A stretch of 64,000 nucleotides of DNA from an uncultured Acidobacteriota bacterium (lineage in GTDB: Bacteria > Acidobacteriota > Thermoanaerobaculia > Multivoradales > UBA5704), in contig OY969474.1 of NCBI GenBank assembly GCA_963700145.1, positions 1,440,001 through 1,504,000 on the forward strand. Reading direction: 5' to 3'. How positions within the stretch are numbered: position 1 is the stretch's first letter; each line of letters opens with the position of its first letter. Position numbers and translations under genes: made by a program. This document shows positions 1 through 64,000 of this stretch, in pieces. The notes under the pieces were generated by a model. That model saw only the letters and a program-made list of their open reading frames with translations. It had not been told where the DNA came from and did no database searches.

Positions 1-249
1 GCGCAGCGCGACGCTGAAGGGCGTGTTGGCGAAGACCTCGTGCGGCGGGTCGAGCTCGACCGCCAGCCCGCGCACGTTGGCGCGCGAGGTCACCCCCGAC
101 ACCAGCAGCGCCCCGAGCATCACCGCCAGCACCATGTAGAGGGCGTTGTTCCCCGTATTCGTCGCCGCCACCGCCGTCACCAGCGCCAGCAGCACGTACC
201 ACAGCCCGACCTGGGTGATGCGGATGCCTTCGGGAACGGTGCGCGGCAT
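1..249 (-). CDS. DUF58-family protein, N-terminal part (runs off the window edge)
   Basis: Manual translation from ATG 249: MPRTVPEGIRITQVGLWYVLLALVTAVAATNTGNNALYMVLAVMLGALLVSG. The TM-NTGNNxLY-TM start is typical of MoxR-associated DUF58 proteins. Confidence 0.7.
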   Translation of the reverse strand, partial: MPRTVPEGIRITQVGLWYVLLALVTAVAATNTGNNALYMVLAVMLGALLVSGVTSRANVRGLAVELDPPHEVFANTPFSVALR

Positions 250-292
250 GAGGGCAAACCCTGAGCTCAGAAAAAGATACCAGAGACGCGAT

Positions 293-319
293 GGAGCGCC
301 GCCACGGTGGCGGCGCTCC
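293..319. terminator. GC-rich hairpin between the peptidase and DUF58 genes
   Basis: 13-bp arms GGAGCGCCGCCAC/GTGGCGGCGCTCC. The nearby A7 run lies on the wrong side for a canonical minus-strand terminator. Confidence 0.4.
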
Positions 320-348
320 GATCAAAAAAACAGGCTCTCGCGGGGTGT

Positions 349-1851
349 TTACGACCAGAACCGCACAACCGTCTGGTAACTGCTCGTCTGCCCGCCCGTG
401 TCGGTGACGGTCAGGGTCACCGGGTACTCGCCGGGGCCTTTCGGGTAGCTCTTGCGCGCCGTCGCCTTGGCGCCGGAGGTGCCGTCGCCGTCGCCGAAGG
501 ACCACTCGTAGGTGCCGATCCCCATGTCGTCGCTCGAGCGGGTGGCGTCGAAGCTGCACGAGTAGCGGTTGCCGTTGCAGCTCATCGTGAAGTAGGCGAC
601 CGGCGGGTCGTCGCTCGCGTCGGCGCCGGCGGCGGCGTAGAGCAGGAGGTCCGGCGAGCCGTCGCCGGCGGCGGTGACGGCGCCGCCGGTGGCCGCGTCG
701 ACGAGCGCCATCTGCACGACGTCCGGCGTCGCCTCGCGGTGGTCGGCCAGGTAGAGGGCGGCGGCGGCCGCGGCGTGCGGGGCGGCCATCGAGGTGCCGG
801 TGATCGGCAGGCTGTCCACGTTGCTGCGGATGAAGGCCGAGACGATCTGGTGGCCCGGCGCGAAGAGGTCCACGCAGGGCCCGAAGTTCGAGTAGCCCCA
901 GCGCTGGTCGAGGGCGTTGCTGGCGCCGACCGTGATCGCTTCGGGCAGGCGCGCCGGCGAGGAGGTGCAGGCGTCGGCCATGCGGTTGCCGGCCGCCACG
1001 GTGTAGGTGATGCCGGCGCGGATCGAGCTGCGCACCGCGTCGTCGAGCGGGATCGAGCTCAGGGTCTCGAGGCTGATGTTGGCCACCGCCTTCCAGCGCT
1101 TCGACGCCGGACCGGACTGGTGGGCCTGGTAGTTCGCGGTCACCCACTCGATGCCGCTGATCAGCCAGGAGACGGCGCTGAAGCCGGTGCAGTCGGCGAT
1201 CCGCACGGGGTGGAGGGTGACGCCCTTGGCGCCGCCGTAGGTGACGCCGCCGATGATGCCGGCGACGTGGGTGCCGTGGCCGTGACAGTCCTCGGTGCCG
1301 CGCCCGTCGGCGATCGTCGTGAAGCCGTTCGCCGTGTCGACGCGGCCGGCGAAGTCGGCGTGCGTGCTGAGGATGCCGGTGTCGAGGACGTAGACGTGGA
1401 TGCCGGCGCCGTTGCCGCCGTAGCTGTAAGCGCCGTCGAGGCCGGCGGCGCGCTGGTCGATGCGGTCGAGGCCCCAGGAGGGCGGGGCCTGCTGCGTCGC
1501 CGCCAGCTCGACGCGGCCGTCCTCGGCGACGTAGGCGACGCGGCTGTCGGCGGCCAGGGCCCGCGCCTGCTCGGCGGTGGCCTGGATGACGAAGCCCTTG
1601 AAAACGCGCTCGAAGCGGCGCGTCGGCCGGCCGCCGTAGCGCAGGCCGAGGGCGCTCGCCACCTCGGGCACGCTGGGGCCGTCGAGGAGCGAGCCGCCCG
1701 CCTCCCGCGCGGCGCCCTCCTCGAGCTTCACGATGTACTGCCCGCGGATCGGCTCGGGGCTCGCGACCACGCCGTCGGCCGCGGCGGCGGCGGTGGCGGA
1801 AGTCGTCAGGAGGATCGCCGCCAGGATCGTCGGGGTGGTGGTGGCTCGCAT
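349..1851 (-). CDS. Secreted S8 subtilisin/proteinase K-like protease with I9 propeptide and C-terminal PKD domain
   Basis: Signal peptide; triad motifs VLDTG, HGHGTHVAG, GTSMAAPH; SWGLDRIDQR; PKD-like YEWSFGDG...VTLTVTD. Confidence 0.93.
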   Translation of the reverse strand: MRATTTPTILAAILLTTSATAAAAADGVVASPEPIRGQYIVKLEEGAAREAGGSLLDGPSVPEVASALGLRYGGRPTRRFERVFKGFVIQATAEQARALAADSRVAYVAEDGRVELAATQQAPPSWGLDRIDQRAAGLDGAYSYGGNGAGIHVYVLDTGILSTHADFAGRVDTANGFTTIADGRGTEDCHGHGTHVAGIIGGVTYGGAKGVTLHPVRIADCTGFSAVSWLISGIEWVTANYQAHQSGPASKRWKAVANISLETLSSIPLDDAVRSSIRAGITYTVAAGNRMADACTSSPARLPEAITVGASNALDQRWGYSNFGPCVDLFAPGHQIVSAFIRSNVDSLPITGTSMAAPHAAAAAALYLADHREATPDVVQMALVDAATGGAVTAAGDGSPDLLLYAAAGADASDDPPVAYFTMSCNGNRYSCSFDATRSSDDMGIGTYEWSFGDGDGTSGAKATARKSYPKGPGEYPVTLTVTDTGGQTSSYQTVVRFWS

Positions 1852-1991
1852 CGCTCGGCCCTCGTCTGGTTCGCTTCGCGGATTGACTTCCGCTGACGAG
1901 AAGCAGCCTAGGGAGCGATCGAGAAGCGCTGGATCGGCCGGACGCTGGACTCAGCGTCGGCGTGCGAGGACGGGCGGTGTCGGTGCGAGTC

Positions 1992-2747
1992 CTACGGCGC
2001 GGTGCGCGACGCGGCCGGAAGGGAGACGCGCCAGCTCCCCTCCCGCGGGCTCTCCGTGGAGCCGCCCAGGGACCGGACCAGTTCCTCGGCCTCGGCGGGC
2101 GGCCGCCACGCCCCCGGGCTGGCCGTCACCTCGACCTCGAGGCAGGGCGCCGTCCCCTCGGCCCCCTCGGCGGCCGGCGGGACGCGGGCGGCGAGCGTGA
2201 GCCGCCCCTCCTCCCCCACGGCCTCCCGCGCGGCGAGCCCGAGCCGCAGGAGGAGCTGATGGACCACGGCGGGCTCGCCGAAGAGGAGAGGGAGGTCCGG
2301 CGGATAGTCGGTCACCAGCTCGACCCCGGGCGGCAGGGCCGTCCGCAGCATCCGCTGCGCGTCGGTCAGCAGGCTCCGGAGCTGGAACGGCGCCGGCTCG
2401 CCCGCCGCGCTGCTCGCCAGCGCAAGCATCTGGCGCAGCAGCGCCACCGCCTGCCGCAGGCTGTCCTCCAGGCCCGCCCGGACGTCCGTCTCCTCGGGTC
2501 CGCCGGGGGCCAGCAGCTCGAGCGACATGAGCGCCGTCGCCAGGAGATTGTTGAGGTGATGCGCAAGACCCCCGGCCAGGGCGGCGATGGCCTCCGCCTT
2601 GCCCGCGGCGAGCAGGGCCTCGCGGCGCGCCAGCGCGGCGGCCTCCTCCGGGCTCGCCGCCACGCTCGCTTCGAGCCCCGCCGCCTCCAGGCGGCGGGCG
2701 GCCTCGGCAGGGTCCCCCGCGGCGATCAGGATGATGGGTTGTCGCAC
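1992..2747 (-). CDS. Degenerate histidine-kinase-like protein (HisKA plus eroded HATPase)
   Basis: Likely GTG start at 2747; the longer ORF is a shadow of the RR gene. H-box LAGGLAHHLNNLL is present; N, G1 and G2 boxes are not recognisable. Confidence 0.65.
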   Translation of the reverse strand: MRQPIILIAAGDPAEAARRLEAAGLEASVAASPEEAAALARREALLAAGKAEAIAALAGGLAHHLNNLLATALMSLELLAPGGPEETDVRAGLEDSLRQAVALLRQMLALASSAAGEPAPFQLRSLLTDAQRMLRTALPPGVELVTDYPPDLPLLFGEPAVVHQLLLRLGLAAREAVGEEGRLTLAARVPPAAEGAEGTAPCLEVEVTASPGAWRPPAEAEELVRSLGGSTESPREGSWRVSLPAASRTAP

Positions 2748-2798
2748 TCGACCTCGGGTTTCAATTATGGTGCAAGCACGATCTGAAAGGCTGAGGGG

Positions 2799-3881
2799 GT
2801 GTCGGTGCGGCGGATCCTGGTAGTGGACGACCTCGAGCAGAACCGTCTGGTTCTGACGAAGATGCTGCAGCTGCTCGGCTACGAGGTCGAGACCGCCGCC
2901 GACGGCCTCGAGGCGCTGGCCAAGCTGCCGCTCGACATCGACCTCGTCCTCCTCGACGTCATGATGCCCGGCATCGACGGCTACGAGGTCGCCCGCCGCA
3001 TCCGCGCCGATCCGGCGGTGCGCGACCTCCCCGTCATCATGGTCACCGCGCTCGACCAGCGCGAGGACCGGGTGCGGGCGGTGGAGGCCGGGGCGAGCGA
3101 CTTCATCGCCAAGCCGGTGGACCGCACGGAGCTGCGGGTGCGGCTCGACTCGCAGATGCAGCTCAAGGAGGCGAAGGACGCGCTCAAGCGCCACAGCCAG
3201 GAGCTCGAGGGGAAGGTCGAGCAGCGCACCGCCGCCCTGCGCCGGGCGCTCGAGGAGATGGCCGAGGCCCAGCGCCTGACCTACGCCGCGCAGCTCGACA
3301 CCATCCACCGGCTCGTCATCGCCGCCGGCTACAAGGACTTCGACACCGCCGAGCACATCCAGCGGCTGAGCCGGCTCGGGACCGTGCTCGCCGAGGCCCT
3401 GCACCTCCCTCCCGGCGAGATCGAGGTGCTGCGCCACGCCATCCCGATGCACGACGTGGGGAAGATCGGCATCCCGGACGCCATCCTGCTCAAGCCCGGC
3501 CGCCTGACGCCGGAAGAGCGCGGCGTCATGGAGACGCACACGACGATCGGCTCGCGCATCCTCGCCGGCTCGAGCTCCCCGCTGCTCCAGGCCGGCGAGA
3601 CGATCGCGCTCACCCATCACGAGCGCTGGGACGGCACGGGCTATCCGCAAAAGCTCGCCGGCGAGGACATCCCGCTCAGCGGCCGCCTCTGCGCCCTCGT
3701 CGACGTCTACGACGCCCTCTCCTCGAACCGCCCCTACCGGCCGGCGCTCCCCGAGAGCGAGACGCTGACCCTGATGCGCGAAGGCCGGGGCACGCAGTTC
3801 GACCCCGATCTCTTCGACCTCTTCCTCGAGCAGCTCACCCGCATCCGCGAGGTCCGCGCCCAGGCGCCGGCCGGCGCGTAG
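2799..3881 (+). CDS. REC-HD-GYP response regulator (c-di-GMP phosphodiesterase, RpfG-like)
   Basis: REC motifs ILVVDD, LLDVMMP, FIAKP; HDVGKIG and HHERWDGTGYP. Confidence 0.93.
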   Translation: MSVRRILVVDDLEQNRLVLTKMLQLLGYEVETAADGLEALAKLPLDIDLVLLDVMMPGIDGYEVARRIRADPAVRDLPVIMVTALDQREDRVRAVEAGASDFIAKPVDRTELRVRLDSQMQLKEAKDALKRHSQELEGKVEQRTAALRRALEEMAEAQRLTYAAQLDTIHRLVIAAGYKDFDTAEHIQRLSRLGTVLAEALHLPPGEIEVLRHAIPMHDVGKIGIPDAILLKPGRLTPEERGVMETHTTIGSRILAGSSSPLLQAGETIALTHHERWDGTGYPQKLAGEDIPLSGRLCALVDVYDALSSNRPYRPALPESETLTLMREGRGTQFDPDLFDLFLEQLTRIREVRAQAPAGA

Positions 3882-3930
3882 GCGCCGGCGACGCTTCTCC
3901 GCTGGCTAGGCTCGAGTTCTCCGCTCGCCA

Positions 3931-4863
3931 TCACTTTTCCACGGGGACCGCCAACCGTTCGAGGACGCGGGCCGCCCTCGGCAACTCGCGGGGCGGCGTT
4001 TTCCACTCTCGACCCACCTGTGCCTGATGTTTCCCGGGACTGCTCCAGTGGACGAAGACCCAGTCCACCGGGTCGAGCCAGCCCTTGTGGGGCGGCCGGG
4101 CGGACTGCCTCAGGCTGGCGACGAGGCCGCCCTCGAAGCGGACCACATGCAGCGGCAGGAGCAGCTTCTCCGGGAACGGCCCGGCCGTCGCGCGCGCCTT
4201 GAGCTCCCGGCGCAGCAAGGGTCGTTCGGCGAGTAACCGGCGCAGCCAGCGGAGAGAGGCGAAGTAGTAGGGGCTGCGGCTGGTGCCGGGGAGCTCCAGC
4301 TTCTCGGCCGCGACGATCTGTCCTTTCTCCCGCCGGTGCGGCAGGCCGAGGACTTCGCGGACGAGCGCGGCGGCGGCTTGGTTGCGTGGGAGCGCGGTCT
4401 TCGTGCGCAGGCCGGGGGCCCAGGGCTCGCCGTCGGGCGAGGCGAGCGCGTTGTAGAGGCGGAGGGCGCGGCCGAGCCAGTCGAGGGCGAGGTTCCTGAG
4501 CTTGGGGCGGGGGTGCTCGAGGGTGGCGCAGAGGATGGCGGTGTGGGCTTCGAGGTGCATGCCGGCGTGGGGGTCCGGGCAGAGGCACTCGGTGCGGTAC
4601 ATGCCCTGCTCGCGCTCCAGCTCGTAGAGCTTGACGACCTGGGCGAAGGCCAGGCGGCGCTCGGCGGGCTCGACCTCGGCCAAGAGCACCCGCCAGAGCC
4701 AGCTGGCGGCGAGCATGGCCTGGTAGTTGGCGGTCTCGGCCCAGGTGCCGTCGTCGAGGCCGAGGATCTTGCGGAGGTAGGGATCCTGGCGGGGGTCGGA
4801 GACGACGCGGCCTGCGAAGCAGGCGGCGAGGCGGGCTTGGAGGCCGACGTGGGCGGGTTTCAT
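3931..4863 (-). CDS. Hypothetical protein, 310 aa
   Basis: Protein-like composition with GC3 bias; no family recognised; contains CLCPDPHAGMH. Confidence 0.7.
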   Translation of the reverse strand: MKPAHVGLQARLAACFAGRVVSDPRQDPYLRKILGLDDGTWAETANYQAMLAASWLWRVLLAEVEPAERRLAFAQVVKLYELEREQGMYRTECLCPDPHAGMHLEAHTAILCATLEHPRPKLRNLALDWLGRALRLYNALASPDGEPWAPGLRTKTALPRNQAAAALVREVLGLPHRREKGQIVAAEKLELPGTSRSPYYFASLRWLRRLLAERPLLRRELKARATAGPFPEKLLLPLHVVRFEGGLVASLRQSARPPHKGWLDPVDWVFVHWSSPGKHQAQVGREWKTPPRELPRAARVLERLAVPVEK

Positions 4864-4888
4864 GGGTGGCTTCGGGGTCAGGAAACGA

Positions 4889-4910
4889 CGGGGGGCGTCA
4901 CCGCCCCCCG
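4889..4910 (-). terminator. Hairpin downstream of the 127-aa gene
   Basis: CGGGGGGCG-tcac-CGCCCCCCG, followed on the minus strand by TCGTTT. Confidence 0.5.
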
Positions 4911-4923
4911 CGGTGCGCTCAGC

Positions 4924-5307
4924 CTACTTCGTCGCCGCCGGAGTGGGCTCCGACGCCGGTGCCGGCGGCGGGGTCTCGGGCTTCTTCGTGCGCCGCCCGC
5001 CGCGCGGCCGGAGGCCGAACTCGTGGAGCACCTTGTTCTTGGTGCCAAACTGACCGCGCAGGGCGGCGTCGGCCTGGCTGCGCAGCTCGACGCCGCGGGC
5101 CTCGGCTCGCCGGCGCTTCTCGTTGGTCTCCCGCAGGCGCGCGGTGTAGATCTCCTGCTGGGTCTCGAGGCCCCGGGTCTCCGCGAGCCAGGCTTCGAGG
5201 TCGGTCTGCAGCGGCTCGAGAAGCGGGATCTCGGGCAGGCGCGCCTTGAGGTTGGTGCTCAGGATGTCCATCGCCGCGATGAGGTTGATCAGGTTCCGGT
5301 CAGGCAT
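4924..5307 (-). CDS. Small coiled-coil protein with basic/Pro-rich tail (FGxKxxxLxEFG motif)
   Basis: SD AAGGAG upstream; helical heptad pattern; tail RPRGGRRTKKPETPPP. Confidence 0.8.
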   Translation of the reverse strand: MPDRNLINLIAAMDILSTNLKARLPEIPLLEPLQTDLEAWLAETRGLETQQEIYTARLRETNEKRRRAEARGVELRSQADAALRGQFGTKNKVLHEFGLRPRGGRRTKKPETPPPAPASEPTPAATK

Positions 5308-5392
5308 GGGGGCTCTCCTTCAATCCAGACAGTGGACGAAAGCGCCAAGCGGAGGATTCCGCCGGCGCGGGTGAGAGGGAGGGGCGGCGGGG

Positions 5393-5665
5393 GAAGCCTC
5401 GCCACGCGTTGGCGAAGCTTCCCTTTTCAAGAGCGAAGCTTCCCCACCGGAAAGCGAAGCTTGGCTGTTCAAAGGGGAAGCTTTCCCGTCCGAGAGCGAA
5501 GCTTCGCTTTTCAAAAGACAAGCTTCGCCATCGGAAAGCGAAGCTTCGCCTTTCAAGAGGGAAGCTTCGCCAACGGAAAGGGAAGCTTCGCTTTTCGAAG
5601 GTGAAGCTTCGCCATCGGAAGGGGAAGCTTCGCTTTTCAGAGGGCAAGCTTCCCCAGTCGGGAGG
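5393..5665. repeat. 21-bp-period tandem array 1: 13 units, palindromic core GAAGCTTC
   Basis: Cores at 5393, 5414 ... 5645. The 13-bp linkers alternate between GCTTTTCAA-type and GCCATCGGA-type. Confidence 0.97.
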
Positions 5666-5708
5666 GGTCGAGCCGCTTCCGGGTTGTTTTGTTCCCTCAT
5701 GAGCGGGT

Positions 5709-5737
5709 ATTTAACCCGTTCAGTGTGGCGAAGTCAA
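5709..5737 (-). promoter_or_regulatory. Putative sigma70 promoter reading into array 1 and the 127-aa gene
   Basis: TTGACT-17 bp-TTAAAT on the minus strand, in an AT-rich patch. Confidence 0.45.
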
Positions 5738-5859
5738 CCCTTCACCATGCGCGAGGGGCGGAAGGACAAGGCGGCGGAGGCCTTCGCCCGCGGCGGCGGA
5801 CTTCCGGCGGGCAGCGAGGCTCGCGCTCGAGATCGGGGGACGAGGGGAAGGCGGGCGAG

Positions 5860-6070
5860 CACTCCCTGCGAGCTGCCCTCGGCGAGGTCCCCGACGGCTA
5901 CGCCGGCGCGCTCCGCCCCGGCCTGCCGGCCGCGTGGCCGGCCTTCCTCGACAAGCTCCTGGCGAAGCAGCCGGCGCAGCGCTACGGCTCGGCCGAAGAG
6001 GTGCTGGCAGCGCTCGCGGCGCTGCCGGAGGCGGAGGACGAGACGGTCGTGCTCAAGAGGCAAGCGTCAG
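5860..6070 (+). pseudogene. Remnant of a Ser/Thr kinase C-lobe end
   Basis: LRPGLPAAWPAFLDKLLAKQPAQRYGSAEEVLAAL resembles Hanks kinase subdomain XI; no upstream kinase motifs; boundaries approximate. Confidence 0.55.
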
Positions 6071-6648
6071 GGACGCTTGATCAGGCTTCCCGTGAGCCGG
6101 TTGACCGAGGCGTCCGGGAAGACGCCGCCGTCGGGAGCGAGCTGCCCCTTCGCCACGATCGCCGCGCGCAGCGTGAACTTGGAGACGGGACGCGCGCCTA
6201 TGCCGACGAGCCAGCCCTCGATGTGGTCCTTTTCGTCGCACCGTTCGCCGAGCGCCTGGTGGGAGCCGCTGCGGCTGATGAGCTCGAGGATGCCCCGGAA
6301 GTAGAGAACGTCAGGCTGCGGCGGGTTCTTCTTGACGATGCGGAACTGGCCCATGAAATGGGCGAAGCCGTCGGCGCGGGCGATGGTGACGCCTTTCGCG
6401 GTGAGCTGGGTGGACGGCCAGATCGCGAGGCTCTCGTCGCACTGGAGAGCCGCCGTGATCCGCCAGGTGAAGGTGGTGACGAAGCGGACCGTCCTTCCGG
6501 CCCCGCCTCCGCCTTCGCACGTGTACGACGACGGCTTCGCGCCGTCGAAGACGCCGTCGAAGGTGCGGTCGACCCTGAAGAGACAGTAGCTCACGTTCGC
6601 CGCAAGGCCGGGGATCGTCACGTCCGGGAACGAGCTCAGAGGGGGCAT
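6067..6648 (-). CDS. Hypothetical beta-rich protein, 193 aa
   Basis: Strong SD GGAGGTGA before ATG; coding-like codon usage. Confidence 0.75.
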   Translation of the reverse strand: MPPLSSFPDVTIPGLAANVSYCLFRVDRTFDGVFDGAKPSSYTCEGGGGAGRTVRFVTTFTWRITAALQCDESLAIWPSTQLTAKGVTIARADGFAHFMGQFRIVKKNPPQPDVLYFRGILELISRSGSHQALGERCDEKDHIEGWLVGIGARPVSKFTLRAAIVAKGQLAPDGGVFPDASVNRLTGSLIKRP

Positions 6649-6690
6649 GGATCACCTCCATTCCCGAGTGTAGAACGATCTCCAGCCGCG

Positions 6691-7656
6691 TCATACCGTG
6701 ACCACGACCTTCCCCCGCGCGTGCCCCTCTTCCAGGTACCGGATCGCTTCCGGCGCCTCGCGCAACCCGTAGCTCTTGTCGAGAACCGGCGTCACCTTGC
6801 CGGCGGCGATCAGGTCGCGCAGGAAGGTCAGGTCCTCCTTGTTCCGCCGCGCCATGGACACGACGAGCTTCTGGCTCACGAACGGCGACACCAGGAGCGT
6901 CTTGAGCAGACGGAGGAGCGGGCCGACCCACGGGCCGCCCGAGCCGCCGATCACGACGTAGATGCCCTTGGGCTCGAGGGCGCGCCGGCAGGCCGACAAG
7001 GAGTGGTTGCCGATGCAGTCGAGGATCACGTCGTAGCGGCGCCCGGTCTTGGTGAAGTCCTCCCGCCGGTAGTCGACGACGCGGTCCGCGCCGATCGAGC
7101 GCACCAGGTCCACGTTCCGCGTGCTGCAGACGCCGGTCACCTCGGCGCCGAGCGCCTTGGCGATCTGCACGGCGAAGGTGCCCACGCCTCCCGCCGCGCC
7201 GTTGACCAGGACCGTCTGGCCCGGCCGCACCCGCCCCCGGTCGCGCAGGCTCTGCAGCGCGGTGAGCGCCGCCATCGGCACCGCGGCGGCCTGCTCGAAG
7301 GTCATGCTCGGCGGCTTGACGACCAGCGCCGACTCGGCAGCGCACACGTACTCGGCGAGGGCCCCGCGGCAGGCGCCGAAGACCTCGTCGCCTACTTTGA
7401 GCTGCGTCACGTTCCTGCCCACCGCCTCGACCCGGCCGGCCACGTCGGCGCCTAGCCGCGTCTCCTTCGGCTTGCGCAGCCCGGTGCCCAGGCGGAAGAG
7501 GTACGGCGTGCCGCGCATGCTGTACCAGTCGAGCGGATTGACCGACGCCGCGCGCACCCGCACCAGGACGTCGTCGTCCCCGACGGCCGGCTGCGCGACC
7601 TCCTCGCAGCGCAGGACGTCGGGCGAGCCGTAGCGGTGGTAGACGATCGCCTTCAT
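6691..7656 (-). CDS. NAD(P)-dependent MDR-family oxidoreductase (quinone reductase-like)
   Basis: MKAIVY..YGSPDVL, AASVNPLD, VNGAAGGVG, HARGKVVV. Confidence 0.92.
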   Translation of the reverse strand: MKAIVYHRYGSPDVLRCEEVAQPAVGDDDVLVRVRAASVNPLDWYSMRGTPYLFRLGTGLRKPKETRLGADVAGRVEAVGRNVTQLKVGDEVFGACRGALAEYVCAAESALVVKPPSMTFEQAAAVPMAALTALQSLRDRGRVRPGQTVLVNGAAGGVGTFAVQIAKALGAEVTGVCSTRNVDLVRSIGADRVVDYRREDFTKTGRRYDVILDCIGNHSLSACRRALEPKGIYVVIGGSGGPWVGPLLRLLKTLLVSPFVSQKLVVSMARRNKEDLTFLRDLIAAGKVTPVLDKSYGLREAPEAIRYLEEGHARGKVVVTV

Positions 7657-7709
7657 CGCAGGCTCCTTCGCGGTTATTTCTCCTCCCTACGGCCGGCGGG
7701 CGCGGGTTG

Positions 7710-9155
7710 TTACAGCTCGTCGGCGCGCAGCGCGAACGACAGCTCCGGCGTCTGTGCGAGGCAACTCGCGTCCAGGCCCTCCAGGCCGCCGGCGGCGACG
7801 AAGGCCTGCACCATCCCCGCGACGCACGGGTCCGTGTCGTTGTGCCCCCGGCGGGGCAGGACGAGGTGGCGCGCGTTGGTGAGGGACCGCGCCGCCCTCT
7901 CGCCGTAGCGCGGCGCGGTGACGTGGTCCAGGGCGCCGGTGAGGATCAAGGCGGGAACGTCGGAGCGGACCGGCGCCCGGTAGCCCTCGGGCAGCCAGCC
8001 GCGCGCCCACTCGCCGCAGGCGAGGACCTCGCGGCCGAGACGGAACCCGCCCAGGAACGTGCCGGCCGTCGCGGCCGGCACGGCGGCGGCGTCGAACTGC
8101 GGGATCTCGTCGCTGCAGATGATCGAGAGGTAGACGCCTTTCGGGATCCCGCTCTCTCCCCGGGCCGCCAGCCGGCGGGCGAGCGGCTGGTAGTCGCCGG
8201 CATGGGCGAGGTGGATCAGGAGAGGCAGGTCGTGGATCCGCTCGGCCGAGAACAGCACGCTGAGAACGAAGCCGCCGAGGACCTCGGCGTCGATCGGGAC
8301 CTCCACCTCCTGGCCGGTCTCCGGCTTCCTCACCTTGACCTTGACGGGCTTGCCGGCGAGGCGCTCGCGCAGCGCGCCGAACTCCCGGGCGAGGTGCGGG
8401 AAGGCGGCGTGGCAACCCTGGTGCCGGGCGCAGGCGGCGAAGACCTCCTCCAGCGCCGACTGGGAGGAGCGCGGAACCTCGAGCCAGATCGGCGCGTCGA
8501 TGGGGACCACGCCGTGCAGGACGACGGACCGGACGCGCTCCGGATGCCGGCGCAGGTAGACCATCGCCGCCTTGGTGCCGTACGACACGCCGTAGAGGTT
8601 GAGCCGCGGATAGCCGAGCCAGGCGCGGACCTCGTCGAGGTCGTCCATCGCGACGGGAGTCGTGTAGTAGCGCAGGTCGGCCTTGCGTTCCAGCTCCCGG
8701 CGGCAGCGGCGCACCGCCTCCCGGAAGCGCGCCTCGTCCCGGTACTCCGCGTTGGCGGGGTCCGTGGACAGCGCGCATTCCAGCGCGTTGGACGCCCCGC
8801 TCCCCCGCTGGTCGATCAGGACGATGTCGTGGCGCCGCCGCAGGTCGGGAAAGGCCCGGCTGAAGTAGCTCGCGTAGCTGGTGGCCGGCACGACGCCGCC
8901 GCCGGCGAGAAAGACCAGCGGGTCGGGCGCTACGTCCGGGGTCGTCGCCGGCAGGACCACGACGTTGAGACCGATCTTCCGTTCCGTGCCGGCGGCGCGG
9001 TCCTCGTCGACCTCGTACCGGCCGCAGAGGACCTCCTCCTTCACGCCCGGGACGCGGCAAGGCGCCAGCTTGTCCGTCGGGCCGCGGCCCGGAGCCGCGC
9101 CGAGCGACAGCAGGAGGACGACGGCCGGAAGGGCCGGATTCACCGTGCGAGTCAT
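7710..9155 (-). CDS. Secreted alpha/beta hydrolase (TAP-like S33 peptidase)
   Basis: Signal peptide, DQRGSG, nucleophile GVSYG, D in GALDHVT and H in RGHN. Confidence 0.88.
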   Translation of the reverse strand: MTRTVNPALPAVVLLLSLGAAPGRGPTDKLAPCRVPGVKEEVLCGRYEVDEDRAAGTERKIGLNVVVLPATTPDVAPDPLVFLAGGGVVPATSYASYFSRAFPDLRRRHDIVLIDQRGSGASNALECALSTDPANAEYRDEARFREAVRRCRRELERKADLRYYTTPVAMDDLDEVRAWLGYPRLNLYGVSYGTKAAMVYLRRHPERVRSVVLHGVVPIDAPIWLEVPRSSQSALEEVFAACARHQGCHAAFPHLAREFGALRERLAGKPVKVKVRKPETGQEVEVPIDAEVLGGFVLSVLFSAERIHDLPLLIHLAHAGDYQPLARRLAARGESGIPKGVYLSIICSDEIPQFDAAAVPAATAGTFLGGFRLGREVLACGEWARGWLPEGYRAPVRSDVPALILTGALDHVTAPRYGERAARSLTNARHLVLPRRGHNDTDPCVAGMVQAFVAAGGLEGLDASCLAQTPELSFALRADEL

Positions 9156-9225
9156 CTGTCCTCCTCCCGGGGGCGGGTCTCCGCCAATCTACGCGGAGGA
9201 GGCGGGCGCGGTTTCGCGGCGCGGG

Positions 9226-10200
9226 CTACAGCGGGACGGGCACGCCGCCCACCACCCGTTCGATCGCGGCGCGGGCGGCGTCGAGGTCGGGGGTGCCGCG
9301 GCGGAGGGCGACGCGGTGGGCGAGGACGGTCGGCGCCAAGCGCTGGACGTCGTCGGGGATGGCGTAGCTGCGGCCCTCGCAGAGGGCGAGAGCTTGCGTC
9401 GCGCGGTAGAGGCTCTGGGTGCCGCGGGTCGAGACGCCGAGCATGAACTCGCCGCCGCTGCGGGTGGCCTCGGCGAGCGCCAGGATGTAGTCGGCGAGCT
9501 TCTCCGGCACGCGCACGGCCGCGACCCGCCGCTGCAGCTCCAGGAGCTCCTCCTTCGTCACCACCGGCCGCAGCTCCTCGAGCACCGCCTCGACGCCGCC
9601 GGAGAGGAGCAGCTCCCGCTCGTCGGTGCGCGGCGGGTAGCCGAGGCGCAGGCACATGAGGAAGCGGTCGAGCTGCGACTCCGGCAGCGGGAAGGTTCCC
9701 TGGTACTCCAGCGGGTTCTGGGTCGCCAGCACCAGGAAGGGGTCCGGCAGGGTGTAGCGCTTGCGCTCGACCGAGACCCGCCCCTCGCTCATCGCCTCCA
9801 GGAGGGCCGACTGCGTCTTCGGGGTGGCGCGGTTGATTTCGTCGGCCACCAGCACGTGGGCGAAGAGCGGCCCGGGGATGAACTCGAAGGCCTGGGTCTT
9901 CTGGTTGAAGATCGAGACGCCGATGATGTCGGAGGGCAGGAGGTCGCTGGTGAACTGGATACGCTGGAAGGCGAGCCCGAGCGAGCGGGCGAAGGCCTGG
10001 GCGAGCGTGGTCTTCCCCACTCCCGGCACGTCCTCGACCAGCACGTGGCCGCGGGCCAGCAGGCAGACCGTAGTCAGGCGGATCGCCTCGCGCTTGCCGC
10101 GCAGGACGCGCGCCACGTTGTCCTCCAGGCGCTGGATGGGGAGGGCGGCCTCCGGGGCGTCCACGGCGACGGCGGCGAGCGGGCGTTCCATGGTGGCCAT
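9226..10200 (-). CDS. MoxR-family AAA+ ATPase
   Basis: EDVPGVGKT, RIQFTSDLLPSD, DEINRA, ATQNP, PLPESQLDRF; start at MATMERP. Confidence 0.95.
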   Translation of the reverse strand: MATMERPLAAVAVDAPEAALPIQRLEDNVARVLRGKREAIRLTTVCLLARGHVLVEDVPGVGKTTLAQAFARSLGLAFQRIQFTSDLLPSDIIGVSIFNQKTQAFEFIPGPLFAHVLVADEINRATPKTQSALLEAMSEGRVSVERKRYTLPDPFLVLATQNPLEYQGTFPLPESQLDRFLMCLRLGYPPRTDERELLLSGGVEAVLEELRPVVTKEELLELQRRVAAVRVPEKLADYILALAEATRSGGEFMLGVSTRGTQSLYRATQALALCEGRSYAIPDDVQRLAPTVLAHRVALRRGTPDLDAARAAIERVVGGVPVPL

Positions 10201-10288
10201 CGCGGGATTGTACGGTGCAGCCCGGGGGGAGCGTTGGCGCCGACTTTGTGGTAGCGTAAACAAGGCATAAATGACCGGGGCGCAAAGT

Positions 10289-10317
10289 TTGACCCCCCGT
10301 TTTCCGTCTTCTACGAT
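10289..10317 (+). promoter_or_regulatory. sigma70 promoter of recA
   Basis: TTGACC-17 bp-TACGAT; SD GAGGAG before ATG 10348. Confidence 0.7.
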
Positions 10318-10347
10318 GCGAGGGCGGTCCGCCGCCGAGAGGAGCCC

Positions 10348-11385
10348 ATGTCCGAGCCCAGAATCGACCGTCTGAAGTCCATCGAAAACGCCGTGCAGCA
10401 GATCGAGAGGCAGTTCGGCAAGGGCTCGATCATGCGCCTCGGGGCGCGCGAGCACCTGGCCGTCGAGGCCATCCCCACGGGGTCGCTGGCCGTCGACTAC
10501 GCGATCGGCATCGGCGGCTTCCCGCGCGGCCGGGTGGTCGAGATCTACGGCCCGGAGTCTTCCGGTAAGACGACCCTGGCGCTCTCGGTCGTCGGCCAGG
10601 CGCAGCGCAAGGGGGGGATCGCCGCCTTCATCGACGCCGAGCACGCCCTCGACGCCGAGTACGCCAAGAAGCTCGGCGTCGACATCGACAACATGCTGGT
10701 CTCGCAGCCGGACAGCGGCGAGCAGGCCCTGGAGATCGCCGAGATGCTGGTGCGCAGCAACTCGGTGGACGTGGTGGTCATCGACTCGGTGGCGGCGCTG
10801 GTGCCCAAGGCCGAGCTCGAGGGGGAGATGGGGGACTCGCACGTCGGGCTGCAGGCGCGGCTCATGTCGCAGGCCCTGCGCAAGCTGACGGCGATCGTCG
10901 CCAAGTCCCAGACCTGCCTCGTCTTCATCAACCAGATCCGCGAGAAGATCGGGGTCATGTTCGGCAACCCCGAGACCACGACCGGCGGCCGCGCGCTCAA
11001 GTTCTACTCCTCGCTGCGCATCGACATCCGGCGCATCGCCGCGCTCAAGGACGGCGAGGAGGTCACCGGCGCGCGCGCCAAGGTCAAGGTGGTCAAGAAC
11101 AAGCTCGCCGCGCCCTTCCGCCAGGCGGAGTTCGACATCGACTACGGCGAGGGGATCTCGCGCCCGGGCGAGCTGGTCGACCTGGGCGTCGAGCACAAGC
11201 TGGTGGTCAAGAGCGGCGCCTGGTACAGCTACGGCGACGTTCGCATCGGCCAGGGGCGCGAGAACGCCAAGCAGTTTCTACGCGACAACCCGGACCTGGC
11301 CGACGAGCTGGAGGCGCGCCTGCGCGAAAAGATGGGCATGCCCGCCGCCACCCAGCGCGCGGCGGTCGCGGCGGCGGCCGAGTAA
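10348..11385 (+). CDS. recA: Recombinase RecA
   Basis: [50 protein letters not shown]. Confidence 0.99.
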
Positions 11386-11493
11386 GAGTTGTACGAACGC
11401 TACTGCGACCCCGACCGCATCGGCTGCCGGCGCGAAGAGATCCGGCGCGAGCACTGCGGAACGTTCCTCGACGGCCTCGCCTGACGCGGGCCG

Positions 11494-13476
11494 ATGCGCG
11501 CCTTCATCGTCCGCCCGTTCGGGACCAAAAGCGACATCGACTTCGACCGGGTGGAACGGGAGCTGATCGCCCCGGCGCTCGACGCCCTCGGGGTCGCCGG
11601 GCGGACCACGGCCGAGATCCTCAAGCAGGGCAACATCCGGGTGGACATGTTCCAGCGCCTGCTGACGGCGGACCTCGTCGTCGCCGACGCGTCGATTCAC
11701 AACGCCAACGTCTTCTACGAGTTGGGCATCCGGCACGCCCTGCGCGGTAAGCGCACCTTCCTCCTGCGCTGCGACGGCGACAAGTACCCCTTCGACCTGC
11801 AGACCGACCGCTATTTCGTCTACGGCAAGGACGACCCCGCGGCGAGCCTCGGCGAGCTGACGGAGGCGCTGCGCCGCACCCTCGCCTCCGAGGACCAGGA
11901 CAGCCCGGTCTTCCGCTCGCTCCCCAACCTGCGCCCGCAGGACCGCTCCACCTTCCTCGTCGTGCCGCGCGACTTCCGCGAGGAGGTCGAACGGGCGAAG
12001 AGCGAGAAGCACCCCGGCGACCTGGAGCTGCTGGCGTACGAGGCGCGCGGGCTCGAGTGGGAGTGCGAGGGGCTGCGGCTGGTGGGCCGGGCCCAATTCG
12101 ACCTCGAGGCGATGCGCGGCGCCCGCGCCACATGGGAGGCGCTGCGCCAGCTCGGCGGCGACGACGTTGAGGCGAACCTCCGGCTGGCGACGATCCACGA
12201 GCGCCTCGAAGACCTGGTGCGTGCGGACCTGGCGGTGCAGCGCGTCCTCGATCAGGCAGAGGCGGGCCCCAAGGACCGCGCGGAGGCGCTCTCCCTCGCG
12301 GCACGGAACGCCAAGCGGCGCTGGCAGCGCGATTGGGAGGAGCTGCCCGAAGGGCGGCGGTGCGAGGAGGCCCTTCGCTCCCCCCACCTGGAGACGAGCC
12401 TAGAGGCCTACGCCAAGGCCTTCCAGGAAGACCTCAACGCCTTCTATCCCGGGCTTAACGCGGTGGCGATGCTGCGGGTGCTCACCGAGCTGGCGGCAGC
12501 GCTCCCCGAGGTCTGGTCCGACCGCTTCGACGAGCTGCAGCAGGCGGTGCCGCAGCTCGCGGCGCGGCAGCGGCAGGCGGCGGAGCTGGCGGCCGCCGTC
12601 AGGACCTCGCTCGCGGCCGAGCGGGCGCGGCTCGAGCGGAAGGGCGGGCGCGACATCTGGCTCGACCTCAGCGCGGCGGACCTGACTCTGCTGACGTCGG
12701 AACGCCCGCAGCGCGTCGCCGACGCCTACCGCAAGGCGCTCGCCGGCGCTCCCGCGTTGGCCGAGGAGGTGGCGCGCGACCAGATCGCGCTGTACGAGCG
12801 GCTCGGTGTCATGGCCGACAACGCTGCGGCGGCCCTGGCCGTCTTCCCGCCGACGGGGCCGCTCGCAGTCCACCGCCAGGAGGGGCGGATCCTCCTCTTC
12901 ACGGGACACATGATCGACAGGCCGGATCGCCAGAAGCCGCGCTTCCCGGCTACCCAGGAGGCGGAAGATGCGGCGCGAGAGGCGCTCCGGGAAGCCGTCG
13001 CACGCGAGCGCGACCTCGCGCCCATCGCCTGCGGCATCGCCGGCGGGGCGAGCGGGGGCGACATCCTCTTCCACGAGGTCTGCGCCGAGCTCGGGCTCAC
13101 CACCCACCTTTTCCTCACCCTGCCGAAGACGCAATACCTCGTCGAGTCGGTCCAGGCTGCGGGACCGGAGTGGGTCGAGCGCTTCCAGCGTCTCCACAAG
13201 GGGCAGCCGGAGGTGCGCGTGCTGGCCGACACGGCGGACCTCCCGAACTGGCTGGTGGAACGGCAGTCCGAGTACTCGATCTGGCAGCGCAACAACCTCT
13301 GGCTGCTCTACAACGCCCTCGCTGAACGGGATGAGGAGGTGGTCCTGATCGCGCTCTGGAACGGCGAGGCCGGCGACGGGCCCGGTGGGATCGCCGACCT
13401 GATGCAGCGGGCGAAGGAGCGCGGGGCCAAGGCGGTCGTGCTCGACAGCAACGCGCTGTTCGGCCTGCCCTCCTGA
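11494..13476 (+). CDS. Deoxyribohydrolase/TIR-like + TPR-S (DUF4071-like) + SLOG fusion protein
   Basis: N-terminal AFIVRPFG...[20 protein letters not shown]; helical middle with YPGLNA; C-terminal FTGHMID...[10 protein letters not shown]...RN...[14 protein letters not shown]. Confidence 0.8.
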
Positions 13477-13477
13477 C

Positions 13478-14245
13478 TCAGCGCAGCGCCGGCAGCCGCG
13501 CCTCGTCGGAGAAGAGGATCGCGGTCAGGTCGCGCACCAGGTTCTCGCCGGAGAGGTGGGGGTCGTCGATGCCGAGCTTGGCGCGGTAGGCGGCGCCGAC
13601 CTCCTCCATCAGGTCGTAGCGCGCGCTCTCCTCGAGGGCGTCGGCGCGCAGGCAGAGGGCGAGGAGGAACTCCCGCTCCGCGAGGCCGATGCGGTGGCGG
13701 ATCAGGCGCAGCACCCGCCGCGTGCGCAGGCTGTTGAACTGGCGCGGGCGGCCGAGCGCCGCGGGGCTCAGCGGCCGGGCGCGCGCCTCCTGCACGACCA
13801 CGGTGTCGGCCAGCAGGTCGCCGAGCCGCCGGCGCTCGCGGTCGAGCAGGCAGGCGGCGCCGCCGACGCCGTAGAAGACGGGCAGGAAGTCGAGGGCGCG
13901 CACGGCGTTGCGCGCCAGCGACTGCTGCCAGGTGAGCGGCAGGCCGTGGCCGTCCACCACCCGCAGGCCGAGCAGGCGCTTGCCCCAGGTCCGGCCCTGC
14001 CGCCGCACCTCGAACCAGAGGTGGTAGGCCCAGGTCAGCACGAAGCTCAAGGTGATCGCCAGTGCCTGCCCGATCCCCCACGGCAGCCGCGCCAGGGCCG
14101 CCGCGAGCATGACGGTGAACGCCAGGATCACCCCGGCGTCCACCAGCAGGGCGAGGAAGCGGCTGGCGAGCCCCGCCGGCACCAGACGCAGCTCGACGTG
14201 CTCGGGGGTAAGCACCACCCGCTCGCGGCGGCGCGCGGCGCTCAC
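13478..14245 (-). CDS. RDD-family membrane protein
   Basis: GTG start overlapping the upstream stop; TPEHVEL, AGLASRFLALLVD, GRTWGKRLLGLRVV, RLGDLLADTVVV. Confidence 0.9.
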   Translation of the reverse strand: MSAARRRERVVLTPEHVELRLVPAGLASRFLALLVDAGVILAFTVMLAAALARLPWGIGQALAITLSFVLTWAYHLWFEVRRQGRTWGKRLLGLRVVDGHGLPLTWQQSLARNAVRALDFLPVFYGVGGAACLLDRERRRLGDLLADTVVVQEARARPLSPAALGRPRQFNSLRTRRVLRLIRHRIGLAEREFLLALCLRADALEESARYDLMEEVGAAYRAKLGIDDPHLSGENLVRDLTAILFSDEARLPALR

Positions 14246-15234
14246 GGCTCCCCCCGCCGCGCCGCAAAGAGGTAGACGACCAGGGCCGCGAAGAGGGCGG
14301 CCGCGGCGCCGACCTTGAGCGCGTAGGGCACCGCCTTCGCCGTCATCTGCGAGAAGGACCCTTCGATCAGCCCGGCCACGACCAGGATCAGCGCCGCGCC
14401 GAGCAGCATCGCCCAGAGGCTCGGCAGCGCCCGCCGCAGCGCCGCGCCGCGGCTGAGCCGGCCCGGCAGCCAAAGCGCGTGGCCGGCCACCAGCCCGGCG
14501 GCGCCGGCGAAGACGATCGCCGGCAGCTCCAGCGCCCCGTGCGGTCCGACCCAGGCGAGGAAGAAGAGCTGCACGCCGTCGAGGAGGTAGAGGCCGGCCA
14601 CCGCGCCGAGCACGACGCCGTTGTAGAAGAGGATCCAGTAGCCGCCGAGGATCGTCAGCGCGCCGAGGCTGAAGGCGAGGAGAGAGACCTTGATGTTGTG
14701 GGTGTAGAGCGAGGCGCCGAAGTAGAGCGCCTTCTCCACCGTGTCGATGCGCTCCTCCTCGCTCTCGATCCGCGCCACCCGCTCGCGCGGGCTCTCGGTG
14801 AAGAACTGGGCCGGGACGAGGTCGCGGCCGTTGCGCGGGTCCTCGAGGACGGCGGCGAAGCCGACCGCGGCGCCCAGGAGGAACGTCGCCGCCGCCGCCA
14901 GCACCAGCCGCCGCTCGCGCCGGAAGGCGGCCGGCAGCTCGAAGGCGAAGAAGCGGCGCACCGCCTCGCCCGCCGGCTGCCGCCGCCCGCCGCCGCGGTA
15001 GACGAAGCGGTAGCCGCGCGCCGCCAGCTCGTTGAGATAGCCCAGGAGCGCCGGGTTGGCGGTCGCCGAGCGCGCCTGGTTCAAGTCCGAGCAGGCCAGC
15101 CGGTAGAGCCGCACCAGCTCCTGGATGCGCTCGGCGCCGAGCTCCCACTCGGGCACCTTGTCGGCGGTCGCCAGCAGCTCCTCGAGCTGCTGCCACTGGG
15201 GCCGGCGGGCGGCGATAAAGCGCTCTACATCCAT
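14242..15234 (-). CDS. SpoIIM/DUF95-family membrane protein
   Basis: F...R...W.QLE, LYR..CSDL, NIKV, PHGALELPAI, AGLIEG. Confidence 0.9.
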   Translation of the reverse strand: MDVERFIAARRPQWQQLEELLATADKVPEWELGAERIQELVRLYRLACSDLNQARSATANPALLGYLNELAARGYRFVYRGGGRRQPAGEAVRRFFAFELPAAFRRERRLVLAAAATFLLGAAVGFAAVLEDPRNGRDLVPAQFFTESPRERVARIESEEERIDTVEKALYFGASLYTHNIKVSLLAFSLGALTILGGYWILFYNGVVLGAVAGLYLLDGVQLFFLAWVGPHGALELPAIVFAGAAGLVAGHALWLPGRLSRGAALRRALPSLWAMLLGAALILVVAGLIEGSFSQMTAKAVPYALKVGAAAALFAALVVYLFAARRGEP

Positions 15235-15248
15235 TAACTGCCCCCACC

Positions 15249-15276
15249 CAGATCCTTCGCTGCGCTCAGGATGACA
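15249..15276 (-). repeat. REP-like unit (GTCATCCTGAGCGCAGCGAAGGATCTG)
   Basis: Reverse complement of the unit at 19784-19811. Confidence 0.85.
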
Positions 15277-15286
15277 GCGGAAGCTG

Positions 15287-16591
15287 TCACAGCCGCTGCG
15301 CCCGCTTGACGTCGAGGTAGGCGTTCACCGCTTCGATCCCCGCTTCGCCGGGGGGCGTCTCGACGACCAGGGCGCCGCGCCGGCGCAGGCGGCGCACCAT
15401 CTGCTGGCGGCCGTGCCAGAGGTCGCGCGCCACGAGAGTGCGGGAGAGCTCCTCCTTGTCCGCCGGCCGCAGGCGCGCCACCGCCTCCAGCTCCGGGTCG
15501 GCGAAGAGGACGACGAGCGGCAGGTGCTGCGGCGTCAGCAGCTCGGCGGCGGCGAGGAGGTCGGCCTGCTCCTCCAGCTCCGGCAGCGCGGTCAGGATCA
15601 TCACCAGCGTGCGGTGCCGCAGCCGCCGCCGCAGGTGGGCGGCGAGCGCCAGGTAGTCGGTGTGCACCACCTCCGGCGCCAGGTCGGTGGCGTAGGCGGT
15701 CAGACGCCGGAGCTGCGTCCGCCCGCGACCCTGTGCGATCCCCTGCTCGGCCTCGGCGGCGAAGGAGAGGAGGCCGATCCGGTCCTCCATCCGGTTCGAG
15801 ATATAGGCGAGGAGGAGCGCGGCGTGGATCGCGTGGTCGAGACGGGTCAGCCGCGCCACCCGCGCCGCCATGCGGTGGCCGCGGTCGAGGCAGACGACGA
15901 TGTCCTGCGAGCGGTCGAGCCGGAACTCCTGGACGATCAGCTTGCGGTGCCGCGCCGAGGCCTTCCAGGCCACGTCGCGCAGGTCGTCGCCCTGCACGTA
16001 GTCGCGCAGGCGGTCGAACTCCCGCCCCTTGCCGAGCCGCGCCGAGGCGCGGCTGCCGAGGCCGCGCAGGGCGAAGCGGTTGAGCCGCCGATGCAGTCGC
16101 CCAACGGCCTTGAGGTTCGGCAGCACCTGCACCTCACCGGGTACCGGCAGGGCGAGCCGGCGCTCGACCAGCCCCCAGCGGGTGATCGCGGCGTAGGGCG
16201 GCGGCAGCGCCGCCCGCCCGCGCTCGACGCCGCGCACCGTGAAGCGGAAGCGCGCCAGCTCCCCGGGCCGCAGCCGCCGCGCCTCCTCGCTCGCCGCCGG
16301 CTCGAGGAGCGGCGGCCAGACCTGCCGCACGACTAGGCGGAGCGCCCGCGGCGCGTGGCTGGCGACCGCGAGCTCCACCTCCTCCGGCTCGTCGAGCGAC
16401 AGCGCCAGGCGCGCCGGCCGCTCGGCGGCGAGCCGCGCGCGGCCGAGCGACCCGGCCTCGACCGCCGCCGCCGCGCCGAGCGCCAGGACGGCGGCGGCGA
16501 GCGGCGCCGCGAGCCCCGGCAGCCAGTGCGCCGCGACGGCGGCGACTGCCAGGAGCGCCAGCAGGCGGATCGCGCGCTCGCCCGGCCGCAT
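15287..16591 (-). CDS. DUF58-family (VWA-like) protein
   Basis: GREFDRLRDYVQGDDLRDVAWKASAR; LDRGHRM. Confidence 0.92.
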   Translation of the reverse strand: MRPGERAIRLLALLAVAAVAAHWLPGLAAPLAAAVLALGAAAAVEAGSLGRARLAAERPARLALSLDEPEEVELAVASHAPRALRLVVRQVWPPLLEPAASEEARRLRPGELARFRFTVRGVERGRAALPPPYAAITRWGLVERRLALPVPGEVQVLPNLKAVGRLHRRLNRFALRGLGSRASARLGKGREFDRLRDYVQGDDLRDVAWKASARHRKLIVQEFRLDRSQDIVVCLDRGHRMAARVARLTRLDHAIHAALLLAYISNRMEDRIGLLSFAAEAEQGIAQGRGRTQLRRLTAYATDLAPEVVHTDYLALAAHLRRRLRHRTLVMILTALPELEEQADLLAAAELLTPQHLPLVVLFADPELEAVARLRPADKEELSRTLVARDLWHGRQQMVRRLRRRGALVVETPPGEAGIEAVNAYLDVKRAQRL

Positions 16592-16600
16592 CGCGTGCGC

Positions 16601-17593
16601 CTAGCGCGGCACCGGCACCTGCTCGAAGATCTGCCGCAGCAGGTCGGGCAGGTCGGCCCCCTCCATCTCGGCTTCCGGGTTGAGGGTCACGCGGTGGGCG
16701 AGCACCGGCCCCGCCATCTCCTTGACGTCGTCGGGGCTGACGAAGTCGCGCTCGCGCAGCAAGGCCAAGGCACGGCTGCTCTCGAGGAGAGCGAGCGAGC
16801 CGCGCGGGCCGGCGCCGATCTCCACCCAGTCGTGGGTGCGCGTCGCGGCGACGACTTGGAGCATGTAGGCGCGCAGGCTCTCGTCCACTCGCACCCAGCC
16901 GGGCAGCCCGCGCCGGCAGGCCAGCAGCTCCGCCGGCCCGAGCACCGGCGCCAGCTCGCGCACGCCCTCTTCCAGCAGGCGCACGCCGCCGGCGTAGGCG
17001 GCGAGCATCGCGGCCTCGGCCTCGGCGGCCGGGTAGTCGAGCGCGATCTTGAGCAGGAAGCGGTCGCGCTGCGCCTCGGGGAGCGGGTAGGTGCCCTCGA
17101 ACTCGACCGGGTTCTGGGTGGCGAAGACGGTGAAGATCGGCGACACCTCGCGGCGCACGCCGTCGAGGGTGACGGCGCTCTCCTGCATCGCCTCGAGCAG
17201 CGCCGCCTGGGTGCGCGGCGGCGTGCGGTTGATCTCGTCGGCGAGCAGCACGTCGGTGAAGATCGGCCCGGCGCGGAACTCGAACTCCTGCGTCTTCTGG
17301 TTGTAGATGTTGGTGCCCAGCAAGTCCGCCGGCATCAGGTCGGGCGTGAACTGGATGCGGCGGAAGCGGCAGTCGAGGAGGCGCGCCATCGCCAGGGCGA
17401 GGAGCGTCTTGCCGGTCCCCGGCACGCCTTCGAGCAACGCGTGGCCACCGGCCAGCAGGCAGACCAGCATCTGCTCCTTGACCCGCTCCTGGCCGAGGAC
17501 CACGCGGTCCAGCGCCTCGCGCAGCGTCCGCCACCTCGCCGCCACGTCCGCGGCGCTCAGCGCGGCCCGCGGCCCGGTGCTCGTCTCAACCAT
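16601..17593 (-). CDS. MoxR-family AAA+ ATPase
   Basis: GVPGTGKT, RIQFTPDLMPAD, DEINRTPP, ATQNPVE, YPLPEAQRDRF. Confidence 0.95.
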   Translation of the reverse strand: MVETSTGPRAALSAADVAARWRTLREALDRVVLGQERVKEQMLVCLLAGGHALLEGVPGTGKTLLALAMARLLDCRFRRIQFTPDLMPADLLGTNIYNQKTQEFEFRAGPIFTDVLLADEINRTPPRTQAALLEAMQESAVTLDGVRREVSPIFTVFATQNPVEFEGTYPLPEAQRDRFLLKIALDYPAAEAEAAMLAAYAGGVRLLEEGVRELAPVLGPAELLACRRGLPGWVRVDESLRAYMLQVVAATRTHDWVEIGAGPRGSLALLESSRALALLRERDFVSPDDVKEMAGPVLAHRVTLNPEAEMEGADLPDLLRQIFEQVPVPR

Positions 17594-18758
17594 GCTCCAC
17601 CCCCTCGAAGGCCCGGTTCAGGCGCTCCAGCCCGTCCTTGAACTCCCACGGCTTCAGGTCCGCCGCATGCTTCCCTTCCCCGCCCGGCGCCGCGGGCTGC
17701 CCGGCGTCGCCGGCGAGTGCGGCCACCCGCGCCTCCAGCGCCGCGCCGCGCAGGCCGGTGCGCAGGGCCACCGCGCCGGCGAGCGCCCGCCGGTAGAGCG
17801 CCAGCGACTCGCGCCGCGACAGCGCCCGCGCGTAGAGCTGCGCCAGCGAGTCGACGAGGTCCACCGCCTCGCGCCGGCGGTCGGGAGGCTCCGGCTCCGG
17901 CGGCCCCAGCCGCGCCCGGCCGCGCCAGAAGGCGGCGAGCGCCGCGAGGGCGGCGAGGCCGAGCGCCGGCCCCAGCCCCCAGCCGAGGAGGAGCGCGCGC
18001 ACGCCCCGCTCCTGCCCGAGGGCGTGCGCCCGCTCGTCGAAGTAGACCGGCCGGCCGCTCTCGGCCAGCGCTTCGAGGAGCCGAAGGTGGTCGGCGCGGC
18101 CGAGGTGCGCGTTCTCGAAGACCTCCGGCGCGGCGAGGGCGATCAGCTCGCCGCGGCCGACGCTCCGCCGGCTCGCCACCGCCTCCCCGCCGAGCGCGAA
18201 GAGCGCGTGCCCGAGGGGCAGCCCGGGCGCCGCCAGCACCCGCGCCGCCGGCGGCCGCAGGCGCTCGACCGCGGGCCAGAGCGGGAAGACCTTGCGCACC
18301 GCGCGCCCCGGCGGCGGCTCGGCCTCCGCCTTCGGCTTCGTCCTCGCCGTCGAGCGCACGCCGAGGGCGCCGTAGGGCGCAGCCACCGCCAGCACCAGGC
18401 GGCCGCCGCTCGCCAGCCACTCCTCCTCCTCGGCGCCGAGCAGGCCGGCAAGGGCCGCGCCGCGCGCCGGCCGCTCCTCGGCGAAGGGCGCGGCGACGTC
18501 GGGCGGCAGCAGCGGCCGGACGCGGAAGACGACGGCATCCGGCTCGACGCTGCGCAGGTCGAGCGGGCGGTGGAGCGTCGAGGCGGCGCGCCGCCGCACG
18601 AGATAGCCGTAGGCCAGCGACAGCCCGTCGTCGGCGGCGCTGTAGACCGAGCCCGGCGGGAAGGCCTGCCGCGCCGTCCGCTCCGGCGCCACCAGGAGCC
18701 AGGCGCCGCCGAAAAAGAGCACCGCGGCGAGCGCGACCGGCAGCCACCGCCCCCTCAC
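17586..18758 (-). CDS. DUF4350-like membrane-anchored protein
   Basis: GTG start coupled to the upstream stop; N-terminal TM, S.YS...DG, FEN, VYFDE, second TM then RLG; position in the cluster. Confidence 0.75.
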   Translation of the reverse strand: MRGRWLPVALAAVLFFGGAWLLVAPERTARQAFPPGSVYSAADDGLSLAYGYLVRRRAASTLHRPLDLRSVEPDAVVFRVRPLLPPDVAAPFAEERPARGAALAGLLGAEEEEWLASGGRLVLAVAAPYGALGVRSTARTKPKAEAEPPPGRAVRKVFPLWPAVERLRPPAARVLAAPGLPLGHALFALGGEAVASRRSVGRGELIALAAPEVFENAHLGRADHLRLLEALAESGRPVYFDERAHALGQERGVRALLLGWGLGPALGLAALAALAAFWRGRARLGPPEPEPPDRRREAVDLVDSLAQLYARALSRRESLALYRRALAGAVALRTGLRGAALEARVAALAGDAGQPAAPGGEGKHAADLKPWEFKDGLERLNRAFEGVEHG

Positions 18759-19789
18759 GCCGCCTCCCGCCGCCGCAGGCCTTCGAGCACCCGGTCCGCC
18801 TCCTCGCTCGCCCGCCGGTAGTCCGCCTCGGCGCTCTCGTTGCGGCCGTACCACTCCTCCTCGAAGCTGCGGGTGAGGCGGATGAAGTCGCCGCGCCAGG
18901 GCAGGGCCGGGGAGAGGGCGGCGACGTACTCCCAGTTGGTGCGCCCCTTCCGGTAGTGCAGCCAGCCGCCGGCGAAGAGCGCCACCAGCACGCCGTGGAA
19001 GCGGGCGCGGACCGCCTCGCGGAAGCGGCCGGCCGCCGCCAGCTCGGCGGCGCGCTCCTCCCACTCGCCGCCGCGGCGCGACAGCGGATCGGCGTCGGCG
19101 GCCAGCTCGAACGACGTGGGCGCGGCGGCGAACTCGGTCCGCGCGCGCCGGCCGCGGCGGAGGAAGAGGACGAGGGCGAGGAGCGCCGCGATGACGGCGA
19201 GCGCGCCGACCAGGTAACTGACCAGACGCGCGTCAAGGGCGCCGCCGCCGGCGGCGGCCGAGCGCGGGGCGCGGCGGGAGAGCCAGTCGAGAAGGGCGCG
19301 CAGCAGGCGGCCGAGCCAGCGGCCGAAGCGCTCCCCCGCCGCGTCCAGCCGCTCGCGCACGGAGCGGAAGAAGCCCGGCTCCTCGACGGCGAGCTCCGGC
19401 ACCTCGCCCCCCGCGGCCGGCATCGCCGCGGCGCGGTCACGCTGCAGGCGGGCGAGGAGCGCGGCGTCGGGAGCGGAGAGGGGCGCCGTGGCGCCCGCCG
19501 CGCCGTCCAGCGCCGCGAGCAGCCGCTCGACCGCCGCCGCGGCGCGCCGCGCCTCGTCCGGCGTCCGCGCCGCGCGCACGCGCTCGAGGAGGGAGGTGTC
19601 GGGGTAGAAGGTGCCCGCGGGGGAGGAGAAGACCGCGCCGCGCAGACCGTCCGCGGCCTGCTGCGCGGCGGCGGCGTCGCCAGAGCGCAAGGAGGCGGCG
19701 ATTCGAGTGAGGGCTTGGCCGTAGTCGTCGACTCCTTGCGCCTGGCCGGCGCTCACGGCCGGAATCAGAAAGAACAAGAGCCATGTCAT
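18755..19789 (-). CDS. DUF4129-domain membrane protein
   Basis: AAAGRFREAVR...RTNWEY...FEEEWYG. Start at ATG 19789 or 19948 (same frame). Confidence 0.8.
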   Translation of the reverse strand: MTWLLFFLIPAVSAGQAQGVDDYGQALTRIAASLRSGDAAAAQQAADGLRGAVFSSPAGTFYPDTSLLERVRAARTPDEARRAAAAVERLLAALDGAAGATAPLSAPDAALLARLQRDRAAAMPAAGGEVPELAVEEPGFFRSVRERLDAAGERFGRWLGRLLRALLDWLSRRAPRSAAAGGGALDARLVSYLVGALAVIAALLALVLFLRRGRRARTEFAAAPTSFELAADADPLSRRGGEWEERAAELAAAGRFREAVRARFHGVLVALFAGGWLHYRKGRTNWEYVAALSPALPWRGDFIRLTRSFEEEWYGRNESAEADYRRASEEADRVLEGLRRREAA

Positions 19790-19941
19790 CCTGAGCGCAG
19801 CGAAGGATCTGGGGGCAGGGGCGTTCCAGCCAACCCCCCGCCCAGATCCTTGCGGCGCCCTGTGATGGGCGCCGCTACCCGAGAGGTCGCCTGCCGGAGC
19901 AGGCGCTGATCGGAGTACGGGTTCGCTCCGCTCAGGATGAC
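19785..19941. repeat. Composite REP-like/MITE element: inverted pair with GTCATCCTGAGCG termini
   Basis: GTCATCCTGAGCG...CGCTCAGGATGAC; 19843-19941 is a near-exact reverse complement of 49966-50065. Confidence 0.9.
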
Positions 19942-20765
19942 GTCGCATAGTCGCTCGCCTGCAGCTCCGCCCACTGCCGGCGCAGGTCCTCGCCGCGGGT
20001 CCGCCCGCGCAGACGGCGGACGTAGACCACCAGGAACGCCAGCCAGTACGGCTCGACCAGGAGCCAGGCGCCGGCGGCGAGGAGGAGCAGGAAGGCGCGG
20101 CCTTCCAGGCCGAGCGCCGCCTTCCAGGGTGCCAGGCTCGTTCCGAAGGCGCCGTCAGCCAGGAGCAGGGCGAGCTGGACGAGGAAGAGGAGGTTCAACG
20201 CCGCCACCAGGAAGGCGGTCGAGAACAGGAACACCGACGCGATCAGCGTGCGCCCGGCGCGGCCGGCGGCGAGCACCGTGCCGAGCGGCGCGAAGAGCCC
20301 CGGCCGGCCGTAGAACGGCAGGCTCGCCGCCGCCAGGCCGCCGAGGGTCACCAGCACCGGCACCGCCACCCCCGTCACCGCCAGCGCGATGAAGAGAGCC
20401 TCCAGCACCAGCGCCACGTAGACGTAGACCAGCGTCGCCCCGAGCGGCACCGCCAGCGCCCGCCATCCCGGCGTGCGGCCGGAGGCGTAGCGCTCGCCGC
20501 AGGCCTGCGCGTAGACGGCGCGGCCGTAGAGCGCCAGGAGGAACGCCAGCCCGATCGCCCACGACAGCTCGCCGAACCAGTCGCCGTACTGGCGGGCGTC
20601 GGCTCCCAGCTCGATCAGGCGATCGGCGAAGGCGACCTGGAGGAGGCGGAGCGGCACGGCGGTGAGCCAGAGCACGCCCACCCAGGGGGCGGCGACGGCC
20701 GCGACGACCTCCTCCCCCTCGTCGCACAGCTCGGCGAGGCCGAGGCCGGCGGCCCGCGCCTTCAG
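19932..20765 (-). CDS. Multi-pass membrane protein
   Basis: About six hydrophobic segments; ends VYVRRLRGRTRGEDL. Start uncertain, possibly CTG overlapping the upstream stop. Confidence 0.7.
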   Translation of the reverse strand: MKARAAGLGLAELCDEGEEVVAAVAAPWVGVLWLTAVPLRLLQVAFADRLIELGADARQYGDWFGELSWAIGLAFLLALYGRAVYAQACGERYASGRTPGWRALAVPLGATLVYVYVALVLEALFIALAVTGVAVPVLVTLGGLAAASLPFYGRPGLFAPLGTVLAAGRAGRTLIASVFLFSTAFLVAALNLLFLVQLALLLADGAFGTSLAPWKAALGLEGRAFLLLLAAGAWLLVEPYWLAFLVVYVRRLRGRTRGEDLRRQWAELQASDYATSS

Positions 20766-21031
20766 AAGAGCTCTCCGAAGTTGGCGGCCACCAGGACGCG
20801 CAGCTCGTTGGCGAGGACGAAGAGGAGGGCGGCCGCCAGCAGCATCGGCAGCCAGCCGAGGACGCGCCGCCGCTCCCGCCCGCCGGCGCGCCGCTTGCCG
20901 AGGCAGGGCGCGCAGTAGTGGATCCCCTCCCAGGGGGTCACGCACTCCTGGCAGAAGCGCTGCCCGCAGGCCATGCAGAGCGCCAGGGCAGGCCGCTGCG
21001 GATGGTTCGCGCAGACCTGGGGCTGCGGCAC
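20762..21031 (-). CDS. Small B-box zinc-finger membrane protein
   Basis: CANHP..A...CMACGQRFCQEC.......YCAPC plus a C-terminal TM; GTG start inferred. Confidence 0.8.
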   Translation of the reverse strand: MPQPQVCANHPQRPALALCMACGQRFCQECVTPWEGIHYCAPCLGKRRAGGRERRRVLGWLPMLLAAALLFVLANELRVLVAANFGELF

Positions 21032-21098
21032 GGATCGAGCGTACCACGCGCCCTTGATACGATCTGCGCCGACAACCGCGCGAGAGGAGGGCGATCGA

Positions 21099-21722
21099 AT
21101 GGAGCTCGTGGTGCGCTGCAAGAACCACCCCGAGGTGACCGAGGGCTGCGTGCGCTGCGCCCGCTGCGGCGACTGGGTGTGCCCCGACTGCCGGGTGGAG
21201 CTGGACGGCCGTCCCTACTGCGCCCAGTGCAAGACCGAGTACGTGCGCGACCTGCAGGCCGGCGTGGCGCCGCCCGGGAAGCTCGTCTACGCCTCGGTCT
21301 GGCGGCGCTTCTGCGCCCTCTTCCTCGACGGCCTGCTCTTCGGCATCCCGTACGGCATCTGGATGGTCTACATGATCGCCTCGGGGCAGATGGAGGACAG
21401 CGCCGAGCCCGACGTCATCGGGATCGTCGGCCTCATCCTCGTCATCCTCTGGGTCACCGTCGGGCAGGTGGTCTACGAGGGGGTGATGCTGTCGCGCGGC
21501 GGCCAGACGCTCGGCAAGCGCGCGATGAGCGTCAAGGTCGTCACCCCCGAGGGGCACGACCTCCGGCCCGGTCAGGCCTGGGGGCGCGCCGCGCTGCGCT
21601 TCCTGATCGCCGGATGCCTGTCGATCATCGACTACGTGCCGGCGCTCTTCACCGACGAGAAGACCACCCTGCACGACCTGGCGGCTAGGACGCGGGTGAT
21701 CGACGCGCCGGGCGTTCGCTAG
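21099..21722 (+). CDS. B-box zinc finger + RDD-domain protein
   Basis: CKNHP...CARCGDWVCPDC...YCAQC; YASVWRRFCALFLD; GQTLGK; LHDLAARTRVI; SD GAGGAGG. Confidence 0.88.
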   Translation: MELVVRCKNHPEVTEGCVRCARCGDWVCPDCRVELDGRPYCAQCKTEYVRDLQAGVAPPGKLVYASVWRRFCALFLDGLLFGIPYGIWMVYMIASGQMEDSAEPDVIGIVGLILVILWVTVGQVVYEGVMLSRGGQTLGKRAMSVKVVTPEGHDLRPGQAWGRAALRFLIAGCLSIIDYVPALFTDEKTTLHDLAARTRVIDAPGVR

Positions 21723-21743
21723 GCGCGCCGCCGGAGGGCTCCC

Positions 21744-22373
21744 CTGCTCGACCTCTTCTCCGAGCGCCGCGGCACCGGGAGCCCGCCGTCGCGCCTGGAG
21801 CGGGCGGGGATCGGCTGTCCGCGCTGCCGGGTGGCGCTCGACCTCTCGCTCCTCGCCAGCGGTCCCCAGACTTGCGCCGCCTGCGGCACCCGCTTCGAGG
21901 CGGTCCTCTTCGACCCCCCCTTCGCCCGGACGACGGTCACTCGCCTGGGCGAGGCCGGGCCCGCCGCCGGCACCGCCTGCGCCAACCACGCCGGCAACCT
22001 GGCCACCGCCCACTGCGGCCGCTGCGGCCTCTTGATCTGCGACCTCTGCCGCATCGAGACCGAGGGCGTCGTCCTCTGCCCCGCCTGCTTCGCCCGCCTC
22101 ACCGCCGGCGACGCGCTGACCAGCACACGCAGCCGCTACACCGACCTGACCGGGGTCTCGTTCCTGATGAGTTTCATGGGGCTCCTGATCTGCTTCCTCG
22201 GCCCGCTGCTCGGGCCGGCGGCGGCCTGGTGCGCCGTTCGCTCCGCGCGCCAGCGGCGCCAGATGGGGGCGAGCCGCGCGGCGCCGGTGGCGGCGCTGAT
22301 CGTGGCGCTGCTGGTCACCGGCGTCGGGCTCTTCGTGGTCGGCGCCATGATCTACGGGATGGTCACCGCGTGA
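21744..22373 (+). CDS. Zn-ribbon + B-box + two-TM protein
   Basis: CPRC...CAAC, CANH...CGRCGLLICDLC...LCPAC, C-terminal TMs. Start uncertain; the frame is open upstream of 21831. Confidence 0.75.
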   Translation: MLDLFSERRGTGSPPSRLERAGIGCPRCRVALDLSLLASGPQTCAACGTRFEAVLFDPPFARTTVTRLGEAGPAAGTACANHAGNLATAHCGRCGLLICDLCRIETEGVVLCPACFARLTAGDALTSTRSRYTDLTGVSFLMSFMGLLICFLGPLLGPAAAWCAVRSARQRRQMGASRAAPVAALIVALLVTGVGLFVVGAMIYGMVTA

Positions 22374-22864
22374 CCGCTCCGCCGCGCCGCAAGCGGCTGA
22401 GCCGCGACGCCGACCTCGCCACGCGCTACCGCGTCTACGAGGTGCCCGGCGGCCTGGAGGTCGAGGAGCTCTCCTTCGTCGAGGCCAGCCGCCGGCGGGT
22501 CTTCTTCGACGAGGTGGTGCTGGTGACCTACCACCGCTACCGGCCGGTCGCCGCGATCGTCGTGGCCGCCGTCTTCGCGCTGCTCTTCGCCTTCTGCGCC
22601 GCCGTCCTGCTCGACCCGGCCGGGCTGCGGGTGGCGGCGGCCTTCGCGGCGCTCGGCGGGTTCTTCGCCCTCGTGCTCCTGGTGCTGCTGGTCAACCCGT
22701 ATCACGCGATCACCGTCTTCGGCCTGCGCAGCCGCGCCCGCATCGTGCGCCGCCTGAGCGGCCGGCGGGCGCGCGAGATCTACGCCCGCCTCTGCCGCGA
22801 GGTGGAGGCGGCGCAGCGCGCGGCGCGCGGCGGCGCGACGGCGGCCGCGGTGGAGGTGAGCTAG
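22370..22864 (+). CDS. Two-TM hypothetical protein
   Basis: GTGA coupling to the previous gene; hydrophobic hairpin. Confidence 0.75.
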   Translation: MTAPPRRKRLSRDADLATRYRVYEVPGGLEVEELSFVEASRRRVFFDEVVLVTYHRYRPVAAIVVAAVFALLFAFCAAVLLDPAGLRVAAAFAALGGFFALVLLVLLVNPYHAITVFGLRSRARIVRRLSGRRAREIYARLCREVEAAQRAARGGATAAAVEVS

Positions 22865-23251
22865 ATGGAACGCGCCGTGATGATCTACGCCACCGTCAAC
22901 CTGCTGGTCATCGGCCTCTCGCATCTGCTGCAGCCGCGAGCCTGGGCCGAGTTCTTCATCCTGCTGCGCGAGAAGGGAGCGCCGGGCGTCTTCGCGGTCG
23001 CGTTCCCGACCCTCATCTTCGGCTCGATCATCGTGGGGTTCCACCGCGTCTGGCACGGCATCCCCCTGGTGCTGACGCTCCTCGGCATCGCCCAGGTGGT
23101 GAAGGCCACCCTCTACTTCTGCTTCCCCCGCTACGGGATGAAAGGCCTGCAGCGCGTCTCGGTCGAGCGCGCCTGGGAGTTCCAGGTCGCCGCCGTCGCC
23201 CTCTTCGTCCTCTGCGGCCTCTTCCTCTACGAGCTGCTGCGCACGGGCTAG
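22865..23251 (+). CDS. Small four-TM membrane protein
   Basis: Hydrophobic ORF starting directly after the previous stop. Confidence 0.75.
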   Translation: MERAVMIYATVNLLVIGLSHLLQPRAWAEFFILLREKGAPGVFAVAFPTLIFGSIIVGFHRVWHGIPLVLTLLGIAQVVKATLYFCFPRYGMKGLQRVSVERAWEFQVAAVALFVLCGLFLYELLRTG

Positions 23252-23254
23252 CCG

Positions 23255-25771
23255 CTACTCGTAGCGCAGCGCCTGCATCGGATCGACCTGCGAGGCACGG
23301 TGGGCCGGAAGGAGGCCGGCGCCCAAGGCGACGGCGGCGAGGAGGCCCGCCGCGGTGCCGAAGACGACCGGGTCGGTGCCTTCGAGCTGGTAGAGCAGCG
23401 ACTGCGCGAGCCGTCCCAGGCCGACCGCCGCCGCTAGTCCGATCACGCCGCCGATCGCCGTCATCTTGGCGACCTGCCGCAGCACCATGCCGCGCACGCG
23501 GCCGCCGTCGGCGCCGAGCGCCATGCGCACGCCGATCTCGCGCGTCCGCTGCGCCACGGTGTAGGCGAGGACGCCGTAGAGGCCCACCGCGGCGAGCAGT
23601 GTCGCCAGGACCGCGAAGGCCGCCGACAGCACGCTGATCATGCGGTCCTCGGCGACGTTCTCGCGTACCTGCTGCGGCAGGGTCTTGAGCTCCTCGACCG
23701 GGAGGTTGGGGTCCAGCCGGGCGACGACGCCGTTGACCGCCGGCAGGACGCGCTCGGGGTCGCCGCTCGTGCGCAGGTAGAAGTTGAGGAAGCCGAGGCT
23801 CTCGCTCTGCTGGTAGGGGTAGAAGAACTGCGGCGGCACCTCCTGCTTGACCTCGCTGTACTTGGCGTCGGCGACCAGGCCGACGATCTGGACGTCGAGC
23901 TCGGTCTCCTCCTCGTTCTCCTCGCTCATGAGCTTGCCGACCGCCTCGCGCCCGAGGTTGAACTTCTTGGCGAAGGCCTGGTTGACGACCGCCACCCGCG
24001 GTCTGCCGAGCGTGTCGGCGCGGGTGAACTCGCGGCCGGCGAGGAGCGGCACGCCCAACGTGCGGAAGTACCCCGGGCCGATGCGGTTGAAGTTGGCGTT
24101 GTCGTCGGTGTCCGGGCCGGACTCGAAGCCCTGCACCCTGACGTCGGTACCCCAGTTGCTGCCGGCGAGGAGGGGGATCATGCCGGCGGTGACGCCGGTG
24201 ACGCCGGGCACCGCCGCCAGCTCGTCCTCGAGGCGCTGGAAGAGCGCCCGCGACCGCTCGGGGGTGTAGCCGTTGAGCTCGGGCGAGACGGCGAAGGTGA
24301 CGACGCTCTCGGTCTGGATGCCGAGGTCCACGCGGGTGACGTTGAAGAGGCTGCGGGTGAAGAGGCCGGCGGCGACGAGCAGCGCCATCGACAGCGCGAT
24401 CTGCGCCGTCGCCAGGGTCATGCGGAAGCGCGACGCCCCGCGCGAGGTGCCCTTGCGGCCCGCCTCGTCTTTCAATGCCGAGACGAGGTTGGGGCGCGTG
24501 CTGTGGAGCGCCGGGAAGAGGCCGAAGAGGAGCCCGGTGCCGAGCGCCAGGGCGCCGGCGAAGAAGAAGACGCCGCGGTCGACGCCGAACCCGACGCCTT
24601 CCATCGCCTCGGCGGGCAGGAGCGAGCCGATGAGGGCGAGCGTCCAGCGCGCGACGAGGACGCCGAGCGCGCCGCCGAGCAGGGCGAGCACCACCGCCTC
24701 GAGCAGCAGCTGGGTCACCAGCTGCCGGCGGCTGGCGCCGATCGAGAGGCGCACCGCCATCTCGCCGGCGCGCGCGGCGCCGCGCACCAGGAGGAGGTTG
24801 GCGACGTTGGCGCAGGCGATGAGCAGGACGAAGCCGGTGACGCTGAGCAGCAGCAGGAGCGGCGTGCGCGCCTCGCCGTGCAGCGAGCTCTGCCCGCGGT
24901 AGCCCGGCTCGAAGGTCAGCTCGCGAGTGCGGAAGCGGGCCATCGTCTGGTCGCTCATGTCCTCCTGGAGCGGCGCCTCGACCTCGTTGAGGATGGCGCG
25001 GTACGGCACGTCGAGCGCCGCCTTCGCCTGCTCGGCCGAGACGCCCGGCCGCAGGCGTGCGAAGACGTAGGCCCAGTACGCGCGCCGGCTCTCGAAGCCG
25101 TTCTCCTCGGGGGTCACGAACCCCGGCTCCATCAGGCCGCGCATGGTCAGCGGCACGAAGACCTGCGGCCGCGAGCCGAGCGTCGTCCCCGCAAAGCCGC
25201 GCGGCGCGACGCCGACGATCGTCATCGACTGCCCGTTGACGGTCAGGGCCTGGCCCAGCACGTCGGGGTCGGCGCCGAACCGGCTCCGCCAGTAGGGCTC
25301 GGAGAGGACGACGACGAAGTGGCCGCCGATCGTGCGGTCTTCGCCGGGGTCGAGGAGGCGCCCCAGCGCCGGTTCGACGCCGAGCACCGGGAAGTAGCTG
25401 CCCGAGACCAGCACGCCGTCGCCGTTGGCGGTCTGGCCGCGGTAGGCCAGGTTGGCGGAGAAGATGCGGTGCGCCGCGATGCCGGTGAAGACCTTCTGCA
25501 CGCGCTCGAGGTCTTTGAGCATCGGGAAGCTGAAGACCAGGTCGCAGTCGCCGGCCTGGTTGCAGGACGTCCAGCCCGGCTTGGGGCCGGGTGCCGCGAG
25601 GTTGACCAGCTCCTCCGGATGCGGCACGGGCAGCGGCCGCAGCAGCAGCCGGTCGAAGAGCGAGAAGATCGCGGCGTTGGCGCCGATGCCGAGCGCCAGC
25701 GAGACGATCGCGACGGCGGTGATGAAGGGGCTGCGGAAGAGCGTACGGAGGGCCAGGCGGACGTCGACCAT
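23255..25771 (-). CDS. ADOP/MacB-like duplicated ABC permease
   Basis: LALGIGANAAIFS, LLIACANVANLLL, EIGVRMALGA, DPMQALRYE. Confidence 0.95.
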   Translation of the reverse strand: MVDVRLALRTLFRSPFITAVAIVSLALGIGANAAIFSLFDRLLLRPLPVPHPEELVNLAAPGPKPGWTSCNQAGDCDLVFSFPMLKDLERVQKVFTGIAAHRIFSANLAYRGQTANGDGVLVSGSYFPVLGVEPALGRLLDPGEDRTIGGHFVVVLSEPYWRSRFGADPDVLGQALTVNGQSMTIVGVAPRGFAGTTLGSRPQVFVPLTMRGLMEPGFVTPEENGFESRRAYWAYVFARLRPGVSAEQAKAALDVPYRAILNEVEAPLQEDMSDQTMARFRTRELTFEPGYRGQSSLHGEARTPLLLLLSVTGFVLLIACANVANLLLVRGAARAGEMAVRLSIGASRRQLVTQLLLEAVVLALLGGALGVLVARWTLALIGSLLPAEAMEGVGFGVDRGVFFFAGALALGTGLLFGLFPALHSTRPNLVSALKDEAGRKGTSRGASRFRMTLATAQIALSMALLVAAGLFTRSLFNVTRVDLGIQTESVVTFAVSPELNGYTPERSRALFQRLEDELAAVPGVTGVTAGMIPLLAGSNWGTDVRVQGFESGPDTDDNANFNRIGPGYFRTLGVPLLAGREFTRADTLGRPRVAVVNQAFAKKFNLGREAVGKLMSEENEEETELDVQIVGLVADAKYSEVKQEVPPQFFYPYQQSESLGFLNFYLRTSGDPERVLPAVNGVVARLDPNLPVEELKTLPQQVRENVAEDRMISVLSAAFAVLATLLAAVGLYGVLAYTVAQRTREIGVRMALGADGGRVRGMVLRQVAKMTAIGGVIGLAAAVGLGRLAQSLLYQLEGTDPVVFGTAAGLLAAVALGAGLLPAHRASQVDPMQALRYE

Positions 25772-25801
25772 GATGGCGAAGACTATGGCAACCGCGGCGC
25801 C

Positions 25802-27340
25802 TCAGGCAGGGCGCGCGGCGGCGAAGATCGCCCGCACGGTGTCCACGGTGTCGGCCTCGGCCGCCGGCTTGTCCTCGCGGTAGCGCTTGACGCGGGCGAA
25901 GCGCAGCGCCATGCCGGCCGGGTAGTGCGGGCTCTCCTGGACGTCGTTGAAGGCCACCTCGACGACCAGCTCCGGGCGCAGCGTCACCGTCCAGCCGTCG
26001 GTTTCGACCGCCAGCTCCTGGAAGCGGCGGGTCTGCCAGGCGAGCGTCTCGTCGGTCAGCCCCTTGAAGGTCTTGCCGAGCATCACGAACTGGCCGCTCT
26101 CGGCGTCGCGGGCGCCGAGGTGGAGGTTCGAGAGCCAGCCGTGCCGCCGGCCGTGCCCCCACTCGGCGGCGAGCACCACGAGGTCGAGGGTGTGCGCGGG
26201 CTTCACCTTGAGCCAGGAGAAGCCGCGCCGCCCCGCCTCGTAGGGCGCGTTCGTCGCCTTCGCCATCAGCCCCTCGTGGCCGCGGCGCAGGGCGTCGGCG
26301 AAGAAGGCGTCCGCCGCCTCGGGGTCGGCGGTGACCAGGCGCGGCACCGCCAGCGCCGGCGCCGCCTCGGCCAGCGCCGCGAAGCGCTCGCCGGCCGGGC
26401 GGTCGACGAGGTCCTCGCCGTCGACGTGCAGGAGGTCGAAGAAGAACGGGGTGAGCGGCAGCTCGCCGCGCAGGCGCTCGACGTCGAGCTTGCGCCCGAA
26501 GCGGCGCATCGTGACCTGGAAGGGGTGCGGCGTGCCGTCGGGCCGCAGCGCCAGCACCTCGCCGTCGAGGAGGAGCTGCTGCGCCGGCAGCGCCGCGACC
26601 GCCGCGACCAGCTCCGGCACGGCCTGGGTGACGTCGTTGCCGCGGCGCGAGTAGACCCGCACCTCCTCCCCCACCCGGTGCACTTGGACCCGCGCGCCGT
26701 CGAGCTTGAACTCCAGCGCCGCCTCGCCGAGCCGCCCGAGCGCCGCCTCCAGATCCTCGGCGGGCTGCGCCAGCATCGGCTGCAGCGGCCGGAAGAGCTG
26801 GAGGCGGAAGCGGCCGAGGCCGACGCGCCCCTCGGTCAGCGCGGCGCGCGCCACCGGCGCCAGCTCGCCGGCCAGCATCAGCGCCCGCCGCACCTCGTCG
26901 GCCGGCACCCCGGCGGCGGCGGCCAGCGCCTCGCCCATCAGCCCGGCGAGCGCCCCCTGGCGCAGCTCGCCGAAGATCAGGCGGACGAGGAAGTCCTGCT
27001 CCTCGGCCGTGGCGCGGGCGAGGAGGGCCCCGAGCCGCCGCGCCCGCTCGGCCGTCGAGCCGGCGCCCGAGACGGCGGCGATCGAGGCGAAGGCGGCGTC
27101 CACCTCGGAGAGGGTGAGCGACGGCTCGGCCGCCGCCTCCCCCGGCATCGCCGCCCGCACCGCCGCCCCGCCGAGGCCGATCCGCCCCTGCCGCAGATGC
27201 CCCGAGAGGAAGGCGACCGCGACGTCGATCTCCTCCGGCCGCAGGTGGCGTAAGAGGCCGGCGAGTGCCGCGGTCTTGACCGACCGGGCACGGCTCCCGG
27301 CGACGTGGCGCGAGGTGGCGACGAGCTCGGCGAGGCGCAT
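25802..27340 (-). CDS. ATP-dependent DNA ligase (LigB-like)
   Basis: PMLA, EFKLDGAR, LDGE, EGLMAK, WLKVK, ALRFAR; start MRLAELVATS. Confidence 0.95.
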   Translation of the reverse strand: MRLAELVATSRHVAGSRARSVKTAALAGLLRHLRPEEIDVAVAFLSGHLRQGRIGLGGAAVRAAMPGEAAAEPSLTLSEVDAAFASIAAVSGAGSTAERARRLGALLARATAEEQDFLVRLIFGELRQGALAGLMGEALAAAAGVPADEVRRALMLAGELAPVARAALTEGRVGLGRFRLQLFRPLQPMLAQPAEDLEAALGRLGEAALEFKLDGARVQVHRVGEEVRVYSRRGNDVTQAVPELVAAVAALPAQQLLLDGEVLALRPDGTPHPFQVTMRRFGRKLDVERLRGELPLTPFFFDLLHVDGEDLVDRPAGERFAALAEAAPALAVPRLVTADPEAADAFFADALRRGHEGLMAKATNAPYEAGRRGFSWLKVKPAHTLDLVVLAAEWGHGRRHGWLSNLHLGARDAESGQFVMLGKTFKGLTDETLAWQTRRFQELAVETDGWTVTLRPELVVEVAFNDVQESPHYPAGMALRFARVKRYREDKPAAEADTVDTVRAIFAAARPA

Positions 27341-27376
27341 CGGAGAGCATCCTATGGTCGTCCGTCTTCTCCCTCC

Positions 27377-27394
27377 GTATATACGCGGATATAC
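27377..27394. promoter_or_regulatory. Putative vapBC autoregulatory operator
   Basis: Inverted repeat GTATAT-N6-ATATAC, 22 bp upstream of the antitoxin ATG. Confidence 0.65.
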
Positions 27395-27416
27395 TCGACC
27401 GCCAAGGGGGAGATCC

Positions 27417-27656
27417 ATGGCGAGCGCGAAAGTCTTCCGCAGCGGCAACAGCCAGGCGGTCCGCCTGCCGAAGGAGTTCCGCTTCCCCTCCGGGGTGGAC
27501 GAGGTCGCGGTCCGCCGCCAGGGCGACCGGATCATCCTCGAGCCGCTCGCCCGCGAGGAGTGGCCGGAAGAGTTCTGGCAGGCGTTCGGAACGCTGAGCG
27601 AGGACTTCGAGCGCCCGCGTCAGGTGGCGCAGCGGCGGAAAGACCTCGCCGGGTGA
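27417..27656 (+). CDS. vapB: AbrB/MazE-type antitoxin VapB
   Basis: AKVFRSGNSQAVRLPKEFRF. Confidence 0.93.
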   Translation: MASAKVFRSGNSQAVRLPKEFRFPSGVDEVAVRRQGDRIILEPLAREEWPEEFWQAFGTLSEDFERPRQVAQRRKDLAG

Positions 27657-28054
27657 GGTACCTCCTCGACACCAACATCTGCGTCTACGCCCTGAAGCAC
27701 CGCCCGCCCGAGGTGCTGGAACGGTTGCAGGCCGTCGGCAAGGCCGCCGTCGCGGTGAGCGTCATCACGGTGCTGGAGCTGCGGCAAGGGGCTGAGAAGA
27801 GCCAGCAGGCGACCGCCAACCACGCCCGGCTCGACCTCTTTCTCGGACCCCTGCGCGTGCTCCCCTTCGACGAGGAAGCCGCGCTGGCCGGCGCCCGCCT
27901 GCGCGCTCATCTGGAGCGCCTGGGCCGTCCGATCGGCGACCTCGACAGCCTCATCGCCGCGCAGGCGCTGGCCCGGGAGATGGTCCTGGTCACCAACAAC
28001 CTCCGCGAGTTCGAGCGCGTCCCCGCCCTGCAGGTCGAGAACTGGGTCTCCTGA
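27653..28054 (+). CDS. vapC: PIN-domain toxin VapC
   Basis: YLLDTNIC, D.LIAAQA, LVTNNLREF; GTGA overlap with vapB. Confidence 0.95.
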   Translation: MRYLLDTNICVYALKHRPPEVLERLQAVGKAAVAVSVITVLELRQGAEKSQQATANHARLDLFLGPLRVLPFDEEAALAGARLRAHLERLGRPIGDLDSLIAAQALAREMVLVTNNLREFERVPALQVENWVS

Positions 28055-28112
28055 GCGCGGTGCGGCGCCGCGGCCGTGACAGACCCATGCGCCGGTCCGT
28101 ATGCTCCGCCGC

Positions 28113-31100
28113 ATGTTTTCGATCCGCCGTACCCTGACGTCCTGCTGTCTGCTCGCCTTCTTCGCCGCCCTTCCTCTGGCGGCGCAGCCCCTTCCCTGCC
28201 GGCCGTGCGCCGGCCTGCGCGTCGAGACGGCGTTCGCCGGCGAGGCGCTGGAGGCGTTGGCCGGGGCGCTCCCGGCCGGCGCCGACGCGACCGTCGTCCT
28301 CGCCTGGGAGGCGCCGCTCGACGGCTCCGCCGACTTGGCGCCCCTCGAGCGCGCGGCGGCCCTGGCGCCCCCTCCGGCTCCCGTCCCGGCGGCCGCCCCG
28401 CCAGCGCCCGCCGCCCCGGCGCCGCGGCTCATCCCCTGGCTCACACTCCCCTTCCGCACCCCGTCGCCCCTGGCGCAGCAGGCGGTGCGGCTGCAAGGCG
28501 AGCTGGACGCGGTGTCGCGCCTGGCCGCCGCGGCGCCGCCCGGCACCTTCTTCCAGATCGCCTGGCGGCCGGAAGGGCTCGAGGCGGCGCCGCTCGACTT
28601 CGCCGAGTACGCCTTCCTGCTCAAGCGGGCGGCGGTGGCGGTGACCGGTGCGCGACCGGACGGCCGGGTGGTCACCCAGCCTCTGCGCGCCGGCGCCGAG
28701 GCGGTCGAAGCGCTGTACGCGCAAGAGGTTGCGGCCTACCTCGAGGCGGTCGCGGTGCTTCCGGGCAGGCCCGAAGCGGTCGCGGCCACCGCCGAAGCGG
28801 TCGAGCGGCTGGACCCCGGGCGGCTGGTGGTTCTGGACGCGCCGCCGCTGCCGGACGATCCGCAGACTCTCCCGGCCGAAGCGGCCCGCTGGGCCGTCCG
28901 CGGGGTGTCGCTGGTCCTGTTTCGGGTAGAAAGGGAACAATCGGAGCCCGCGGAAGGCTCCGAAGGGGCTGCGGAAGCTTCCCCGGCGCCTCCGGAAGCT
29001 TCCGCTCCTGCTCCGGAAGCTTCCGTACCTCCTGCGGAAGCTTCCGCTTCGCCTCCGGAAGCTTCCGTACCGCCTCGGGAAGCTTCCGCTTCACCTCCGG
29101 AAGCTTCCGTACCTCCCCGGGAAGCTTCCGCTCCGCCTCCGGAAGCTTCCGCTCCCCCCCGGGAAGCTTCCCTACCCGCTCCGGAAGCTTCCGCACCGTC
29201 TCCGAAAGCCTCCGCGGCGCCCGGGGAGCCTCTCTCCCTACCTGAATCCTTCTTCCAGGCCCTCACCCCCCTCTCCGTCCTGGCCCGGGAGTTCGCCGGA
29301 GATCTTTCTTACGATCCCACTTCGTCTCCGCAAGGCTCCGGCGAGGCCTGGGCCTTCGTGCGCGGGGAGGACCTCGCCCTCCGGGTCATCGCCGTCACCC
29401 CCGCCGCGCCGCAGGTCGACCTCCGCTTCCCCGACCCGCTGCTCGGCAGCCCGGTGATCGTGGACGCCCCGACCGGCCGCACCGTCGAGGCGGCGGGCAA
29501 CCGGGTGGGGGGCGCCTACGTCGTCCGCCTCTACCAGCCCCGCCCGGTGACCCTCCTCCGGCTCGAGCGGGTGGAGCAGGTCGAGCTCGAGGCGGTCAAG
29601 GAGAGGGTCACCGTCGCCGGCGAGCGGGAGGTCCCCGTCGAGGAGATCCTCCGCCGCCTCCAGGCCTTCGAGGACGCCCAGGCGCGCCGCCTCCTCAACT
29701 ACCGCGCCGTCAACACCACCCACCTCCGCTTCCAGGTCGGGGCCAGCTCGCAGAGCTTCGAGGCGACGCTCCAGGGGCCGTTCTTCTGGACCCCGGCGAG
29801 CGGCGCCGACTGGGTCTGGCAGGACCTCTTCGTCAACGGCGTCCGCTGGCGCGCCAAGACGATCCCCGAGATCCCGCTGGTGCAGCCGGAGAAGGCGGCG
29901 GCCATGCCGCTCGAGATCCACTTCACCCGCCAGTACCGCTACCGCCTGCGCGGCAGCGAAAAGATCGACGGCCGCGACGGCTGGGTGGTGGACTTCGCCC
30001 CGACCGCCCTCGAGACCGGGGAGGGGGGCAAGCTCTACCAGGGCACTGTCTGGGTGGACAAGCAGCTCTCCTCGCGCCTGCGCACCCGCGCCGTGCAGGT
30101 GGGGCTCGAAGGGGAGGTCATCTCGAACGAGGAGACCCTCCACTACACGCCGATCGACGCCGAGGGGCGGGCCGCGCCCTGGGGGGCAGCGGGGAGCTTC
30201 GTCCTGCCGCTGCGCATCCTGGCGCAGCAGATCCTCTCGGTCGTCAACGCGGCGACGGTCGTCGAGCGCGAGACCAACCTGACCGAGGTCAAGGTCAACG
30301 ACCCCGGGTTCGAGCAGGCGCGGCAGGCGGCCGCGGAGTCGGACCTGACGATGGTGCGCGACACGCCGCAGGGGCTGCGCTACCTGGTCAAGGACGAGGC
30401 GACCGGCGAGCGGGTGGTCAAGGAGGGCTTCGACAGCAACAAGCTGTTCCTCCTGGGCGGCCTCTTCTACGACGACGCCCTCGACTTCCCGCTGCCTCTG
30501 GCCGGCATCAACTACTTCTCCTTCGACTTCCGCGGCACGGGCCAGCAGGTCAACGCCTTCTTCGGCGGCGCTCTCCTGACCGTGGACGTCGCCGAGCCGC
30601 GCCTTTTCGGCAGCCGCTTCGACGCCGGCGCCGACTTCTTCGCCCTGGCGGTGCCGCTCGCCGACACCGTCTGGCGCGACGACGACGAGGTGCACGAGGA
30701 GGAGGTCGAGACCCGCTCGGGCAACGTCGGCTTCAAGCTCGGCCGGCCGCTCGGGAACTTCGTCAAGGTCTCGTCGGAGTACACGCTCGCCCACCACGAC
30801 TACGGCACGACCGACAACACCATCGCCGGCTTCGTCCCCCCCGGCAACCACCTGACGCACTCGCTGCAGCTCAACGGCCGCTTCGCCCGCGCGGGCTGGC
30901 GCGTCGGGTTGGAGGGGAGCCTGCACCGCCGCTCGGAGTGGGAGCCCTGGGGGCTGCCGGGGAACCCCGACTACTTCGCCGAGGCGCAGGACTACTCGCT
31001 CTGGGGGGCGACGCTGTCGAAGAACTGGTACCTGCCCTACTTCCAGAAGATCGGCGCCGAGGTGAACTACCTGGGCGGCTCCGACCTCGACCGCTTCTCG

Positions 31101-31421
31101 AAGTACGAGTTCGGCTTCTTCGGCGCCAGCCGCGTCCACGGCTACCAGAGCGACCGCGTGCGGGCGACCGAGGTCACCGCCGGGCACCTCTCCTACGGCT
31201 TCGAGATCGGCGAGGCCTTCCGCCTGGAAGCGGTGGCCGACGCGGCGCTCGCCACCGACGAGGACGCCGGCCTCGACCAGGAGCTGCTCGCCGGCATCGG
31301 CGTCAACGGCACCTTCCTCGGCCCCTGGCAGACGGTCGTCAACCTCGACCTGGGCGTCCCGGTGCAGGGGCCGGACGACGGCTTCGTCCTCTACGTCGTG
31401 TTCCTCAAGCTCTTCCGATGA
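28113..31421 (+). CDS. Large secreted/outer-membrane multidomain protein (MucB/LolA-like middle, probable C-terminal beta-barrel)
   Basis: Signal peptide; YRYRLRG...WVVDF.P...YQGTVWVD; amphipathic beta strands ending VVFLKLFR. Start 28113 or 28101. Confidence 0.7.
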   Translation: MFSIRRTLTSCCLLAFFAALPLAAQPLPCRPCAGLRVETAFAGEALEALAGALPAGADATVVLAWEAPLDGSADLAPLERAAALAPPPAPVPAAAPPAPAAPAPRLIPWLTLPFRTPSPLAQQAVRLQGELDAVSRLAAAAPPGTFFQIAWRPEGLEAAPLDFAEYAFLLKRAAVAVTGARPDGRVVTQPLRAGAEAVEALYAQEVAAYLEAVAVLPGRPEAVAATAEAVERLDPGRLVVLDAPPLPDDPQTLPAEAARWAVRGVSLVLFRVEREQSEPAEGSEGAAEASPAPPEASAPAPEASVPPAEASASPPEASVPPREASASPPEASVPPREASAPPPEASAPPREASLPAPEASAPSPKASAAPGEPLSLPESFFQALTPLSVLAREFAGDLSYDPTSSPQGSGEAWAFVRGEDLALRVIAVTPAAPQVDLRFPDPLLGSPVIVDAPTGRTVEAAGNRVGGAYVVRLYQPRPVTLLRLERVEQVELEAVKERVTVAGEREVPVEEILRRLQAFEDAQARRLLNYRAVNTTHLRFQVGASSQSFEATLQGPFFWTPASGADWVWQDLFVNGVRWRAKTIPEIPLVQPEKAAAMPLEIHFTRQYRYRLRGSEKIDGRDGWVVDFAPTALETGEGGKLYQGTVWVDKQLSSRLRTRAVQVGLEGEVISNEETLHYTPIDAEGRAAPWGAAGSFVLPLRILAQQILSVVNAATVVERETNLTEVKVNDPGFEQARQAAAESDLTMVRDTPQGLRYLVKDEATGERVVKEGFDSNKLFLLGGLFYDDALDFPLPLAGINYFSFDFRGTGQQVNAFFGGALLTVDVAEPRLFGSRFDAGADFFALAVPLADTVWRDDDEVHEEEVETRSGNVGFKLGRPLGNFVKVSSEYTLAHHDYGTTDNTIAGFVPPGNHLTHSLQLNGRFARAGWRVGLEGSLHRRSEWEPWGLPGNPDYFAEAQDYSLWGATLSKNWYLPYFQKIGAEVNYLGGSDLDRFSKYEFGFFGASRVHGYQSDRVRATEVTAGHLSYGFEIGEAFRLEAVADAALATDEDAGLDQELLAGIGVNGTFLGPWQTVVNLDLGVPVQGPDDGFVLYVVFLKLFR
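28953..29233. repeat. 21-bp-period GGAAGCTTCC array inside the CDS (EASxPPx heptads)
   Basis: 11 perfect cores at 28974...29184 plus degenerate flanking units at 28953, 29205 and 29226. Confidence 0.96.
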
Positions 31422-31738
31422 GCGGCCGGCGCGAGGACGACGAGGAGGACGCCGGCTGGGGCTGGAAGGACGAGCCGGTCGAGCTCGAGATCCGCGACGT
31501 CCTCGACCTCCACAGCTTCCGCCCCGACGAGGTCCCCGACCTGGTGCGCGACTACCTCGACAACGCCTGGCAGCACGGCCTCAAGCAGGTCCGCATCATC
31601 CACGGCCGCGGCACCGGCGTGCAGCGGCAGACGGTGCGCACCTTGGCCGGCCGCGACCCCCACGTCGAAGCCTACGGCGACGCCCCCCCCGAAGCCGGCG
31701 GCTGGGGGGCGACGTGGGTGCGGTTCCTGCGGCGGTAG
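31418..31738 (+). CDS. Stand-alone Smr-domain protein
   Basis: LDLHSF, RIIHGRGTG, GGWGATWV; ATGA overlap. Confidence 0.92.
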   Translation: MSGRREDDEEDAGWGWKDEPVELEIRDVLDLHSFRPDEVPDLVRDYLDNAWQHGLKQVRIIHGRGTGVQRQTVRTLAGRDPHVEAYGDAPPEAGGWGATWVRFLRR

Positions 31739-31747
31739 GCTCGCCGC

Positions 31748-33517
31748 ATGAGGCGCTCGTTGCGGCGGCTGGCACACGCGGTGCGGCCGCGGCGGGTGGA
31801 GCTGGTTTACGACGAGCGGTACGCCGTCGAGCTGCCGGGGACGCTTCACGATCCGCTGCGCGGCGAGCGGATCCTCGCGTTCCTCGGCGACGAGGGGCTG
31901 GTCGACGCGAAGAAGGTGCTGCGGCCGGAGCCGGCTTCTTACCGCGACCTGCTGCGCGTCCACGGCGCCGAGTACCTGGAGTCGCTCCACCGGCCGGGCG
32001 GGCTCGACCGGCTGCTCGGCATGCCGCTCGCCGAGCCGCTGCAGGAGCGCTTCCTCGAAGCGCAGCGGACGGCGGCCGGCGGCACCGTGCTGGCCGCGCA
32101 GCGCGCGCTCGCCCGCCGCGGCGCCGCCGTCAACCTGGGCGGCGGCCTCCACCACGCCTTCGCCGACCGCGGCGAGCGGCTCTGCGCCTACAACGACGTC
32201 GCCGTGGCGCTCGCCGAGCGCCGCGCCGCCGGCTTCAGCGGGCGGGCGCTGGTCGTCGACCTCGACCTCCACGATCCTGACGGCCTGCGCGCCCTCCTCG
32301 CCGCCGATCCGGCCGCCCATATCTTTTCCATCCACGCCCGCTCCGCCGAGGAGTCCGGCCCGGACGCCACTTACGTCTCGCTCGGCGACGGCGTCGAGGA
32401 CGCGGTCTACCTCGACGCCCTGCGCCGCCACCTGCCGGAGGTCCTCGCCCGCTTCCCGCCCGACCTGGCCTTCTTCCTCGCCGGCGCCGACCCCGCCGCG
32501 GACGACGAGCTGGGCTCCTGGAAGCTCTCGGCCGAAGGGCTCCTGGAGCGCGACCGCGCCGTCTTCGCGGCGCTGCGCGGCGTGCCGCTCGTCGTGCTCC
32601 TGGCCGGCGGCTACGGCCCGGGGGCCTGGCGCTACCCGGCGCGCTCGCTTGCCTGGCTGCTCGGCGGGCGGGCCCTCGAGCCGCCGACGACCGCCGAGAC
32701 GGTCCTCAACCGCTACCGCCGCCTGACCAGCGCCGCGGAGCCGCGGCCGGAGGGCGAGGAGTGGGCGCTCCGCCCCGACGACCTCGACGCCGCGGCCGGC
32801 GGCTTCGCGCCGCCGCGCCGCCTCCTCGGCGCCTTTTCGCGCGAGGCGCTGGAGCTGCTCCTCGAGCGCGCCGGCCTGCTCGAGCGCCTGCGGGCGCGCG
32901 GCTTCACCCGCCCCACCCTCGACCTCGAGGTCGGCGGGCCGGCTGGCGACACCCTCCGCCTCTGGGGGGACGAACGGCGGCGCGAGCTCCTCCTCGAGCT
33001 GCGCCTGTCGCGCGACCGCCGCACCCTGCCCGGCTTCGATCTCCTACGCCTCGAGTGGCTGCTCCTCCAGGACCCGCGCAGCCCCTTCACGCCGCAGCGC
33101 CCGCCGCTGCCGGGGCAGCGCCACCCCGGGCTCGGGCTGTTGCAGGACGTGGCGGCGCTGCTGATCCTCGCCGGCGAGCGGCTGCAGCTCGACGGGCTGG
33201 TCTTCGTCCCCTCGCACTACCACCTGGCGAGCCAGGGGAAGCGCTGGCTGCGCTTCGTCGATGCCGCCGAGGAGGGGCGCTTCCGCGCCCTCCAGGAAGC
33301 GCTGCGCGGAGTGCCGCTGGCCGAGGCGACCCACGCGGTCGAAAGCGGGCGGGTGGTGGAGGCGGACGGCGCGCCGTTCGTCTGGCGGCCGGCGCCGATG
33401 GTGCTGCCGCTCAGTGCGGCGCTGCGCGATCGGGTGGGCGGCGAGGAGTACGAGGACCGCGCCGCAGCCGCGGCGGCGGGCCACCGCCCGGCGCTGCGCG
33501 GGGGCGCGGCGGCGTAG
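31748..33517 (+). CDS. Histone deacetylase-family protein with C-terminal extension domain
   Basis: GGGLHHA, DLDLH, AGAD...D.LG, LAGGY. Confidence 0.88.
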   Translation: MRRSLRRLAHAVRPRRVELVYDERYAVELPGTLHDPLRGERILAFLGDEGLVDAKKVLRPEPASYRDLLRVHGAEYLESLHRPGGLDRLLGMPLAEPLQERFLEAQRTAAGGTVLAAQRALARRGAAVNLGGGLHHAFADRGERLCAYNDVAVALAERRAAGFSGRALVVDLDLHDPDGLRALLAADPAAHIFSIHARSAEESGPDATYVSLGDGVEDAVYLDALRRHLPEVLARFPPDLAFFLAGADPAADDELGSWKLSAEGLLERDRAVFAALRGVPLVVLLAGGYGPGAWRYPARSLAWLLGGRALEPPTTAETVLNRYRRLTSAAEPRPEGEEWALRPDDLDAAAGGFAPPRRLLGAFSREALELLLERAGLLERLRARGFTRPTLDLEVGGPAGDTLRLWGDERRRELLLELRLSRDRRTLPGFDLLRLEWLLLQDPRSPFTPQRPPLPGQRHPGLGLLQDVAALLILAGERLQLDGLVFVPSHYHLASQGKRWLRFVDAAEEGRFRALQEALRGVPLAEATHAVESGRVVEADGAPFVWRPAPMVLPLSAALRDRVGGEEYEDRAAAAAAGHRPALRGGAAA

Positions 33518-34331
33518 GCAGCCGGCGCTCGAGGCGCCGGGCGCGGAGCGCCGCGGCCTCGGCCTGGAGCGGCCGGCCGGCGGCGGCGAGCGCGGCCGCG
33601 AGGCGGCGGTGGAGGCTGGCGGCGAGCGGCGGGTCGGCGGCGGGGCCGAGCCGCCGCAGCGCGCGCTCGAGGAGGCGCAGGGCGCGGTCCGGCTCCCCGA
33701 TCTCGTTGCGGACCTCGGCGGCGGCGAGCAGGACGCCGGCCTCCAGCTCCCGCTCGTCCAGCCGGCGGTAGGTCGCCGCGGCGCTGCGCAGCAGGTCGAG
33801 GGCCTCGGCCGGCCGCCCCTGCGCCTGCCGCAGCCGCGCCGCCAGCGCGAAGAGCTGCGCCCGCTCCATGCAGTCGCCGGTGCCGCGGCGCAGGTAGGCG
33901 GCGGCGGCGGCGAACGCCGCTTCGGCGCCGGCGAGGTCGCCGCCGCGGCGCCGGGCGTCGGCGAGCTGGCCCCAGGCGCGGGCGCGGAAGTCTTCCAGCA
34001 CGGCTTCGCCGTAGAGCGCCGGGTCGAGCGCGTCGAGCCCGACCAGCACCAGCCGCGCCAGCGCCGCGTCGGCCGCGGGCTCGCCGTCGCCGCCGCCGCG
34101 CAGCAGCAGCTCGCAGAGCGCCAGGCTGCGGAAACGGCCGCTGTTGCGCAGCAGCAGCTCCCACCGCTCCGGCGGGTGGCGGCGCAGCGCGTCGAGGAGG
34201 TAGGGGGCCGCGGCGCGCTCGCGGGCCATCGCCAGCAGGCGCGGCGTGCAGGCGCGCAGCAGGCCGTCGATCGCCGTGCCGTAGTCGCCGGCCGCCTGCA
34301 GCTCCTCCCTCTTCGAGCGGTGCTCGGTCAT
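33411..34331 (-). CDS. TPR-like helical hypothetical protein
   Basis: RARAWGQLADARR..GDLAGAE repeat-like helices. The 3' end overlaps the HDAC gene by 107 bp. Confidence 0.65.
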   Translation of the reverse strand: MTEHRSKREELQAAGDYGTAIDGLLRACTPRLLAMARERAAAPYLLDALRRHPPERWELLLRNSGRFRSLALCELLLRGGGDGEPAADAALARLVLVGLDALDPALYGEAVLEDFRARAWGQLADARRRGGDLAGAEAAFAAAAAYLRRGTGDCMERAQLFALAARLRQAQGRPAEALDLLRSAAATYRRLDERELEAGVLLAAAEVRNEIGEPDRALRLLERALRRLGPAADPPLAASLHRRLAAALAAAGRPLQAEAAALRARRLERRLPTPPRPRAAPGGGPPPRLRRGPRTPRRPPDRAAPH

Positions 34332-34456
34332 CCCCTCCTCCGCCGGCGCGCCTCGCGCGCTCGCGCCTTCGTCTCTCTACTAAAGTCTCCGCCGGCCGGG
34401 AATCCGGGACACCCCGCCGGGGCCCGGGCTGCTACCATGCCGCGGCGACTCACCCG

Positions 34457-35893
34457 ATGACCCGAAGCGTCAGCTTCCCCCTCTGGCTGGCGGCGTTGCT
34501 CGTCCTCCTCGCCGCCTGGGCGGCCCTCGACCGGCTGCTCGTCCCCAGCGTGCGCTGGTACCTGCGGCGGCGGGTCAACCGCCTGATCGACGAGGTCAAC
34601 GCCCGCCTGCGGCTGGAGATCCGCCCCTTCCAGCGCACCCGCCGCCGCGTGCTCATCGAGCGGCTGACCTACGACCCGAAGGTCTTGCAGGCGGCCGAGG
34701 CCCACGCCCAGGAGTCCGGCATGCCGCGCGAGGTGGCGCTCGGACGCGTCGAGCGCTACGCGCGCGAGATCGTGCCGGCCTTCAACGCCTACGTCTACTT
34801 CCGTCTCGGCTACCGGCTGGCGCGCGGCGCGGCGCGCCTGCTCTACCGCGTCCGGCTCGGCTTCTCCGACGAGGCGGGCCTGGCGGCGATCGAGCCCGGG
34901 GCGACGGTCGTCTTCCTGATGAACCACCGCAGCAACATGGACTACATCCTGGTCGCCTACCTCGCCGCCGACCGCACGACGCTCTCCTACGCCGTCGGCG
35001 AGTGGGCGCGGGTCTGGCCGCTGCAGACCCTGGTGCGCTCGATGGGCGCTTACTTCGTGCGCCGCAACTCGCGCGACCCGCTCTACCGGCGCGTCCTCGA
35101 GCGCTACGTCCACATGGCGACCGAAGGCGGAGTGACCCAGGCGGTCTACCCCGAAGGGGGCCTGTCGCGCGACGGGCGGCTGCGGCCGCCGAAGCTCGGC
35201 CTGCTCGATTACATGCTGCGCGGCTTCGACCCGCGCGGCGAGCGCGACCTGGTCTTCGTGCCGGTGGGGATCAACTACGACCGCGTGCTGGAGGACCGGA
35301 CGCTGCTGCTCGACCTGGACCCGGCGGCGAAGCGCGGCGGCGCGCGCGAGGCCCTGGCCAACACGCTCCGCTTCGCCGGCCGCAACCTGGCGCTCGTGGC
35401 GCGCCGGCGCTGGCACCGCTTCGGCTACGCCTGCGCCAACTTCGGCACGCCGGTGTCGATGCGCCGCTGGCTGGGCGGCCGCGGGCTCGACCTGCGCGGC
35501 CTCGCCAAGGAGGAGCGGGCGGCGCACCTCGAGCGGCTGGGCGGCGAGCTCATGGCCGGGGTCGGGGCGGTCATCCCGGTGCTGCCGGTGCCGCTCGTCG
35601 CGACGGTGCTGCTCGCCGCCGGCGAGCCGCTCTCCGAGCTGGAGGTCAAGGCGCGCGCCCACCGGCGAATGGCCCAGCTCGAGGCCGCCGGCGCCCACGT
35701 CTACATCCCCCGCAAGGACCAGGACTACGCCGTGACCGCCGGCCTCCGCGCCCTGGTCGAGCGCCACCTCGCGACCTGCCGCGACGGCCTCTACGCCGCC
35801 GACCCCGCCGAGCTCCCCCTCCTCCGCTACTACGCCAACTCGATCGCGCACCTGGACGCCGCGGCCGCGAACCCTCGCCCCGCCGCCGCGTAG
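34457..35893 (+). CDS. Glycerol-3-phosphate acyltransferase (PlsB-like)
   Basis: NHRSNMD (HX4D), GAYFVRR, YPEGGLSRDG, VPVGINYD. Confidence 0.9.
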   Translation: MTRSVSFPLWLAALLVLLAAWAALDRLLVPSVRWYLRRRVNRLIDEVNARLRLEIRPFQRTRRRVLIERLTYDPKVLQAAEAHAQESGMPREVALGRVERYAREIVPAFNAYVYFRLGYRLARGAARLLYRVRLGFSDEAGLAAIEPGATVVFLMNHRSNMDYILVAYLAADRTTLSYAVGEWARVWPLQTLVRSMGAYFVRRNSRDPLYRRVLERYVHMATEGGVTQAVYPEGGLSRDGRLRPPKLGLLDYMLRGFDPRGERDLVFVPVGINYDRVLEDRTLLLDLDPAAKRGGAREALANTLRFAGRNLALVARRRWHRFGYACANFGTPVSMRRWLGGRGLDLRGLAKEERAAHLERLGGELMAGVGAVIPVLPVPLVATVLLAAGEPLSELEVKARAHRRMAQLEAAGAHVYIPRKDQDYAVTAGLRALVERHLATCRDGLYAADPAELPLLRYYANSIAHLDAAAANPRPAAA

Positions 35894-35901
35894 AAGGGTT
35901 G

Positions 35902-37056
35902 ATGGCCGCCCCCTCCTCCTCCCGCCGCGGGCCCCGCGCCGTGCGCCGCGTCGACGACTTCGTGCGCTCCTACACCAAGGGGTTCTCGAAGAAGGACTTC
36001 CAGCGTCTCTTCGACCGCGACGCGGCGCGCGCCTACTCCGTCCTCACTCGCGACCAGGACCTCGGGCCGGAGCCGAAGGCGGGCTTCCGGCAGTTCGTCC
36101 ACCGCGCCCGCATGATCTTCCTCGGCCTCTCCTACAAGCTCTCGCCGGCGCGGCGCGTCCTCTTCGCCGTCGCCCTCGTCCTGGCGCTCGTCGCGACCTT
36201 CCCCGATATCGAATGGAGCGGCAGCGGCGAGCGCGTCCACTTCTCCATCGACGGCTCGCCGACGTTCTACCTGCTCAGCGTCGGGTTCCTGATCTTCCTG
36301 CTGGCGCTCGAGCTGGTCGACCGGGTGCGGGTGCGCGACGAGCTGGAGGTGGCGCGGCAGCTCCAGGCCGACCTCCTGCCGCGCGACCTGGCCGCGGTCG
36401 CGGGGTACCGGTTCGCGCACTCTTACCGCACCGCCAACGAAGTGGGCGGCGACTACTACGACGTGACGCCGCTGCCGGACGGCCGGCTGGCGCTGTCGGT
36501 CGGCGACGCCAGCGGCCACGGCATCGCGGCGGGGCTGGTGATGGCGATCGCCAACGCCACCCTCAAGACGGCGCTCGACCTCGACCCGGCACCGTCCCTC
36601 GTGCTGCGGGTGATGAACCGCACCCTCTGCCGCACCGGCGGCAAGCGCACCTTCATGAGCCTCTTCTACGCCCTCCTGGACCCGGAGACCGGGCGGCTGG
36701 ACTACGTCTGCGCCGGCCACCCCTACCCGCTGCTGCGGCGGGCGGACGGCACGGTCGAGGAGCTGGGGTGCGGCTCTCTGCCGCTCGGCCTGCGCGAGCC
36801 GCTGGAGGTGCCGGTCTTCACCGCCCGCCTCGAGCCCGGGGACCTCCTCCTGCTCTTCACCGACGGCCTCGTCGAGGCCACCCGCGGCGAGGCCGGCGAG
36901 GCCTTCGGCTTCGAGCGCCTGGCGGCCGTCGTCGCCGCCGGCGGCGCCCCGCAGCGCGTCCACGACGCCGCCCTCCGCGCCTTCGACGCCCACGTCGGCG
37001 AGGAGCCGTTGCGCGACGACCTGACGCTGCTGGTGCTCGGCAGGCTGCCGGAGTAG
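35902..37056 (+). CDS. Membrane-anchored SpoIIE/RsbU-type PP2C phosphatase
   Basis: Two TMs; EVGGDYYD, GDASGHG, AGH, FTDGLVE, DDLTL. Confidence 0.92.
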   Translation: MAAPSSSRRGPRAVRRVDDFVRSYTKGFSKKDFQRLFDRDAARAYSVLTRDQDLGPEPKAGFRQFVHRARMIFLGLSYKLSPARRVLFAVALVLALVATFPDIEWSGSGERVHFSIDGSPTFYLLSVGFLIFLLALELVDRVRVRDELEVARQLQADLLPRDLAAVAGYRFAHSYRTANEVGGDYYDVTPLPDGRLALSVGDASGHGIAAGLVMAIANATLKTALDLDPAPSLVLRVMNRTLCRTGGKRTFMSLFYALLDPETGRLDYVCAGHPYPLLRRADGTVEELGCGSLPLGLREPLEVPVFTARLEPGDLLLLFTDGLVEATRGEAGEAFGFERLAAVVAAGGAPQRVHDAALRAFDAHVGEEPLRDDLTLLVLGRLPE

Positions 37057-37098
37057 GATCGGCGCCAGCCAACCGCTTCTCGAAAGGGGCAAACCCGC

Positions 37099-39996
37099 AT
37101 GAGCAGACTCATCGGTTTGCGGACCGCAGTCCTCCTCGCCGCACTGCTGCTCGCGGCGACCGCGCCCGCCGCGGCGCAGCTCCAGACCGGCGACCTCTAC
37201 GGCACGACGCAGGACCAGGACGGCCAGCCGCTCCCCGGCGTGACGGTCACCCTCACCGGGGTCGGCGCCCCCCGCGTCCAGGTCACCGACGAGCAGGGGC
37301 GCTTCCGCTTCCTGCAGCTCTTCCCGGGCACCTACGCGCTGACCGCCGAGCTCCAGGGGTTCTCGCCGCTCGAGTATCCCGACCTCGCCGTCCGCATCGG
37401 CGGCAGGAGCGAGATCGAGCTGACGCTCAACGCGGCGGTGACCGACACCATCACGATCACCGGCGCCGCGCCGCTCATCGACGAGCGGGGGGTGAACCGC
37501 GGCGCGACGGTGGCGGCGGCCGAGCTGGACAGCGTGCCCACGGCGCGCGACCCCTGGTCTCTCCTCAGCCTGGCGCCGGGCGTCCAGGTCGACCGCGTCA
37601 ACGTCGGCGGCAACGAGAGCGGCCAGCAGTCGGGCTTCCTCGGCCCCGGTTCGCTCGACACCGAGAACACCTTCTCGGTGGACGGCGTGATCCTCAACGA
37701 CATGGCGGCGATCGGCGGCTCGGCGACCTACTTCGACTTCGGCGCCTTCGAGGAGGTGCAGATCACGGTCTCCAGCGCCGACGTCACGATCGCCACCGCC
37801 GGCGTCACCATCAACCAGGTCACCAAGCGCGGCACCAACGACTGGCGCGCCGCCGCCCGCTATCTGCAAACCGACGGCGGCCTGCAGTCGGAGCCGACCG
37901 TCGAGAACGGCAACAAGATCGACTCGGTCGAGGAGTACGGCGCCGACATCGGCGGGCCGCTGGTCAAGGACCGCCTCTGGATCTGGGCCTCCTACGGCGA
38001 AAGCGACATCCGCAACCTGGCGCCCAACCCGACCGGCGTCGGCCGCCTGGCGGACCGCACCGTCCTCGAGGACCTCAACGGCAAGCTCAACTTCCAGCTC
38101 GGGGACGCCAACTCCGGCGTCGGCCACTACTGGACCAACGACAAGCTCAAGTTCGGCCGGGTCTTCACCTTCCTCGGCAACCCGCTGGAGGAATCGACCC
38201 ACGACCAGACCACCCCCCAGACGATCCTCAAGGTCGAGGACACCCACCTCTTCGGCTCCAACTTCACGCTCACCGGGCTGTGGAGCAAGGATCACCCCGC
38301 GGAGTTCACCCTGACCCCGAAGGGGGGCCGCGACGCGGATATGTTCACCGACGCCGACAACATCCTGCACGGCACGAGCTTCGACTTCGCCCAGGACGCG
38401 GTGATCGAACAGGCGCGGCTCGACGCCAACTACTTCTTCACCGCCGGCTCGACCGACAACGAGCTGCGCTTCGGCGCCGGCTTCCGCGAGCAGGAGAACA
38501 ACTCGACGACCGTCTGGCCGCGCAACGTCAACGTCTTCTATTACGACGGGAGCCTGGCCATCGCCCGCTTCCCGCGCAGCCGCGTGCTGTCGATCAAGAC
38601 CGAGTACGACTCGGCGTGGATCCAGGACACGTTGAGCGTCGGCCCCTGGACGGTCGCCGCCGGTGTGCGCTACGACAAGCAGGGAGGCGAGAACCTGCCG
38701 AGCGTCAGCCCCGAGAACCCGAAGGCCCAGGGGCTCATTCCCGAGCTGCGCTTCCAGGGCAACGACGGCAACGAACTGGAGTGGGAGACGCTGGTGCCGC
38801 GGCTCTCCGTCACCCGCGCCTTCGGCGAGGAGCGCGGCACTCTGGCGCGGGCGACCTTCTCGCAGTTCGCCCAGCAGCTCGGGCAGAACTACTTCCTGCG
38901 CGTCAACCCGGCGGGCGGCTACTCCTACGCCTACTTCTACTTCACCGACGCCAACGGCAACCTGGTCCTCGACCAGGGCGAGGTGCCGAGCCTGTACTTC
39001 GCCTATCCCTACGGCTTCAACCCCGACGACCCCGGCAGCCTGGTGAGCGCCAACGTCAACGACCCCGACCTCGACCCGATGATGACCGACGAGGTGACGC
39101 TGGGCGTCGAGCACCGCTTCCGGTCCGACTTCGCGGGCGGCCTCACCCTCACCATGCGCCGGCTCAGAGACATCCCCACCGACGACGAATCACAGGGAAT
39201 GGTCGTCGACCCGGTGAGCGGGCTGGTGCGGCCGTGGACGCGCGCCGACTTCGAGCTCAAGGACACGGTCACCGGCACGAACCCCGACGGCTCGTCCTCG
39301 GGACCGATCCCGGTCTACGGCCTGCGCGACGACGTCGTCTTCACCGGCGGCTTCCTGTTGGCCAACACCGACAGCGAGCAGGACTACCTCGGCCTCTCCG
39401 CCAACTTCAACAAACGGTTGTCCAACCGCTGGTCGTCCCGCGGGCACGTCACCTGGAACGATTGGGAGTGGGACGTCGGCCCCCAGTCGATCCTCCACGA
39501 CGACCCGACCAACACCACCGACGACGGCTTGACCGCCGGCGACGGCAACGAGGTCTACGCCTCCGAGTCGGGGGGCGCCAAGGCGGACGTGTTCATCGGC
39601 TCGCGCTGGTCGTTCAACCTCTACGGCCTCTATCAAGTGGCGCCCGAGCGCCCCTGGGGCTTCAACGTCGCGGCGGGCGTCACCGGGCGTGAGGGGTACC
39701 CGTCGCCGCCGGTCTTCCGGGCGTCGCGCGGCGATCCGGGGCGGGTCCTGGCGCAGACGACGAGCGCGATCGACGAGTTCCGCAACGACGACATCATCGT
39801 GTTCGACGCCCGCGTCGAGAAGGAGTTCGAGGTCGGCGACGTCACCCTGCTCGTGGGGATCGACGGCTTCAACCTGACCAACGAGAACTACATCCTGCAG
39901 CGCGACCGGCGGCTCGACCTCGGGAGCGCGAACGTGGTGCGGGAGCGGCTGAGCCCGCGGGTCGTGCGGTTGGGGCTGACCTTGCGCTGGCGCTAG
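37099..39996 (+). CDS. Oar-like TonB-dependent receptor with carboxypeptidase-regulatory-like N-domain
   Basis: Signal peptide, LPGVTVTL, PTARDPW, NQVTKRGTN, GGPLVKDRLW, C-terminal PRVVRLGLTLRW. Confidence 0.92.
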   Translation: MSRLIGLRTAVLLAALLLAATAPAAAQLQTGDLYGTTQDQDGQPLPGVTVTLTGVGAPRVQVTDEQGRFRFLQLFPGTYALTAELQGFSPLEYPDLAVRIGGRSEIELTLNAAVTDTITITGAAPLIDERGVNRGATVAAAELDSVPTARDPWSLLSLAPGVQVDRVNVGGNESGQQSGFLGPGSLDTENTFSVDGVILNDMAAIGGSATYFDFGAFEEVQITVSSADVTIATAGVTINQVTKRGTNDWRAAARYLQTDGGLQSEPTVENGNKIDSVEEYGADIGGPLVKDRLWIWASYGESDIRNLAPNPTGVGRLADRTVLEDLNGKLNFQLGDANSGVGHYWTNDKLKFGRVFTFLGNPLEESTHDQTTPQTILKVEDTHLFGSNFTLTGLWSKDHPAEFTLTPKGGRDADMFTDADNILHGTSFDFAQDAVIEQARLDANYFFTAGSTDNELRFGAGFREQENNSTTVWPRNVNVFYYDGSLAIARFPRSRVLSIKTEYDSAWIQDTLSVGPWTVAAGVRYDKQGGENLPSVSPENPKAQGLIPELRFQGNDGNELEWETLVPRLSVTRAFGEERGTLARATFSQFAQQLGQNYFLRVNPAGGYSYAYFYFTDANGNLVLDQGEVPSLYFAYPYGFNPDDPGSLVSANVNDPDLDPMMTDEVTLGVEHRFRSDFAGGLTLTMRRLRDIPTDDESQGMVVDPVSGLVRPWTRADFELKDTVTGTNPDGSSSGPIPVYGLRDDVVFTGGFLLANTDSEQDYLGLSANFNKRLSNRWSSRGHVTWNDWEWDVGPQSILHDDPTNTTDDGLTAGDGNEVYASESGGAKADVFIGSRWSFNLYGLYQVAPERPWGFNVAAGVTGREGYPSPPVFRASRGDPGRVLAQTTSAIDEFRNDDIIVFDARVEKEFEVGDVTLLVGIDGFNLTNENYILQRDRRLDLGSANVVRERLSPRVVRLGLTLRWR

Positions 39997-40052
39997 GAGC
40001 CCGTCGCGCTGGTCGCGCGACGGAAAGCGCTCCTAGCCATTGATCGGAGCCC

Positions 40053-40076
40053 GGCGCGAAAGCTTTCGCGCCTTTT
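40053..40076 (+). terminator. Intrinsic terminator after the TonB receptor gene
   Basis: Perfect palindrome GGCGCGAAAGCTTTCGCGCC followed by TTTT. Confidence 0.6.
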
Positions 40077-40106
40077 CGCGCCGGGTGTCGCCGTTAGAAT
40101 CCTGCC

Positions 40107-42176
40107 ATGCTCAGGGCAGCCGGGGCGCTCCTCGTCCTCCTCGCATCGCCGGCCGCCGCGGCGCCGCGGCCGGACGTCCTGCTCGTCACCATCGACACCC
40201 TGCGCGCCGACGCTCCCGGCTTCGCCGGCAACCGGCGCGCCGCGACGCCGAACCTCGACGGCCTGGCCGCGAGCGGGCGGGTCTTCACCGCCGCGCACGC
40301 CCACAACGTCGTCACCCTGCCGTCGCACGCCAACATCCTCACCGGCCTCTACCCCTACCAGCACGGCATCCGCGACAACAGCGGCTTCCGGCTGCCGGCG
40401 ACGCTGCCCACGCTAGCGACGGTGCTGCGCCAGGCCGGCTATGCCACCGGCGCCTTCGTCGGCGCCTACCCGCTCGACTCGCGCTACGGGCTCGACCGCG
40501 GCTTCCAGGTCTACGACGACCGCACCACCCAGGGCGCCGACGAGACCCAGTTCGTGCTCGCCGAGCGGCCGGGCAACGAGGTCGTCGCGGCGGCGCTCGC
40601 CTGGTGGCAGGCGCGGCGCGGCAAGCCGCGCTTCGCCTGGGTGCACCTCTACGATCCGCACGCCCGCTATGCGCCGCCCGAGCCCTGGGCGACGCGCTTC
40701 AAGAGCGATCCCTACGCCGGCGAGGTGGCCGCCACCGACGCCTTCCTGGCGCCTCTCCTGCGCCCCCATCTCGAGGGACGCGAGCCGCCCTGCCTCGTCG
40801 TCGTCACGGGCGACCACGGCGAGGGCCTGGGCGACCACGGCGAGGAGACCCATGGCCTCTTCGCCTACGAAGCGACCTTGAAGGTGCCGCTCGTCCTCTG
40901 GGGCGCCGGCGTGGCGCGCGGCCGCGACGGGCGCGCCGCACGCCACGTTGACATCTTCCCGACGGTCCTCGGGGCGCTGGGGCTGCCGGCCCCCGCCGCG
41001 GCGGGACAGGTGCGCCCGGGGCGGTCGCTCCTTGCCGGCTGGAAGGACGAGCCCGACACCTACTTCGAGGCCCTGTCGGCGGCGCTCAACCGCGGCTGGG
41101 CGCCGCTGCGCGGCGTCCTGCGCCGCGCCGGTCCGCGGGCGCTCAAGTTCATCGCGCTGCCGCTGCCCGAGGTCTACGACCTGACCGCCGACGCAGCCGA
41201 AAGCCGGAACCGCCTCGACCAGGAGCGGCGGGCGGCGCGCGCCGCCTTCGACCTCCTGCCCGCCGAGTCGCAGTGGCCGCCGCCGCGCGGGGCCGTCAGC
41301 GCCGAGGAGGAGGCGCGGCTGCGCACCCTGGGCTACATCGCCGCCTCGGGGTCCGCGGCGCGGACCAGCTTCGGGCCCGAGGACGATCCCAAGAACCTCG
41401 TCGCGCTCGACCGCAAGATCCACCAGCTCATCGACGCCTATTCCCTGGGCGACCTGCCGCGCGCGCTCCAGCACGCCCGGGAGCTGGTGGCGACGCGGCC
41501 GATGCCGCTCGGCTACGACCTGCTGGTCAACTGCCTGCTCGAGGCGGAGCGCGAGGCGGAGGCCCTCGCCGTCATGGAGAAGGCGCGCGCCACGGGCAAG
41601 GCCTCCGACAGCCTGCGCCGCCAGCTCGGCCTGACGCTGGCCGGCGCCGGCCGGACCGGCGACGCGATCGCCGTCCTCCAGCCGCTCGCCGACGCCGGCG
41701 ACCTCGACGCGCTGAACGCGCTCGCGGTGGCCCACTCGGAGGCCGGCCGGCAGCGCGAGGCCTACGAGACGCTCCAGCGGGTGCTGGCCACTGACGCCGA
41801 GAACCCCAAGGCCTGGGAGTCGATCGGCCTGGTCGAGCTCCGCCTCGGCCACTGGCAGCAGGCGCGCGACGCCTCGCGCAAGGCGCTCGCCAGGCGGGCG
41901 GGGCTGGCCCAGGCCTGGAACAACCTCGGCGTCGCCCTCTTCCAGCTCGGCGACGTCAAGGGTGCCCTCGAGGCCTGGAGCGAGGCGGTCGAGCGCCGGC
42001 CCGACCTCTGGGACGCGCTCTGGAACCTGGGCCTGCAGGCGGCGAAGCACGGCCGCCCCGACCTGGCGCGGCCGGCGCTGGCGCGCTTCGCCGCCGACGC
42101 CCCGGCCGCCAAGTACGCCGAGGACCGCGCCCGCGCCCGCACGCTCCTCGACCAGCTCCCGAAGGGGCCGGGTTGA
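40107..42176 (+). CDS. Sulfatase-like hydrolase + TPR
   Basis: IDTLRAD, TLPSHANILTG, HLYDPH, GDHGE; C-terminal TPRs (AWNNLGVAL). Confidence 0.9.
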   Translation: MLRAAGALLVLLASPAAAAPRPDVLLVTIDTLRADAPGFAGNRRAATPNLDGLAASGRVFTAAHAHNVVTLPSHANILTGLYPYQHGIRDNSGFRLPATLPTLATVLRQAGYATGAFVGAYPLDSRYGLDRGFQVYDDRTTQGADETQFVLAERPGNEVVAAALAWWQARRGKPRFAWVHLYDPHARYAPPEPWATRFKSDPYAGEVAATDAFLAPLLRPHLEGREPPCLVVVTGDHGEGLGDHGEETHGLFAYEATLKVPLVLWGAGVARGRDGRAARHVDIFPTVLGALGLPAPAAAGQVRPGRSLLAGWKDEPDTYFEALSAALNRGWAPLRGVLRRAGPRALKFIALPLPEVYDLTADAAESRNRLDQERRAARAAFDLLPAESQWPPPRGAVSAEEEARLRTLGYIAASGSAARTSFGPEDDPKNLVALDRKIHQLIDAYSLGDLPRALQHARELVATRPMPLGYDLLVNCLLEAEREAEALAVMEKARATGKASDSLRRQLGLTLAGAGRTGDAIAVLQPLADAGDLDALNALAVAHSEAGRQREAYETLQRVLATDAENPKAWESIGLVELRLGHWQQARDASRKALARRAGLAQAWNNLGVALFQLGDVKGALEAWSEAVERRPDLWDALWNLGLQAAKHGRPDLARPALARFAADAPAAKYAEDRARARTLLDQLPKGPG

Positions 42177-44371
42177 AGCCGGGCGGCGCCGCGGCCGTCG
42201 CCCTGGCCCTGGTCGTCCTCGCCGGCTGCGCCCGCGGCGGCGCGCCGGGGGTGGCGGCCGGGACGCCCGTCGTCCTCGTCTCGATCGACACCCTGCGCTC
42301 CGACCACCTGCCGGCCTACGGCTATCGGGGCGTCGAGACGCCGGCGATCGACGCGCTGCGTCGCGACGGCGTCCTCTTCGAGCGCGCCTACACGGTGACC
42401 CCGCTCACCTTCCCCGCCCACGCCTCGCTCCTGACCGGCCTCTGGCCGGAGGCGCACGGCGTGCGCGACAACGTCGGCTATCCGCTCGACGAGGCGAAGA
42501 TCGCCGCCGGCGACCTCCCCTATCTGCCGCACCTCCTGCGCACGGCCGGCTACGCCACCGGCGCCGCGGTGTCGGCCTACGTGCTCCAGGGGCGGGGCGG
42601 GCTGCGCGCCGGCTTCGACCTCTACGAGGACGACATCGAGTACCAGACCGGCCGCGGGCTGGGCGGGCTGCAGCGCGCCGGCGGCGAGACCCTGCGCCCG
42701 GCGCTCGCGTGGCTGCGCGGCGTCGCCGGGAAACCGTTCTTCCTCTTCCTCCACCTCTACGAGCCGCACACCCCGTACGACCCGCCGGCGCCGTTCGCCA
42801 AGCCCGGCCGGTCGCCCTACGACGGCGAGATCGCCGCCGCCGACGCCGTCGTCGGCGACCTCCTGGCGGAGCTGCGCCGGCTCGGGGTCTACGACCGGGC
42901 GATCGTCCTGCTGGTCTCCGACCACGGCGAGGGGCTGGGCGAGCACGGTGAGGCGGAGCACGGCGTCCTGCTCTACCGCGAGGCGATCCAGGTGCCGCTG
43001 CTGCTCAAGCTCCCGGACGGGCAGCGCGCCGGGACGAGCGTCGCGGCGCCGGTCTCGCTCGTCGACGTGGCGCCCACCCTGGCCGAGCTGCTCGACCTGC
43101 CGCGCTCGCCGGCCTGGCCCGGCCGGTCGCTCCTGGAAGACGCCGGCGGCGCCGCCGGCGAGCGGGCGATCTACGCCGAGACCTTCTACCCGCGGCTGCA
43201 CTTCGGCTGGAGCGAGCTCGCCGCGGTCGTGCAGGGCGACCGGCATCTCATCGAGGGCCCGGACCCGGAGCTCTACGACCTGCGGCGCGACCCGGCGGAG
43301 CGCCGGAACCTGCGCGCCAGCGAGCGGCGGGCCTTCGCGGCGCTGCGGCGGGCCCTCGACGACCACGACCGCCGCCTGCGGCCGCCGGCGGCGGTGGACG
43401 AGGAGTCGCGCCGCGCCATGATCGCCCTGGGCTACGTCGGCAGCGGCGGCGGAGGCGAGACGTCCGGCGAGCCGCTCCCCGATCCCAAGACGCGAGTGGG
43501 ATCGCTCGGCGACCTCCAGACCGGCTTCCGCCACGCCGCCCGCCGCGAGCACGCGGCCGCCGCGGCCGCCTTCCGGCGGGTCCTCGCCGAGAACCCGCGG
43601 ATGCCCGACGCCTGGGAGTTCCTGGGCCACAGCCTGGCCAAGCTCGAGCGGCCCGAGGAGGCGCTCGCCGCCTATCGCGAGGCGCTGCGCGCCAGCGAGG
43701 GCTCGCCGCACATCGCCATGTCGGCGGCCTCGCTCTACCTCGAGCTCGGACGGCTGGAAGACGCCGAGCAGCACGCCCGCCTGGCGCTCGTCGCCCACCC
43801 CTCGTTCGCGCACGGGCTCTTGGCGCAGATCGCCCTGGCGCGCGGCGACCTCGCCGCGGCCGAGAGCGCGGCGCAGGCCTCGGCCGAGAAGGGATCGGCG
43901 CGCGTCCGGCCGCTCCTCACCCTCGCCGCCGTGCGCCACGCCCAGGAGCGCTACGAGGAGGCGCTGCGGCTGATCGACCAGGCGGTGCTGGTCTACCGGG
44001 AGCGCAGGACGCCGGACCCGGAGCTGCTGCAGGGGCTCCACCTGCTGCGCGGCCGGGCCCTGGCCGATCTCGGCGACGTCGCCGCCGCCGAGGCCGCCTT
44101 CCAGCGCGAGATCGAGCTCTTCCCCGCCGACCCGCGCGCCTACTCCAACCTGGCGCTGCTCTACGCCCTCGCCGGCCGCCCGCGCGCCGTCGGCCCCACC
44201 CTGCGACGGATGGTCGAGGACCACCCCTCGGCCGCCGCCTACGCCGAGGCAGTCAAGACCCTGCGCGTCCTCGAGCTGCGCGCCGAGGCCGAGCAGGTCT
44301 TGCGCAAGGGGCGCCGCCTCTATCCCGGGAACCCGCTGCTCACAACACTGGCGACGAAGGCGACCGGGTGA
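42173..44371 (+). CDS. Sulfatase-like hydrolase + TPR, lipoprotein
   Basis: LAGC lipobox, IDTLRSD, TFPAHASLLTG, HLYEPH, SDHGE; TPRs. Confidence 0.9.
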   Translation: MKPGGAAAVALALVVLAGCARGGAPGVAAGTPVVLVSIDTLRSDHLPAYGYRGVETPAIDALRRDGVLFERAYTVTPLTFPAHASLLTGLWPEAHGVRDNVGYPLDEAKIAAGDLPYLPHLLRTAGYATGAAVSAYVLQGRGGLRAGFDLYEDDIEYQTGRGLGGLQRAGGETLRPALAWLRGVAGKPFFLFLHLYEPHTPYDPPAPFAKPGRSPYDGEIAAADAVVGDLLAELRRLGVYDRAIVLLVSDHGEGLGEHGEAEHGVLLYREAIQVPLLLKLPDGQRAGTSVAAPVSLVDVAPTLAELLDLPRSPAWPGRSLLEDAGGAAGERAIYAETFYPRLHFGWSELAAVVQGDRHLIEGPDPELYDLRRDPAERRNLRASERRAFAALRRALDDHDRRLRPPAAVDEESRRAMIALGYVGSGGGGETSGEPLPDPKTRVGSLGDLQTGFRHAARREHAAAAAAFRRVLAENPRMPDAWEFLGHSLAKLERPEEALAAYREALRASEGSPHIAMSAASLYLELGRLEDAEQHARLALVAHPSFAHGLLAQIALARGDLAAAESAAQASAEKGSARVRPLLTLAAVRHAQERYEEALRLIDQAVLVYRERRTPDPELLQGLHLLRGRALADLGDVAAAEAAFQREIELFPADPRAYSNLALLYALAGRPRAVGPTLRRMVEDHPSAAAYAEAVKTLRVLELRAEAEQVLRKGRRLYPGNPLLTTLATKATG

Positions 44372-44463
44372 GCGCCGGCGCCGCCGGCAAGCCCGAAACC
44401 GCCGCATTCGCCGGCGCGTAGTCTGGAGGGCGCAGGCACTTCTCGAACCTCGGAGGTCGCGCC

Positions 44464-44853
44464 ATGTCCGAAGACGTCTCGACGCTCCGCCTGTATCTGA
44501 TGAGGTTCCTGTATCTGGGCAACTTCGTAGGGCTCGGGCTCTCGGTTTGGCCCGCGATCATCAACCACGAGGGAACCTGGGACCCGGTGCGCGGCGTGGC
44601 CTTCTGCTTCTGGGCGGCGCTGTCGGCGCTGTCGGGGTTGGGGATCCGCTACCCGCTCAAGATGTTGCCGGTGCTCCTCATGCAACTGCTCTACAAGGCG
44701 ATCTGGTTGACCGTGGTCTGGCTCCCGTTGAGGGCCGCCGGCCAAACGACGGGGCTCACCAAGGGCATGGTCATCGGGCTGGTCGCGGACCTGATCGTCA
44801 TTCCCTGGCCCTACGTGTGGTCGAATTACGTGACGAAGCGTGGAGATCGATAG
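44464..44853 (+). CDS. Small four-TM membrane protein
   Basis: SD GGAGGT; GIRYPLKMLPVLL. Confidence 0.8.
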   Translation: MSEDVSTLRLYLMRFLYLGNFVGLGLSVWPAIINHEGTWDPVRGVAFCFWAALSALSGLGIRYPLKMLPVLLMQLLYKAIWLTVVWLPLRAAGQTTGLTKGMVIGLVADLIVIPWPYVWSNYVTKRGDR

Positions 44854-44855
44854 CG

Positions 44856-45425
44856 ATGATCCGGACCCTTCTGATCGCGGCGATCGGCCTCCTGGCCGGG
44901 TGCCTGGGGTCCGACCAGCCGACGCGCGATGCCGGGCTCGACTACCGGGGCGACGGCGAGTTCGTCGATCACGGGCCCGACGCGGCCATCCGGCGCTACG
45001 TGCTCGATCTCGGAAAGCTCGACCTCACCGCCGTGGGGAGCCGCGAGTTCTCGCTCGCCGGGCTGCCGGCCGAGGAGCTCACCGTCGGGCTGCAGGTCGT
45101 CGCCCGCGCCGAGCCGCGCGAGGCGCTGTACGACACCTCCCCGCTCGGCGCCACGCTCCGGCTGGAGCTGGTCGACGAGCGCGGGGATGCCCTCATCGCG
45201 GAGGAGGCGCCGCTGACGGCCTGGACCTGGTCCGGCACCGGCGGAGAGAAGTCCTGGTCCTTCGTCTACCTGCGCGGCGACACCGGCGGGGACTCCTCGT
45301 TCACCGCTCGCCCCGGCGGCAGGTACAAGGCGACCTTCACGGTCGTCCGACCCGATCCGGGCGCGGCGGCCTACGTGGTCACCGCCAGGGCCTCCGGCGG
45401 AGGCTGGAAGGTGCCGGGGGAGTGA
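44856..45425 (+). CDS. Hypothetical lipoprotein
   Basis: MIRTLLIAAIGLLAGC lipobox. Confidence 0.75.
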   Translation: MIRTLLIAAIGLLAGCLGSDQPTRDAGLDYRGDGEFVDHGPDAAIRRYVLDLGKLDLTAVGSREFSLAGLPAEELTVGLQVVARAEPREALYDTSPLGATLRLELVDERGDALIAEEAPLTAWTWSGTGGEKSWSFVYLRGDTGGDSSFTARPGGRYKATFTVVRPDPGAAAYVVTARASGGGWKVPGE

Positions 45426-45502
45426 TGAGACCCCTGCGCATCGCGCAGGCCAAGACGTCGAGCGCGACCGATGACCGACACCCGCCGCCAGGAGGCCTGC
45501 GC

Positions 45503-45796
45503 ATGACGATCTCCGCAATGCTGAAGCGCCCTAGCGCGTTCCTGCCGCTGGTCCTCGCGTCCGGCGCAGTTCTCACCATCCTCGTCCACCTTGCCCGTTT
45601 TGGCCCCGCGCCGCAAGCCGACGAGGGCACGGCCGCCCACGTCTGGCAGCTGCTCATGCTCCTGCAGCTGCCTGCCATGGGGTTCTTCGCGATCAAGTGG
45701 CTGCCGGAGGCCCCGAGGCAGGCGCTGATCGTCCTGGCGCTGCAAGTCGCCGCCATCGGCGCGGCCTTGGCGCCCGTGGCTTTGCTTCACTGGTGA
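45503..45796 (+). CDS. Small three-TM protein (DEGTAAH motif)
   Basis: SD AGGAGG; hydrophobic ORF. Confidence 0.75.
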   Translation: MTISAMLKRPSAFLPLVLASGAVLTILVHLARFGPAPQADEGTAAHVWQLLMLLQLPAMGFFAIKWLPEAPRQALIVLALQVAAIGAALAPVALLHW

Positions 45797-45805
45797 CCGA
45801 TCGGC

Positions 45806-46147
45806 ATGGCCAAGCGCATCGTGACGGCGATCGTCGGCAGCATCCTCGCGATGTTGTTTACGGCCGTTGGAGTGCTGGGGTCGTGGATGTACTTCGCGAG
45901 CCGAAGCGTAGGACTGTACATGGACATCCAGCTCGGAGCGGTGAGGCTGACGGGCGAGCCCTTACTGGCCGTGTTCGGCATCCTGTTGACCCTGGCCGCC
46001 GTCTTCGGCGTGCTCGGAGTCCGTGTTCTTTCGTCCCGCAAGGACGGCTCGATCAGCTGGGTGCGCATGTCCGCGGTATGAGTCGCTGTGTTGGCCGGCA
46101 GCGCCGCCTGTTTCATCGTGCTCGGAGGTATCTTTCTCAGCGATTAG
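45806..46147 (+). pseudogene. Three-TM protein interrupted by an in-frame TGA at 46079-46081
   Basis: The frame continues VAVLAGSAACFIVLGGIFLSD to TAG 46147, which abuts the next ATG. Confidence 0.55.
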
Positions 46148-47485
46148 ATGAGCGACGCCCTGCCGCCGCCCCTCGCCGGCCCCCTCTTCCGCCGCCGCCT
46201 CGACGGCTCGCTGCCGCTCGCCGTGCGCGGTGCGGGATGCTGGATCGAGGACGCCGCCGGCCGGCGCTACCTCGACGCGGTGGGCGGCGCCTACACCGTC
46301 AACCTCGGCCACGGCGTCGAGGAGATCGCGCGGGCGATCGGCGAGCAGGCGCGCACGCTCGCCTACGTCAACGGCATGCAGTTCACCAACGCGGCGGCCG
46401 AGGAGCTGGCGGCCGAGCTCGCCGAGGTGCTGCCGCCGCCGCTCCGCCATAGCTACTTCCTGACCAGCGGCTCGGACGCGATCGAGGCCGCGGTCAAGCT
46501 GGCCCGCCAAGTCTGGGTGGAGCGCGGGCGGCCGGGAAAGTGGAAGGTGATCAGCCGCCGCCCCTCGTACCACGGCAACACCCTGGCAGCGTTGGCTCTC
46601 TCGGGGCGCGAGTCCTACCGGCGGCCGTACTTGCCGCTCCTCCTCGACCTGCCGTCCGTCCCGGCCCCCGACCCCTACCGCAATCCCGCTTCTCCGGCCT
46701 GCACCGGGGAGGCACTGGTCGAGGAGCTCGAGCGGCAGGGCCCGGAGACCGTCGCCGCCTTCCTCTTCGAGCCGGTCCTCGGCAGCGCCGGCGGCGCGGT
46801 CGTGCCCGGCCCGGCGCACTACGAGCGGATCGCGGCGCTCTGCCGCGAGCACGACGTCCTGCTCATCGCCGACGAGGTGCTGACCGGGATGGGGCGCACC
46901 GGCCGCTGGCTGGCGATCGACCACTACGATCTCGCGCCCGACGTCCTGGTCCTCGGCAAGGGCCTCTCCGGCGGGTACGCTCCGCTCTCGGCGATGGTCG
47001 CGACCGACGAGATCCTCGACACCCTGCGGCAAGGCAGCGGGAACTTCGTGCACGCCCAGACCTTCTCGCACACCCCGGTCGTCTGCGCCGCCGGGCTGGC
47101 GGCGCTGCGAGTCTTGAAGCGCGACCGGCTGGTCGAGCGCTGCGCGGCGCTCGCGCCCCGGCTGCGCGCCGCGCTCCAGCCGCTCGCCGCGCTGCCGCTG
47201 GTCGGGGACGTGCGGTCGATCGGCCTCTTCGCCGCGGTCGAGCTGGTCGCCGACCGGGAGAGCCGGGAGCCGCTGCCGCGCGCGCGGCGGCTGGCCGAGC
47301 GCGTCGCGGCGCGGGCCCGCGACCACGGGTTGCTAGTGTGGTCGAACGGCGGCCACATCGACGGCGAGCGCGGCGACCTCGTGCTCGTGGCGCCGCCGTT
47401 CACGATCGCCGAGGACGAGCTAGACGAGATCGGCGCGCGTCTCGGGCGGGCGCTCGCCGAGGTGGCGCAGGAGGAGGCGCGATGA
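46148..47485 (+). CDS. Class III PLP aminotransferase
   Basis: YLDAVGG, SGSDAIE, SYHGNT, LIADEVLTGMGRTG, GKGLSGGYAP. Confidence 0.95.
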   Translation: MSDALPPPLAGPLFRRRLDGSLPLAVRGAGCWIEDAAGRRYLDAVGGAYTVNLGHGVEEIARAIGEQARTLAYVNGMQFTNAAAEELAAELAEVLPPPLRHSYFLTSGSDAIEAAVKLARQVWVERGRPGKWKVISRRPSYHGNTLAALALSGRESYRRPYLPLLLDLPSVPAPDPYRNPASPACTGEALVEELERQGPETVAAFLFEPVLGSAGGAVVPGPAHYERIAALCREHDVLLIADEVLTGMGRTGRWLAIDHYDLAPDVLVLGKGLSGGYAPLSAMVATDEILDTLRQGSGNFVHAQTFSHTPVVCAAGLAALRVLKRDRLVERCAALAPRLRAALQPLAALPLVGDVRSIGLFAAVELVADRESREPLPRARRLAERVAARARDHGLLVWSNGGHIDGERGDLVLVAPPFTIAEDELDEIGARLGRALAEVAQEEAR

Positions 47486-49050
47486 GCGAGCCGGGGAAGG
47501 TCACCTACACCACGATCAGCGGCTCCGAAGAGACCCACGCGGCCTTCGACGCCGCGGCGGCCGCGGTCGAGGGCCGCTTCGGCGAGCTCTGCGCCAACGC
47601 GATCGGCGGCGGGCCGTCGCCGGAGGGCCGGGAGCGCGAGCTGCGCTCGCCGGTGGACACCCGGGTGGTGGTCGGCCGGGCGCAGCGCGCCACCGCCGCC
47701 GAGGCGGCGCGCGCCGTCGAGCTCGCCGACGCCGCCTTCCCGGCCTGGCGCGGGCTCGGCTGGCCGCGGCGCGTGGCGATCCTGCGCGCGGCCGCCGAGC
47801 GCATCGGCGAGCGCACCCACGAGCTGGCGGCGCTCATGGCCTGGGAGGTGGGCAAGAACCGCCTCGAGGCCTTGGGCGAGGTCGCGGAGACCGCCGACCT
47901 GCTGCGCTACTACGCCGGCCTCCTCGAGGAGAACGCCGGCTACGCCCGCCCGCTGGCGCGCCTCCAGCCCCACGAGTCGACCGAGAGCGTGCTGCTGCCC
48001 TACGGCGTCTTCGGCGTCGTCTCCCCCTTCAACTTCCCGCTGGCACTCGCCGGCGGCATGGTCGGCGCGGCACTGGTCGCCGGCAACACCGTCGTCTTCA
48101 AGCCGTCGAGCCAGGCGCCGTTCTCGGGCGCGGCGCTCTGTCGGGCGCTGTGGGAGGCCGGGGTGCCCGCCGACGTCCTTCACCTCGTCGCCGGCGACGG
48201 CGAGGAGGTCGGGCGCGTGCTGCGCGAGCATCCGCGGGTCGGCGGCCTCGCCTTCACCGGCTCCTCCGACGTCGGGCTGGCGCTCCACCGCGAGGGATCG
48301 CGGCCCTGGCCGCGGCCGGTGGTCGTCGAGATGGGCGGCAAGAACCCGGCGATCGTCACTTCGCATGCCGACCTCGACGCGGCGGCCGAGGGCATCGCGC
48401 GCTCGGCCTTCGGCTACGGCGGCCAGAAGTGCAGCGCCTGCTCGCGCGTCTACGTCGAGCGGGAGGTCGAGGAGCCGTTCCTCGCGCGCCTGCTCGAGCG
48501 CACGGCGGCGCTCGTCGTCGGCAACCCGCTGCGGCGCGAGACCTTCCTGGGGCCGCTCATCGACGCCCCGGCGGTCGGCAAGCTCGAGCGCGCGGTCGAG
48601 CGCGTTCGCGAAGCGGGCGGCGAGGTGCTGGCGGGAGGCCAGGCCCGGCGCGACGGCGACCTCGCCCACGGCCACTACGTCGAGCCGACCGTGGCGCGGC
48701 TCGCCGATCCGGCGCACGCGCTCTACGCCGAGGAGCTGTTCGTCCCCCTCCTTCTTGTCTGCCCGGTGGCCGACCTGGGCGAGGCGTTGCGGCGCGCCAA
48801 CGACGTTCCCTACGGCCTGACCGCCGGGATCTTCAGCGCCGACCCCGCGGAGGTGCGGACCTTCCTCGACGGCATCGAGGCGGGCGTCCTCTACGTCAAC
48901 CGCCGCGCCGGCGCCACCACCGGCGCCTGGCCGGGGGTCAACCCGTTCGGCGGCTGGAAGGCCTCGGGCTCGACCGGCCCGGCGGCGCTCGGGCCCTACT
49001 ACCTGCTCAAGTTCCTGCGCGAGCAGAGCCGGACGGTGAGCGGCGTATGA
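47482..49050 (+). CDS. Aldehyde dehydrogenase, P5C-dehydrogenase-like
   Basis: SPFNFP, FTGS, EMGGKN, GQKCSACSR, EELF, PFGGWK. Confidence 0.92.
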   Translation: MSEPGKVTYTTISGSEETHAAFDAAAAAVEGRFGELCANAIGGGPSPEGRERELRSPVDTRVVVGRAQRATAAEAARAVELADAAFPAWRGLGWPRRVAILRAAAERIGERTHELAALMAWEVGKNRLEALGEVAETADLLRYYAGLLEENAGYARPLARLQPHESTESVLLPYGVFGVVSPFNFPLALAGGMVGAALVAGNTVVFKPSSQAPFSGAALCRALWEAGVPADVLHLVAGDGEEVGRVLREHPRVGGLAFTGSSDVGLALHREGSRPWPRPVVVEMGGKNPAIVTSHADLDAAAEGIARSAFGYGGQKCSACSRVYVEREVEEPFLARLLERTAALVVGNPLRRETFLGPLIDAPAVGKLERAVERVREAGGEVLAGGQARRDGDLAHGHYVEPTVARLADPAHALYAEELFVPLLLVCPVADLGEALRRANDVPYGLTAGIFSADPAEVRTFLDGIEAGVLYVNRRAGATTGAWPGVNPFGGWKASGSTGPAALGPYYLLKFLREQSRTVSGV

Positions 49051-49958
49051 GCAGCGACAAGCTCACTTCGATGCGCGAGGCGGTCGCGCGGCTGGTGCGC
49101 GACGGCGACACCGTGGTCATCGAGGGCTTCACCCACTTGATCTGCTTCGCCGCCGGCCACGAGATCATCCGCCAGGGGCGGCGCGACCTCACCCTCTGTC
49201 GCCTCACGCCGGACCTGATCTACGACCAGATGATCGCCGCCGGCTGTGCCCGTAGGCTGGTCTTCTCCTGGGCCGGCAACCCCGGCGCCGGGCCCCTCTA
49301 CGGCCTGCGCCGCGCCGTCGAGCAGCAGGTGCCGCGGCCGCTCAAGCTCGACGAGTATTCGCACTTCGGCATGGTGGCGCGCTTCGCCGCCGGCGCCGCC
49401 GGGCTCCCCTTCTGGCCGCTGCGCAGCTTCACCGGCAGCGACCTGCCGCGGGTCAACGCCGACATCCGTACCGTCCGGTGCCCCTTCACCGGCGAGGAGC
49501 TGGCGGCGGTGCCGCCGCTGCGCCCCGACGTCGCGATCGTCCACGTGCAGCGCGCCGACCGCCGCGGCGACGCCCAGGTCTGGGGCCTCCTCGGGGTGCA
49601 GAAGGAGGCGGCCTTCGCCGCCGCCCGGGTCATCGTCGTGGCCGAGGAGATCGTCGAGGAGAGCGTGCTGCGCGCCGACCCCAACCGCACCCTAATCCCC
49701 GGCCTGGTGGTGGACGCCGTGGTCCACGAGCCCTTCGGCTGCCATCCGTCCTACGCCCAGGGCTACTACGACCGCGACAACGCCTTCTACGTCGGCTGGC
49801 GGGAGATCTCCGAGGACCGCGGGCGGCTTGAGGCGTACCTCGACGAGTGGGTGCACGGCGTCCCCGACCGGGCGGCCTACACCGCGAAGCTCGGGGAGCG
49901 GGTGGGAGAGCTGCGGGCGCGTCCGCGGGTAGCGGGGGCGGTCGATTATGGGTTCTAG
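49047..49958 (+). CDS. Family I CoA-transferase subunit A (glutaconate CoA-transferase-like)
   Basis: VRDGDTV.IEGFTHL, PDVAIVHVQRAD, VVHEPFGCHP. Confidence 0.9.
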   Translation: MSSDKLTSMREAVARLVRDGDTVVIEGFTHLICFAAGHEIIRQGRRDLTLCRLTPDLIYDQMIAAGCARRLVFSWAGNPGAGPLYGLRRAVEQQVPRPLKLDEYSHFGMVARFAAGAAGLPFWPLRSFTGSDLPRVNADIRTVRCPFTGEELAAVPPLRPDVAIVHVQRADRRGDAQVWGLLGVQKEAAFAAARVIVVAEEIVEESVLRADPNRTLIPGLVVDAVVHEPFGCHPSYAQGYYDRDNAFYVGWREISEDRGRLEAYLDEWVHGVPDRAAYTAKLGERVGELRARPRVAGAVDYGF

Positions 49959-49965
49959 CCAGGAT

Positions 49966-50065
49966 GTCATCCTGAGCGTGAGCGAACCCGCGCTCCGATC
50001 AACGCCTGCTCCGGCAGGCGACCTCTCGGGTAGCGGCGCCCATCACAGGGCGCCGCAAGGATCTG
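49966..50065. repeat. Extended REP-like element between the CoA-transferase subunits
   Basis: GTCATCCTGAGCGTGAGCGAA...AAGGATCTG; second copy of 19843-19941. Confidence 0.9.
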
Positions 50066-50081
50066 GGGGCCGGGCGGCGCG

Positions 50082-50840
50082 ATGACCGCCGCCTACACTC
50101 CGTCGGAGCTGATGGTCTGCCGCGCCGCCCGCGAGCTACGCGACGGCGAGGTCGTCTTCGTCGGCATCGGCCTGCCGAACTTGGCCTGCAACCTAGCGCT
50201 CCGCCGGCACGCCCCGGAGCTGGTTCTGATCTACGAGTCGGGCGCGGTCGGCGCGGTGCCGGAGCGGGTGCCGGTGTCGATCGGCGACCCAGCGCTGGTC
50301 ACCGGCGCGCTCGCCGTCTGCTCGATGCAGGAGGTCTTCACCAACTACCTCCAAGGCGGACGGATCGACGTCGGCTTCCTGCAGGGTGCGCAGATCGACC
50401 GCCACGGCAACCTCAACACGACGGTGATCGGACCGTACGAGCGCCCGGCGGTGCGCCTGCCCGGCAGCGGCGGCGCCTGCGAGATCGCGATCCTGGCCAA
50501 GCGGGTCGTGGTGGTCGCCCGCCAGACCCGGCGGAGCTTCCCCGAGCGCGTCGATTTCGTGACCTCCCCAGGCTTCCTCGACGGCGGCGACGCGCGCCAA
50601 CGTCTCGGCATGCCCGGCGGCGGTCCGTCGCTCGTCGTCACCGACCTCGGCTGCTACGACTTCGTGGACGGCGAGATGACGCTGGTCTCGCTCCATCCGG
50701 GAGTGACGCTCGAGCAGGTGCGGGCCGCGATCGGCTGGGAGCTGCAGGTCACGGACGACCTCGCGACCACCGAGCCGCCGGGCGAGGACGAGCTTCGCGT
50801 GCTGCGGGAGCTCGACCGCGACTGTCTCTATCTCGGCTGA
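50082..50840 (+). CDS. CoA-transferase subunit B
   Basis: VFVGIGLP, LIYESG (catalytic Glu), AQID..GNLN, RLPGSGG. Confidence 0.92.
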   Translation: MTAAYTPSELMVCRAARELRDGEVVFVGIGLPNLACNLALRRHAPELVLIYESGAVGAVPERVPVSIGDPALVTGALAVCSMQEVFTNYLQGGRIDVGFLQGAQIDRHGNLNTTVIGPYERPAVRLPGSGGACEIAILAKRVVVVARQTRRSFPERVDFVTSPGFLDGGDARQRLGMPGGGPSLVVTDLGCYDFVDGEMTLVSLHPGVTLEQVRAAIGWELQVTDDLATTEPPGEDELRVLRELDRDCLYLG

Positions 50841-50866
50841 CGCCACTTCGTCGCTGGTATCGTAAA

Positions 50867-50927
50867 CTCAAACCCGGGGCCTGCAGCTGATGCTTGGCGG
50901 CGCCGCTGAGTCCCGGCAGCGTTGGGC
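50867..50927 (+). mobile_element. attC-like integron recombination site 1
   Basis: AAC-ccggggcctGcagc...gctgagtcccgg-cagc-GTTGGGC; 61 bp; imperfect inverted repeat with a bulged base. Confidence 0.6.
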
Positions 50928-51001
50928 GTCGGAAGAAGCGCCGCCTTACTGCGGCCGATCTTCCTAGATCTCCGTCCCCCCAATAGCGAGGAGCAGGGCA
51001 A

Positions 51002-51754
51002 ATGACTAATACGCATCTCGGAGCGAAGCTCCTGTCCACTCTCCTCTGGCGGGGGCTTGCCGTTCTCACTAGCCATCGAGACGACAAGCGCCGCCCGCAT
51101 GACGCGACGGCGTTGTCACATCCATCCGATGCCGAATCAGCCGCTCAGGCACAGTTTCACGCGGCTGAATATGCCTCCGAGAGAAACAGCGTGGACGTCT
51201 GGAAGACACTCCAATACGCACTTGTGCCGATCATGCTCAATGTGTGGTATCTCCTGATCCAGGTTTCTTCGATCATGCCGCTTGTCGTCTTCAGGTGGGC
51301 GTGTGCCGCGGTCCTTCCTCTGTGCTTGATTGCCTATCAGAAGGCCATGGTCGACGCATTGACAGGCGTACTGCTCATCGAGGAGCGCGTTCGGCCTCTG
51401 GCTATTCGACTGGCTGGCACAGACGAATTCTGGCTCCATGAACCGGTGTATCGGAAGCAGGTACCTCCGGATGCTGCATATGGGTGGTACACACCCCCCA
51501 TCCTCTCATTCTTGTCACCGCTGGCAATGTTAGCTTACCGCGTTACCGTAGATCCTTCTTTGCCGCGCGTCATTTCGTGGGCCGACATGGTTGGCTACAC
51601 GCTTTGCTGCTTAGCGGCACGGTTCGTCGGCGGTCTTAGCAAGAAGGGGCTCGCACTCAATCGGGACATTGACAAACATATTCGCAAGCGCGACTTCAGC
51701 TGGCTCAGAGCTGAAGCGCGCCTCTCTAGCCTGCCCTTTGGTAGGTCGAGTTAA
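51002..51754 (+). CDS. Hypothetical four-TM membrane protein, lower GC (cassette-like)
   Basis: 250-aa ORF with SD GAGGAG and atypical codon usage. Confidence 0.7.
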   Translation: MTNTHLGAKLLSTLLWRGLAVLTSHRDDKRRPHDATALSHPSDAESAAQAQFHAAEYASERNSVDVWKTLQYALVPIMLNVWYLLIQVSSIMPLVVFRWACAAVLPLCLIAYQKAMVDALTGVLLIEERVRPLAIRLAGTDEFWLHEPVYRKQVPPDAAYGWYTPPILSFLSPLAMLAYRVTVDPSLPRVISWADMVGYTLCCLAARFVGGLSKKGLALNRDIDKHIRKRDFSWLRAEARLSSLPFGRSS

Positions 51755-51773
51755 GTTTCTTAGCCATGGCGCT

Positions 51774-51866
51774 GAGCTGGTAGGCGAGGACGCTCGTCTG
51801 CCGGGTCACGCCAACCAAGTCGCCGAGCGGCACCGGATCGGCAGCGACAGCGCCGCCTGGCCGCTG
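51774..51866 (-). pseudogene. Relic fragment of a yfcC homolog
   Basis: Aligns to 56629-56722 with 8 substitutions and one 1-bp deletion. Confidence 0.85.
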
Positions 51867-52016
51867 GAGGCCCAACCAGTCGAACTGCGACGGCGAACAG
51901 CCGGCGGTTATCCCTTTCGTCGGTCGGTTGACGGAGCGAGGCTCGGGAGGGATCCCAGAGAGGCGGGAGCTACGGTAGGAACGGCTGAGGATAAGGGAGC
52001 AAGCGTTCCGGACATA

Positions 52017-52247
52017 TCCTCAGCGGCTGATACGACGTCCTCAGCCGCTGATACGACATCCTCAACGCCTGATACGACATCCTCGGCGGCTAATACGTTG
52101 TCCTCAGCGGCTAATACGACCTCCTCAGAGCTTCCGGATACATCCTCAGCGGCTGATACAACATCCTCAGGGGCTGATACGACATCCTCAGGGCCAGATA
52201 CCGCATCTCCAGGCCCTGGGGAGACGTCCGGAGGCCCCCCGACGACC
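52017..52247. repeat. 21-bp-period array, consensus TCCTCAGCGGCTGATACGACA
   Basis: Nine clear and two degenerate units; internal palindrome TCAGC-N-GCTGA. Confidence 0.93.
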
Positions 52248-52806
52248 TCCTGAGAGGACGCGCCGAGGTCCTCCGTCGCCGGGCGCCTCGCCCGCCGACC
52301 GGATCGTCACCGGGCCGTTGACTCCCGCGCCTGGTGAGGGGCGGGACCGCGCGCTAGGGCGATTGAGGGGTTGGGCCTCGGCCGTTCGTTGTTCATCTTG
52401 CAGGGCAACGTAAGGAGCTTCGCATGAGCCATTTCCTCGGGGTCGCCGTCCACGACGGCCGCACTCTCAACCAGACCACAGGCCTTGACCTGACACCTCG
52501 CGTCGGCTCGCTCGGCGGCCCCATAGGTGGTGGTGATCCTGATGCCGAAATCGGACCAACCCTGAACGACGCCTTAGTCGGACGCTTCAGCCCGCAGGAG
52601 CGCCGGTCAGGCGGATCACGGTCCGCTTCGGCGGGCCATGACTAACTGACCGGTGATCACATGGGCCTCGAGCCACTCGCTCCGGCGCTGCATTCTGCTC
52701 CCCTCGCTCCAGATGAAGATCGGAAGCGCAGATTCAGGCAGGCATTCGGCCGTATAGCGCGGCTTGAGCCTGCGAAAAGCTCTACATAAACCTAAGGAGA
52801 CGCATT

Positions 52807-54444
52807 ATGATCAACCAGAACTGGGTATTTGGCAAGAACGCCGGATTGGATTTCTCGACAAGCACCCCGACGCCATCATCGAACAACGTCATTAATACGT
52901 CCGAGGGCTGTGCATCCATCTCGGATGCGAACGGAAACCTCCTTCTGTACACTGATGGACAGAAGGTATGGGATGGCACGAACACCCAAAGGGCAACGGG
53001 CCTGTCGGGAAATCCATCCTCCACACAATCAGCGATCATCGTTCCCGACCCTGCTAACGCCGCTCGATACTACGTTTTTACAGCCGACGGGGCATCCGGC
53101 GGCAACAACCACGTCGATGGCCGACGGATTGACACGAGCACATGGGCTGTCACACAGTTGTCATCGATCATGGCGATGCCCTCGACCACTGGCTTCTCGC
53201 CGACAGAGAAACTCACAGCCATCCAGCACGCGAACTGCAAGGACTTCTGGGTCATAACAATCATTCAAGCAGGGCAGACTCAGCTTGCAAATGGACTCGG
53301 CACGCTTCGCGTGTTCCTAATCAATTCGACCGGAGTTCAGCATGTTGGGGATACACCGATGAACGTCAATGTTCATGATCTGGGGTATCTGAAGGGAAGC
53401 CCAGACGGCAAGCGAGTCGCTATCGCAAACTGGTCCAACCATAACGTGCTCGTCTATCCATTCGACAATTCGACCGGTACCATCGACCTGTCGAATCTGA
53501 TCACCATTCCGGTCCCCGCTATCCCTATCCAGAACCACCCGCGGGTCACATATGGTGTCGAGTTTTCGCTGAACGGCGATATCCTCTATTACACAGTGCT
53601 GGGTGCTTCAGTAGGTACCATTCCTCAGGCAAACGGGTATGTTTTTCAGCATAATCTTCTAGTCTCTTCCGCCTCGGTTCAGGTAGGAATGCACCCGAAC
53701 GCCGGGGGGCCGCCGCCGCGATACGCCCTGGGAGCACTCCAGTTGGGGATTAACGATCTCATTTATATAGCGCAGGACGGCGAGAATGCCTTGGGCGTCA
53801 TCGCGAATCCAACCGTGCTGGGAGCTGGCTGCGGCCTGACATTTAGCGCGCTTCCTCTTGCCCCCAATACCACATGTTACCTTGGTCTTCCCAACCTAAT
53901 TCCTAATCCGTGCGGATGCGCCTGCGAGAAGGGTAATTGCGACGATGCGGTGGACAAGGCAAACCAAATCCTCAACACAACGGCCGACACGAAGTTCTTC
54001 ACGATCATTGCTAACGGCCAAGCGGTACCGCCAAATTGCGGCCTGGCATTCCAGCAGACGAACTTCGAACCGCTCTTCTCGCTACACTGGGGAGACGGAC
54101 CAACCGACCAGTTCGAATCGCATGACACTGAGATCATTTATATCAGAGTCCAAAACCTCTTCAGGAACCTGATATACCGAGGAGTAAAAATCTTTAATAT
54201 CAGGGTCACCCCTAATCAGGTGCTGCCGAGCGGCGAGGCTGCCTTGCAGTTGATTCCTGCGGAGATCGTCTGCTTTGATGAGATCGAACCTTGCTCGTAT
54301 GTCTCCAGAGACTTTGCATTTTTCATTCAGAATGCAGTCGTACAAGGCTACCAGATTACATTCGACTATTGCATCGAAGAGACGGCCATCGTGTCACCCA
54401 ACGATGGCAGCGCAGCATTTAACGTTCAGGTAGTTGCGAGCTGA
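52807..54444 (+). CDS. Probable beta-propeller protein with Cys-rich linker and unknown C-terminal domain, lower GC
   Basis: SD AAGGAG; WVFGKNAGLDF, EGCASISDANGNLLLYTDG, SPDGK, GVEFS..G, GALQLG....IY, GLPN. Confidence 0.8.
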   Translation: MINQNWVFGKNAGLDFSTSTPTPSSNNVINTSEGCASISDANGNLLLYTDGQKVWDGTNTQRATGLSGNPSSTQSAIIVPDPANAARYYVFTADGASGGNNHVDGRRIDTSTWAVTQLSSIMAMPSTTGFSPTEKLTAIQHANCKDFWVITIIQAGQTQLANGLGTLRVFLINSTGVQHVGDTPMNVNVHDLGYLKGSPDGKRVAIANWSNHNVLVYPFDNSTGTIDLSNLITIPVPAIPIQNHPRVTYGVEFSLNGDILYYTVLGASVGTIPQANGYVFQHNLLVSSASVQVGMHPNAGGPPPRYALGALQLGINDLIYIAQDGENALGVIANPTVLGAGCGLTFSALPLAPNTTCYLGLPNLIPNPCGCACEKGNCDDAVDKANQILNTTADTKFFTIIANGQAVPPNCGLAFQQTNFEPLFSLHWGDGPTDQFESHDTEIIYIRVQNLFRNLIYRGVKIFNIRVTPNQVLPSGEAALQLIPAEIVCFDEIEPCSYVSRDFAFFIQNAVVQGYQITFDYCIEETAIVSPNDGSAAFNVQVVAS

Positions 54445-54529
54445 TCGATCAACTTTACGTCTTGAGGTTCTAACCAAGGCCATTGTGGAAGCAACCAGCG
54501 CCCAATGCTGACCGCTCGATGAGGTCGGC

Positions 54530-54592
54530 GCCCAACCCGCCGATCGAGCGGACGGCAAACGGCGGCGCCGCTCATCGGCAGGGGCGTTATTC
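54530..54592 (+). mobile_element. attC-like integron recombination site 2
   Basis: R'' GCCCAAC; arms GCCGAT(C)GAGCGG/CCGCTCATCGGC with one extrahelical base; ends GTTATTC; 63 bp. Confidence 0.75.
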
Positions 54593-54634
54593 GGCCGAGA
54601 ACAGGGGGGGAAGGTGATCGTGAACCGGGAGACA

Positions 54635-55107
54635 ATGATTCTGCTGTTCTCGGTGGGCCTGCTGTTGGTGGGTTGCGCCTCCAACTCTGGAGTCGGGCCA
54701 GTCGGGCCTGACACATTCATGGCCTCTAGGCAGGCTTTTTTCAGGACTTGGTAGCTAAAGGCCGACGCCCCTTGAGGAGGCGAGCCGATACTTGTGCAGG
54801 CCAGAAGAAGGAGCTACAGGTGGTAAGCACTAGTGAGTCGAAGCTACCATACGTGTTTGGCAACTTTCCTCCAGCCGAGGTCAGTTCATGTGCCTCGATA
54901 CGAAAGACCCTGAGCTCGCTCGGCCGAAGCTGCAACCACAGCCGGAGGTGGTCATCCAGACCGCCCCGCAATTGGAGCTCGTCAGCAACAAGCAACAGCC
55001 GAGCTTGTTCCCGTCTCAATCGAATCCGAGCCAGCCGGCGCAGACGCCTACCTCGATGGCGCTTCGTCGGTAGCACTCCTCTTCTGAAGACGTCGTCCGT
55101 GACCTAA
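54635..55107 (+). pseudogene. Multiply frameshifted lipoprotein gene
   Basis: MILLFSVGLLLVGCASNSGVGPVGPDTFMASRQA continues in other frames as CAGQKKELQVVSTSESKLPYVFGNFP, then FMCLDTKDPELARPKLQ. Confidence 0.65.
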
Positions 55108-55167
55108 CCTCCCGGTCGTTAGCAAACTGCCCATGCGTGCCGCCTGTGTGTCAAAAAAACCGCCTAG

Positions 55168-56437
55168 CAGGCCGCTGAGAAACGGCCTTCAACGGCGGGT
55201 GCGAGGCTGACAGCGATCTGGGAGCGGGCGATGTCGCGTGCGCGGGTGGAAGGGGAGGGCAACAGGCGCCTTGTGGGCGCGTTTGAGCGCCGCTGGTTTT
55301 GCTGGGCAGGACCTTTTTGGGCTATGCCGGCACGAGCAGGCGACTTAATCGGAGCAGGTTGTACGCTGCGGCGGCGAGGCGGGCGGCCAGCTGCGTCCTC
55401 GCCACGCCTCGGACCCTGGTCCGGTGCAGCCCTGCGCAGGTCTTGAGCCAGCCGAAGATCGTCTCGATTCGCCGCCGTACGACCTGACTGATCCGGTAGC
55501 CGGGACGGCGCGTTGTTCGCCGGTCGATTGCCGAGCGCCTGCGCCGGTGGGCATTCTGGGTGACGTGGGGGGTGACGCCGAGCTCTCGGCAGGCAGCCAC
55601 GAAGCCCTTGGTGTCGTAGCTCTTATCGGCGCCCACCGTCTTGCGCCGCGAGCCTTCGAGCCGCGCGAGCAGACCCAGAGCTTCGCGACGCTCGGCGAAC
55701 CCATCGGCCTGGGCCACCACGAAGTCCACCAACAATCCGTTGCGGTTCTCCATCAGAGCGTGGCCGGAAAACGAGAGCTTCGCCTCGTGCCCATCCCCCT
55801 TGCGGGCCAGGCGCGCTTCCGGGTCGGTCGTCGAGGCGTGCGTCTCGTTGCTCCGCTTCGTCCCCGTGAAATCGCTCCAGCCGTTGGCGTCTCCGCCCGG
55901 TGGCCCGTCCTTGGGCCGGAAGCTCTTCATCGACGCCCAGGCCTCGATCAGCGTCCCATCCACCGAGAAGTGCTCGCTCGACAGCAGCCGCTGCACGCTC
56001 GCCTCAGCCACGATCGCCGCCAAAAACCGCTCGGCCACCTCGTGCCGGATCAGCCGCTCCCGGTTGCGTGAAAACGTGCTCGCGTCAAACGACGGCTCGT
56101 CGAGCTCCAGATCCAAAAACCAGCGAAACAGCAGGTTGTACTCGAGCTGCTCGCAAAACTGCCGGTCGCTCCGCACCGAAAACAGCGCGATCAGCAGCTG
56201 CGCCTTGAGCAGCCGCTCCGGCGGCACCGACGGCCGCCCCGTCTCGGCGTACATCACCGCAAACACCTCACTCAACTGCCCGAGAGCCCGGTCGGCCAGC
56301 CCCTTGATCCGCCGGATCGGATGCGCCGCCGGAATCCGCTCCTCCAACGACCCCACCATCAACAACGTCCTCTGCTCGCGCGCTTTCCCTCGCATGGCCT
56401 GCAAGGGTAGCGCGAACCGGGGTTTTTCAGCAGCCTG
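55168..56437 (-). mobile_element. IS5-family insertion sequence, 1270 bp
   Basis: TIRs CAGGCCGCTGAGAAAC and CAGGCTGCTGAAAAAC (reverse complement), flanked by CTAG at 55164-55167 and 56438-56441. Confidence 0.93.
55322..56395 (-). CDS. IS5-family DDE transposase (DUF772 + DDE)
   Basis: GRPSVPPERLL, YNLLFRWF, SVDGTLIEAWAS, GADKSYD, RRRIETIFGWLK. Confidence 0.95.
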   Translation of the reverse strand: MRGKAREQRTLLMVGSLEERIPAAHPIRRIKGLADRALGQLSEVFAVMYAETGRPSVPPERLLKAQLLIALFSVRSDRQFCEQLEYNLLFRWFLDLELDEPSFDASTFSRNRERLIRHEVAERFLAAIVAEASVQRLLSSEHFSVDGTLIEAWASMKSFRPKDGPPGGDANGWSDFTGTKRSNETHASTTDPEARLARKGDGHEAKLSFSGHALMENRNGLLVDFVVAQADGFAERREALGLLARLEGSRRKTVGADKSYDTKGFVAACRELGVTPHVTQNAHRRRRSAIDRRTTRRPGYRISQVVRRRIETIFGWLKTCAGLHRTRVRGVARTQLAARLAAAAYNLLRLSRLLVPA

Positions 56438-56454
56438 CTAGGCATCCCCTTTCC

Positions 56455-57801
56455 CTAACTCCACCCGATGGCGTGGGCGATGAGGAGGAGCCCCAGGCCG
56501 GCGACCAGCCAGGCGAGCTGAAGGGGCCAGATGAAGCGGGCCCAGCGGGTCCAGGGGATCCCGGCCAAGGCTAGCGCCGCCATGAAGTAGCCCTGGGTCG
56601 GGGTCAGGATGTTCGAGAAGCCGTCGCCGAGCTGGTAGGCGAGGACGCTGGTCTGCCGGGTTACGCCGACCAGGTCGCCGAGGGGCACCAGGATCGGCAA
56701 CGATAGAGCCGCCTGGCCGCTGCCCGACGGGACGACGTAGCTGAGCACGACCTGGACGCCGTACATGCCGGCGAGGGTCGCCGCCGACGGCAGCGCCCGC
56801 ACGGTCTCGACCAGGGCGTGGAGGATGGTGTCGGTGACCTGGGCGCCGTCGAAGATGACCAGGACGCCGCGTGCCAGGCCGACGACGAGGGCGCCGGGGA
56901 CGATGGCCGCCGCTCCCTCGAGGAAACGGTCGGCCGTGCCGTTGGCGCCGAGGCCGCCGGCCAGGCCGGCGGCGATCGCCAGCCCCACGAACAAGCCGGA
57001 GAGCTCGAGCAGGCCCCAGCTCCAGCGCATCGCGCCGACGACGAGGATTGCGATCGTCGCCCCGAGGAGCGCCAGCACTACCCGCTGCCGTAAGCTCGCG
57101 CAGGCCGGCGCCGCGCTCACCTCGTCGCCCGGCCCGGCGGCCTCCGGAACGCGGATCCGCCGCGCGTACCACTCGACGTACACGATCGCCAGCGCCGTGA
57201 GCACCGTCCAGACGATCAGCCGGTAGCCCATCCCCGAGAAGAGCGGCAGGCCGGCGATCGCCTGCCCGACGCCGACGGTGAACGGGTTGATGAACGCACC
57301 CGAGAACCCGGCGCCGGCGCCGACCAGCGCGATCGCCGCGCCGGTCGTCTCGTCGTAGCCCAGCCGGCGCGCCAAAAGGACCAGCGGCGGGATGAAGGGC
57401 AGGGTCTCCTCGGCCAGGCCGATCGTGCCGCCGCCGAGCGCGAAGACGAAGAGCAGCAGCGCCAGCGCCAGCGGGCCGCGGCCGCCGCTCGCCCGCACCA
57501 GCGCCGCGAGCGCCGCCTCGATTGCGCCGGTCGCCTGGAGGACACCGAAGGCGCCGCCAATCAGAAAAATGTAGACGACGATCGGCGCTGTGGCGATGAG
57601 CCCGCGCGGGTAGGCGAGCAGGACCTCGGACCAGCCGGCGGGACGCGACGGGAGCGGATGGTAGGAGCCGGGATCGACGACCTCGCGGCCGTCGCGGACG
57701 ACGCGGTCGTAGGCGCCGGCCGGGATGAAATGCGTGGCGGCGGCGGCGAAGGCGATGAGGACGAACAGCAGGACGAAGGTGTGGGGGAAGCGGGCGCTCA
57801 C
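56455..57801 (-). CDS. YfcC/DcuC-like membrane transporter
   Basis: FPHTFVLLF, IPAGAYDR, NPFTVGVGQ.IAGLP.FSG, PSGSGQA, AYQLGDG. Confidence 0.9.
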   Translation of the reverse strand: MSARFPHTFVLLFVLIAFAAAATHFIPAGAYDRVVRDGREVVDPGSYHPLPSRPAGWSEVLLAYPRGLIATAPIVVYIFLIGGAFGVLQATGAIEAALAALVRASGGRGPLALALLLFVFALGGGTIGLAEETLPFIPPLVLLARRLGYDETTGAAIALVGAGAGFSGAFINPFTVGVGQAIAGLPLFSGMGYRLIVWTVLTALAIVYVEWYARRIRVPEAAGPGDEVSAAPACASLRQRVVLALLGATIAILVVGAMRWSWGLLELSGLFVGLAIAAGLAGGLGANGTADRFLEGAAAIVPGALVVGLARGVLVIFDGAQVTDTILHALVETVRALPSAATLAGMYGVQVVLSYVVPSGSGQAALSLPILVPLGDLVGVTRQTSVLAYQLGDGFSNILTPTQGYFMAALALAGIPWTRWARFIWPLQLAWLVAGLGLLLIAHAIGWS

Positions 57802-57810
57802 CCCCGGCTC

Positions 57811-58494
57811 TCAGGGCTTGGCGGCCGCGAGCTCGACCGCGCCCTTCGGGCACTGCAGCTTGAAGACGAGCCCCGGCGCCGCCGCCTTCTCGACGACGAG
57901 CGGGAGCCCGAGGCGCTCGCCAAGGCGCTTCAAGGGCTCGGGCTCGGCGTCGTGGAGCTTCAGGGCGTCGAGCGTGCAGCCGCCGGGGGAGGTCGTCGAG
58001 GGGTGCGCCGCGCCCGCCTTCCATTCGATGAAGAACGGCAGCGCGGGGTTCGTGCTCTTGAGCGCCACGATCTTCCATTCGAGCACCTGGCCGTCGGGCT
58101 TGACGCGCGAGCCCGGAAACGGCCCGAGGGCCTTGTGGCCGAGCGCCTGGAGCTCCGGGACGATCGCCGCGGCGTCCGCGACGCCGACCGCCCAGGTGAG
58201 CGGCGTCAACTGCTCGAGGCCGGCGAGCTGGGCGAAGCTGGCATCGAGCTTCTCGCCCGGGACCGGCGCGATGATCTCGAGATAGGTCCCGCCCCCGAGC
58301 GACGCCAGCGCATTCTGCGTGCCGCCACTCGGGTGCTTGCCGCCGAAGACGGGCTCGACGCCGGTCAGTGCCCGGAACTGCGCCACGCCGGCGTCCAGGT
58401 TGGCGACTCCGAGCACGAGGTGATCGATCGTCGCGGCGCCGGCAGGCGCGGCGACGAGGGCGGTGGCGACGGCGGCGAGGGCGGCGGCGCGCAT
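57811..58494 (-). CDS. VOC/glyoxalase-like (Glyoxalase_3) protein with signal peptide
   Basis: IDHLVLGV, GGKHP.GGTQNAL, YLEII, PFFIEW. Confidence 0.85.
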   Translation of the reverse strand: MRAAALAAVATALVAAPAGAATIDHLVLGVANLDAGVAQFRALTGVEPVFGGKHPSGGTQNALASLGGGTYLEIIAPVPGEKLDASFAQLAGLEQLTPLTWAVGVADAAAIVPELQALGHKALGPFPGSRVKPDGQVLEWKIVALKSTNPALPFFIEWKAGAAHPSTTSPGGCTLDALKLHDAEPEPLKRLGERLGLPLVVEKAAAPGLVFKLQCPKGAVELAAAKP

Positions 58495-58572
58495 GACTTT
58501 CCTCCTGCCTCCTGAGAAGATGAAGTCGCGTCACGCTACACCACTCAGCCAGCACACTGAAAGGCGGGGCCC

Positions 58573-59310
58573 ATGGAACAGTACGACGCGATCGCCGGCG
58601 ATTATCAGGAGATCGCGGCCGCCGTGCCGATGCGGGAGCCCGAGTGGTACTCGCTCCGCCTCCGGCTCGGCGACCTCGCCGGGCTCTCCGTCCTCGACCT
58701 CGCCTGCGGCGACGGGATGGGCAGCCGCCTCCTCAAGCGCTGGGGAGCCGCCCGAGTGGTGGCCGTCGACATCTCGCCGGAGATGATCCGGCTCGCTCAG
58801 CAGGAAGAAGAGGCGCGACCTTTGGGCATCGAGTACCGCGTCGCGGACGCCGCGGCGCTGGGGAAGATCGGCGAGTTCGACCGCGTCACCGCCTCGTACT
58901 TCTTGCACTACGCCCAGGACCGGGAGCAGCTCCTCCGCATGGTGCGGACCGTCTACGACAACCTCGAGCCGGGCCAGCTCTTCGTCGGGAGCAACGCCAA
59001 TCCGAACCGGCCGCCGCAACCGGTCATCGACCAGCGGCAATACGGCCTCAGGTACCAGCTCGTGGACGAGCCCCTCCGCGAGGGCTCGCGACTCCGCGCC
59101 ACGCTCTTCCTCGGCGAGAAGACGGTGGAGTTCGACTTCTACTGGCTGCCCTGGACGGCCTACGAGGAGGCGTTCCGGACCGTCGGGTTCCGCTCCTGGA
59201 GGCTCGAGCCCTACCTGATCACTCCGGGCTCCGAACGCAAGTACGGCGAGGGCTTCTGGGACGAGTACGTCGCCACGCCGTCGGTCGTCCATCTCATCTG
59301 TCAGAAGTAG
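58573..59310 (+). CDS. Class I SAM-dependent methyltransferase (ToxA-like)
   Basis: SVLDLACGDG, VAVDISPEM, FD.V.A...LHYA. Confidence 0.9.
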   Translation: MEQYDAIAGDYQEIAAAVPMREPEWYSLRLRLGDLAGLSVLDLACGDGMGSRLLKRWGAARVVAVDISPEMIRLAQQEEEARPLGIEYRVADAAALGKIGEFDRVTASYFLHYAQDREQLLRMVRTVYDNLEPGQLFVGSNANPNRPPQPVIDQRQYGLRYQLVDEPLREGSRLRATLFLGEKTVEFDFYWLPWTAYEEAFRTVGFRSWRLEPYLITPGSERKYGEGFWDEYVATPSVVHLICQK

Positions 59311-59454
59311 CGGTCGCCGCCCCTGAAACTGCTGCGCTCCCTGCGCGTGCAGGACGTCCCGCGTCGCGGGCCGCGGTCCCCACTTTGCCGGCCTGACGCA
59401 CCTCAGATTACGGAGGCGACAACGGTGTCGCTACGAACCTCGCGAGGTGCCCCC

Positions 59455-59814
59455 ATGACCATGAAACAGGTCCCGCTCCTCTTTGTCGTTCTGCTAGGCA
59501 TGGTCGCCCTATCAACCGCCGCGGCAGTCGCTTCGGACTGCGATACAACCAGGTGCGGTGCGGGCGTCGACGACGATGGAAAGTGCAAGACGCACGCGGA
59601 CTTCAGCTGCGATGAGGTCTGCAACGACAACGGGTGCGATGGGGGCGACTCCGTGGGTGGAGAGTTCAACTGCGGCGGCGTCGGTCCCTGGAAGATGTGC
59701 CAGTGCAACGACTGTGACCTTCTCATGGAAATGGTTTCCTTCGAGCGTACTTGGGGCTTTTCCTCCCTGGCGTCATCCTGCCCTGGCGATGCCTTGATGA
59801 ACGCTGCTAGGTGA
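59455..59814 (+). CDS. Small secreted cysteine-rich protein
   Basis: SD GAGGTG; signal peptide; 11 Cys in the mature part. Confidence 0.7.
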   Translation: MTMKQVPLLFVVLLGMVALSTAAAVASDCDTTRCGAGVDDDGKCKTHADFSCDEVCNDNGCDGGDSVGGEFNCGGVGPWKMCQCNDCDLLMEMVSFERTWGFSSLASSCPGDALMNAAR

Positions 59815-61036
59815 CGGAGGGATCGCCGCAGAAGGCGAGGGCGCTCAGGGCGTAGATGCGGGCGGCCTCGGCGACCTCGGCCAAGGGCACCGACTCGTCG
59901 GGGCCGTGGGCGAGCGCGAGGTCGCCGGGACCGAGGACGACGGTGGGGATGCCGGCCTCGGCGGCCAGCAGGGCGCCGTCGGTCCAGGCGGGGAAGGCCA
60001 CCGGCCCCTCGCGGCGGCCGCGCACGGCGGCCGCCGCGCCGGCGATCGCGGCGGCGAGCGGATGCTCGGCGGGCGTGAGCAACGGGCCGTGCGCCATGGT
60101 CGCCATCCCGCCGGGCTGGCGCCGGACGTTCCAGCCGAGCCCGGGGAATCCCGCGGCGACACGGCCGCACAGCTCGGCAAGCTCCTCGATCGCCGCGTCC
60201 GCGGTCTCGCCGGGGACGAGCCGCCGGTCGGCGGCGAGGACGCAGCGCGCCGCGACGGTCGACGGCTGGTCGCCGCCCCGGATCGTCCCGACGTTGAGGG
60301 TCGGCGCGCCGAGCAGCGGGTAGGCGCGGGCGGCGAGGCGAGGCGCGAGGTCGCTCTCGATCAGCCCGAGCAGGCGGCCGGCGGCGGCGATCGCGCTCAC
60401 TCCGCGCTGCGGCGTGCCGCCGTGCGCCGCCCGCCCGACCAGCTCGATCTCCAGCCATTCGAGCCCCTTGTGGCCGAGGGCGAGGCGATTCTCCGTGGGC
60501 TCGCCGACGATCGCGCCGTCGGCGCGCGGGCCGCTCCGCACCAGCCGCTCGGCGCCCAGGCTCTCCATCTCCTCGTCGACGACGGCGGCCAGGGTCACCG
60601 ACCCGGCGGCGAGCGCGCCGCTCCCATCGAGCGCCACGATCGCCGCCGCCATCGCCGCCAGCGCCCCCTTCATGTCGACCGCGCCGCGGCCGTAGAGGCG
60701 CCCGTCGCGCACCGCGGCGGAGAAGCCGACGCCGGGATCGCCGGCGTTGAGCGGCACCGTGTCGGTGTGAGCGCAGAGCAGGAGGGACGGGCCGGGACGC
60801 GCCGCGGCGATCGTCGCGACGAGGTTCGGGCGGCCGGGTGCGGCCTCGTCGAGCGTCGCCGCGATGCCGTGGGCGGCCAGGAACGCGGCGAGCCGGCGCA
60901 CCACCGCTTCCTCCTGCCGCGGCACACCGGGGTGGCTCGGCGTCGCCACCAGGTCGGCCAGCAGCTCCCGCCATCCGGAGCGGTCGATCCGCTCGCCCAG
61001 GTCCTGCAAGAGCTCGCGCACGGGCGGCGCGAGCAT
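59807..61036 (-). CDS. M20 metallopeptidase, ArgE/DapE-like
   Basis: AHTDTVP, GRGAVDMKG, DEE, GEPT, AHGPDE. Confidence 0.92.
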   Translation of the reverse strand: MLAPPVRELLQDLGERIDRSGWRELLADLVATPSHPGVPRQEEAVVRRLAAFLAAHGIAATLDEAAPGRPNLVATIAAARPGPSLLLCAHTDTVPLNAGDPGVGFSAAVRDGRLYGRGAVDMKGALAAMAAAIVALDGSGALAAGSVTLAAVVDEEMESLGAERLVRSGPRADGAIVGEPTENRLALGHKGLEWLEIELVGRAAHGGTPQRGVSAIAAAGRLLGLIESDLAPRLAARAYPLLGAPTLNVGTIRGGDQPSTVAARCVLAADRRLVPGETADAAIEELAELCGRVAAGFPGLGWNVRRQPGGMATMAHGPLLTPAEHPLAAAIAGAAAAVRGRREGPVAFPAWTDGALLAAEAGIPTVVLGPGDLALAHGPDESVPLAEVAEAARIYALSALAFCGDPSVT

Positions 61037-61069
61037 AGCCCGCGAAGGCTGTATCCTTGTAGCGCTCCG

Positions 61070-61897
61070 ATGACGCCTAGATTCCTCTGCCTGCTCGCGC
61101 TGGCGCTCGGCGCCGTGCTTCCCGCCGCCGCGCAACCGCCGCCGGCGGAGAAATCCGCCGAACCCGCCCGCGCCGAGGTGCTGGTCCTCGGCACCTACCA
61201 CATGGCCAACCCGGGACGCGACATCTTCAACATGCAGGCCGACGACGTGCTCGCGCCCAAGCGCCAGGCCGAGATCGCAGAGGTCGTCGCGGCCCTCAAG
61301 CGGTTCAACCCCACGAAGGTCGCGGTAGAAGCCGACGTCGGCGACGACCGCATCCCCAAGCGCTACGCCGACTACCTGGCCGGCACCTACGAGCTGACGC
61401 GCAACGAGACCGAGCAGATCGGCTTCCGGCTCGCCAAGGAGCTCGGCCACAAGACCGTGTACCCGGTGGACGTCGAGGGCGACTTCCCGTTCCAGCGCCT
61501 CGCCAACTTCGCCAAGGCGAGCGGCCGCTCGCCGGAGCTCGACGCGATGATGGGCGAGGTCGGCGGCATCGTCGAGGCGCAGGGCGCGTATCTCGCCTCC
61601 CACACCATCCTCGAGACGCTGCTCTACATGAACGCCGACGACAAGGTCGCCGCGGACGTGGGCTTCTACTACCGGCTGGCGCACTTCGGCGAGCCCGGCG
61701 ATTGGGCCGGCGCCGACCTGGTCTCCGAGTGGTTCCGGCGCAACATGCGCATCTACACCAACGTCGTGCAGCTCGCCGACTCTCCGAACGAGCGCCTGCT
61801 GGTCGTCTTCGGAGCGGGGCACCTCGGCTGGCTGCAACAGGACTTCGCCAGCAACCCCAACCTCCGCCTGCGCAAGCTCGCCGAGTTCGCCAGGTAA
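61070..61897 (+). CDS. Secreted DUF5694-like (TraB/Tiki-fold) protein
   Basis: Signal peptide; VLVLGTYHM, VAVE, NETEQIGFRLA, W..RN, VFGAGH. Confidence 0.8.
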   Translation: MTPRFLCLLALALGAVLPAAAQPPPAEKSAEPARAEVLVLGTYHMANPGRDIFNMQADDVLAPKRQAEIAEVVAALKRFNPTKVAVEADVGDDRIPKRYADYLAGTYELTRNETEQIGFRLAKELGHKTVYPVDVEGDFPFQRLANFAKASGRSPELDAMMGEVGGIVEAQGAYLASHTILETLLYMNADDKVAADVGFYYRLAHFGEPGDWAGADLVSEWFRRNMRIYTNVVQLADSPNERLLVVFGAGHLGWLQQDFASNPNLRLRKLAEFAR

Positions 61898-61914
61898 GGC
61901 CGCTTTTCGAGAGG

Positions 61915-62187
61915 GAAGCTTCCCTACCGGAAAGGCAAGCTTCGCTTTTCAAGAGGGAAGCTTCGCCTTTGAAGAGGGAAGCTTCGCCATCCAAAAGGGA
62001 AGCCTCGCTTTTCAAGAGGGAAGCTTCGCCATTCAAAGGAGAAGCTTAGCTTTTCAAAAGGGAGGCTTCCCTACCCGAAGGGGAAGCTTCGCTTTTCAAA
62101 GGTGAAGCTTCCCTTTCCGAAGGCGAAGCTTCGCTTTTCAAAAGGGAAGCTTCCCTTTCGGGGAGGCAAGCCTCCCCTTGCGAGGAA
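61915..62187. repeat. 21-bp-period tandem array 2: 13 units, core GAAGCTTC
   Basis: Cores at 61915, 61936 ... 62167; linker types and orientation match array 1. Confidence 0.97.
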
Positions 62188-62215
62188 TGTCCTCGCCAGG
62201 GGACGAGGACTGTTA

Positions 62216-64000
62216 CTATTCGTAGCGCAGCGCCTGGGTCGGCGCGATCCGGGAGGCTCTGCGCGCGGGCACGTAGGCCGCCAGCATGGTCACGAGCACC
62301 ATCGACGGCACGACGACGAGATACGCCACGACGTCGACCCCGCCGGCGTCGAAGAGCATGGAGTTCATGAGCTTCTCGAGGGCGAAGCCCATCGCCAGGC
62401 CCATCGCGGTTCCCAACCCCACGAGCACGAGGCTCTTGCTCATCACCAGGCGCAGCACGGCGAGCGGTCCCGCTCCGATCGCCATGCGGATGCCGATCTC
62501 GCGCGTCCGGCGGGTGACGTTGTAGGACACCAGCCCGTACAGGCCGGCGATCGCCAGCAGGAGGCCCACGGCGCCCATCGTGCTGACCAGCCGGACCGCG
62601 ACCGCCGGGCCTTCCACGGCGTGGTACCGGTACAGGTTCTCGTAGCTCCTCGCCTCGATCAGCGGCATGTTCGGATCGAGCGCGCGGACGATCTCCTTCA
62701 CCGGCTCGACCCAGCGCAGCGGATCGCCGCTCGTGCGCACCAGCAGGACCATGCGCGCCTTCGGGTCCTGCGCCAGCGGCAGGTAGACGTTGTCCGTCGG
62801 CTTCTCGCTGGTATCGCGGTACTTGATGGTCTGCGCGACGCCGACGATCTCGATCGGCGTGCCGTCGCGGCGGCCGAGCCGGAGGCGCTTGCCCACCGCC
62901 TCGGTGCCCGGCCAATAGCGCTTCGCGAAGTGCTCGTTGACGATCGCAACACGCGGCGAGTCCGCGGTGTCCGAAGCCAGGAAGCCGCGGCCGCTCAGGA
63001 TCCGCACCCCCAAGGTCTCGAAGTATCCCTCGTCGACGATGTCCATCATCGAGGTGAAGCTGTCGTGATCGGGCGGCATCTGGAAGCCCTCGGGCACGAA
63101 GGAGAGGGCGGCGAAGGCGCCCAGCCCGAGCGGCGGGTTCTGCGCCAGGGCCGCGGCGCGGACCCCGGGCGCCTGCCGGACGCGGTCGGACAGCAGCTCG
63201 TAGAACCGCTCCGTCCGCGCCGCGTCGTACTGCACCAGGCGCGGATCGAACCTCGCCAGCAGCAGGTGGTCGTGCGCGAACCCGACCCCCTCGCCGAGGC
63301 CCTGCCGGAAACCCCTCGCCATCAGGAACGAGGCCGTCAACAGCGTCAGGGACAGGGCGACCTGCGCCACCACCAGGACGTTGCGGGCCCAGAGGCGTTG
63401 GCTCCCGGGCACCTCGACGTCGGCCGTCTTGAGCCCGTTCGCGAGGTCCGGGCGCGTCGACTGCAGCGCCGGCGCCAGCCCGCAGACGAACGCGCTCACG
63501 ACGGACAGCGCGACGCTCAGCAGCAGCACGCGCGTGTCCATCCGGAAGGGGACCGTCACCGGCAGCTCGGCCGGGATGCTGAAGTCCTGCAGCAGCCCGA
63601 TGACGCCGTAGCCGAGGGCGATCCCGCCCAGGCCGCCCAGGAAGGACAGGATCAGGCTTTCGGTCAGGAGCAGCCGGACCACCCGGGAGCGCCCGGCGCC
63701 CAGCGCCAGCCGCACGGCGATCTCGCGGGTGCGCGTGGCGGCCCGGCTCAACAGCAGCCCCGCCACGTTGGTGCACGCCACCAGCAGCACCGTCAGCGCG
63801 AGGACGGTGAAGATCACGCCGAACCGCCAGTTGATGTCGTCGCCCCGCGTCCGCATCTCGAACTGGGTGCGCACCTCGGCGCCGCGGCCGTGGTTGAGCG
63901 CCGGGTGCTCGCGCTCGAAATTGCGCGCGACGACGGCAAGCTCGGCCCGCGCCTCCTCGAGGCTCGCGCCCTCCTGCAGGCGCGCCTTGACGCTCAGCTC
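62216..64000 (-). CDS. ADOP/MacB-like duplicated ABC permease (5' part outside the window)
   Basis: LLVACTNVAGLLL, REIAVRLALGA, EIGIRMAIGA, ALRYE. Confidence 0.93.
   Translation of the reverse strand, partial: ELSVKARLQEGASLEEARAELAVVARNFEREHPALNHGRGAEVRTQFEMRTRGDDINWRFGVIFTVLALTVLLVACTNVAGLLLSRAATRTREIAVRLALGAGRSRVVRLLLTESLILSFLGGLGGIALGYGVIGLLQDFSIPAELPVTVPFRMDTRVLLLSVALSVVSAFVCGLAPALQSTRPDLANGLKTADVEVPGSQRLWARNVLVVAQVALSLTLLTASFLMARGFRQGLGEGVGFAHDHLLLARFDPRLVQYDAARTERFYELLSDRVRQAPGVRAAALAQNPPLGLGAFAALSFVPEGFQMPPDHDSFTSMMDIVDEGYFETLGVRILSGRGFLASDTADSPRVAIVNEHFAKRYWPGTEAVGKRLRLGRRDGTPIEIVGVAQTIKYRDTSEKPTDNVYLPLAQDPKARMVLLVRTSGDPLRWVEPVKEIVRALDPNMPLIEARSYENLYRYHAVEGPAVAVRLVSTMGAVGLLLAIAGLYGLVSYNVTRRTREIGIRMAIGAGPLAVLRLVMSKSLVLVGLGTAMGLAMGFALEKLMNSMLFDAGGVDVVAYLVVVPSMVLVTMLAAYVPARRASRIAPTQALRYE

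Follow-up and report, generated by a model that had tools for sequence, protein, structure and literature searches.

A lineage-specific gene-plus-array module in an uncultured Acidobacteriota bacterium, with a small helical protein as candidate partner of its palindromic arrays

The stretch of DNA analyzed here (the window, 64,000 nucleotides from an uncultured Acidobacteriota bacterium) contains one copy of a lineage-specific gene-plus-array module, in which the gene for a 127-aa all-helical protein lies beside a tandem array of palindromes. Comparison of the sequences makes this protein the first concrete candidate for a protein that partners these unexplained arrays. The genome encodes 16 paralogues of the protein, and 15 have a palindrome array with a 20- or 21-bp period 27-196 bp upstream; the figure for the remaining called genes is 49 of 3664 (Fisher p of about 1e-26, which is not a clean probability because the paralogues are kin). 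Decayed GGGAnnnnTCCC-like units lie upstream of the sixteenth. The link between gene and array is far beyond chance. A cognate module had been proposed in the first-pass annotation of the window, and the proposal is supported by the arrays upstream of 15 of the 16 paralogues, by array types that track the protein, and by recurrence of the block at an orthologous locus, L046. The features discussed below are as follows.

5709..5737, minus strand: TTGACT-17-TTAAAT, a -35/-10-like box at the upstream edge of the conserved block
5412..5661, no strand assigned: tandem array of type A, non-coding, 12 units of 21 bp (TRF)
5335..5368, minus strand: GC-rich hairpin (5368-5342) and then CUUUCGU, -25.1 kcal/mol, z -4.4
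5320..5700, minus strand: open frame through the array, EAS heptads, 126 aa, judged not to be a gene
5314..5320, minus strand: Shine-Dalgarno (SD) sequence AAGGAGA, 6 nt 5' of ATG 5307
4924..5307, minus strand: gene for the 127-aa all-helical protein, GC3 0.94
4879..4926, minus strand: GC-rich hairpin directly 3' of the stop codon, at the downstream edge of the conserved block
61901..62158, no strand assigned: orphan type A array flanked by two convergent genes and a candidate site for the 127-aa protein to act in trans

TRF reads the window array as 11.6 copies of period 21 with a 42-bp super-period (81% matches, score 298). The 12 AAGCTT sites are spaced exactly 21 bp apart; each unit is centered on GAAGCTTC within a core G(C/G)GAAGCTTC, and two alternating linkers, CTyTTGAAAA and CTTTCCGATG, give rise to the super-period. 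The cores are 0.85 identical at every lag, and the linkers are 0.42 identical at odd lags and 0.72 at even lags, where composition-matched random 10-mers reach 0.26. Across all 15 gene-linked arrays, only 0-7 of 40-42 columns fall below a 50% majority. Since the palindromic cores are two helical turns apart, all of them lie on one face of the duplex. The GC content of the window array is 0.55, compared with 71.5% for the genome.

The -35/-10-like box that had been proposed upstream of ATG 5700 is indeed present on the minus strand (TTGACT 5737-5732, a 17-nt spacer, TTAAAT 5714-5709, 8 nt 5' of the ATG). A consensus scan of 3800-6800 returned 0 sigma-70-like sites, having missed the box because TTAAAT lacks A at position 2, and both of its terminator-like matches are array palindromes. 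A similar box is found 5' of the array at L046 and at the paralogue locus L008; it is absent 5' of the array at another orthologous locus, L156. In the interval between array and SD, the sequence of hairpin 5368-5342 looks like a terminator or an attenuator, and L046 keeps an equivalent in which UU is changed to CC, turning G.U pairs into G-C, followed by a U5 tail. The GC-rich hairpin reported to follow the 127-aa gene is likewise there (core stem 4911-4888, -30.2 kcal/mol, z -2.0). Homology between the window and L046 begins at about the -35-like box and ends just past this last hairpin, and the block between them recurs in L046 as one unit in another gene context, with the array cores conserved and the linkers diverged. 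Inspection of the block ends by eye revealed neither terminal repeats nor target duplications. Four soil DNA runs yielded contigs of relatives, one of which keeps synteny with the 310-aa gene downstream; in another, the stretch upstream of the array is replaced. Array lengths differ among these contigs, including by 84 and 147 bp (4 and 7 units), a weak signal in which the differences are only partly multiples of 21. We also considered the 310-aa gene as a constant partner and rejected it, as a full homologue occurs at only one other locus and fragments at two, and it is absent from L046; the segment 5761-6075 on the plus strand, read by eye as a kinase C-terminal remnant, matched 0 Pfam families.

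The AF2 model of the 127-aa protein (mean pLDDT 85) contains helices at residues 6-22, 28-87, and 92-97 and no strand, with a disordered tail from about residue 100 that leaves an ordered part of ~97 residues. Pfam, PHROGs, and NCBIfam returned 0 families for this protein (E<=1 in Pfam) and for its 310-aa and 193-aa neighbors. A PDB profile search returned coiled-coil proteins only, which amount to noise (best E 0.0027), Foldseek found no match to the model in the PDB at E<=0.001, and a wide structural comparison with VIA reached a best Z of 7.1 with generic helical hairpins, under the meaningful level for long helices. Matches in the ESM Atlas are to unnamed Acidobacteriota clusters only, and our literature searches found no description of the family or its arrays. 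The protein is uncharacterized, lies outside any Pfam, PHROG, NCBIfam, or solved family, and has no recognizable nucleic-acid-binding fold. Modeling as a homodimer gave a score of 0.73 (runs of 0.73, 0.73, and 0.72), with the best of three controls at 0.00. In calibration, the 0.73 mark was met by 20 of 30 proteins solved as one-chain pairs and 1 of 23 solved as single chains, counts that are only a rough guide here because an alignment of our own was used as input. At least 95% of contacts agree between runs, the partner pLDDT is at least 87, and the modeled chains run antiparallel about a dyad that falls on the conserved ARLRE 56-60. We note that the protein is predicted on this basis to be a long-helix antiparallel homodimer, a two-fold-symmetric rod.

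The aligned family confirms a C-terminal motif, G.K..KL.EFG, that the first-pass annotation had proposed for this lineage: G88 and P101 are invariant, L94 is conserved at 97%, E96 at 85%, and F97 and G98 at 82%. The Arg/Lys tail noted alongside it exists in the window protein (net charge +4) and is not a family trait, as the tail ranges from -4 to +17 across 33 aligned sequences, with PRGGRR-like tails in some members and neutral or acidic ones in others. The charge of the window protein is modest and its basic tail is not conserved across the family; the segment from residue 51 to 100 is basic in all but one of the 33 sequences (mean +4.2). The conserved N-terminus is the start in all 16 paralogues (ATG in 13, GTG in L003, L004, and L005), and a GGAG-type SD lies within 25 nt 5' of the start in every one except L010.

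At E<=1e-3, 1302 cluster representatives (50% identity) match the family, with 7-26 matches per genome, and in the samples searched the family and its arrays are limited to one taxonomic family. The iterative HMM that picked up the paralogues was built on the protein domain only, leaving out ORFs that read through arrays; a metagenome scan with the single 127-aa protein found only 5 loci. The expected association of homologues with arrays extends to three sister genera, where an array lies within 800 bp of the gene in 35 of 55 scored loci (16 upstream, 19 downstream) and TRF finds none in the other 20. A 400-kb sample of one other-genus genome contains only 7 arrays. Because the array may stand on either side of the gene, it is a linked site and not an obligatory leader; the earlier suggestion that it is transcribed as a leader fails as a general rule, and in the window, the terminator-like hairpin separates array and SD. 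The GAAGCTTC/21-bp pattern itself is found at 62 loci of many phyla among 185,579 species genomes, most of which are near-perfect young repeats or have no shared neighbor gene. Only 3 of these loci include the 127-aa gene, all in Thermoanaerobaculia.

Array types differ from paralogue to paralogue, orphan arrays of the same types occur elsewhere in the genome, and each multi-copy type has one linked paralogue. The window gene is linked to GAAGCTTC type A (6 arrays) and L008 to GAAGCTTC type B (6 arrays), while the GAGATCTATCTC type (10 arrays) belongs to L001, GGATACATCC (5 arrays) to L003, GGGAAAGCTTTCCC (5 arrays) to L011, GAGGAAACATCCTC (3 arrays) to L006, and CAAGCGTAC (3 arrays) to L009. 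A seventh array, at 5034824, was put with type B by 8-mers only and carries no subtype. These types come from a redone clustering, as a first 9-mer single-linkage clustering merged unrelated ones. Type A is kept in the orthologues L046 (89%) and L156 (92%), and type B is kept in L139 (99% to L008) and L149 (72%). Core words are common to 9 of 12 pairs at 70% protein identity or above versus 10 of 1055 pairs below 60%, although this co-variation, tested on 47 usable protein/array pairs, is partly inherited synteny and three orthologous loci were found via the GAAGCTTC pattern itself. Paralogues that are 73-78% identical, and near-identical over residues 50-100 (L003, L005), adjoin quite different arrays. 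In the duplicated modules L001-L005, the 127-aa-type protein is 54-78% identical, compared with 95-99% for neighbor X, 81% for Y, and 70-89% for Z, and it is generally more diverged than those three neighbors; the PCD-like ORF (57-90%) is about as diverged, and the arrays differ.

The genome holds about 124-150 arrays on one chromosome, only 15 of which adjoin a 127-aa-type gene, and many array types have no such gene. The orphan arrays are not biased toward promoters, with 50 between tandem genes, 35 between convergent genes, 29 between divergent genes, and 10 inside ORFs. One and the same type recurs at 3-10 scattered places that have no flanking sequence in common, and one type B array is inserted in frame within a real gene, whose GC3 is 0.49 in the inserted part and 0.81-0.98 outside it.

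Our preferred reading, which we hold tentatively and at somewhat less than an even chance, is that the arrays of each type are bound at their palindromic cores by the dimer of the matching paralogue. Each paralogue's dimer would be the putative reader of its core and would coat the array cooperatively, and we infer DNA rather than RNA as the target. At its own gene, a dimer on the array may control expression by feedback; elsewhere, it could mark or organize the sites of matching arrays, with five more type A arrays available to the window protein, including the one at 61901-62158. If binding does occur, the protein would provide a compact new scaffold for recognizing DNA or RNA, one that exists in many natural specificities, and a way into the question of how an abundant, uncultured lineage of soil bacteria organizes or marks its chromosome. 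We further regard it as possible, if doubtful, that the family is a new class of sequence-reading protein, made up of antiparallel helical dimers of ~100 residues, each paralogue reading a different palindrome, having its own reference array, and acting on matching arrays chromosome-wide. Such a class would give a widespread soil lineage a natural code, with many addresses, for docking or for marking the chromosome, and its recognition rule could be read from dozens of natural protein/array pairs. If there is no binding, the co-inheritance of gene and array would still need explaining, for example by a mechanism that spreads arrays even in frame inside genes.

That the array acts as RNA is rather unlikely in our estimate. 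It would be transcribed from box 5709-5737 as a hairpin-rich RNA ending at hairpin 5368-5342 and be bound or used by the protein dimer, either as in TIGR-Tas, with another protein in the place of Tas, or with the dimer acting as a Rop-like binder of hairpins. In both the window and L046, the array is preceded by a promoter-like box and followed by a terminator-like hairpin, which is consistent with such a transcript, although L156 has no such box. The arrays of L001-L005 lie between two same-strand ORFs, with gaps in five loci of 27-41 bp that are too short for a separate promoter. The RNA fold of the window array is strong (z -8.9), but this is expected of any row of palindromes. The linkers are not unique spacers, as their identity at even lags shows, and orphan arrays occur in any orientation or context, one of them in frame inside a gene. 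The Nop domain expected of a TIGR-Tas protein, a coiled-coil hairpin joined to a C-terminal domain of ~150 residues, has 0 matches in the whole genome (PF01798), four control archaea being positive. Tas dimerizes via a coiled coil, and its NOP core spans ~214 residues (10.64898/2026.09.09.750476). A coiled-coil dimer is predicted here as well, but the ordered part of the 127-aa protein is less than half of that core in length.

Just as unlikely, as we see it, is that something else reads the arrays, be it an XRE-type HTH protein, a PCD/DCoH-like protein, or an unlinked factor, with the 127-aa protein only a co-factor or an array-regulated gene product. The 127-aa protein, as described above, shows no known DNA-binding fold, and candidate readers are close at hand. 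Nine of the 16 loci have XRE HTH_3 genes no more than about 1.3 kb away from the array, and such genes also adjoin several arrays without a 127-aa-type gene. Eight of the 16 have PCD-like (Pterin_4a) ORFs at a distance of 86-326 bp from the array. Nine of the genome's 10 PCD-like ORFs are at these loci, and in three other-genus loci, they directly adjoin the gene. However, both kinds of partner are absent from the window locus and from about half of the loci, and the 127-aa gene is the only one found with an array in all of them. The HTH proteins of L002 and L004, 99% identical, adjoin two different arrays, so the HTH cannot set the type.

By analogy with RAYT, the arrays may instead be a self-propagating (selfish) repeat family, in which the product of the gene-linked "master" copy helps to spread or maintain its own type; we consider this quite improbable. 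The scattering of types without shared flanks, the type B array inserted in frame in a real gene, the promoter-to-hairpin block in a different gene context in L046, the weak length differences in the soil contigs, and the confinement of family and arrays to one taxonomic family would all fit such spreading. Nuclease, recombinase, and transposase domains were not found in the protein or its constant neighbors, however, the block ends look plain by eye, and conserved cores with drifting linkers in orthologous arrays fit a bound site better than junk.

It is very improbable indeed that the array is translated, whether into a heptad peptide of its own or into repeats that extend the N-terminus of the protein. 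The first-pass annotation correctly read EAS-type heptads in ORF 5320..5700, which ends in TGA 5322-5320 overlapping the SD (5320-5314), and the gene frame is open back through the array in L046, L139, L149, L156, and six loci of the window genome, with one array tolerated in frame within a large gene; but the ORF has no coding signature (GC3 0.52, and 0.46-0.60 in all frames over the array, versus a mean of 0.926 and a 5th percentile of 0.81 for long called genes), four of six frames are open across the window array, 20-bp-period arrays are unable to hold a frame, the paralogues have their own SDs and starts, and the stop that separates array ORF and gene in the window is replaced by TCG in L046. 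Given this low GC3 and the open frames, the EAS-heptad ORF is an artifact of the palindrome, and the heptad peptide proposed earlier is not upheld.

Returning to our preferred reading, in which the dimer binds its own arrays, several known systems invite comparison. H-NS and Lsr2 join a coiled-coil oligomerization domain to a folded DNA-binding domain at the C-terminus that carries a Q/RGR hook. The 127-aa protein has a helical N-terminal part and a predicted dimer, only a disordered tail past residue 100 (PRGGRR-like in some members of the family), and no Pfam match. For iteron-type replication control, Pfam shows no Rep family among the neighbors in the window or at other loci, and ~150 arrays lie on one chromosome. 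DCoH/PCD pairs with the helical dimerization domain of HNF-1, and a Pterin_4a-like ORF similarly lies across the array from the helical-protein gene in 8 of 16 loci, with none at the window locus; some of these ORFs are shortened, without the central family profile (positions about 57-88).

TIGR arrays have 5-15 units with short repeats at ~20-nt intervals and a ~40-nt super-unit. They may stand on either side of the associated gene, end in a terminator-like hairpin, and carry locus-specific repeats; TIGR-Tas has two distinct alternating repeats, variable guide spacers of 9-12 nt, and guide RNAs of ~36 nt (PMC12045711, 10.64898/2026.09.09.750476). The present modules are alike in repeat spacing, super-unit, position on either side, following hairpin, locus-specific repeat, and (predicted) coiled-coil dimer. 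They differ in having one palindromic repeat rather than two, and linkers that form two related alternating families rather than variable spacers. Box C/D motifs were not noticed in the array, although we did not search for them systematically.

In REP/REPIN-RAYT systems, a genome has several paralogous genes, each flanked by its own class of palindromic repeat, with more copies dispersed. The modules here share this arrangement, but they consist of long phased tandem arrays instead of single or paired hairpins, and the 127-aa all-helical rod has no HUH/Y1 transposase domain by Pfam.

Plasmid partition systems pair a centromere-binding adaptor with an arrayed site (ParR/parC of R1 and pSK41, SopB/sopC of F, TubR/tubC); the adaptor is a small dimeric protein encoded beside short phased repeats, which differ between systems. 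As in ParR/parC and TubR/tubC, a phased row of repeats adjoins a small-protein gene, here up- or downstream, and autoregulation through the array is plausible. Among the window neighbors and 38 neighbors at 15 other loci, Pfam shows no actin-like, Walker-type, or tubulin-like NTPase (ParM, ParA, TubZ). Unlike ParR (ribbon-helix-helix) and TubR (winged-helix), the modeled protein has three helices and no strand and belongs to 0 Pfam families, and unlike partition systems, the family has 16 members on the chromosome, every one paired with an array type of its own, and many orphan arrays of the same types are spread over that chromosome.

The locus lies on the minus strand, and its parts are as follows.

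5737-5732 and 5714-5709, minus: -35/-10-like box (TTGACT, 17 nt, TTAAAT), read from the sequence
5700, minus: ATG of an array-spanning ORF
5412-5661: tandem array, from TRF
5368-5342, minus: conserved GC-rich hairpin, followed by a short U-rich tail; separates the array from the Shine-Dalgarno sequence (SD)
5320-5314, minus: SD, AAGGAGA
5307 (ATG) to 4926-4924 (TAG), minus: gene for the 127-aa helical protein
4911-4888, minus: core of a second hairpin, 3' of the 127-aa gene

The array has a period of 21 bp and 11.6 copies, with a 42-bp super-period (81% matches, score 298), and contains 12 AAGCTT sites at exact 21-bp spacing. When it was cut at the palindrome into 11-nt cores and 10-nt linkers for lag comparison, the cores, G(C/G)GAAGCTTCn, were identical at 0.85 at all lags. 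Linker identity was 0.42 at odd lags and rose to 0.72 at even ones (random 10-mers of matched composition: 0.26), so that two linker families, CTyTTGAAAA and CTTTCCGATG, take turns along the array. In one soil-metagenome contig, window 5640-6063, from the array to a 193-aa gene, is swapped for 289 other letters; the plus strand of the window segment resembles a protein-kinase end by eye, with no Pfam matches.

The source genome, a single contig of 5.46 Mb with 71.5% GC, holds exactly 16 members of this protein family, as determined by a domain-restricted HMM over all ORFs, tblastn with all 16, and a genome profile search. All 16 start at the conserved N-terminus (13 with ATG, three with GTG), and a GGAG-type SD lies ≤25 nt before the start in every paralogue except that at L010. 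Among the repeats listed by TRF genome-wide, periods of 21 (n = 114), 42 (n = 33), and 20 (n = 21) reveal a 20/21-bp excess; the listed repeats of 20/21-bp period merge into 150 arrays, some GC-rich coding repeats included, that make up 0.5% of the genome, and 124 of these (median length 198 bp) have a recurrent 8-mer core. The first-pass annotation had proposed the promoter, array, and small helical gene as a cognate module, and the array enrichment near homologues that it anticipated is borne out. An array lies 27-196 bp upstream of the start in 15 of the 16 paralogues vs 49 of the 3664 remaining genes predicted with a crude caller based on third-codon-position GC (GC3) (Fisher p about 1e-26, which overstates independence as the paralogues are kin, though their arrays differ). 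At the remaining paralogue, L007, the upstream region carries decayed units resembling GGGAnnnnTCCC, and so does that of its relative L048. In three other genera, where 57 loci were fetched and 55 were scorable, an array (period 19-22 or a multiple, ≤800 bp) was found in 35 of the 55, 16 times upstream of the gene and 19 times downstream; TRF detected none in the other 20. That its side differs between genomes argues against the array being a leader of necessity and in favour of a site physically tied to the gene, and the array as a leader, which the first-pass annotation had envisaged, does not hold as a general rule. We tentatively regard protein and array as a cognate pair, the best-supported explanation, and infer that the one binds the other: a two-fold-symmetric dimer would read a palindromic core that recurs at intervals of two helical turns, and the helical-protein gene would be retained next to one copy of the site that its product reads.

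Multi-copy array types have one gene-linked copy each: core GAGATCTATCTC in 10 arrays (linked paralogue L001), GGATACATCC in five (L003), GGGAAAGCTTTCCC in five (L011), GAGGAAACATCCTC in three (L006), and CAAGCGTAC in three (L009). For several array types the linked paralogue is absent. The GAAGCTTC arrays number 13, one of them a 74-bp array at 5034824; the other 12 were inspected and divide cleanly into two subtypes. Type A, with AT-rich linkers, comprises six arrays, including those at window 5412 and 61901-62158, the latter an orphan (no adjacent paralogue gene), and its partner is the 127-aa gene; type B, of the form CCGGAAGCTTCC with GC-rich linkers, comprises six, including window 28972, and its partner is paralogue L008. 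A type B array of 11 units (28941-29240) lies in frame within a 1106-aa gene (ORF 28101-31421, plus) and translates as PEAS(A/V)PP repeats; with GC3 at 0.49 vs 0.81-0.98 on either side in the same frame, it looks like an insertion or expansion within coding sequence. Another 21-bp array, at 52016-52213 (unit ATCCTCAGCGGCTGATACGAC, second variant at 52140-52213), sits within about 1.5 kb free of called genes (50840-52425), and its core resembles, by eye, the L002-linked GGTATCAG...CTGATACC type.

The array subtype is retained by orthologues in other genomes: type A arrays accompany L046 (reached via the protein, 89% identical) and L156 (92% to the 127-aa protein), and type B arrays accompany L139 (99% to L008) and L149 (72% to L008). 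The GAAGCTTC pattern itself led to L156, L139, and L149, so that for these three only the A/B assignment is informative. From the window to L046 the cores are unchanged and the linkers have diverged. Homology spans from the -35-like box to just past the post-gene hairpin, and the flanking genes differ (ORF translations read by eye give the end of a sugar-transferase on one flank and genes of lasso-peptide type on the other); this block of roughly 830 bp thus behaves as a single unit. We compared 47 protein/array pairs, scoring as shared at least two common core 8-mers. Sharing was seen in 9 of 12 comparisons at protein identity of at least 70%, in 0 of 14 at 60-70%, and in 10 of 1055 below 60%, nine of these ten being type A vs type B. 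L180/L181 form a tenth pair in the highest group, with CGTTTCACC in common by eye. The observed mean identity was attained in 0 of 2000 label shuffles. Much of the 8-mer signal is inherited synteny, and it is thus evidence of co-inheritance, not specificity. Array counts per 400-kb sample, some coding repeats included, were 17 in the source genome, 7 in a gene-bearing family member, and 1 in the single negative genome, of the same order. Runs of four or more GAAGCTTC words exactly 21 bp apart were seen at 62 loci (L095-L156) in species genomes of many phyla, including Myxococcota, Gemmatimonadota, Spirochaetota, Bacteroidota, Cyanobacteria, and Firmicutes; some of these loci (L133, L150, L152) have conserved cores and variable linkers, as in the window array.

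AF2 (33 sequences; mean pLDDT 85) predicts helices at residues 6-22, 28-87, and 92-97, followed by a disordered tail. Prediction with two copies of residues 1-112 gave homodimer scores of 0.73, 0.73, and 0.72 in three runs (best of three controls, 0.00), with contact agreement of at least 95% and partner pLDDT of at least 87; the 0.73 mark is attained by 20 of 30 proteins whose solved structure is a pair of one chain and by 1 of 23 solved as single chains, an approximate calibration as a custom alignment was used. Contacts 47-64, 40-75, 54-54, and 58-58 describe antiparallel pairing, and the dyad of the predicted dimer coincides with the segment of highest conservation, A56-R57-L58-R59-E60; R59 does not vary, and R65 is 94% conserved. 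The model supports, but does not prove, pairing as a homodimer. Residues 1-50 are acidic (mean charge -3.7) and residues 51-100 basic (+4.2), and tail net charge varies between -4 and +17 across 33 aligned sequences. Fold and sequence searches connected the 127-aa protein with none of the known families that bind DNA or RNA.

A mechanism in which the array acts at the RNA level is unlikely. The hairpin (window 5335-5368, minus) and its U-rich tail are kept at L046 (640-700), where substitutions turn G.U pairs into G-C pairs, and judged from sequence it may be a terminator or attenuator for read-through out of the array.

We consider it similarly improbable that a different protein binds the arrays, with neighbours among the candidates. 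A larger module recurs at L001-L005: HTH_3, ORF X (260-319 aa), a Pterin_4a (PCD/DCoH)-like ORF, array, helical-protein gene, Y, (310-aa gene), and Z. Identity between copies is 95-99% for ORF X, 81% for Y, 70-89% for Z, 57-90% for the PCD-like ORF, and 54-78% for the helical protein. The arrays are unlike between copies, and at L002 and L004 the HTH proteins are 99% identical and the arrays different; the variable core is therefore the array plus the helical-protein gene, and similarly the PCD-like ORF. Of the genome's 10 Pterin_4a-like ORFs, nine are separated by 86-326 bp from a linked array; they account for 8 of the 16 loci (L001-L005, L009, L014, L015), where the array sits between ORF and helical-protein gene. 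The tenth looks like the housekeeping enzyme. Four were above the Pfam cut-off and one below, and some array-side copies are shortened to about 71 aa, without the central profile part (positions ~57-88). In other genera the order of array, ORF, and gene varies, and in three loci the ORF directly adjoins the helical-protein gene. The window locus has neither an HTH gene nor a PCD-like ORF, and the 310-aa gene downstream of its helical-protein gene is full-length at only one other locus. XRE-type HTH_3 genes (142-189 aa) adjoin arrays at L008 (3041-3565), L011 (4629-5198), L012 (3069-3506), and others; HTH_3-adjacent arrays also occur without a helical-protein gene, at genome positions 1752065, 5221516, 32886, 1365071, and 2408130. 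Beside the duplicated module at L003 is a Mutator-family (IS256-like) transposase gene (5656-6948, minus), and directly downstream of the L010 paralogue is a VapB/VapC (PIN) toxin-antitoxin pair (4463-5088, plus).

Orphan arrays lie in 50 tandem-gene gaps, 35 convergent and 29 divergent ones, and inside 10 ORFs, without promoter bias against background spacers >150 bp (673/322/326 tandem/convergent/divergent). At the orphan 61901-62158, which begins 4 bp past the upstream gene's stop and ends ~60 bp before a convergent gene's end, a promoter context is impossible. Among 1.84 billion cluster representatives, the profile of the protein family matches 1302 at E ≤ 1e-3, of which 583 reach E ≤ 1e-10. 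Among 101 sampled genomes of the class the family occurs in four, the source genome and all three other sampled genera of its taxonomic family (7, 25, and 26 matches per genome), and was not found in the 97 from other families; among 201 sampled genomes of the phylum it occurs in the source genome only, besides one weak 65-residue match.

A selfish repeat family of REP/RAYT type, which its protein would help to spread or maintain, is quite unlikely. The coding reading, in which the array is translated as a heptad peptide, is close to excluded. ORF 5320-5700 is present, with EAS heptads because GAAGCTTC translates as E-A-S from either strand, and we rejected it as a gene: its GC3 is 0.52 (0.46-0.60 across the array in every frame) vs 0.94 for the 127-aa gene and a genomic mean of 0.926 (5th percentile 0.81; 2490 long called genes), four of six frames are open across the array, and its stop is TCG at L046. 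Moreover, the period is 20 bp in many comparable arrays, and such a period is unable to keep a reading frame. At several loci the helical-protein gene's own frame does stay open backwards across the array, but the paralogues have their conserved N-terminus and, save L010, their own SD.

Pfam, PHROG, and NCBIfam hold no family model for the 127-aa protein, and our literature search turned up no account of either the family or these arrays. TIGR-Tas (PMC12045711; preprint 10.64898/2026.09.09.750476) is the closest published array architecture. In contrast to TIGR-Tas, the 127-aa protein has no Nop domain and the window linkers are not variable spacers, and the helical protein/array pair is therefore not a member of that system.

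What the first reader, a model, noticed from the sequence alone, without database searches (positions are those of the whole stretch)
5393..5665. Dispersed family of helically phased 21-bp GAAGCTTC palindrome arrays (best candidate for an undescribed system)
Seen: 13 units at an exact 21-bp period with no indels. Each has an 8-bp palindromic core (AAGCTT in 12 of 13) and a 13-bp linker. Linkers alternate between two types, giving a 42-bp higher-order period, and are themselves quasi-palindromic (e.g. CTTTT-C-AAAAG), so a dyad centre falls about every 10.5 bp. A sister array of the same length lies 56 kb away, and a third with the same core sits inside a CDS. Linkers vary while core and spacing are fixed, which slippage alone explains poorly. 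Inference: a phased protein-binding lattice (nucleoid- or centromere-like, or a decoy for an AAGCTT-recognising enzyme), a tandem-hairpin RNA, or a selfish repeat.
Basis: partly seen in the sequence, partly recalled or inferred. Interest (0 to 1): 0.85.

Follow-up and report, generated by a model that had tools for sequence, protein, structure and literature searches.

The report
Phased 21-bp palindrome array, gene-linked
The repeat is real: it is one copy of a family of non-coding 21-base palindromic repeat arrays found in a group of soil Acidobacteria, it travels with a small gene of unknown function, and what it does is still unknown.

Summary
Window 5392-5664 has 13 units at an exact 21-bp period, with AAGCTT in 12 of 13 and strictly alternating linkers (42-bp period). 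The two other arrays are also real, and one lies in frame in a CDS.

This is not a private element. The genome (5.46 Mb, 71.5% GC, Thermoanaerobaculia) has 17 GAAGCTTC clusters. Of 270 strong tandem arrays, 120 have periods of 21, 42, 63 or 84 bp, with many different palindromic cores. This scan has reported the same kind of array before on other Thermoanaerobaculia DNA.

New here:
- The array is the upstream half of a sharply bounded cassette of about 0.8 kb, together with a 127-aa coiled-coil protein gene (P0001).
- 13 of 16 P0001 paralogs have a 21-bp array just upstream.
- In a multi-copy module of about 6 kb, the roughly 300-bp array block is replaced wholesale by arrays with unrelated cores, while both flanks stay 78-92% identical.
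- Neither P0001 nor the module's XRE protein co-varies with the core.

Arrays change length in 21-bp steps and are overwritten by other arrays. The 12-bp dyad GSGAAGCTTCSC is better kept than the linkers, and AAGCTT is depleted elsewhere in the genome.

Best reading: a phased, dyad-symmetric cis element read by an unidentified factor. A selfish minisatellite is the close rival. I found no published description in three literature searches.

The parts
5392..5664 (.). Array A. 13 units of 21 bp with a conserved 12-bp dyad GSGAAGCTTCSC. Linkers alternate between type a (CTTTTCAAAAG-like, itself palindromic) and type b (CCAYCGGAAAG-like).
4924..5307 (-). P0001, a 127-aa protein gene whose start lies 85 bp from the array. 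No Pfam family. Predicted as one 60-residue helix plus a short N-terminal helix and a Pro-rich, basic tail. The family is confined to one family of Thermoanaerobaculia.
4883..5656 (-). Extent of the duplicated gene-plus-array cassette (about 0.8 kb). It recurs at 81-84% identity in different contexts in two genomes of the same genus.
5349..5362 (.). Small GC hairpin, GCGGA-GGAT-TCCGC, between the array and the P0001 start. It is kept in the cassette copies of G003 and G004.
   Evidence: read from the sequence
3931..4863 (-). P0002, a 310-aa ORF downstream of P0001 with no Pfam family. It is related to the 315-aa gene of the multi-copy module, so this locus looks like a truncated module.
61893..62186 (.). 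Array C, the sister array with the same core and linker types. It starts 4 bp after the stop of a DUF5694 gene and lies between convergent genes. Window 61038-62215, which contains it, is missing in G004.
28972..29215 (+). Array B, with the same core and GC-rich linkers. It lies in frame inside CDS 28101-31421 and reads as (P)EAS-type heptads with atypical codon usage.

Best explanation
What it is (high confidence): a non-coding copy of a lineage-restricted superfamily of 21-bp-phased palindromic tandem arrays. Here it forms the upstream half of a duplicative cassette of about 0.8 kb with a small coiled-coil protein gene (P0001).

How it behaves (shown): arrays gain and lose whole 21-bp units. 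They are overwritten by other arrays of the same family. In a conserved slot just upstream of P0001 paralogs, whole blocks are exchanged for arrays with unrelated cores.

How it most likely works (inferred): the unit is read as a dyad-symmetric site. The 12-bp palindrome GSGAAGCTTCSC recurs every two helical turns, so about 13 sites lie on one face of the DNA. A dimeric factor could bind them cooperatively and set transcription or local DNA structure at the P0001 cassette. The evidence argues against P0001 or the module's XRE protein being the sequence-specific reader.
For: Constraint on the dyad. Across 76 class-I units, core positions are 87-99% conserved, and the symmetric flanking pair G(21)/C(11) is 96% conserved. 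In 42-bp register the core is 93-96% conserved against 72-81% for linkers. Outside arrays AAGCTT has obs/exp 0.47, third lowest of 64 palindromic hexamers.

Phase. 131 of 133 intra-array gaps are multiples of 21. Length variants in soil contigs are 84, 84, 210 and 126 bp, plus one of 127.

Gene link. 13 of 16 P0001 paralogs have a 21-bp-period array 50-200 bp upstream and none has one downstream. 12 of 121 array regions hold a P0001 gene, against 0 of 121 random regions. Gene and array co-align as one unit at 5 loci in G003 and G004, with sharp ends. In other genera, 10 of 24 P0001 loci have upstream arrays of period 20-22 bp or multiples, with other palindromes. P0001 was found in 5 of 5 genomes of the family and 0 of 196 others of the class. 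The GAAGCTTC array pattern was found only inside this family: all 5 genomes of this genus and 3 of 20 others, against 0 of 16 from other families of the order.

Dyad symmetry as a superfamily trait. 29 of 120 arrays of 21n period have a perfect 12-bp palindrome in their consensus, against 4% of shuffles. Arrays of other periods show no enrichment, 16% against 13%.
Against: No reader was found. The three most similar P0001 pairs (76-83% identity) have unrelated cores, while the pair that shares a core type is only 63% identical. Two nearly identical XRE proteins go with different cores. At least 15 core families would need as many readers.

About 100 of the 121 arrays have no P0001 gene or detectable fragment nearby.

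Arrays look dispensable. Array C and its gene are absent in G004. The 603-kb array is absent at the orthologous site in G002-G004. One array sits in frame in a CDS.

Phase conservation follows from unit-register recombination and needs no selection.

P0001 has no recognisable DNA-binding fold. Foldseek found no PDB match at E<=0.001.
Confidence: 0.38

Rival explanations
1. Selfish or neutral palindromic minisatellite. The arrays arise and spread by slippage, unequal exchange and conversion. Hairpin-prone palindromic units favour their own amplification. The arrays persist wherever they do no harm: intergenic gaps, the 3' ends of genes, and in frame in disordered protein linkers. They have no host function, and the P0001 link reflects co-duplication of a cassette.
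For: Presence/absence differs between genomes of one genus. All four class-I arrays examined sit at synteny breaks. The array at 1196 kb has a positional orthologue in G004, yet it is 92.5% identical to inverted array A, which indicates conversion between arrays. Unit-number variants occur. There is an in-frame copy in a CDS with third-position GC of 0.43. 11 arrays start within 17 bp of a stop codon. IS-type ORFs lie next to several arrays. No reader protein was found.
Against: The core is kept better than the linkers. AAGCTT is depleted outside arrays. In 13 of 13 cases the array is upstream of P0001 and never downstream, and this slot is used across genera. Dyad symmetry recurs in unrelated core families.
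Confidence: 0.3
2. RNA-level element of the REP/BIME type. The array is transcribed within operons or in 3' UTRs, where its strings of hairpins act as barriers to exonucleases or as attenuators. Only the structure matters, so the sequence can change freely.
For: Module arrays fill the gap between the stop of an upstream same-strand ORF and the ribosome-binding site of P0001. The arrays between two called genes split 10 convergent, 16 tandem and 4 divergent. Folding is strong on both strands, z -8.25 and -10.25. In class I, core-a-core forms a 31-nt perfect palindrome (read). Different palindromes in near-identical modules fit a rule in which only structure counts.
Against: In dyad pairs on the P0001 sense strand, G.T mismatches (8) are rarer than A.C (24) and other mismatches (30). 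A sense-strand RNA hairpin predicts the opposite; this test is crude. GGAAGCUUCC alone gives only a 3-bp stem. Terminator-like sites are at chance level, 2 against 1.9 expected. Array A has no same-strand gene upstream of it.
Confidence: 0.17
3. Decoy or epigenetic cluster for an AAGCTT-specific restriction-modification or methyl-reading enzyme.
For: AAGCTT outside arrays has obs/exp 0.47, rank 3 of 64. About 146 of 368 sites (368 total, minus the 222 outside arrays) lie in arrays, which make up far less than 1% of the genome.
Against: Core hexamers of other families are not notably depleted: AGATCT 0.72, AGCGCT 0.84, GGTACC 0.88, GATATC 1.10. No RE_HindIII match was found, although the control genomes were also silent. 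The conserved site is 12 bp, wider than AAGCTT.
Confidence: 0.05
4. Type III toxin-antitoxin-like pair, in which the repeat array upstream of P0001 encodes a processed antitoxin RNA.
For: The layout of a tandem repeat followed by a small gene resembles toxIN. That layout is recalled; the paper PMC3401426 was seen only in a search listing.
Against: P0001 has no family hit and is predicted as a coiled coil, not a nuclease fold. Near-identical P0001 proteins go with unrelated arrays. Most arrays have no such gene nearby.
Confidence: 0.03

Closest known systems
REP / BIME elements of enterobacteria and pseudomonads (recalled; PMC3733652 and PMC3116915 seen as search listings with abstract starts)
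   Same: Extragenic, palindromic and dispersed in many copies. Clustered in arrays with alternating linker types. Found inside operons and between convergent genes. Variable between strains. Used as targets by IS elements.
   Different: Here the unit is a short perfect dyad at a rigid 21-bp period. At least 15 unrelated core families share one genome. No Y1/RAYT transposase gene is present. There is no GTAG or CGTC head.
Plasmid centromere and iteron arrays next to the gene of their binding protein (F sopC 12 x 43 bp, R1 parC, R6K 22-bp iterons; recalled)
   Same: 10-14 sites phased at two helical turns, with a 42-bp higher-order unit, placed directly upstream of a small gene.
   Different: These arrays are chromosomal and number more than 100. 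No partition ATPase or Rep gene was seen among the neighbours scanned. The neighbouring protein does not co-vary with the site.
BrickBuilt minisatellite/MITE of Porphyromonas gingivalis (PMC4596501; abstract and outline read)
   Same: Species-restricted. A tandem 23-nt unit without spacers. Always intergenic, with about 19 dispersed copies per genome.
   Different: BrickBuilt has leader and tail subunits with inverted-repeat ends and carries promoters. No such ends were found here, and no sigma-70-like promoter match. Here there are many core families and a linked gene.
Bacterial VNTR / MIRU-type minisatellites (recalled)
   Same: Copy number changes in whole units, the arrays are dispersed between genes, and the period of 21 is compatible with a reading frame.
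   Different: Dyad-symmetric cores, alternating linkers and wholesale block replacement at a conserved slot.

Membership tests
REP/BIME with RAYT | A Y1 (RAYT / TnpA-REP) transposase gene is present and flanked by the repeats | tested here: not met
   PF01797 gave 0 matches in G000, while 6 of 14 control genomes rang
REP/BIME with RAYT | Extragenic palindromic units clustered with alternating linkers | tested here: met
   Strict a/b alternation in array A. The arrays are intergenic except array B
Centromere / iteron array with cognate binding-protein gene | Tandem sites phased at about two helical turns next to a small gene | tested here: met
   21-bp period, and 13 of 16 P0001 paralogs have an upstream array
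Centromere / iteron array with cognate binding-protein gene | The neighbouring protein co-varies with the site sequence (specific recognition) | tested here: not met
   P0001 pairs 76-83% identical have unrelated cores, and near-identical XRE proteins go with different cores
Centromere / iteron array with cognate binding-protein gene | A partition NTPase or Rep initiator in the same operon | tested here: not met
   Pfam, NCBIfam and PADLOC scans of 9 module proteins plus P0001 and P0002 gave only HTH_3, TPR and DUF6119/TIGR04141
CRISPR | Unique spacers of roughly repeat length between identical repeats | tested here: not met
   The linkers are 9-13 bp and of two recurring types
Minisatellite / VNTR | Head-to-tail units whose number differs between strains in whole-unit steps | tested here: met
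   13 units against 14 in the cassette copies. Contig variants of 84, 84, 210 and 126 bp, plus one of 127
MITE with internal minisatellite (BrickBuilt type) | Conserved leader and tail with terminal inverted repeats and target duplications | tested here: inconclusive
   One degenerate end unit (GGAAGCCTCGCCACGCGTTGG) is shared by array A, the 1196-kb array and a G004 copy. No inverted ends or target duplications were looked for systematically
Type III toxin-antitoxin (toxIN type) | The downstream gene encodes a ToxN/AbiQ-type endoribonuclease | tested here: not met
   No Pfam or PADLOC hit, and the AF2 model is a long coiled coil

The most novel reading that the evidence does not exclude
The arrays are a set of at least 15 orthogonal 'address labels'. 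Each palindrome family is the docking lattice of a different, still unidentified sequence-specific dimeric factor. Swapping the roughly 300-bp array block in the slot upstream of the P0001 operon re-addresses otherwise near-identical copies of a multi-copy module to different regulators or chromosomal compartments. This would be a modular, exchangeable cis-code with no described counterpart in bacteria.
Probability: 0.13. Interest if true: 0.85.

Novelty: new variant of a known kind. Interest (0 to 1): 0.6.

Why it matters
If the arrays are read by proteins, this lineage holds a large, unexplored system of phased DNA lattices with interchangeable specificities, tied to a family of orphan proteins. 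That would bear on bacterial chromatin and on how multi-copy modules are told apart.

If the arrays are selfish, they are a clean natural case of concerted evolution, inter-array conversion and block replacement of palindromic minisatellites in a 71% GC genome. The same repeat is also recruited as a protein linker.

Either way the arrays are practical markers. They give strain-level VNTR loci and are likely assembly breakpoints in soil Acidobacteria metagenome-assembled genomes.

Tried and rejected
- Rfam: only sub-threshold microRNA look-alikes, 37 bits against a gathering score of 92. Rejected as an effect of the palindromes.
- Coding reading of array A: no frame of the class-I unit has the genome's high third-position GC (3 of 7 in each forward frame, read from the consensus). 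Rejected.
- Promoter scan: 0 sigma-70-like sites. Terminator-like sites 2 against 1.9 expected.
- P0001 function: no Pfam or NCBIfam family; the only PHROGs hit is a weak one (phrog_46, E 0.068). No PADLOC hit. Foldseek against PDB found nothing at E<=0.001. The protein atlas gave only 'hypothetical protein' clusters of Acidobacteriota. No tblastn match in plasmids or phages.
- P0001 pseudogene fragments near solo arrays: none beyond the 12 intact genes. One 82-bp DNA remnant from just past the P0001 3' end lies beside the 275-kb array.
- Regional clustering of families: only class I clusters, 6 arrays within 1.36 Mb, permutation p 0.006 uncorrected with 10 families tested. The pooled test gave p 0.19. 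Not taken as general.
- Automatic family clustering by consensus or shared 9-mers merged unrelated cores. Families were assigned by explicit core motifs instead, which left 71 of 121 arrays unclassified.
- Expression: no RNA holder was listed for this stretch.
- A guess that the small ORF upstream of the module arrays is a pterin dehydratase-like protein was not borne out; Pfam gave 0 families.

Full report
**Observation.**
Window 5392-5664 reads as 13 consecutive 21-bp units without any indel. AAGCTT is present in 12 units, the first unit has AAGCCT, and the exact 8-mer GAAGCTTC is in 8. TRF scores the 42-bp period (298, 81% matches) well above the 21-bp period (98, 61%). The two linker types alternate perfectly through the array. 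GAAGCTTC occurs 27 times in the window against 1.0 expected, and 0 of 100 shuffles reach 27.

The sister array at 61893-62186 and the third array at 28972-29215 are both real. The third lies in frame in ORF 28101-31421. Both flanks of that ORF have coding-type third-position GC (0.80-0.99) in the same frame. Inside the array the value is 0.43, so it is an in-frame array with foreign codon usage.

**Scale.**
The window's genome is one contig of 5.46 Mb at 71.5% GC. Earlier notes of this scan, and the names of the closest protein hits, place it in the Thermoanaerobaculia.

It has 368 AAGCTT sites. 131 of the 133 gaps between neighbouring sites within clusters are exact multiples of 21, and there are 17 clusters. 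These fall into three classes:
- Class I has AT-rich, partly palindromic linkers. It has six arrays, including the finding and its sister.
- Class II has GC-rich linkers.
- A third class has GAAAGCTWTCC cores.

The finding is one family of a much larger set. Of 270 non-overlapping TRF arrays with score of at least 80, 120 have period 21, 42, 63 or 84, and they carry many different cores. A perfect 12-bp palindrome is present in the consensus of 29 of these 120, against 4% of shuffled consensi. Arrays of other periods show no enrichment.

The triple-core pattern is present in all 5 genomes of the genus, in 3 of 20 other genomes of the family, and in 0 of 16 genomes from other families of the order.

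A scan of one genome per species also found GAAGCTTC at 21-bp spacing in other phyla: Sandaracinaceae, Gemmatimonadota, Holophagales, Spirochaetales, Verrucomicrobiales and a cyanobacterium. Their linkers are different. Because I searched for the motif, these may be chance members of a large population of 21-bp arrays.

**Conservation.**
Across 76 class-I units, positions 3-9 (AAGCTTC) are 87-99% conserved. The symmetric pair G21/C11 is 96% conserved, which gives a 12-bp dyad GSGAAGCTTCSC. In 42-bp register the core is 93-96% conserved and the linkers 72-81%. Outside arrays AAGCTT is depleted, 222 observed against 469 expected, rank 3 of 64 palindromic hexamers. The core hexamers of other families are not notably depleted.

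**The gene link.**
A DNA search of four same-genus genomes showed that the 127-aa gene at 4924-5307 (minus strand, P0001) and the array co-align as one block at 81-84% identity at five loci. The block is about 0.8 kb with sharp ends and sits in different contexts. The two G004 copies share 822 bp at 83% identity.

G000 has 16 P0001 paralogs. 13 of them have a 21-bp-period array 50-200 bp upstream of the start, one has a weak array, two have none, and no array lies downstream. 12 of 121 array regions hold a P0001 gene, against 0 of 121 random regions.

P0001 has no Pfam or NCBIfam family, no PADLOC hit, and only a weak PHROGs hit (E 0.068). It has 299 relatives at E<=0.001 among 1.84 billion representative proteins. 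It was found in 5 of 5 genomes of this family and in 0 of 196 others of the class. It is modelled with pLDDT 92.9 as a short helix, one 60-residue helix and a Pro-rich, basic tail, with no PDB fold match. In other genera, 10 of 24 P0001 loci have upstream arrays of period 20-22 bp or multiples, with yet other palindromes. One of those genera has none in 7 loci.

**The slot.**
Several paralogs lie in a multi-copy module of about 6 kb. It contains an XRE-type HTH gene, a TPR protein, unknown ORFs, the array, P0001, and ORFs of 137, 315, 247 and 204 aa. Module copies are 78-92% identical in DNA on both sides. Homology breaks exactly over the roughly 300-bp block between the stop of the upstream ORF and the ribosome-binding site of P0001, and there each copy carries a different palindrome array.

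The proteins do not track the cores:
- The three most similar P0001 pairs (76-83% identity) have unrelated cores.
- The one pair with the same core type is only 63% identical.
- Two nearly identical XRE proteins go with different cores.

So neither protein looks like the sequence-specific reader. This partly contradicts earlier notes of this scan, which proposed the neighbouring small protein as the one that docks on the array. The window's copy is a truncated module, with only the array, P0001 and P0002.

**Dynamics.**
- The cassette copies have 13 or 14 units, and one copy has a 4-bp phase slip.
- In soil-metagenome contigs laid on the locus, the intra-array joints amount to length differences of 84, 84, 210 and 126 bp, and one of 127.
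- The array at 1196 kb has a positional orthologue in G004 (right flank 91% identical). Its sequence, however, is 92.5% identical to array A in inverted orientation, not to that orthologue, which indicates conversion between arrays.
- The 275-kb array keeps an 82-bp remnant from just past the 3' end of P0001.
- Array C and the end of its DUF5694 gene are missing in G004.
- The 603-kb array, and a SymE_toxin-like small ORF beside it, are missing at the orthologous site of three genomes.
- All four class-I arrays whose surroundings I compared lie at synteny breaks. I had no matched control for this.

**Mechanism.**
Three readings remain.

1. A phased protein-docking lattice best explains four things: the better-kept 12-bp dyad, the depletion of the motif elsewhere, the fixed upstream position at P0001, and the recurrence of dyad symmetry in unrelated cores. 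It lacks a reader, and it would need many readers.
2. A selfish minisatellite explains dispensability, conversion, block replacement, the in-frame CDS copy, and arrays that abut stop codons (11 within 17 bp). Phase conservation comes for free under this reading.
3. An RNA element of the REP/BIME type fits the intercistronic position and the split of 10 convergent, 16 tandem and 4 divergent contexts. It also fits the strong folding on both strands. However, a crude count of dyad mismatches on the sense strand (G.T 8, A.C 24, other 30) does not show the G.U tolerance expected of a sense-strand hairpin.

No RNA data were available. I put the lattice reading first at 0.38, the selfish reading at 0.30 and the RNA reading at 0.17.

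**Comparison with known systems.**
REP/BIME is the closest in genomic niche, but there is no RAYT gene and the unit type differs. Centromere and iteron arrays are the closest in architecture, but co-variation with the neighbouring protein fails and no partition or Rep gene is nearby. BrickBuilt (PMC4596501, abstract and outline read) is the closest published dispersed minisatellite. CRISPR and type III toxin-antitoxin membership both fail.

Literature searches found no description:
- 'Thermoanaerobaculia' with 'tandem repeat': 0 papers.
- 21-bp / palindromic / tandem repeats / intergenic / bacterial genome: 219 papers held at least 4 of the 5 terms, and none of the 15 listed was relevant.
- Acidobacteria / palindromic / tandem repeat / helical phase: 8 papers, none relevant.

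This scan itself has reported the same kind of array on other Thermoanaerobaculia DNA.

**Verdict.**
The feature is real, non-coding and lineage-restricted, and I found no published description. It is best filed as a new variant of extragenic palindromic repeat arrays. It has three unusual traits: a rigid two-turn phase, coupling to a small gene, and wholesale exchange of array blocks at a conserved slot. Its function is unproven.

Noticed in passing
window 52016-52213: A fourth 21-bp array in the window, with an unrelated unit (ATCCTCAGCGGCTGATACGAC, TRF score 199). Arrays at about five other genome sites carry a related GTATC..GATAC-type palindromic core; this grouping is by eye.
   Followed up: partly
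whole genome G000 (for example C1:3384000-3393500 = L030, 3102000-3110500 = L029): A multi-copy module of about 6 kb: XRE HTH, TPR protein, unknown ORFs, array slot, P0001 paralog, and ORFs of 137, 315, 247 and 204 aa. Copies are 78-92% identical except in the array block. No defence, phage or plasmid family hit.
   Followed up: partly
L037:1105-1260 (G000 C1:602904-603047) and 15 other sites: A SymE_toxin-like small ORF (PF08845, E 3.5e-11) has 16 tblastn copies in the genome. Six have a 21-bp array within 400 bp downstream, each with a different core. It is also multi-copy in G002-G004.
   Followed up: partly
whole genome G000, outside arrays: Strongly depleted palindromic hexamers: CAGCTG 0.28, TACGTA 0.29 and AAGCTT 0.47 (observed over maximum-order Markov expectation). 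This hints at past or present restriction pressure or site avoidance.
   Followed up: partly
G000 C1:137640-1502152: All six class-I arrays lie within a 1.36-Mb span of the 5.46-Mb chromosome (permutation p 0.006, uncorrected, 10 families tested). Other families show no such clustering.
   Followed up: partly
L086, L096, L108 (Sandaracinaceae); L088, L159, L109 (Gemmatimonadota); L140 (Holophagales); L120, L115, L160: 21-bp tandem arrays with GAAGCTTC cores but other linkers occur in several other phyla. Some are at many loci of one genome, and some have a second palindrome (GTCGAC) in the linker. They may be chance hits among many 21-bp arrays, or a wider phenomenon.
   Followed up: no
window 61038-62215: The 3' part of a DUF5694 gene together with array C is absent from the otherwise collinear G004 contig. 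The flanks are 96% and 84% identical.
   Followed up: partly
G000 C1:2946137-2947352 and 5033496-5034710: Identical 281-aa IS-type ORFs, preceded by the same 60-bp sequence, abut the ends of two arrays of different core families. This fits arrays being insertion targets for IS elements.
   Followed up: no
G000 C1:1581836-1582375: The longest GAAGCTTC array, about 26 units at 90% matches, starts 2 bp after the stop of a 785-aa ORF. Several class-II arrays likewise begin 2-17 bp after a stop codon.
   Followed up: no

Follow-up and report, generated by a model that had tools for sequence, protein, structure and literature searches.

A tandem array of palindromic 21-bp units lies in frame within the gene for a predicted Omp85-like outer-membrane protein in the 64,000-nt stretch analysed here (the window), and it belongs to a genome-wide set of more than 100 phased palindrome arrays, of several sequence families, that together make up about 0.5% of the genome. 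The explanation that we favour, and regard as somewhat probable on the evidence set out below, is that a copy of a lineage-restricted array was inserted into this gene and that its palindromes would be docking sites on double-stranded DNA, their putative reader being a small protein encoded next to arrays of this kind. The gene and the array within it are the following:

28101..31421, forward strand: host gene, 1106 aa, with a signal-peptide-like N-terminus, an N-terminal region (aa 1-277), the repeat linker and a C-terminal region predicted to form a beta-barrel of the Omp85 (BamA/TamA) kind.
28952..29213, forward strand: in-gene array; a perfect GGAAGCTTCC (28973..29192) occurs in 11 of its 13 units of 21 bp, which are read as xEASxxx heptads.
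~28926..29249, forward strand: the whole genus-specific extra segment, comprising the array and its degenerate edge units; many of its codons are atypical and end in A or T, and orthologs from other genera are without it.

Orthologs of the host gene were present in all 31 relatives searched (the source genome, G000, counted). No sequence match to the host protein was obtained in Pfam (PF01103 included), NCBIfam or the PDB. An AF2 model of aa 386-1106 had a mean pLDDT of 52.9, and with this low-confidence model the top Foldseek matches were all BamA/TamA barrels (E ~5e-7, TM ~0.5 to barrel-only chains); the Atlas lead for the protein was Omp85, with a high score.

An earlier note on this DNA had described a palindromic 21-bp repeat embedded in frame in an outer-membrane protein gene at 28953..29233, an interval that does cover the array, and the description held: GGAAGCTTCC is found 11 times at a spacing of exactly 21 bp. 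The window as a whole contains 13 copies, compared with 0.13 expected, a count reached in none of 100 shuffles, and TRF called a repeat at 28972..29215 with a period of 21 and 11.6 copies. A degenerate unit stands at either end of the array (GGAAGGCTCC at 28952 and GAAAGCCTCC at 29204), and neither TIR nor TSD was found at the site, which is occupied by a tandem array with degenerate edges and not by a single discrete element. EAS is encoded on both strands and five of the six frames are open across the array, in line with the few stops that had been noted. The statement that the codons are always GAA GCT TCC was nearly right: they are so in 11 of the 12 E-x-S units, but one unit has GAA GGC TCC and the final unit of the array is AAA GCC TCC. 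Among 1,094 long high-GC3 ORFs of the genome, taken as the codon usage reference, GAA accounts for 8.6% of Glu, GCT for 2.8% of Ala and TCC for 21% of Ser codons; as all three are rare, the trio would be expected in ~5 per 10,000 EAS tripeptides. Furthermore, the base preceding the core is G in every unit, whereas the amino acid of the codon in question varies among A, P, R, E, T and Q, and the 11 identical cores are accompanied by 11 distinct spacers with a mean identity of 0.63. GC3 is 0.43 in the array versus 0.96 in the rest of the gene, and the codon score -1.62 versus +0.83. When the proteome was searched for further EAS-heptad insertions, as the earlier note had proposed, no second case emerged, and the other EAS-frame matches fell in non-coding arrays. 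A codon-score screen for in-gene arrays flagged three of 131 arrays, all singletons outside multi-array families; it misses the array at 28952..29213 itself and is thus a poor detector.

Alignment of the orthologs revealed a clean gap at the array in six out of six sequences from other genera. That is, a variable linker of 9-14 aa is found where the source genome has about 110 aa, the extra segment absent from those genera being ~108 aa long, and the similar Pro/Ala linker that would have spoken against an insertion was not seen. Within the genus, a soil bacterial genus, the array is present in all three full-length orthologs, with 13-22 units; the contigs of a fourth genome break at the repeat, and the host ORF is intact in four members. 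Across three species, GAA-GCT-TCC is used in 11/12, 11/13 and 15/16 of the E-x-S units, a G precedes the core in 12/12, 13/13 and 16/16 units, and GC3 is 0.39-0.53 in the array versus 0.95-0.98 elsewhere. Divergence of the in-gene array between G000 and the related genome G004 is 2/120 in the core versus 31/132 in the spacer, and for six orthologous arrays taken together the values are 61/700 and 184/769, a contrast that can be inflated by register shifts following the gain or loss of units. Freely varying codons, which had been named as evidence against a constraint on the palindrome, are not what these core codons display, but they do occur in G002, the most divergent genome of the genus: there the core is kept in 2 of 21 in-gene units and the E-x-S-P pattern is retained with a variable middle residue, and since the central codon varies freely the constraint on the core is not permanent. 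In public sequencing runs the best word share was 0.24, and the contigs were those of relatives at 90-97% identity, breaking at the array; none spanned the in-gene array, and one RNA-library contig covered only 29442..29694.

To judge from these alignments, the array was acquired in the ancestor of the genus, in the linker that joins the N-terminal region to the C-terminal barrel region, and the number of units has drifted between 13 and 22 since. The comparison also shows that the nucleic acid is under selection: the palindrome of 10 bp is kept, as is its exact phase of 21 bp, while the 11-bp spacers are free. The earlier proposal that the DNA rather than the peptide is constrained is borne out by the fixed synonymous sites in three species, by the invariant G and by the non-coding arrays that share core and period. 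The proposal that the element can land in genes without disrupting them finds support in the clean gap and the intact ORF, but no target duplication or terminal repeats that would mark a transposition were found, and a single ancestral acquisition followed by gain and loss of units fits equally well.

The in-gene array is one of six class-B arrays and one of 131 arrays of period 20, 21, 42 or 63 in the genome; six class-A arrays share the core with these six. Units of 20-21 nt are repeated 5-26 times per array, and there are more than 10 core families. With palindromes of 10-12 bp at an exact 21-bp spacing, the arrays are phased tandem sites with dyad symmetry: genome-wide, AAGCTT recurs at 21 bp in 106 cases, at 42 bp in 17, at 63 bp in five and at 84 bp in three, with single cases of 20 and 41. 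Avoidance of a HindIII-type site was considered and rejected, since AAGCTT is not depleted (368 observed versus 288 expected, ~140 of the 368 lying in arrays) and no clear avoidance can be claimed. Most arrays are intergenic, and several begin within ~5-15 nt of a stop codon or lie shortly before a start codon. Other arrays of the set in the window, together with a linked gene, are:

4924..5307, reverse strand: gene S1 for a small helical protein with a basic tail, 127 aa, one of 16 paralogs in the genome.
5386..5658, no strand assigned: array A5, class A, GAAGCTTC family, 42-bp super-period, non-coding, directly upstream of S1.
52016..52213, no strand assigned: array with a 21-bp period and a different core (ATCCTCAGCGGCTGATACGAC unit), clustering with the GGATACATCC family.
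61908..62180, no strand assigned: array A6, class A, non-coding, beginning ~10 nt past the stop of a DUF5694 gene.

Phased GAAGCTTC triples were found in all four same-genus genomes and in none of the 150 genomes searched from elsewhere in the class, and a reversed-pattern control gave 0. Among the matches listed by a search biased by the pattern used, GAAGCTTC arrays also occur in Sandaracinaceae and Gemmatimonadota. The small protein was encoded within 600 bp of a GAAGCTTC array at 2 of 80 loci among the matches listed, both in Thermoanaerobaculia, and nowhere within 600 bp of the Sandaracinaceae and Gemmatimonadota loci among them; the GAAGCTTC arrays of other phyla may be unrelated repeats. 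An Rfam scan of the whole window returned no family. Among the papers listed by literature searches, none was found to describe the phased arrays or the small protein, and none mentions Thermoanaerobaculia along with such repeats.

The association of the arrays with the small-protein genes is new in this analysis. In 14 of the 16 copies a phased array lies directly upstream on the same strand, 26-158 nt from the start, and the array families of these modules each have their own core. Altogether, 95 of the 131 arrays fall in families containing a small-gene module and 36 in families without a linked gene, the families being defined by single-linkage clustering, which may over-merge; the paralog linked to the class-B family, that of the in-gene array, is S11, at 215624..215998 of G000. 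In other genera an array is upstream of the small gene at 10 of 25 loci versus downstream at 3 of 25. The small-protein family was present in all six other genomes of the bacterium's taxonomic family and was not found in any of the 54 genomes searched from 11 sister families. Conserved features of the small protein are an L..FG..P motif and the basic tail. An AF2 model of S1 (pLDDT 87) consists of one helix of ~60 residues. Searches with the small protein gave no match in Pfam or PADLOC at E <= 0.1 and none in NCBIfam, PHROGs matches only at E > 0.04, only hypothetical Acidobacteriota clusters in the Atlas and nothing at E <= 0.001 with Foldseek; the best VIA-align Z was 7.2, inside the stated noise for helical models. 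The genes downstream vary among modules, Pfam, PADLOC and PHROG searches with the 309-aa protein encoded next to S1 gave no match, and a conserved partition NTPase (ParA/ParM/TubZ) was not found downstream. Moreover, close paralogs have different cores, and S1 and S11, both GAAGCTTC-linked, are only 28% identical, so there is no simple co-variation of protein and site. The prediction that gene-linked and in-gene arrays drift together failed in both genomes concerned: the gene-linked array keeps the core in 10 of about 17 units versus 2/21 for the in-gene array in G002, and in 4/15 versus 11/13 in G003.

The favoured explanation can be put as a sequence of steps. A stand-alone copy from a lineage-restricted family of phased palindrome arrays would have entered the linker of the host gene in the genus ancestor. 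Because the unit of 21 bp is seven codons long and the core is stop-free in all frames, translation runs through the array and yields a linker of about 90-110 aa, rich in Pro, Ala, Ser and Glu. The palindromes may be two-fold symmetric docking sites on double-stranded DNA and, being two helical turns apart, would all lie on one face of the DNA. As their reader, the candidate is that small helical protein with a basic tail whose gene has an array of the same family upstream, which would be S11 for the in-gene array. On this view the copy within the host gene would be a satellite site, tolerated by the gene and able to lose its constraint and decay to ordinary coding sequence, as it has in G002. 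Pairs of the G.U type and of the A.C type are balanced on the sense strand (39 versus 34; 20 versus 29 for pairs 1-7), which was counted for double-stranded DNA over RNA. Counted against docking are the more than 10 core families, which would require many specific readers, and the lack of a recognisable DNA-binding fold or family in the small protein. Iteron and plasmid centromere arrays (F sopC, R1 parC, tubC) consist of ~10-12 phased repeats with inverted repeats beside a small-protein gene, and the arrays described here similarly are phased, dyad-symmetric tandem repeats that adjoin such a gene in 14 of 16 cases. Unlike plasmid centromeres, there are more than 100 of them dispersed on the chromosome, one in a coding region, with no conserved partition NTPase downstream. 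A bolder version, which we put forward only tentatively and hold to be doubtful, is that of an undescribed two-part system in one Thermoanaerobaculia family, with 7-32 modules per genome, each made of a putative reader and ~10-15 phased palindromes, and stand-alone arrays read in trans. The small proteins of this system would be coiled-coil-like and basic-tailed, each with its own array phased every two helical turns, and the stand-alone arrays, of the same core, would lie at gene ends and, in the present case, inside a gene.

A rather unlikely alternative is a selfish repeat family of the REP/BIME or MITE type, in which the arrays spread by themselves, the in-gene copy is a neutral hitch-hiker without host role and the core is kept because the spreading machinery needs it. 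Confinement to the genus and the many families in the genome agree with this, as does the 92.5% identity of A5 with A4 (at 1196012 of G000) over 241 bp at unlinked loci whose flanks are not homologous; yet no terminal repeats or target duplications were found at the boundaries of either array. Presence, absence and replacement between species would also be expected of such a family: A6 and the DUF5694 gene form a 1178-bp indel that is missing from G004, kb-scale indels abut A4 and A1, and one shared site carries a different array type. Against this, the orthologous sites of G004 show B1, B4, B6/7, A4 and A5 to be stable, and a simple mobile element would need no strict phase in its non-coding copies. 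Core decay in G002 and the IS elements within arrays (three of five IS3 copies) again favour selfishness. In BIME/RAYT systems, IS elements insert into REP clusters and one gene-linked copy accompanies each REPIN family, which is reminiscent of the one gene-linked copy per family seen here, but the Y1/RAYT transposase (PF01797) had no match in G000, whereas 6 of 14 control genomes matched, and the linked gene encodes a ~125-aa helical protein without a known enzymatic fold.

Rickettsia palindromic elements (RPEs) and REP/BIME are the closest known counterparts. The review PMC10969869 describes palindromic repeat families with in-frame copies in unrelated protein genes, translated and leaving the genes intact, RPEs being single elements of ~150 bp that encode a conserved peptide. 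Like RPEs and intragenic MITEs, the present family is a multi-copy palindromic one with a copy in frame, an intact host frame and orthologs without the copy; it differs from RPEs in that the insert consists of 13-22 tandem units in strict 21-bp phase, each keeping a core of 10 bp while the spacers are free, and in that only one in-gene case was found in this genome. REPs are short extragenic palindromes (PMC3733652), and with REP/BIME the arrays have in common palindromes clustered at gene ends, lineage-specific families, IS insertion and the gene-linked copy; unlike REP doublets, the 20-21 bp units form long, exactly phased tandem runs.

It is less probable still that the element works at the RNA level, as rows of pairing repeats in leaders, at 3' ends and here within an mRNA; these would act post-transcriptionally, for example as a sponge- or antitoxin-like partner of the small protein, or as a stabiliser. 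In 14 of 16 modules the array immediately precedes the small gene on the same strand, which is consistent with it, as are the arrays beginning close to stop codons. Upstream of the array, a sigma-70-like promoter was matched by regex in S11 and S14 and recognised by eye in S1; the strict regex matched in only 2 of 14 modules, the corresponding figures being 12 among 5000 random windows and none among the 234 flanks of arrays that stand alone. Predicted folds lie far below shuffled controls, with z -9.1 in the case of the in-gene array and z -13.5 in that of A6, which folds as a single long hairpin, but the cores are palindromic and self-complementarity is therefore automatic; moreover, there is no G.U excess on the sense strand, rows of hairpins would need no exact 21-nt phase, and neither an Rfam match nor a toxin family by PADLOC or Pfam was found. 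Type III toxin-antitoxin systems of the ToxIN type have a tandem repeat array upstream of a protein gene (PMC3401426). The modules resemble them in the same-strand array directly upstream of a small gene and in each paralog having its own repeat. ToxIN-type repeats are ~36 nt long and present in few copies, unlike the units of 20-21 nt in 5-26 copies seen here; in addition most arrays stand alone, no ToxN/AbiQ/CptN/TenpN-type match was obtained (PADLOC and Pfam, E <= 0.1) and the S1 model is a long helix.

Finally, an ordinary peptide repeat, that is, an EAS-rich flexible linker under protein-level selection with codons uniform because of recent slippage expansion, is very improbable and largely refuted by the codon constraint and the distinct spacers: its inter-domain position, Pro/Ala/Ser/Glu-rich composition, range of 13 to 22 units among species and E-x-S-P pattern with a varying middle residue in G002 would suit it, but all 11 spacers differ, which argues against recent expansion of a single unit, rare core codons are fixed across three species, the invariant G sits in a codon with a variable amino acid, core and period recur in non-coding arrays, and the linker is wholly missing in other genera.

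The in-gene array is a clear natural case of a coding sequence under dual constraint: the palindrome and its helical phase are held both at synonymous positions and over codon boundaries, and the encoded peptide is free to change. The analysis joins three items previously noted apart from each other or not at all: an insert in a gene, more than 100 phased arrays and a multicopy small-protein family without an assigned function. If the small proteins do not bind the arrays, these would represent selfish satellite DNA of a new type, capable of being taken up into proteins where it serves as a linker. If they do bind, the arrays and proteins would constitute a new kind of bacterial site-and-reader family, and, should the two-part system be true, the small proteins would mark or control a set of loci.

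The palindromic repeat studied here is a tandem array lying inside a long open reading frame.

Host gene, window 28101..31421, + strand: open reading frame of 1106 aa, with orthologs in relatives.
In-gene array, window 28952..29213, + strand, inside that frame: 13 units of 21 bp.

The 13 units are arranged head to tail, each exactly 21 bp long; 11 of them (28973..29192) carry a perfect GGAAGCTTCC core, and one degenerate unit stands at either end, which confirms the exact in-frame repeat described in the earlier note. The window contains 13 copies of GGAAGCTTCC against 0.13 expected, and 13 was reached in none of 100 shuffles. The array is translated, in the frame of the host gene, as xEASxxx heptads; as had been proposed, EAS is encoded on either strand and stops are few (five of the six frames are open). 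The spacers following the 11 perfect cores are all distinct, with a mean pairwise identity of 0.63, so the array did not arise by recent multiplication of one unit.

The array segment has been inserted into the host gene. Host orthologs were found in 30/30 relatives by six-frame search; in other genera the matches span host residues about 1-277 and 385-1106, as pieces 3-18 nt apart, and protein alignment gives a clean gap, with a variable linker of 9-14 aa in all six other-genus orthologs examined versus about 110 aa in the source genome. Within the genus, heptad arrays occupy the same host position in G003 (13 units), G004 (17 units) and G002 (about 21-22 units), and in the fourth genome, G001, contigs break at the repeat. 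The extra segment, edges included, has a GC3 of 0.43, versus 0.96 for the remaining host gene, with AT-ending rare codons and a codon score of -1.62 versus +0.83 elsewhere in the gene.

The host protein gave no match in Pfam, NCBIfam or PDB sequence searches. An AlphaFold model of residues 386-1106, computed with 11 orthologs, is poor overall and shows long antiparallel strands in the final ~280 residues (pLDDT about 70-80). With this model, of mean pLDDT 52.9, the top Foldseek matches were all BamA or TamA barrels (E about 5e-7), with a TM of about 0.5 to barrel-only chains, and an ESM-Atlas look-alike search pointed, as a lead only, to Omp85 clusters at 0.88. Given the poor model, the barrel matches, the Atlas lead and the lack of a sequence match, the earlier designation as an outer-membrane protein is a plausible prediction but unproven. 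Immediately upstream (window 27305-28054) lie open reading frames whose translations, judged by eye, resemble those of a putative PIN-domain toxin preceded by a putative AbrB-type antitoxin.

Constraint on the in-gene array acts at the nucleic-acid level. The core codons GAA, GCT and TCC are indeed atypical, accounting for 8.6% of Glu, 2.8% of Ala and 21% of Ser codons (training set of 1,094 long high-GC3 ORFs of the source genome). The exact GAA GCT TCC triplet, said to be invariable, occurs in all but one of the E-x-S units of the source genome (11/12), and in 11/13 and 15/16 units of G003 and G004. The codon preceding the core ends in G in every unit of the same three genomes (12/12, 13/13 and 16/16) while encoding A, P, R, E, T or Q, and in the spacer codons synonymous and non-synonymous sites vary alike. 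Between the source genome and G004, differences affect 2/120 core and 31/132 spacer sites of the in-gene array, and 61/700 core and 184/769 spacer sites when six orthologous arrays are pooled, spacer divergence being possibly inflated by register shifts following unit gain or loss. The claim that the DNA palindrome rather than the peptide is constrained thus holds for these three genomes, where the core codons are near-fixed, but not for G002, the most divergent genus member, which retains the core in only 2/21 units; there the GGA...TCC arms are kept in 18/21 units and GC3 reaches 0.76.

The 5.46-Mb source genome contains many further arrays. AAGCTT sites recur at spacings of 21 bp (106 times), 42 bp (17), 63 bp (5) and 84 bp (3), and mark about 16 arrays of three types:

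Class A: AT-richer spacers, 42-bp super-period.
Class B: CCGGAAGCTTCC, GC-rich spacers, as in the in-gene array.
Class C: GGAAAGCTTTCC.

At a permissive threshold (length at least 90 bp), TRF listed 131 arrays of period 20, 21, 42 or 63, totalling about 26 kb, with short palindromic cores of many different kinds; the weakest probably include ordinary repeats. By codon score and inspection most arrays are intergenic, several touching gene ends: B3 starts 5 nt past the glnS stop and A6 about 10 nt past a DUF5694 gene. The glnS gene (glutaminyl-tRNA synthetase; C1:1579226-1582375, locus L156) has arrays of two different families on its two sides, a GGTACC-type array immediately before the start and the 26-unit GGAAGCTTCC array B3 downstream. 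Another 21-bp-period array, at window 52016-52213 (unit ATCCTCAGCGGCTGATACGAC), has a core unrelated to that of the in-gene array and clusters with the GGATACATCC family. Phased GAAGCTTC triples were present in 4/4 same-genus genomes and in 0/150 others drawn from the class (covering 68 genera, with only 3 genomes from the same taxonomic family), with a reversed-pattern control of 0. Among the matches listed for species genomes with a pattern of our choosing, GAAGCTTC-type arrays also occur in Sandaracinaceae, Gemmatimonadota and others.

Arrays B1, B4, B6/7, A4 and A5 are found at orthologous sites in G004. A4 and A5 share 92.5% identity over 241 bp at unlinked loci, the homology stopping at the array edges. 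Other sites differ between the source genome and G004, where indels of several kb adjoin A4 and A1. The DUF5694 gene (61070-61897) and the A6 array closely following its stop make up a single 1178-bp piece (window 61038-62215), in place of which G004, the closest relative, has 12 bp. Behind one shared gene, G004 (C19, L145) carries a DUF433 gene and then a class-B GGAAGCTTCC array, whereas the source genome (C1:2192264-2192480) has no DUF433 gene and a GTATCAG...CTGATAC array; a single site thus holds different array families in sister species. Arrays are also entered by an insertion sequence:

IS3-family element, 1327 bp, five near-identical copies in the source genome: C1:5033495-5034821, and others at 748329, 2946136, 4825741 and 5025156.

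Three of the five copies lie within 21-bp-period arrays, and one separates B6 from B7, which form a single unbroken array in G004.

Some arrays lie next to a gene for a small protein.

S1, window 4924..5307: small-protein gene, 127 aa, adjoining array A5.

In the source genome tblastn finds 14 paralogs and an HMM search 16. Immediately upstream of 14 of these 16, in the same orientation, lies an array of period 20, 21, 42 or 63 at a distance of 26-158 nt from the start; all 14 genes have a strong Shine-Dalgarno sequence. By blastn clustering, 95 of the 131 arrays fall in 12 families, each holding one or two such modules; that of the in-gene array has six members (B1, linked to the paralog S11; the in-gene array; B3; B4; B5; B6/7). 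Genes downstream of the modules are not conserved and differ between them; the one downstream of S1 (about 310 aa, window 3931-4863, - strand) had no match in Pfam, PADLOC or PHROG. The small-protein family occurs in 6/6 further genomes from its taxonomic family, at 7-32 copies per genome, and in 0/54 genomes from 11 sister families. In other genera an array lies upstream of 10/25 loci versus downstream of 3/25. Its model, a confident one (pLDDT 87), is a single helix some 60 residues long, flanked by short helices, plus a disordered tail rich in Arg, Lys and Pro; fold and family searches gave no match indicating a ligand.

REP/BIME and REPIN-RAYT systems consist of extragenic palindromes with one linked gene per family, as do the arrays here, but unlike in REPIN-RAYT a search of the source genome found no Y1 transposase. 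In centromere or iteron arrays and in type III toxin-antitoxin loci a repeat array adjoins a small gene, as in the modules, but the modules lack other defining features of those systems. Palindromic repeats inserted in frame within genes, like the in-gene array, are known in Rickettsia (RPEs), as described in PMC10969869. A literature search found no account of the phased palindrome arrays of the source genome nor of the small protein.

As to mechanism, a symmetric double-stranded DNA site is favoured: symmetry-breaking pairs on the sense strand are balanced (39 of G.U type versus 34 of A.C type), hence no specific pointer to RNA pairing, and exact phase is maintained in non-coding arrays as well. 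A reading of the arrays at the RNA level has some support, since the RNA folds lie far below shuffles (z -9.1 and -13.5) and a sigma-70-like promoter lies before the array in three modules, two recognised by regex and one by eye. Two results speak against a simple model of reader and site: S1 and S11 have a core in common yet are only 28% identical, the nearest S1 paralogs having other cores, and a co-drift test failed in G002 (gene-linked array core in 10 of about 17 units, in-gene core lost) and in G003 (gene-linked 4/15, more degenerate than in-gene 11/13). The insertion into the host gene and the nucleic-acid-level constraint on the array stand as established, and of three candidate mechanisms the reading of the arrays as putative docking sites is the best.
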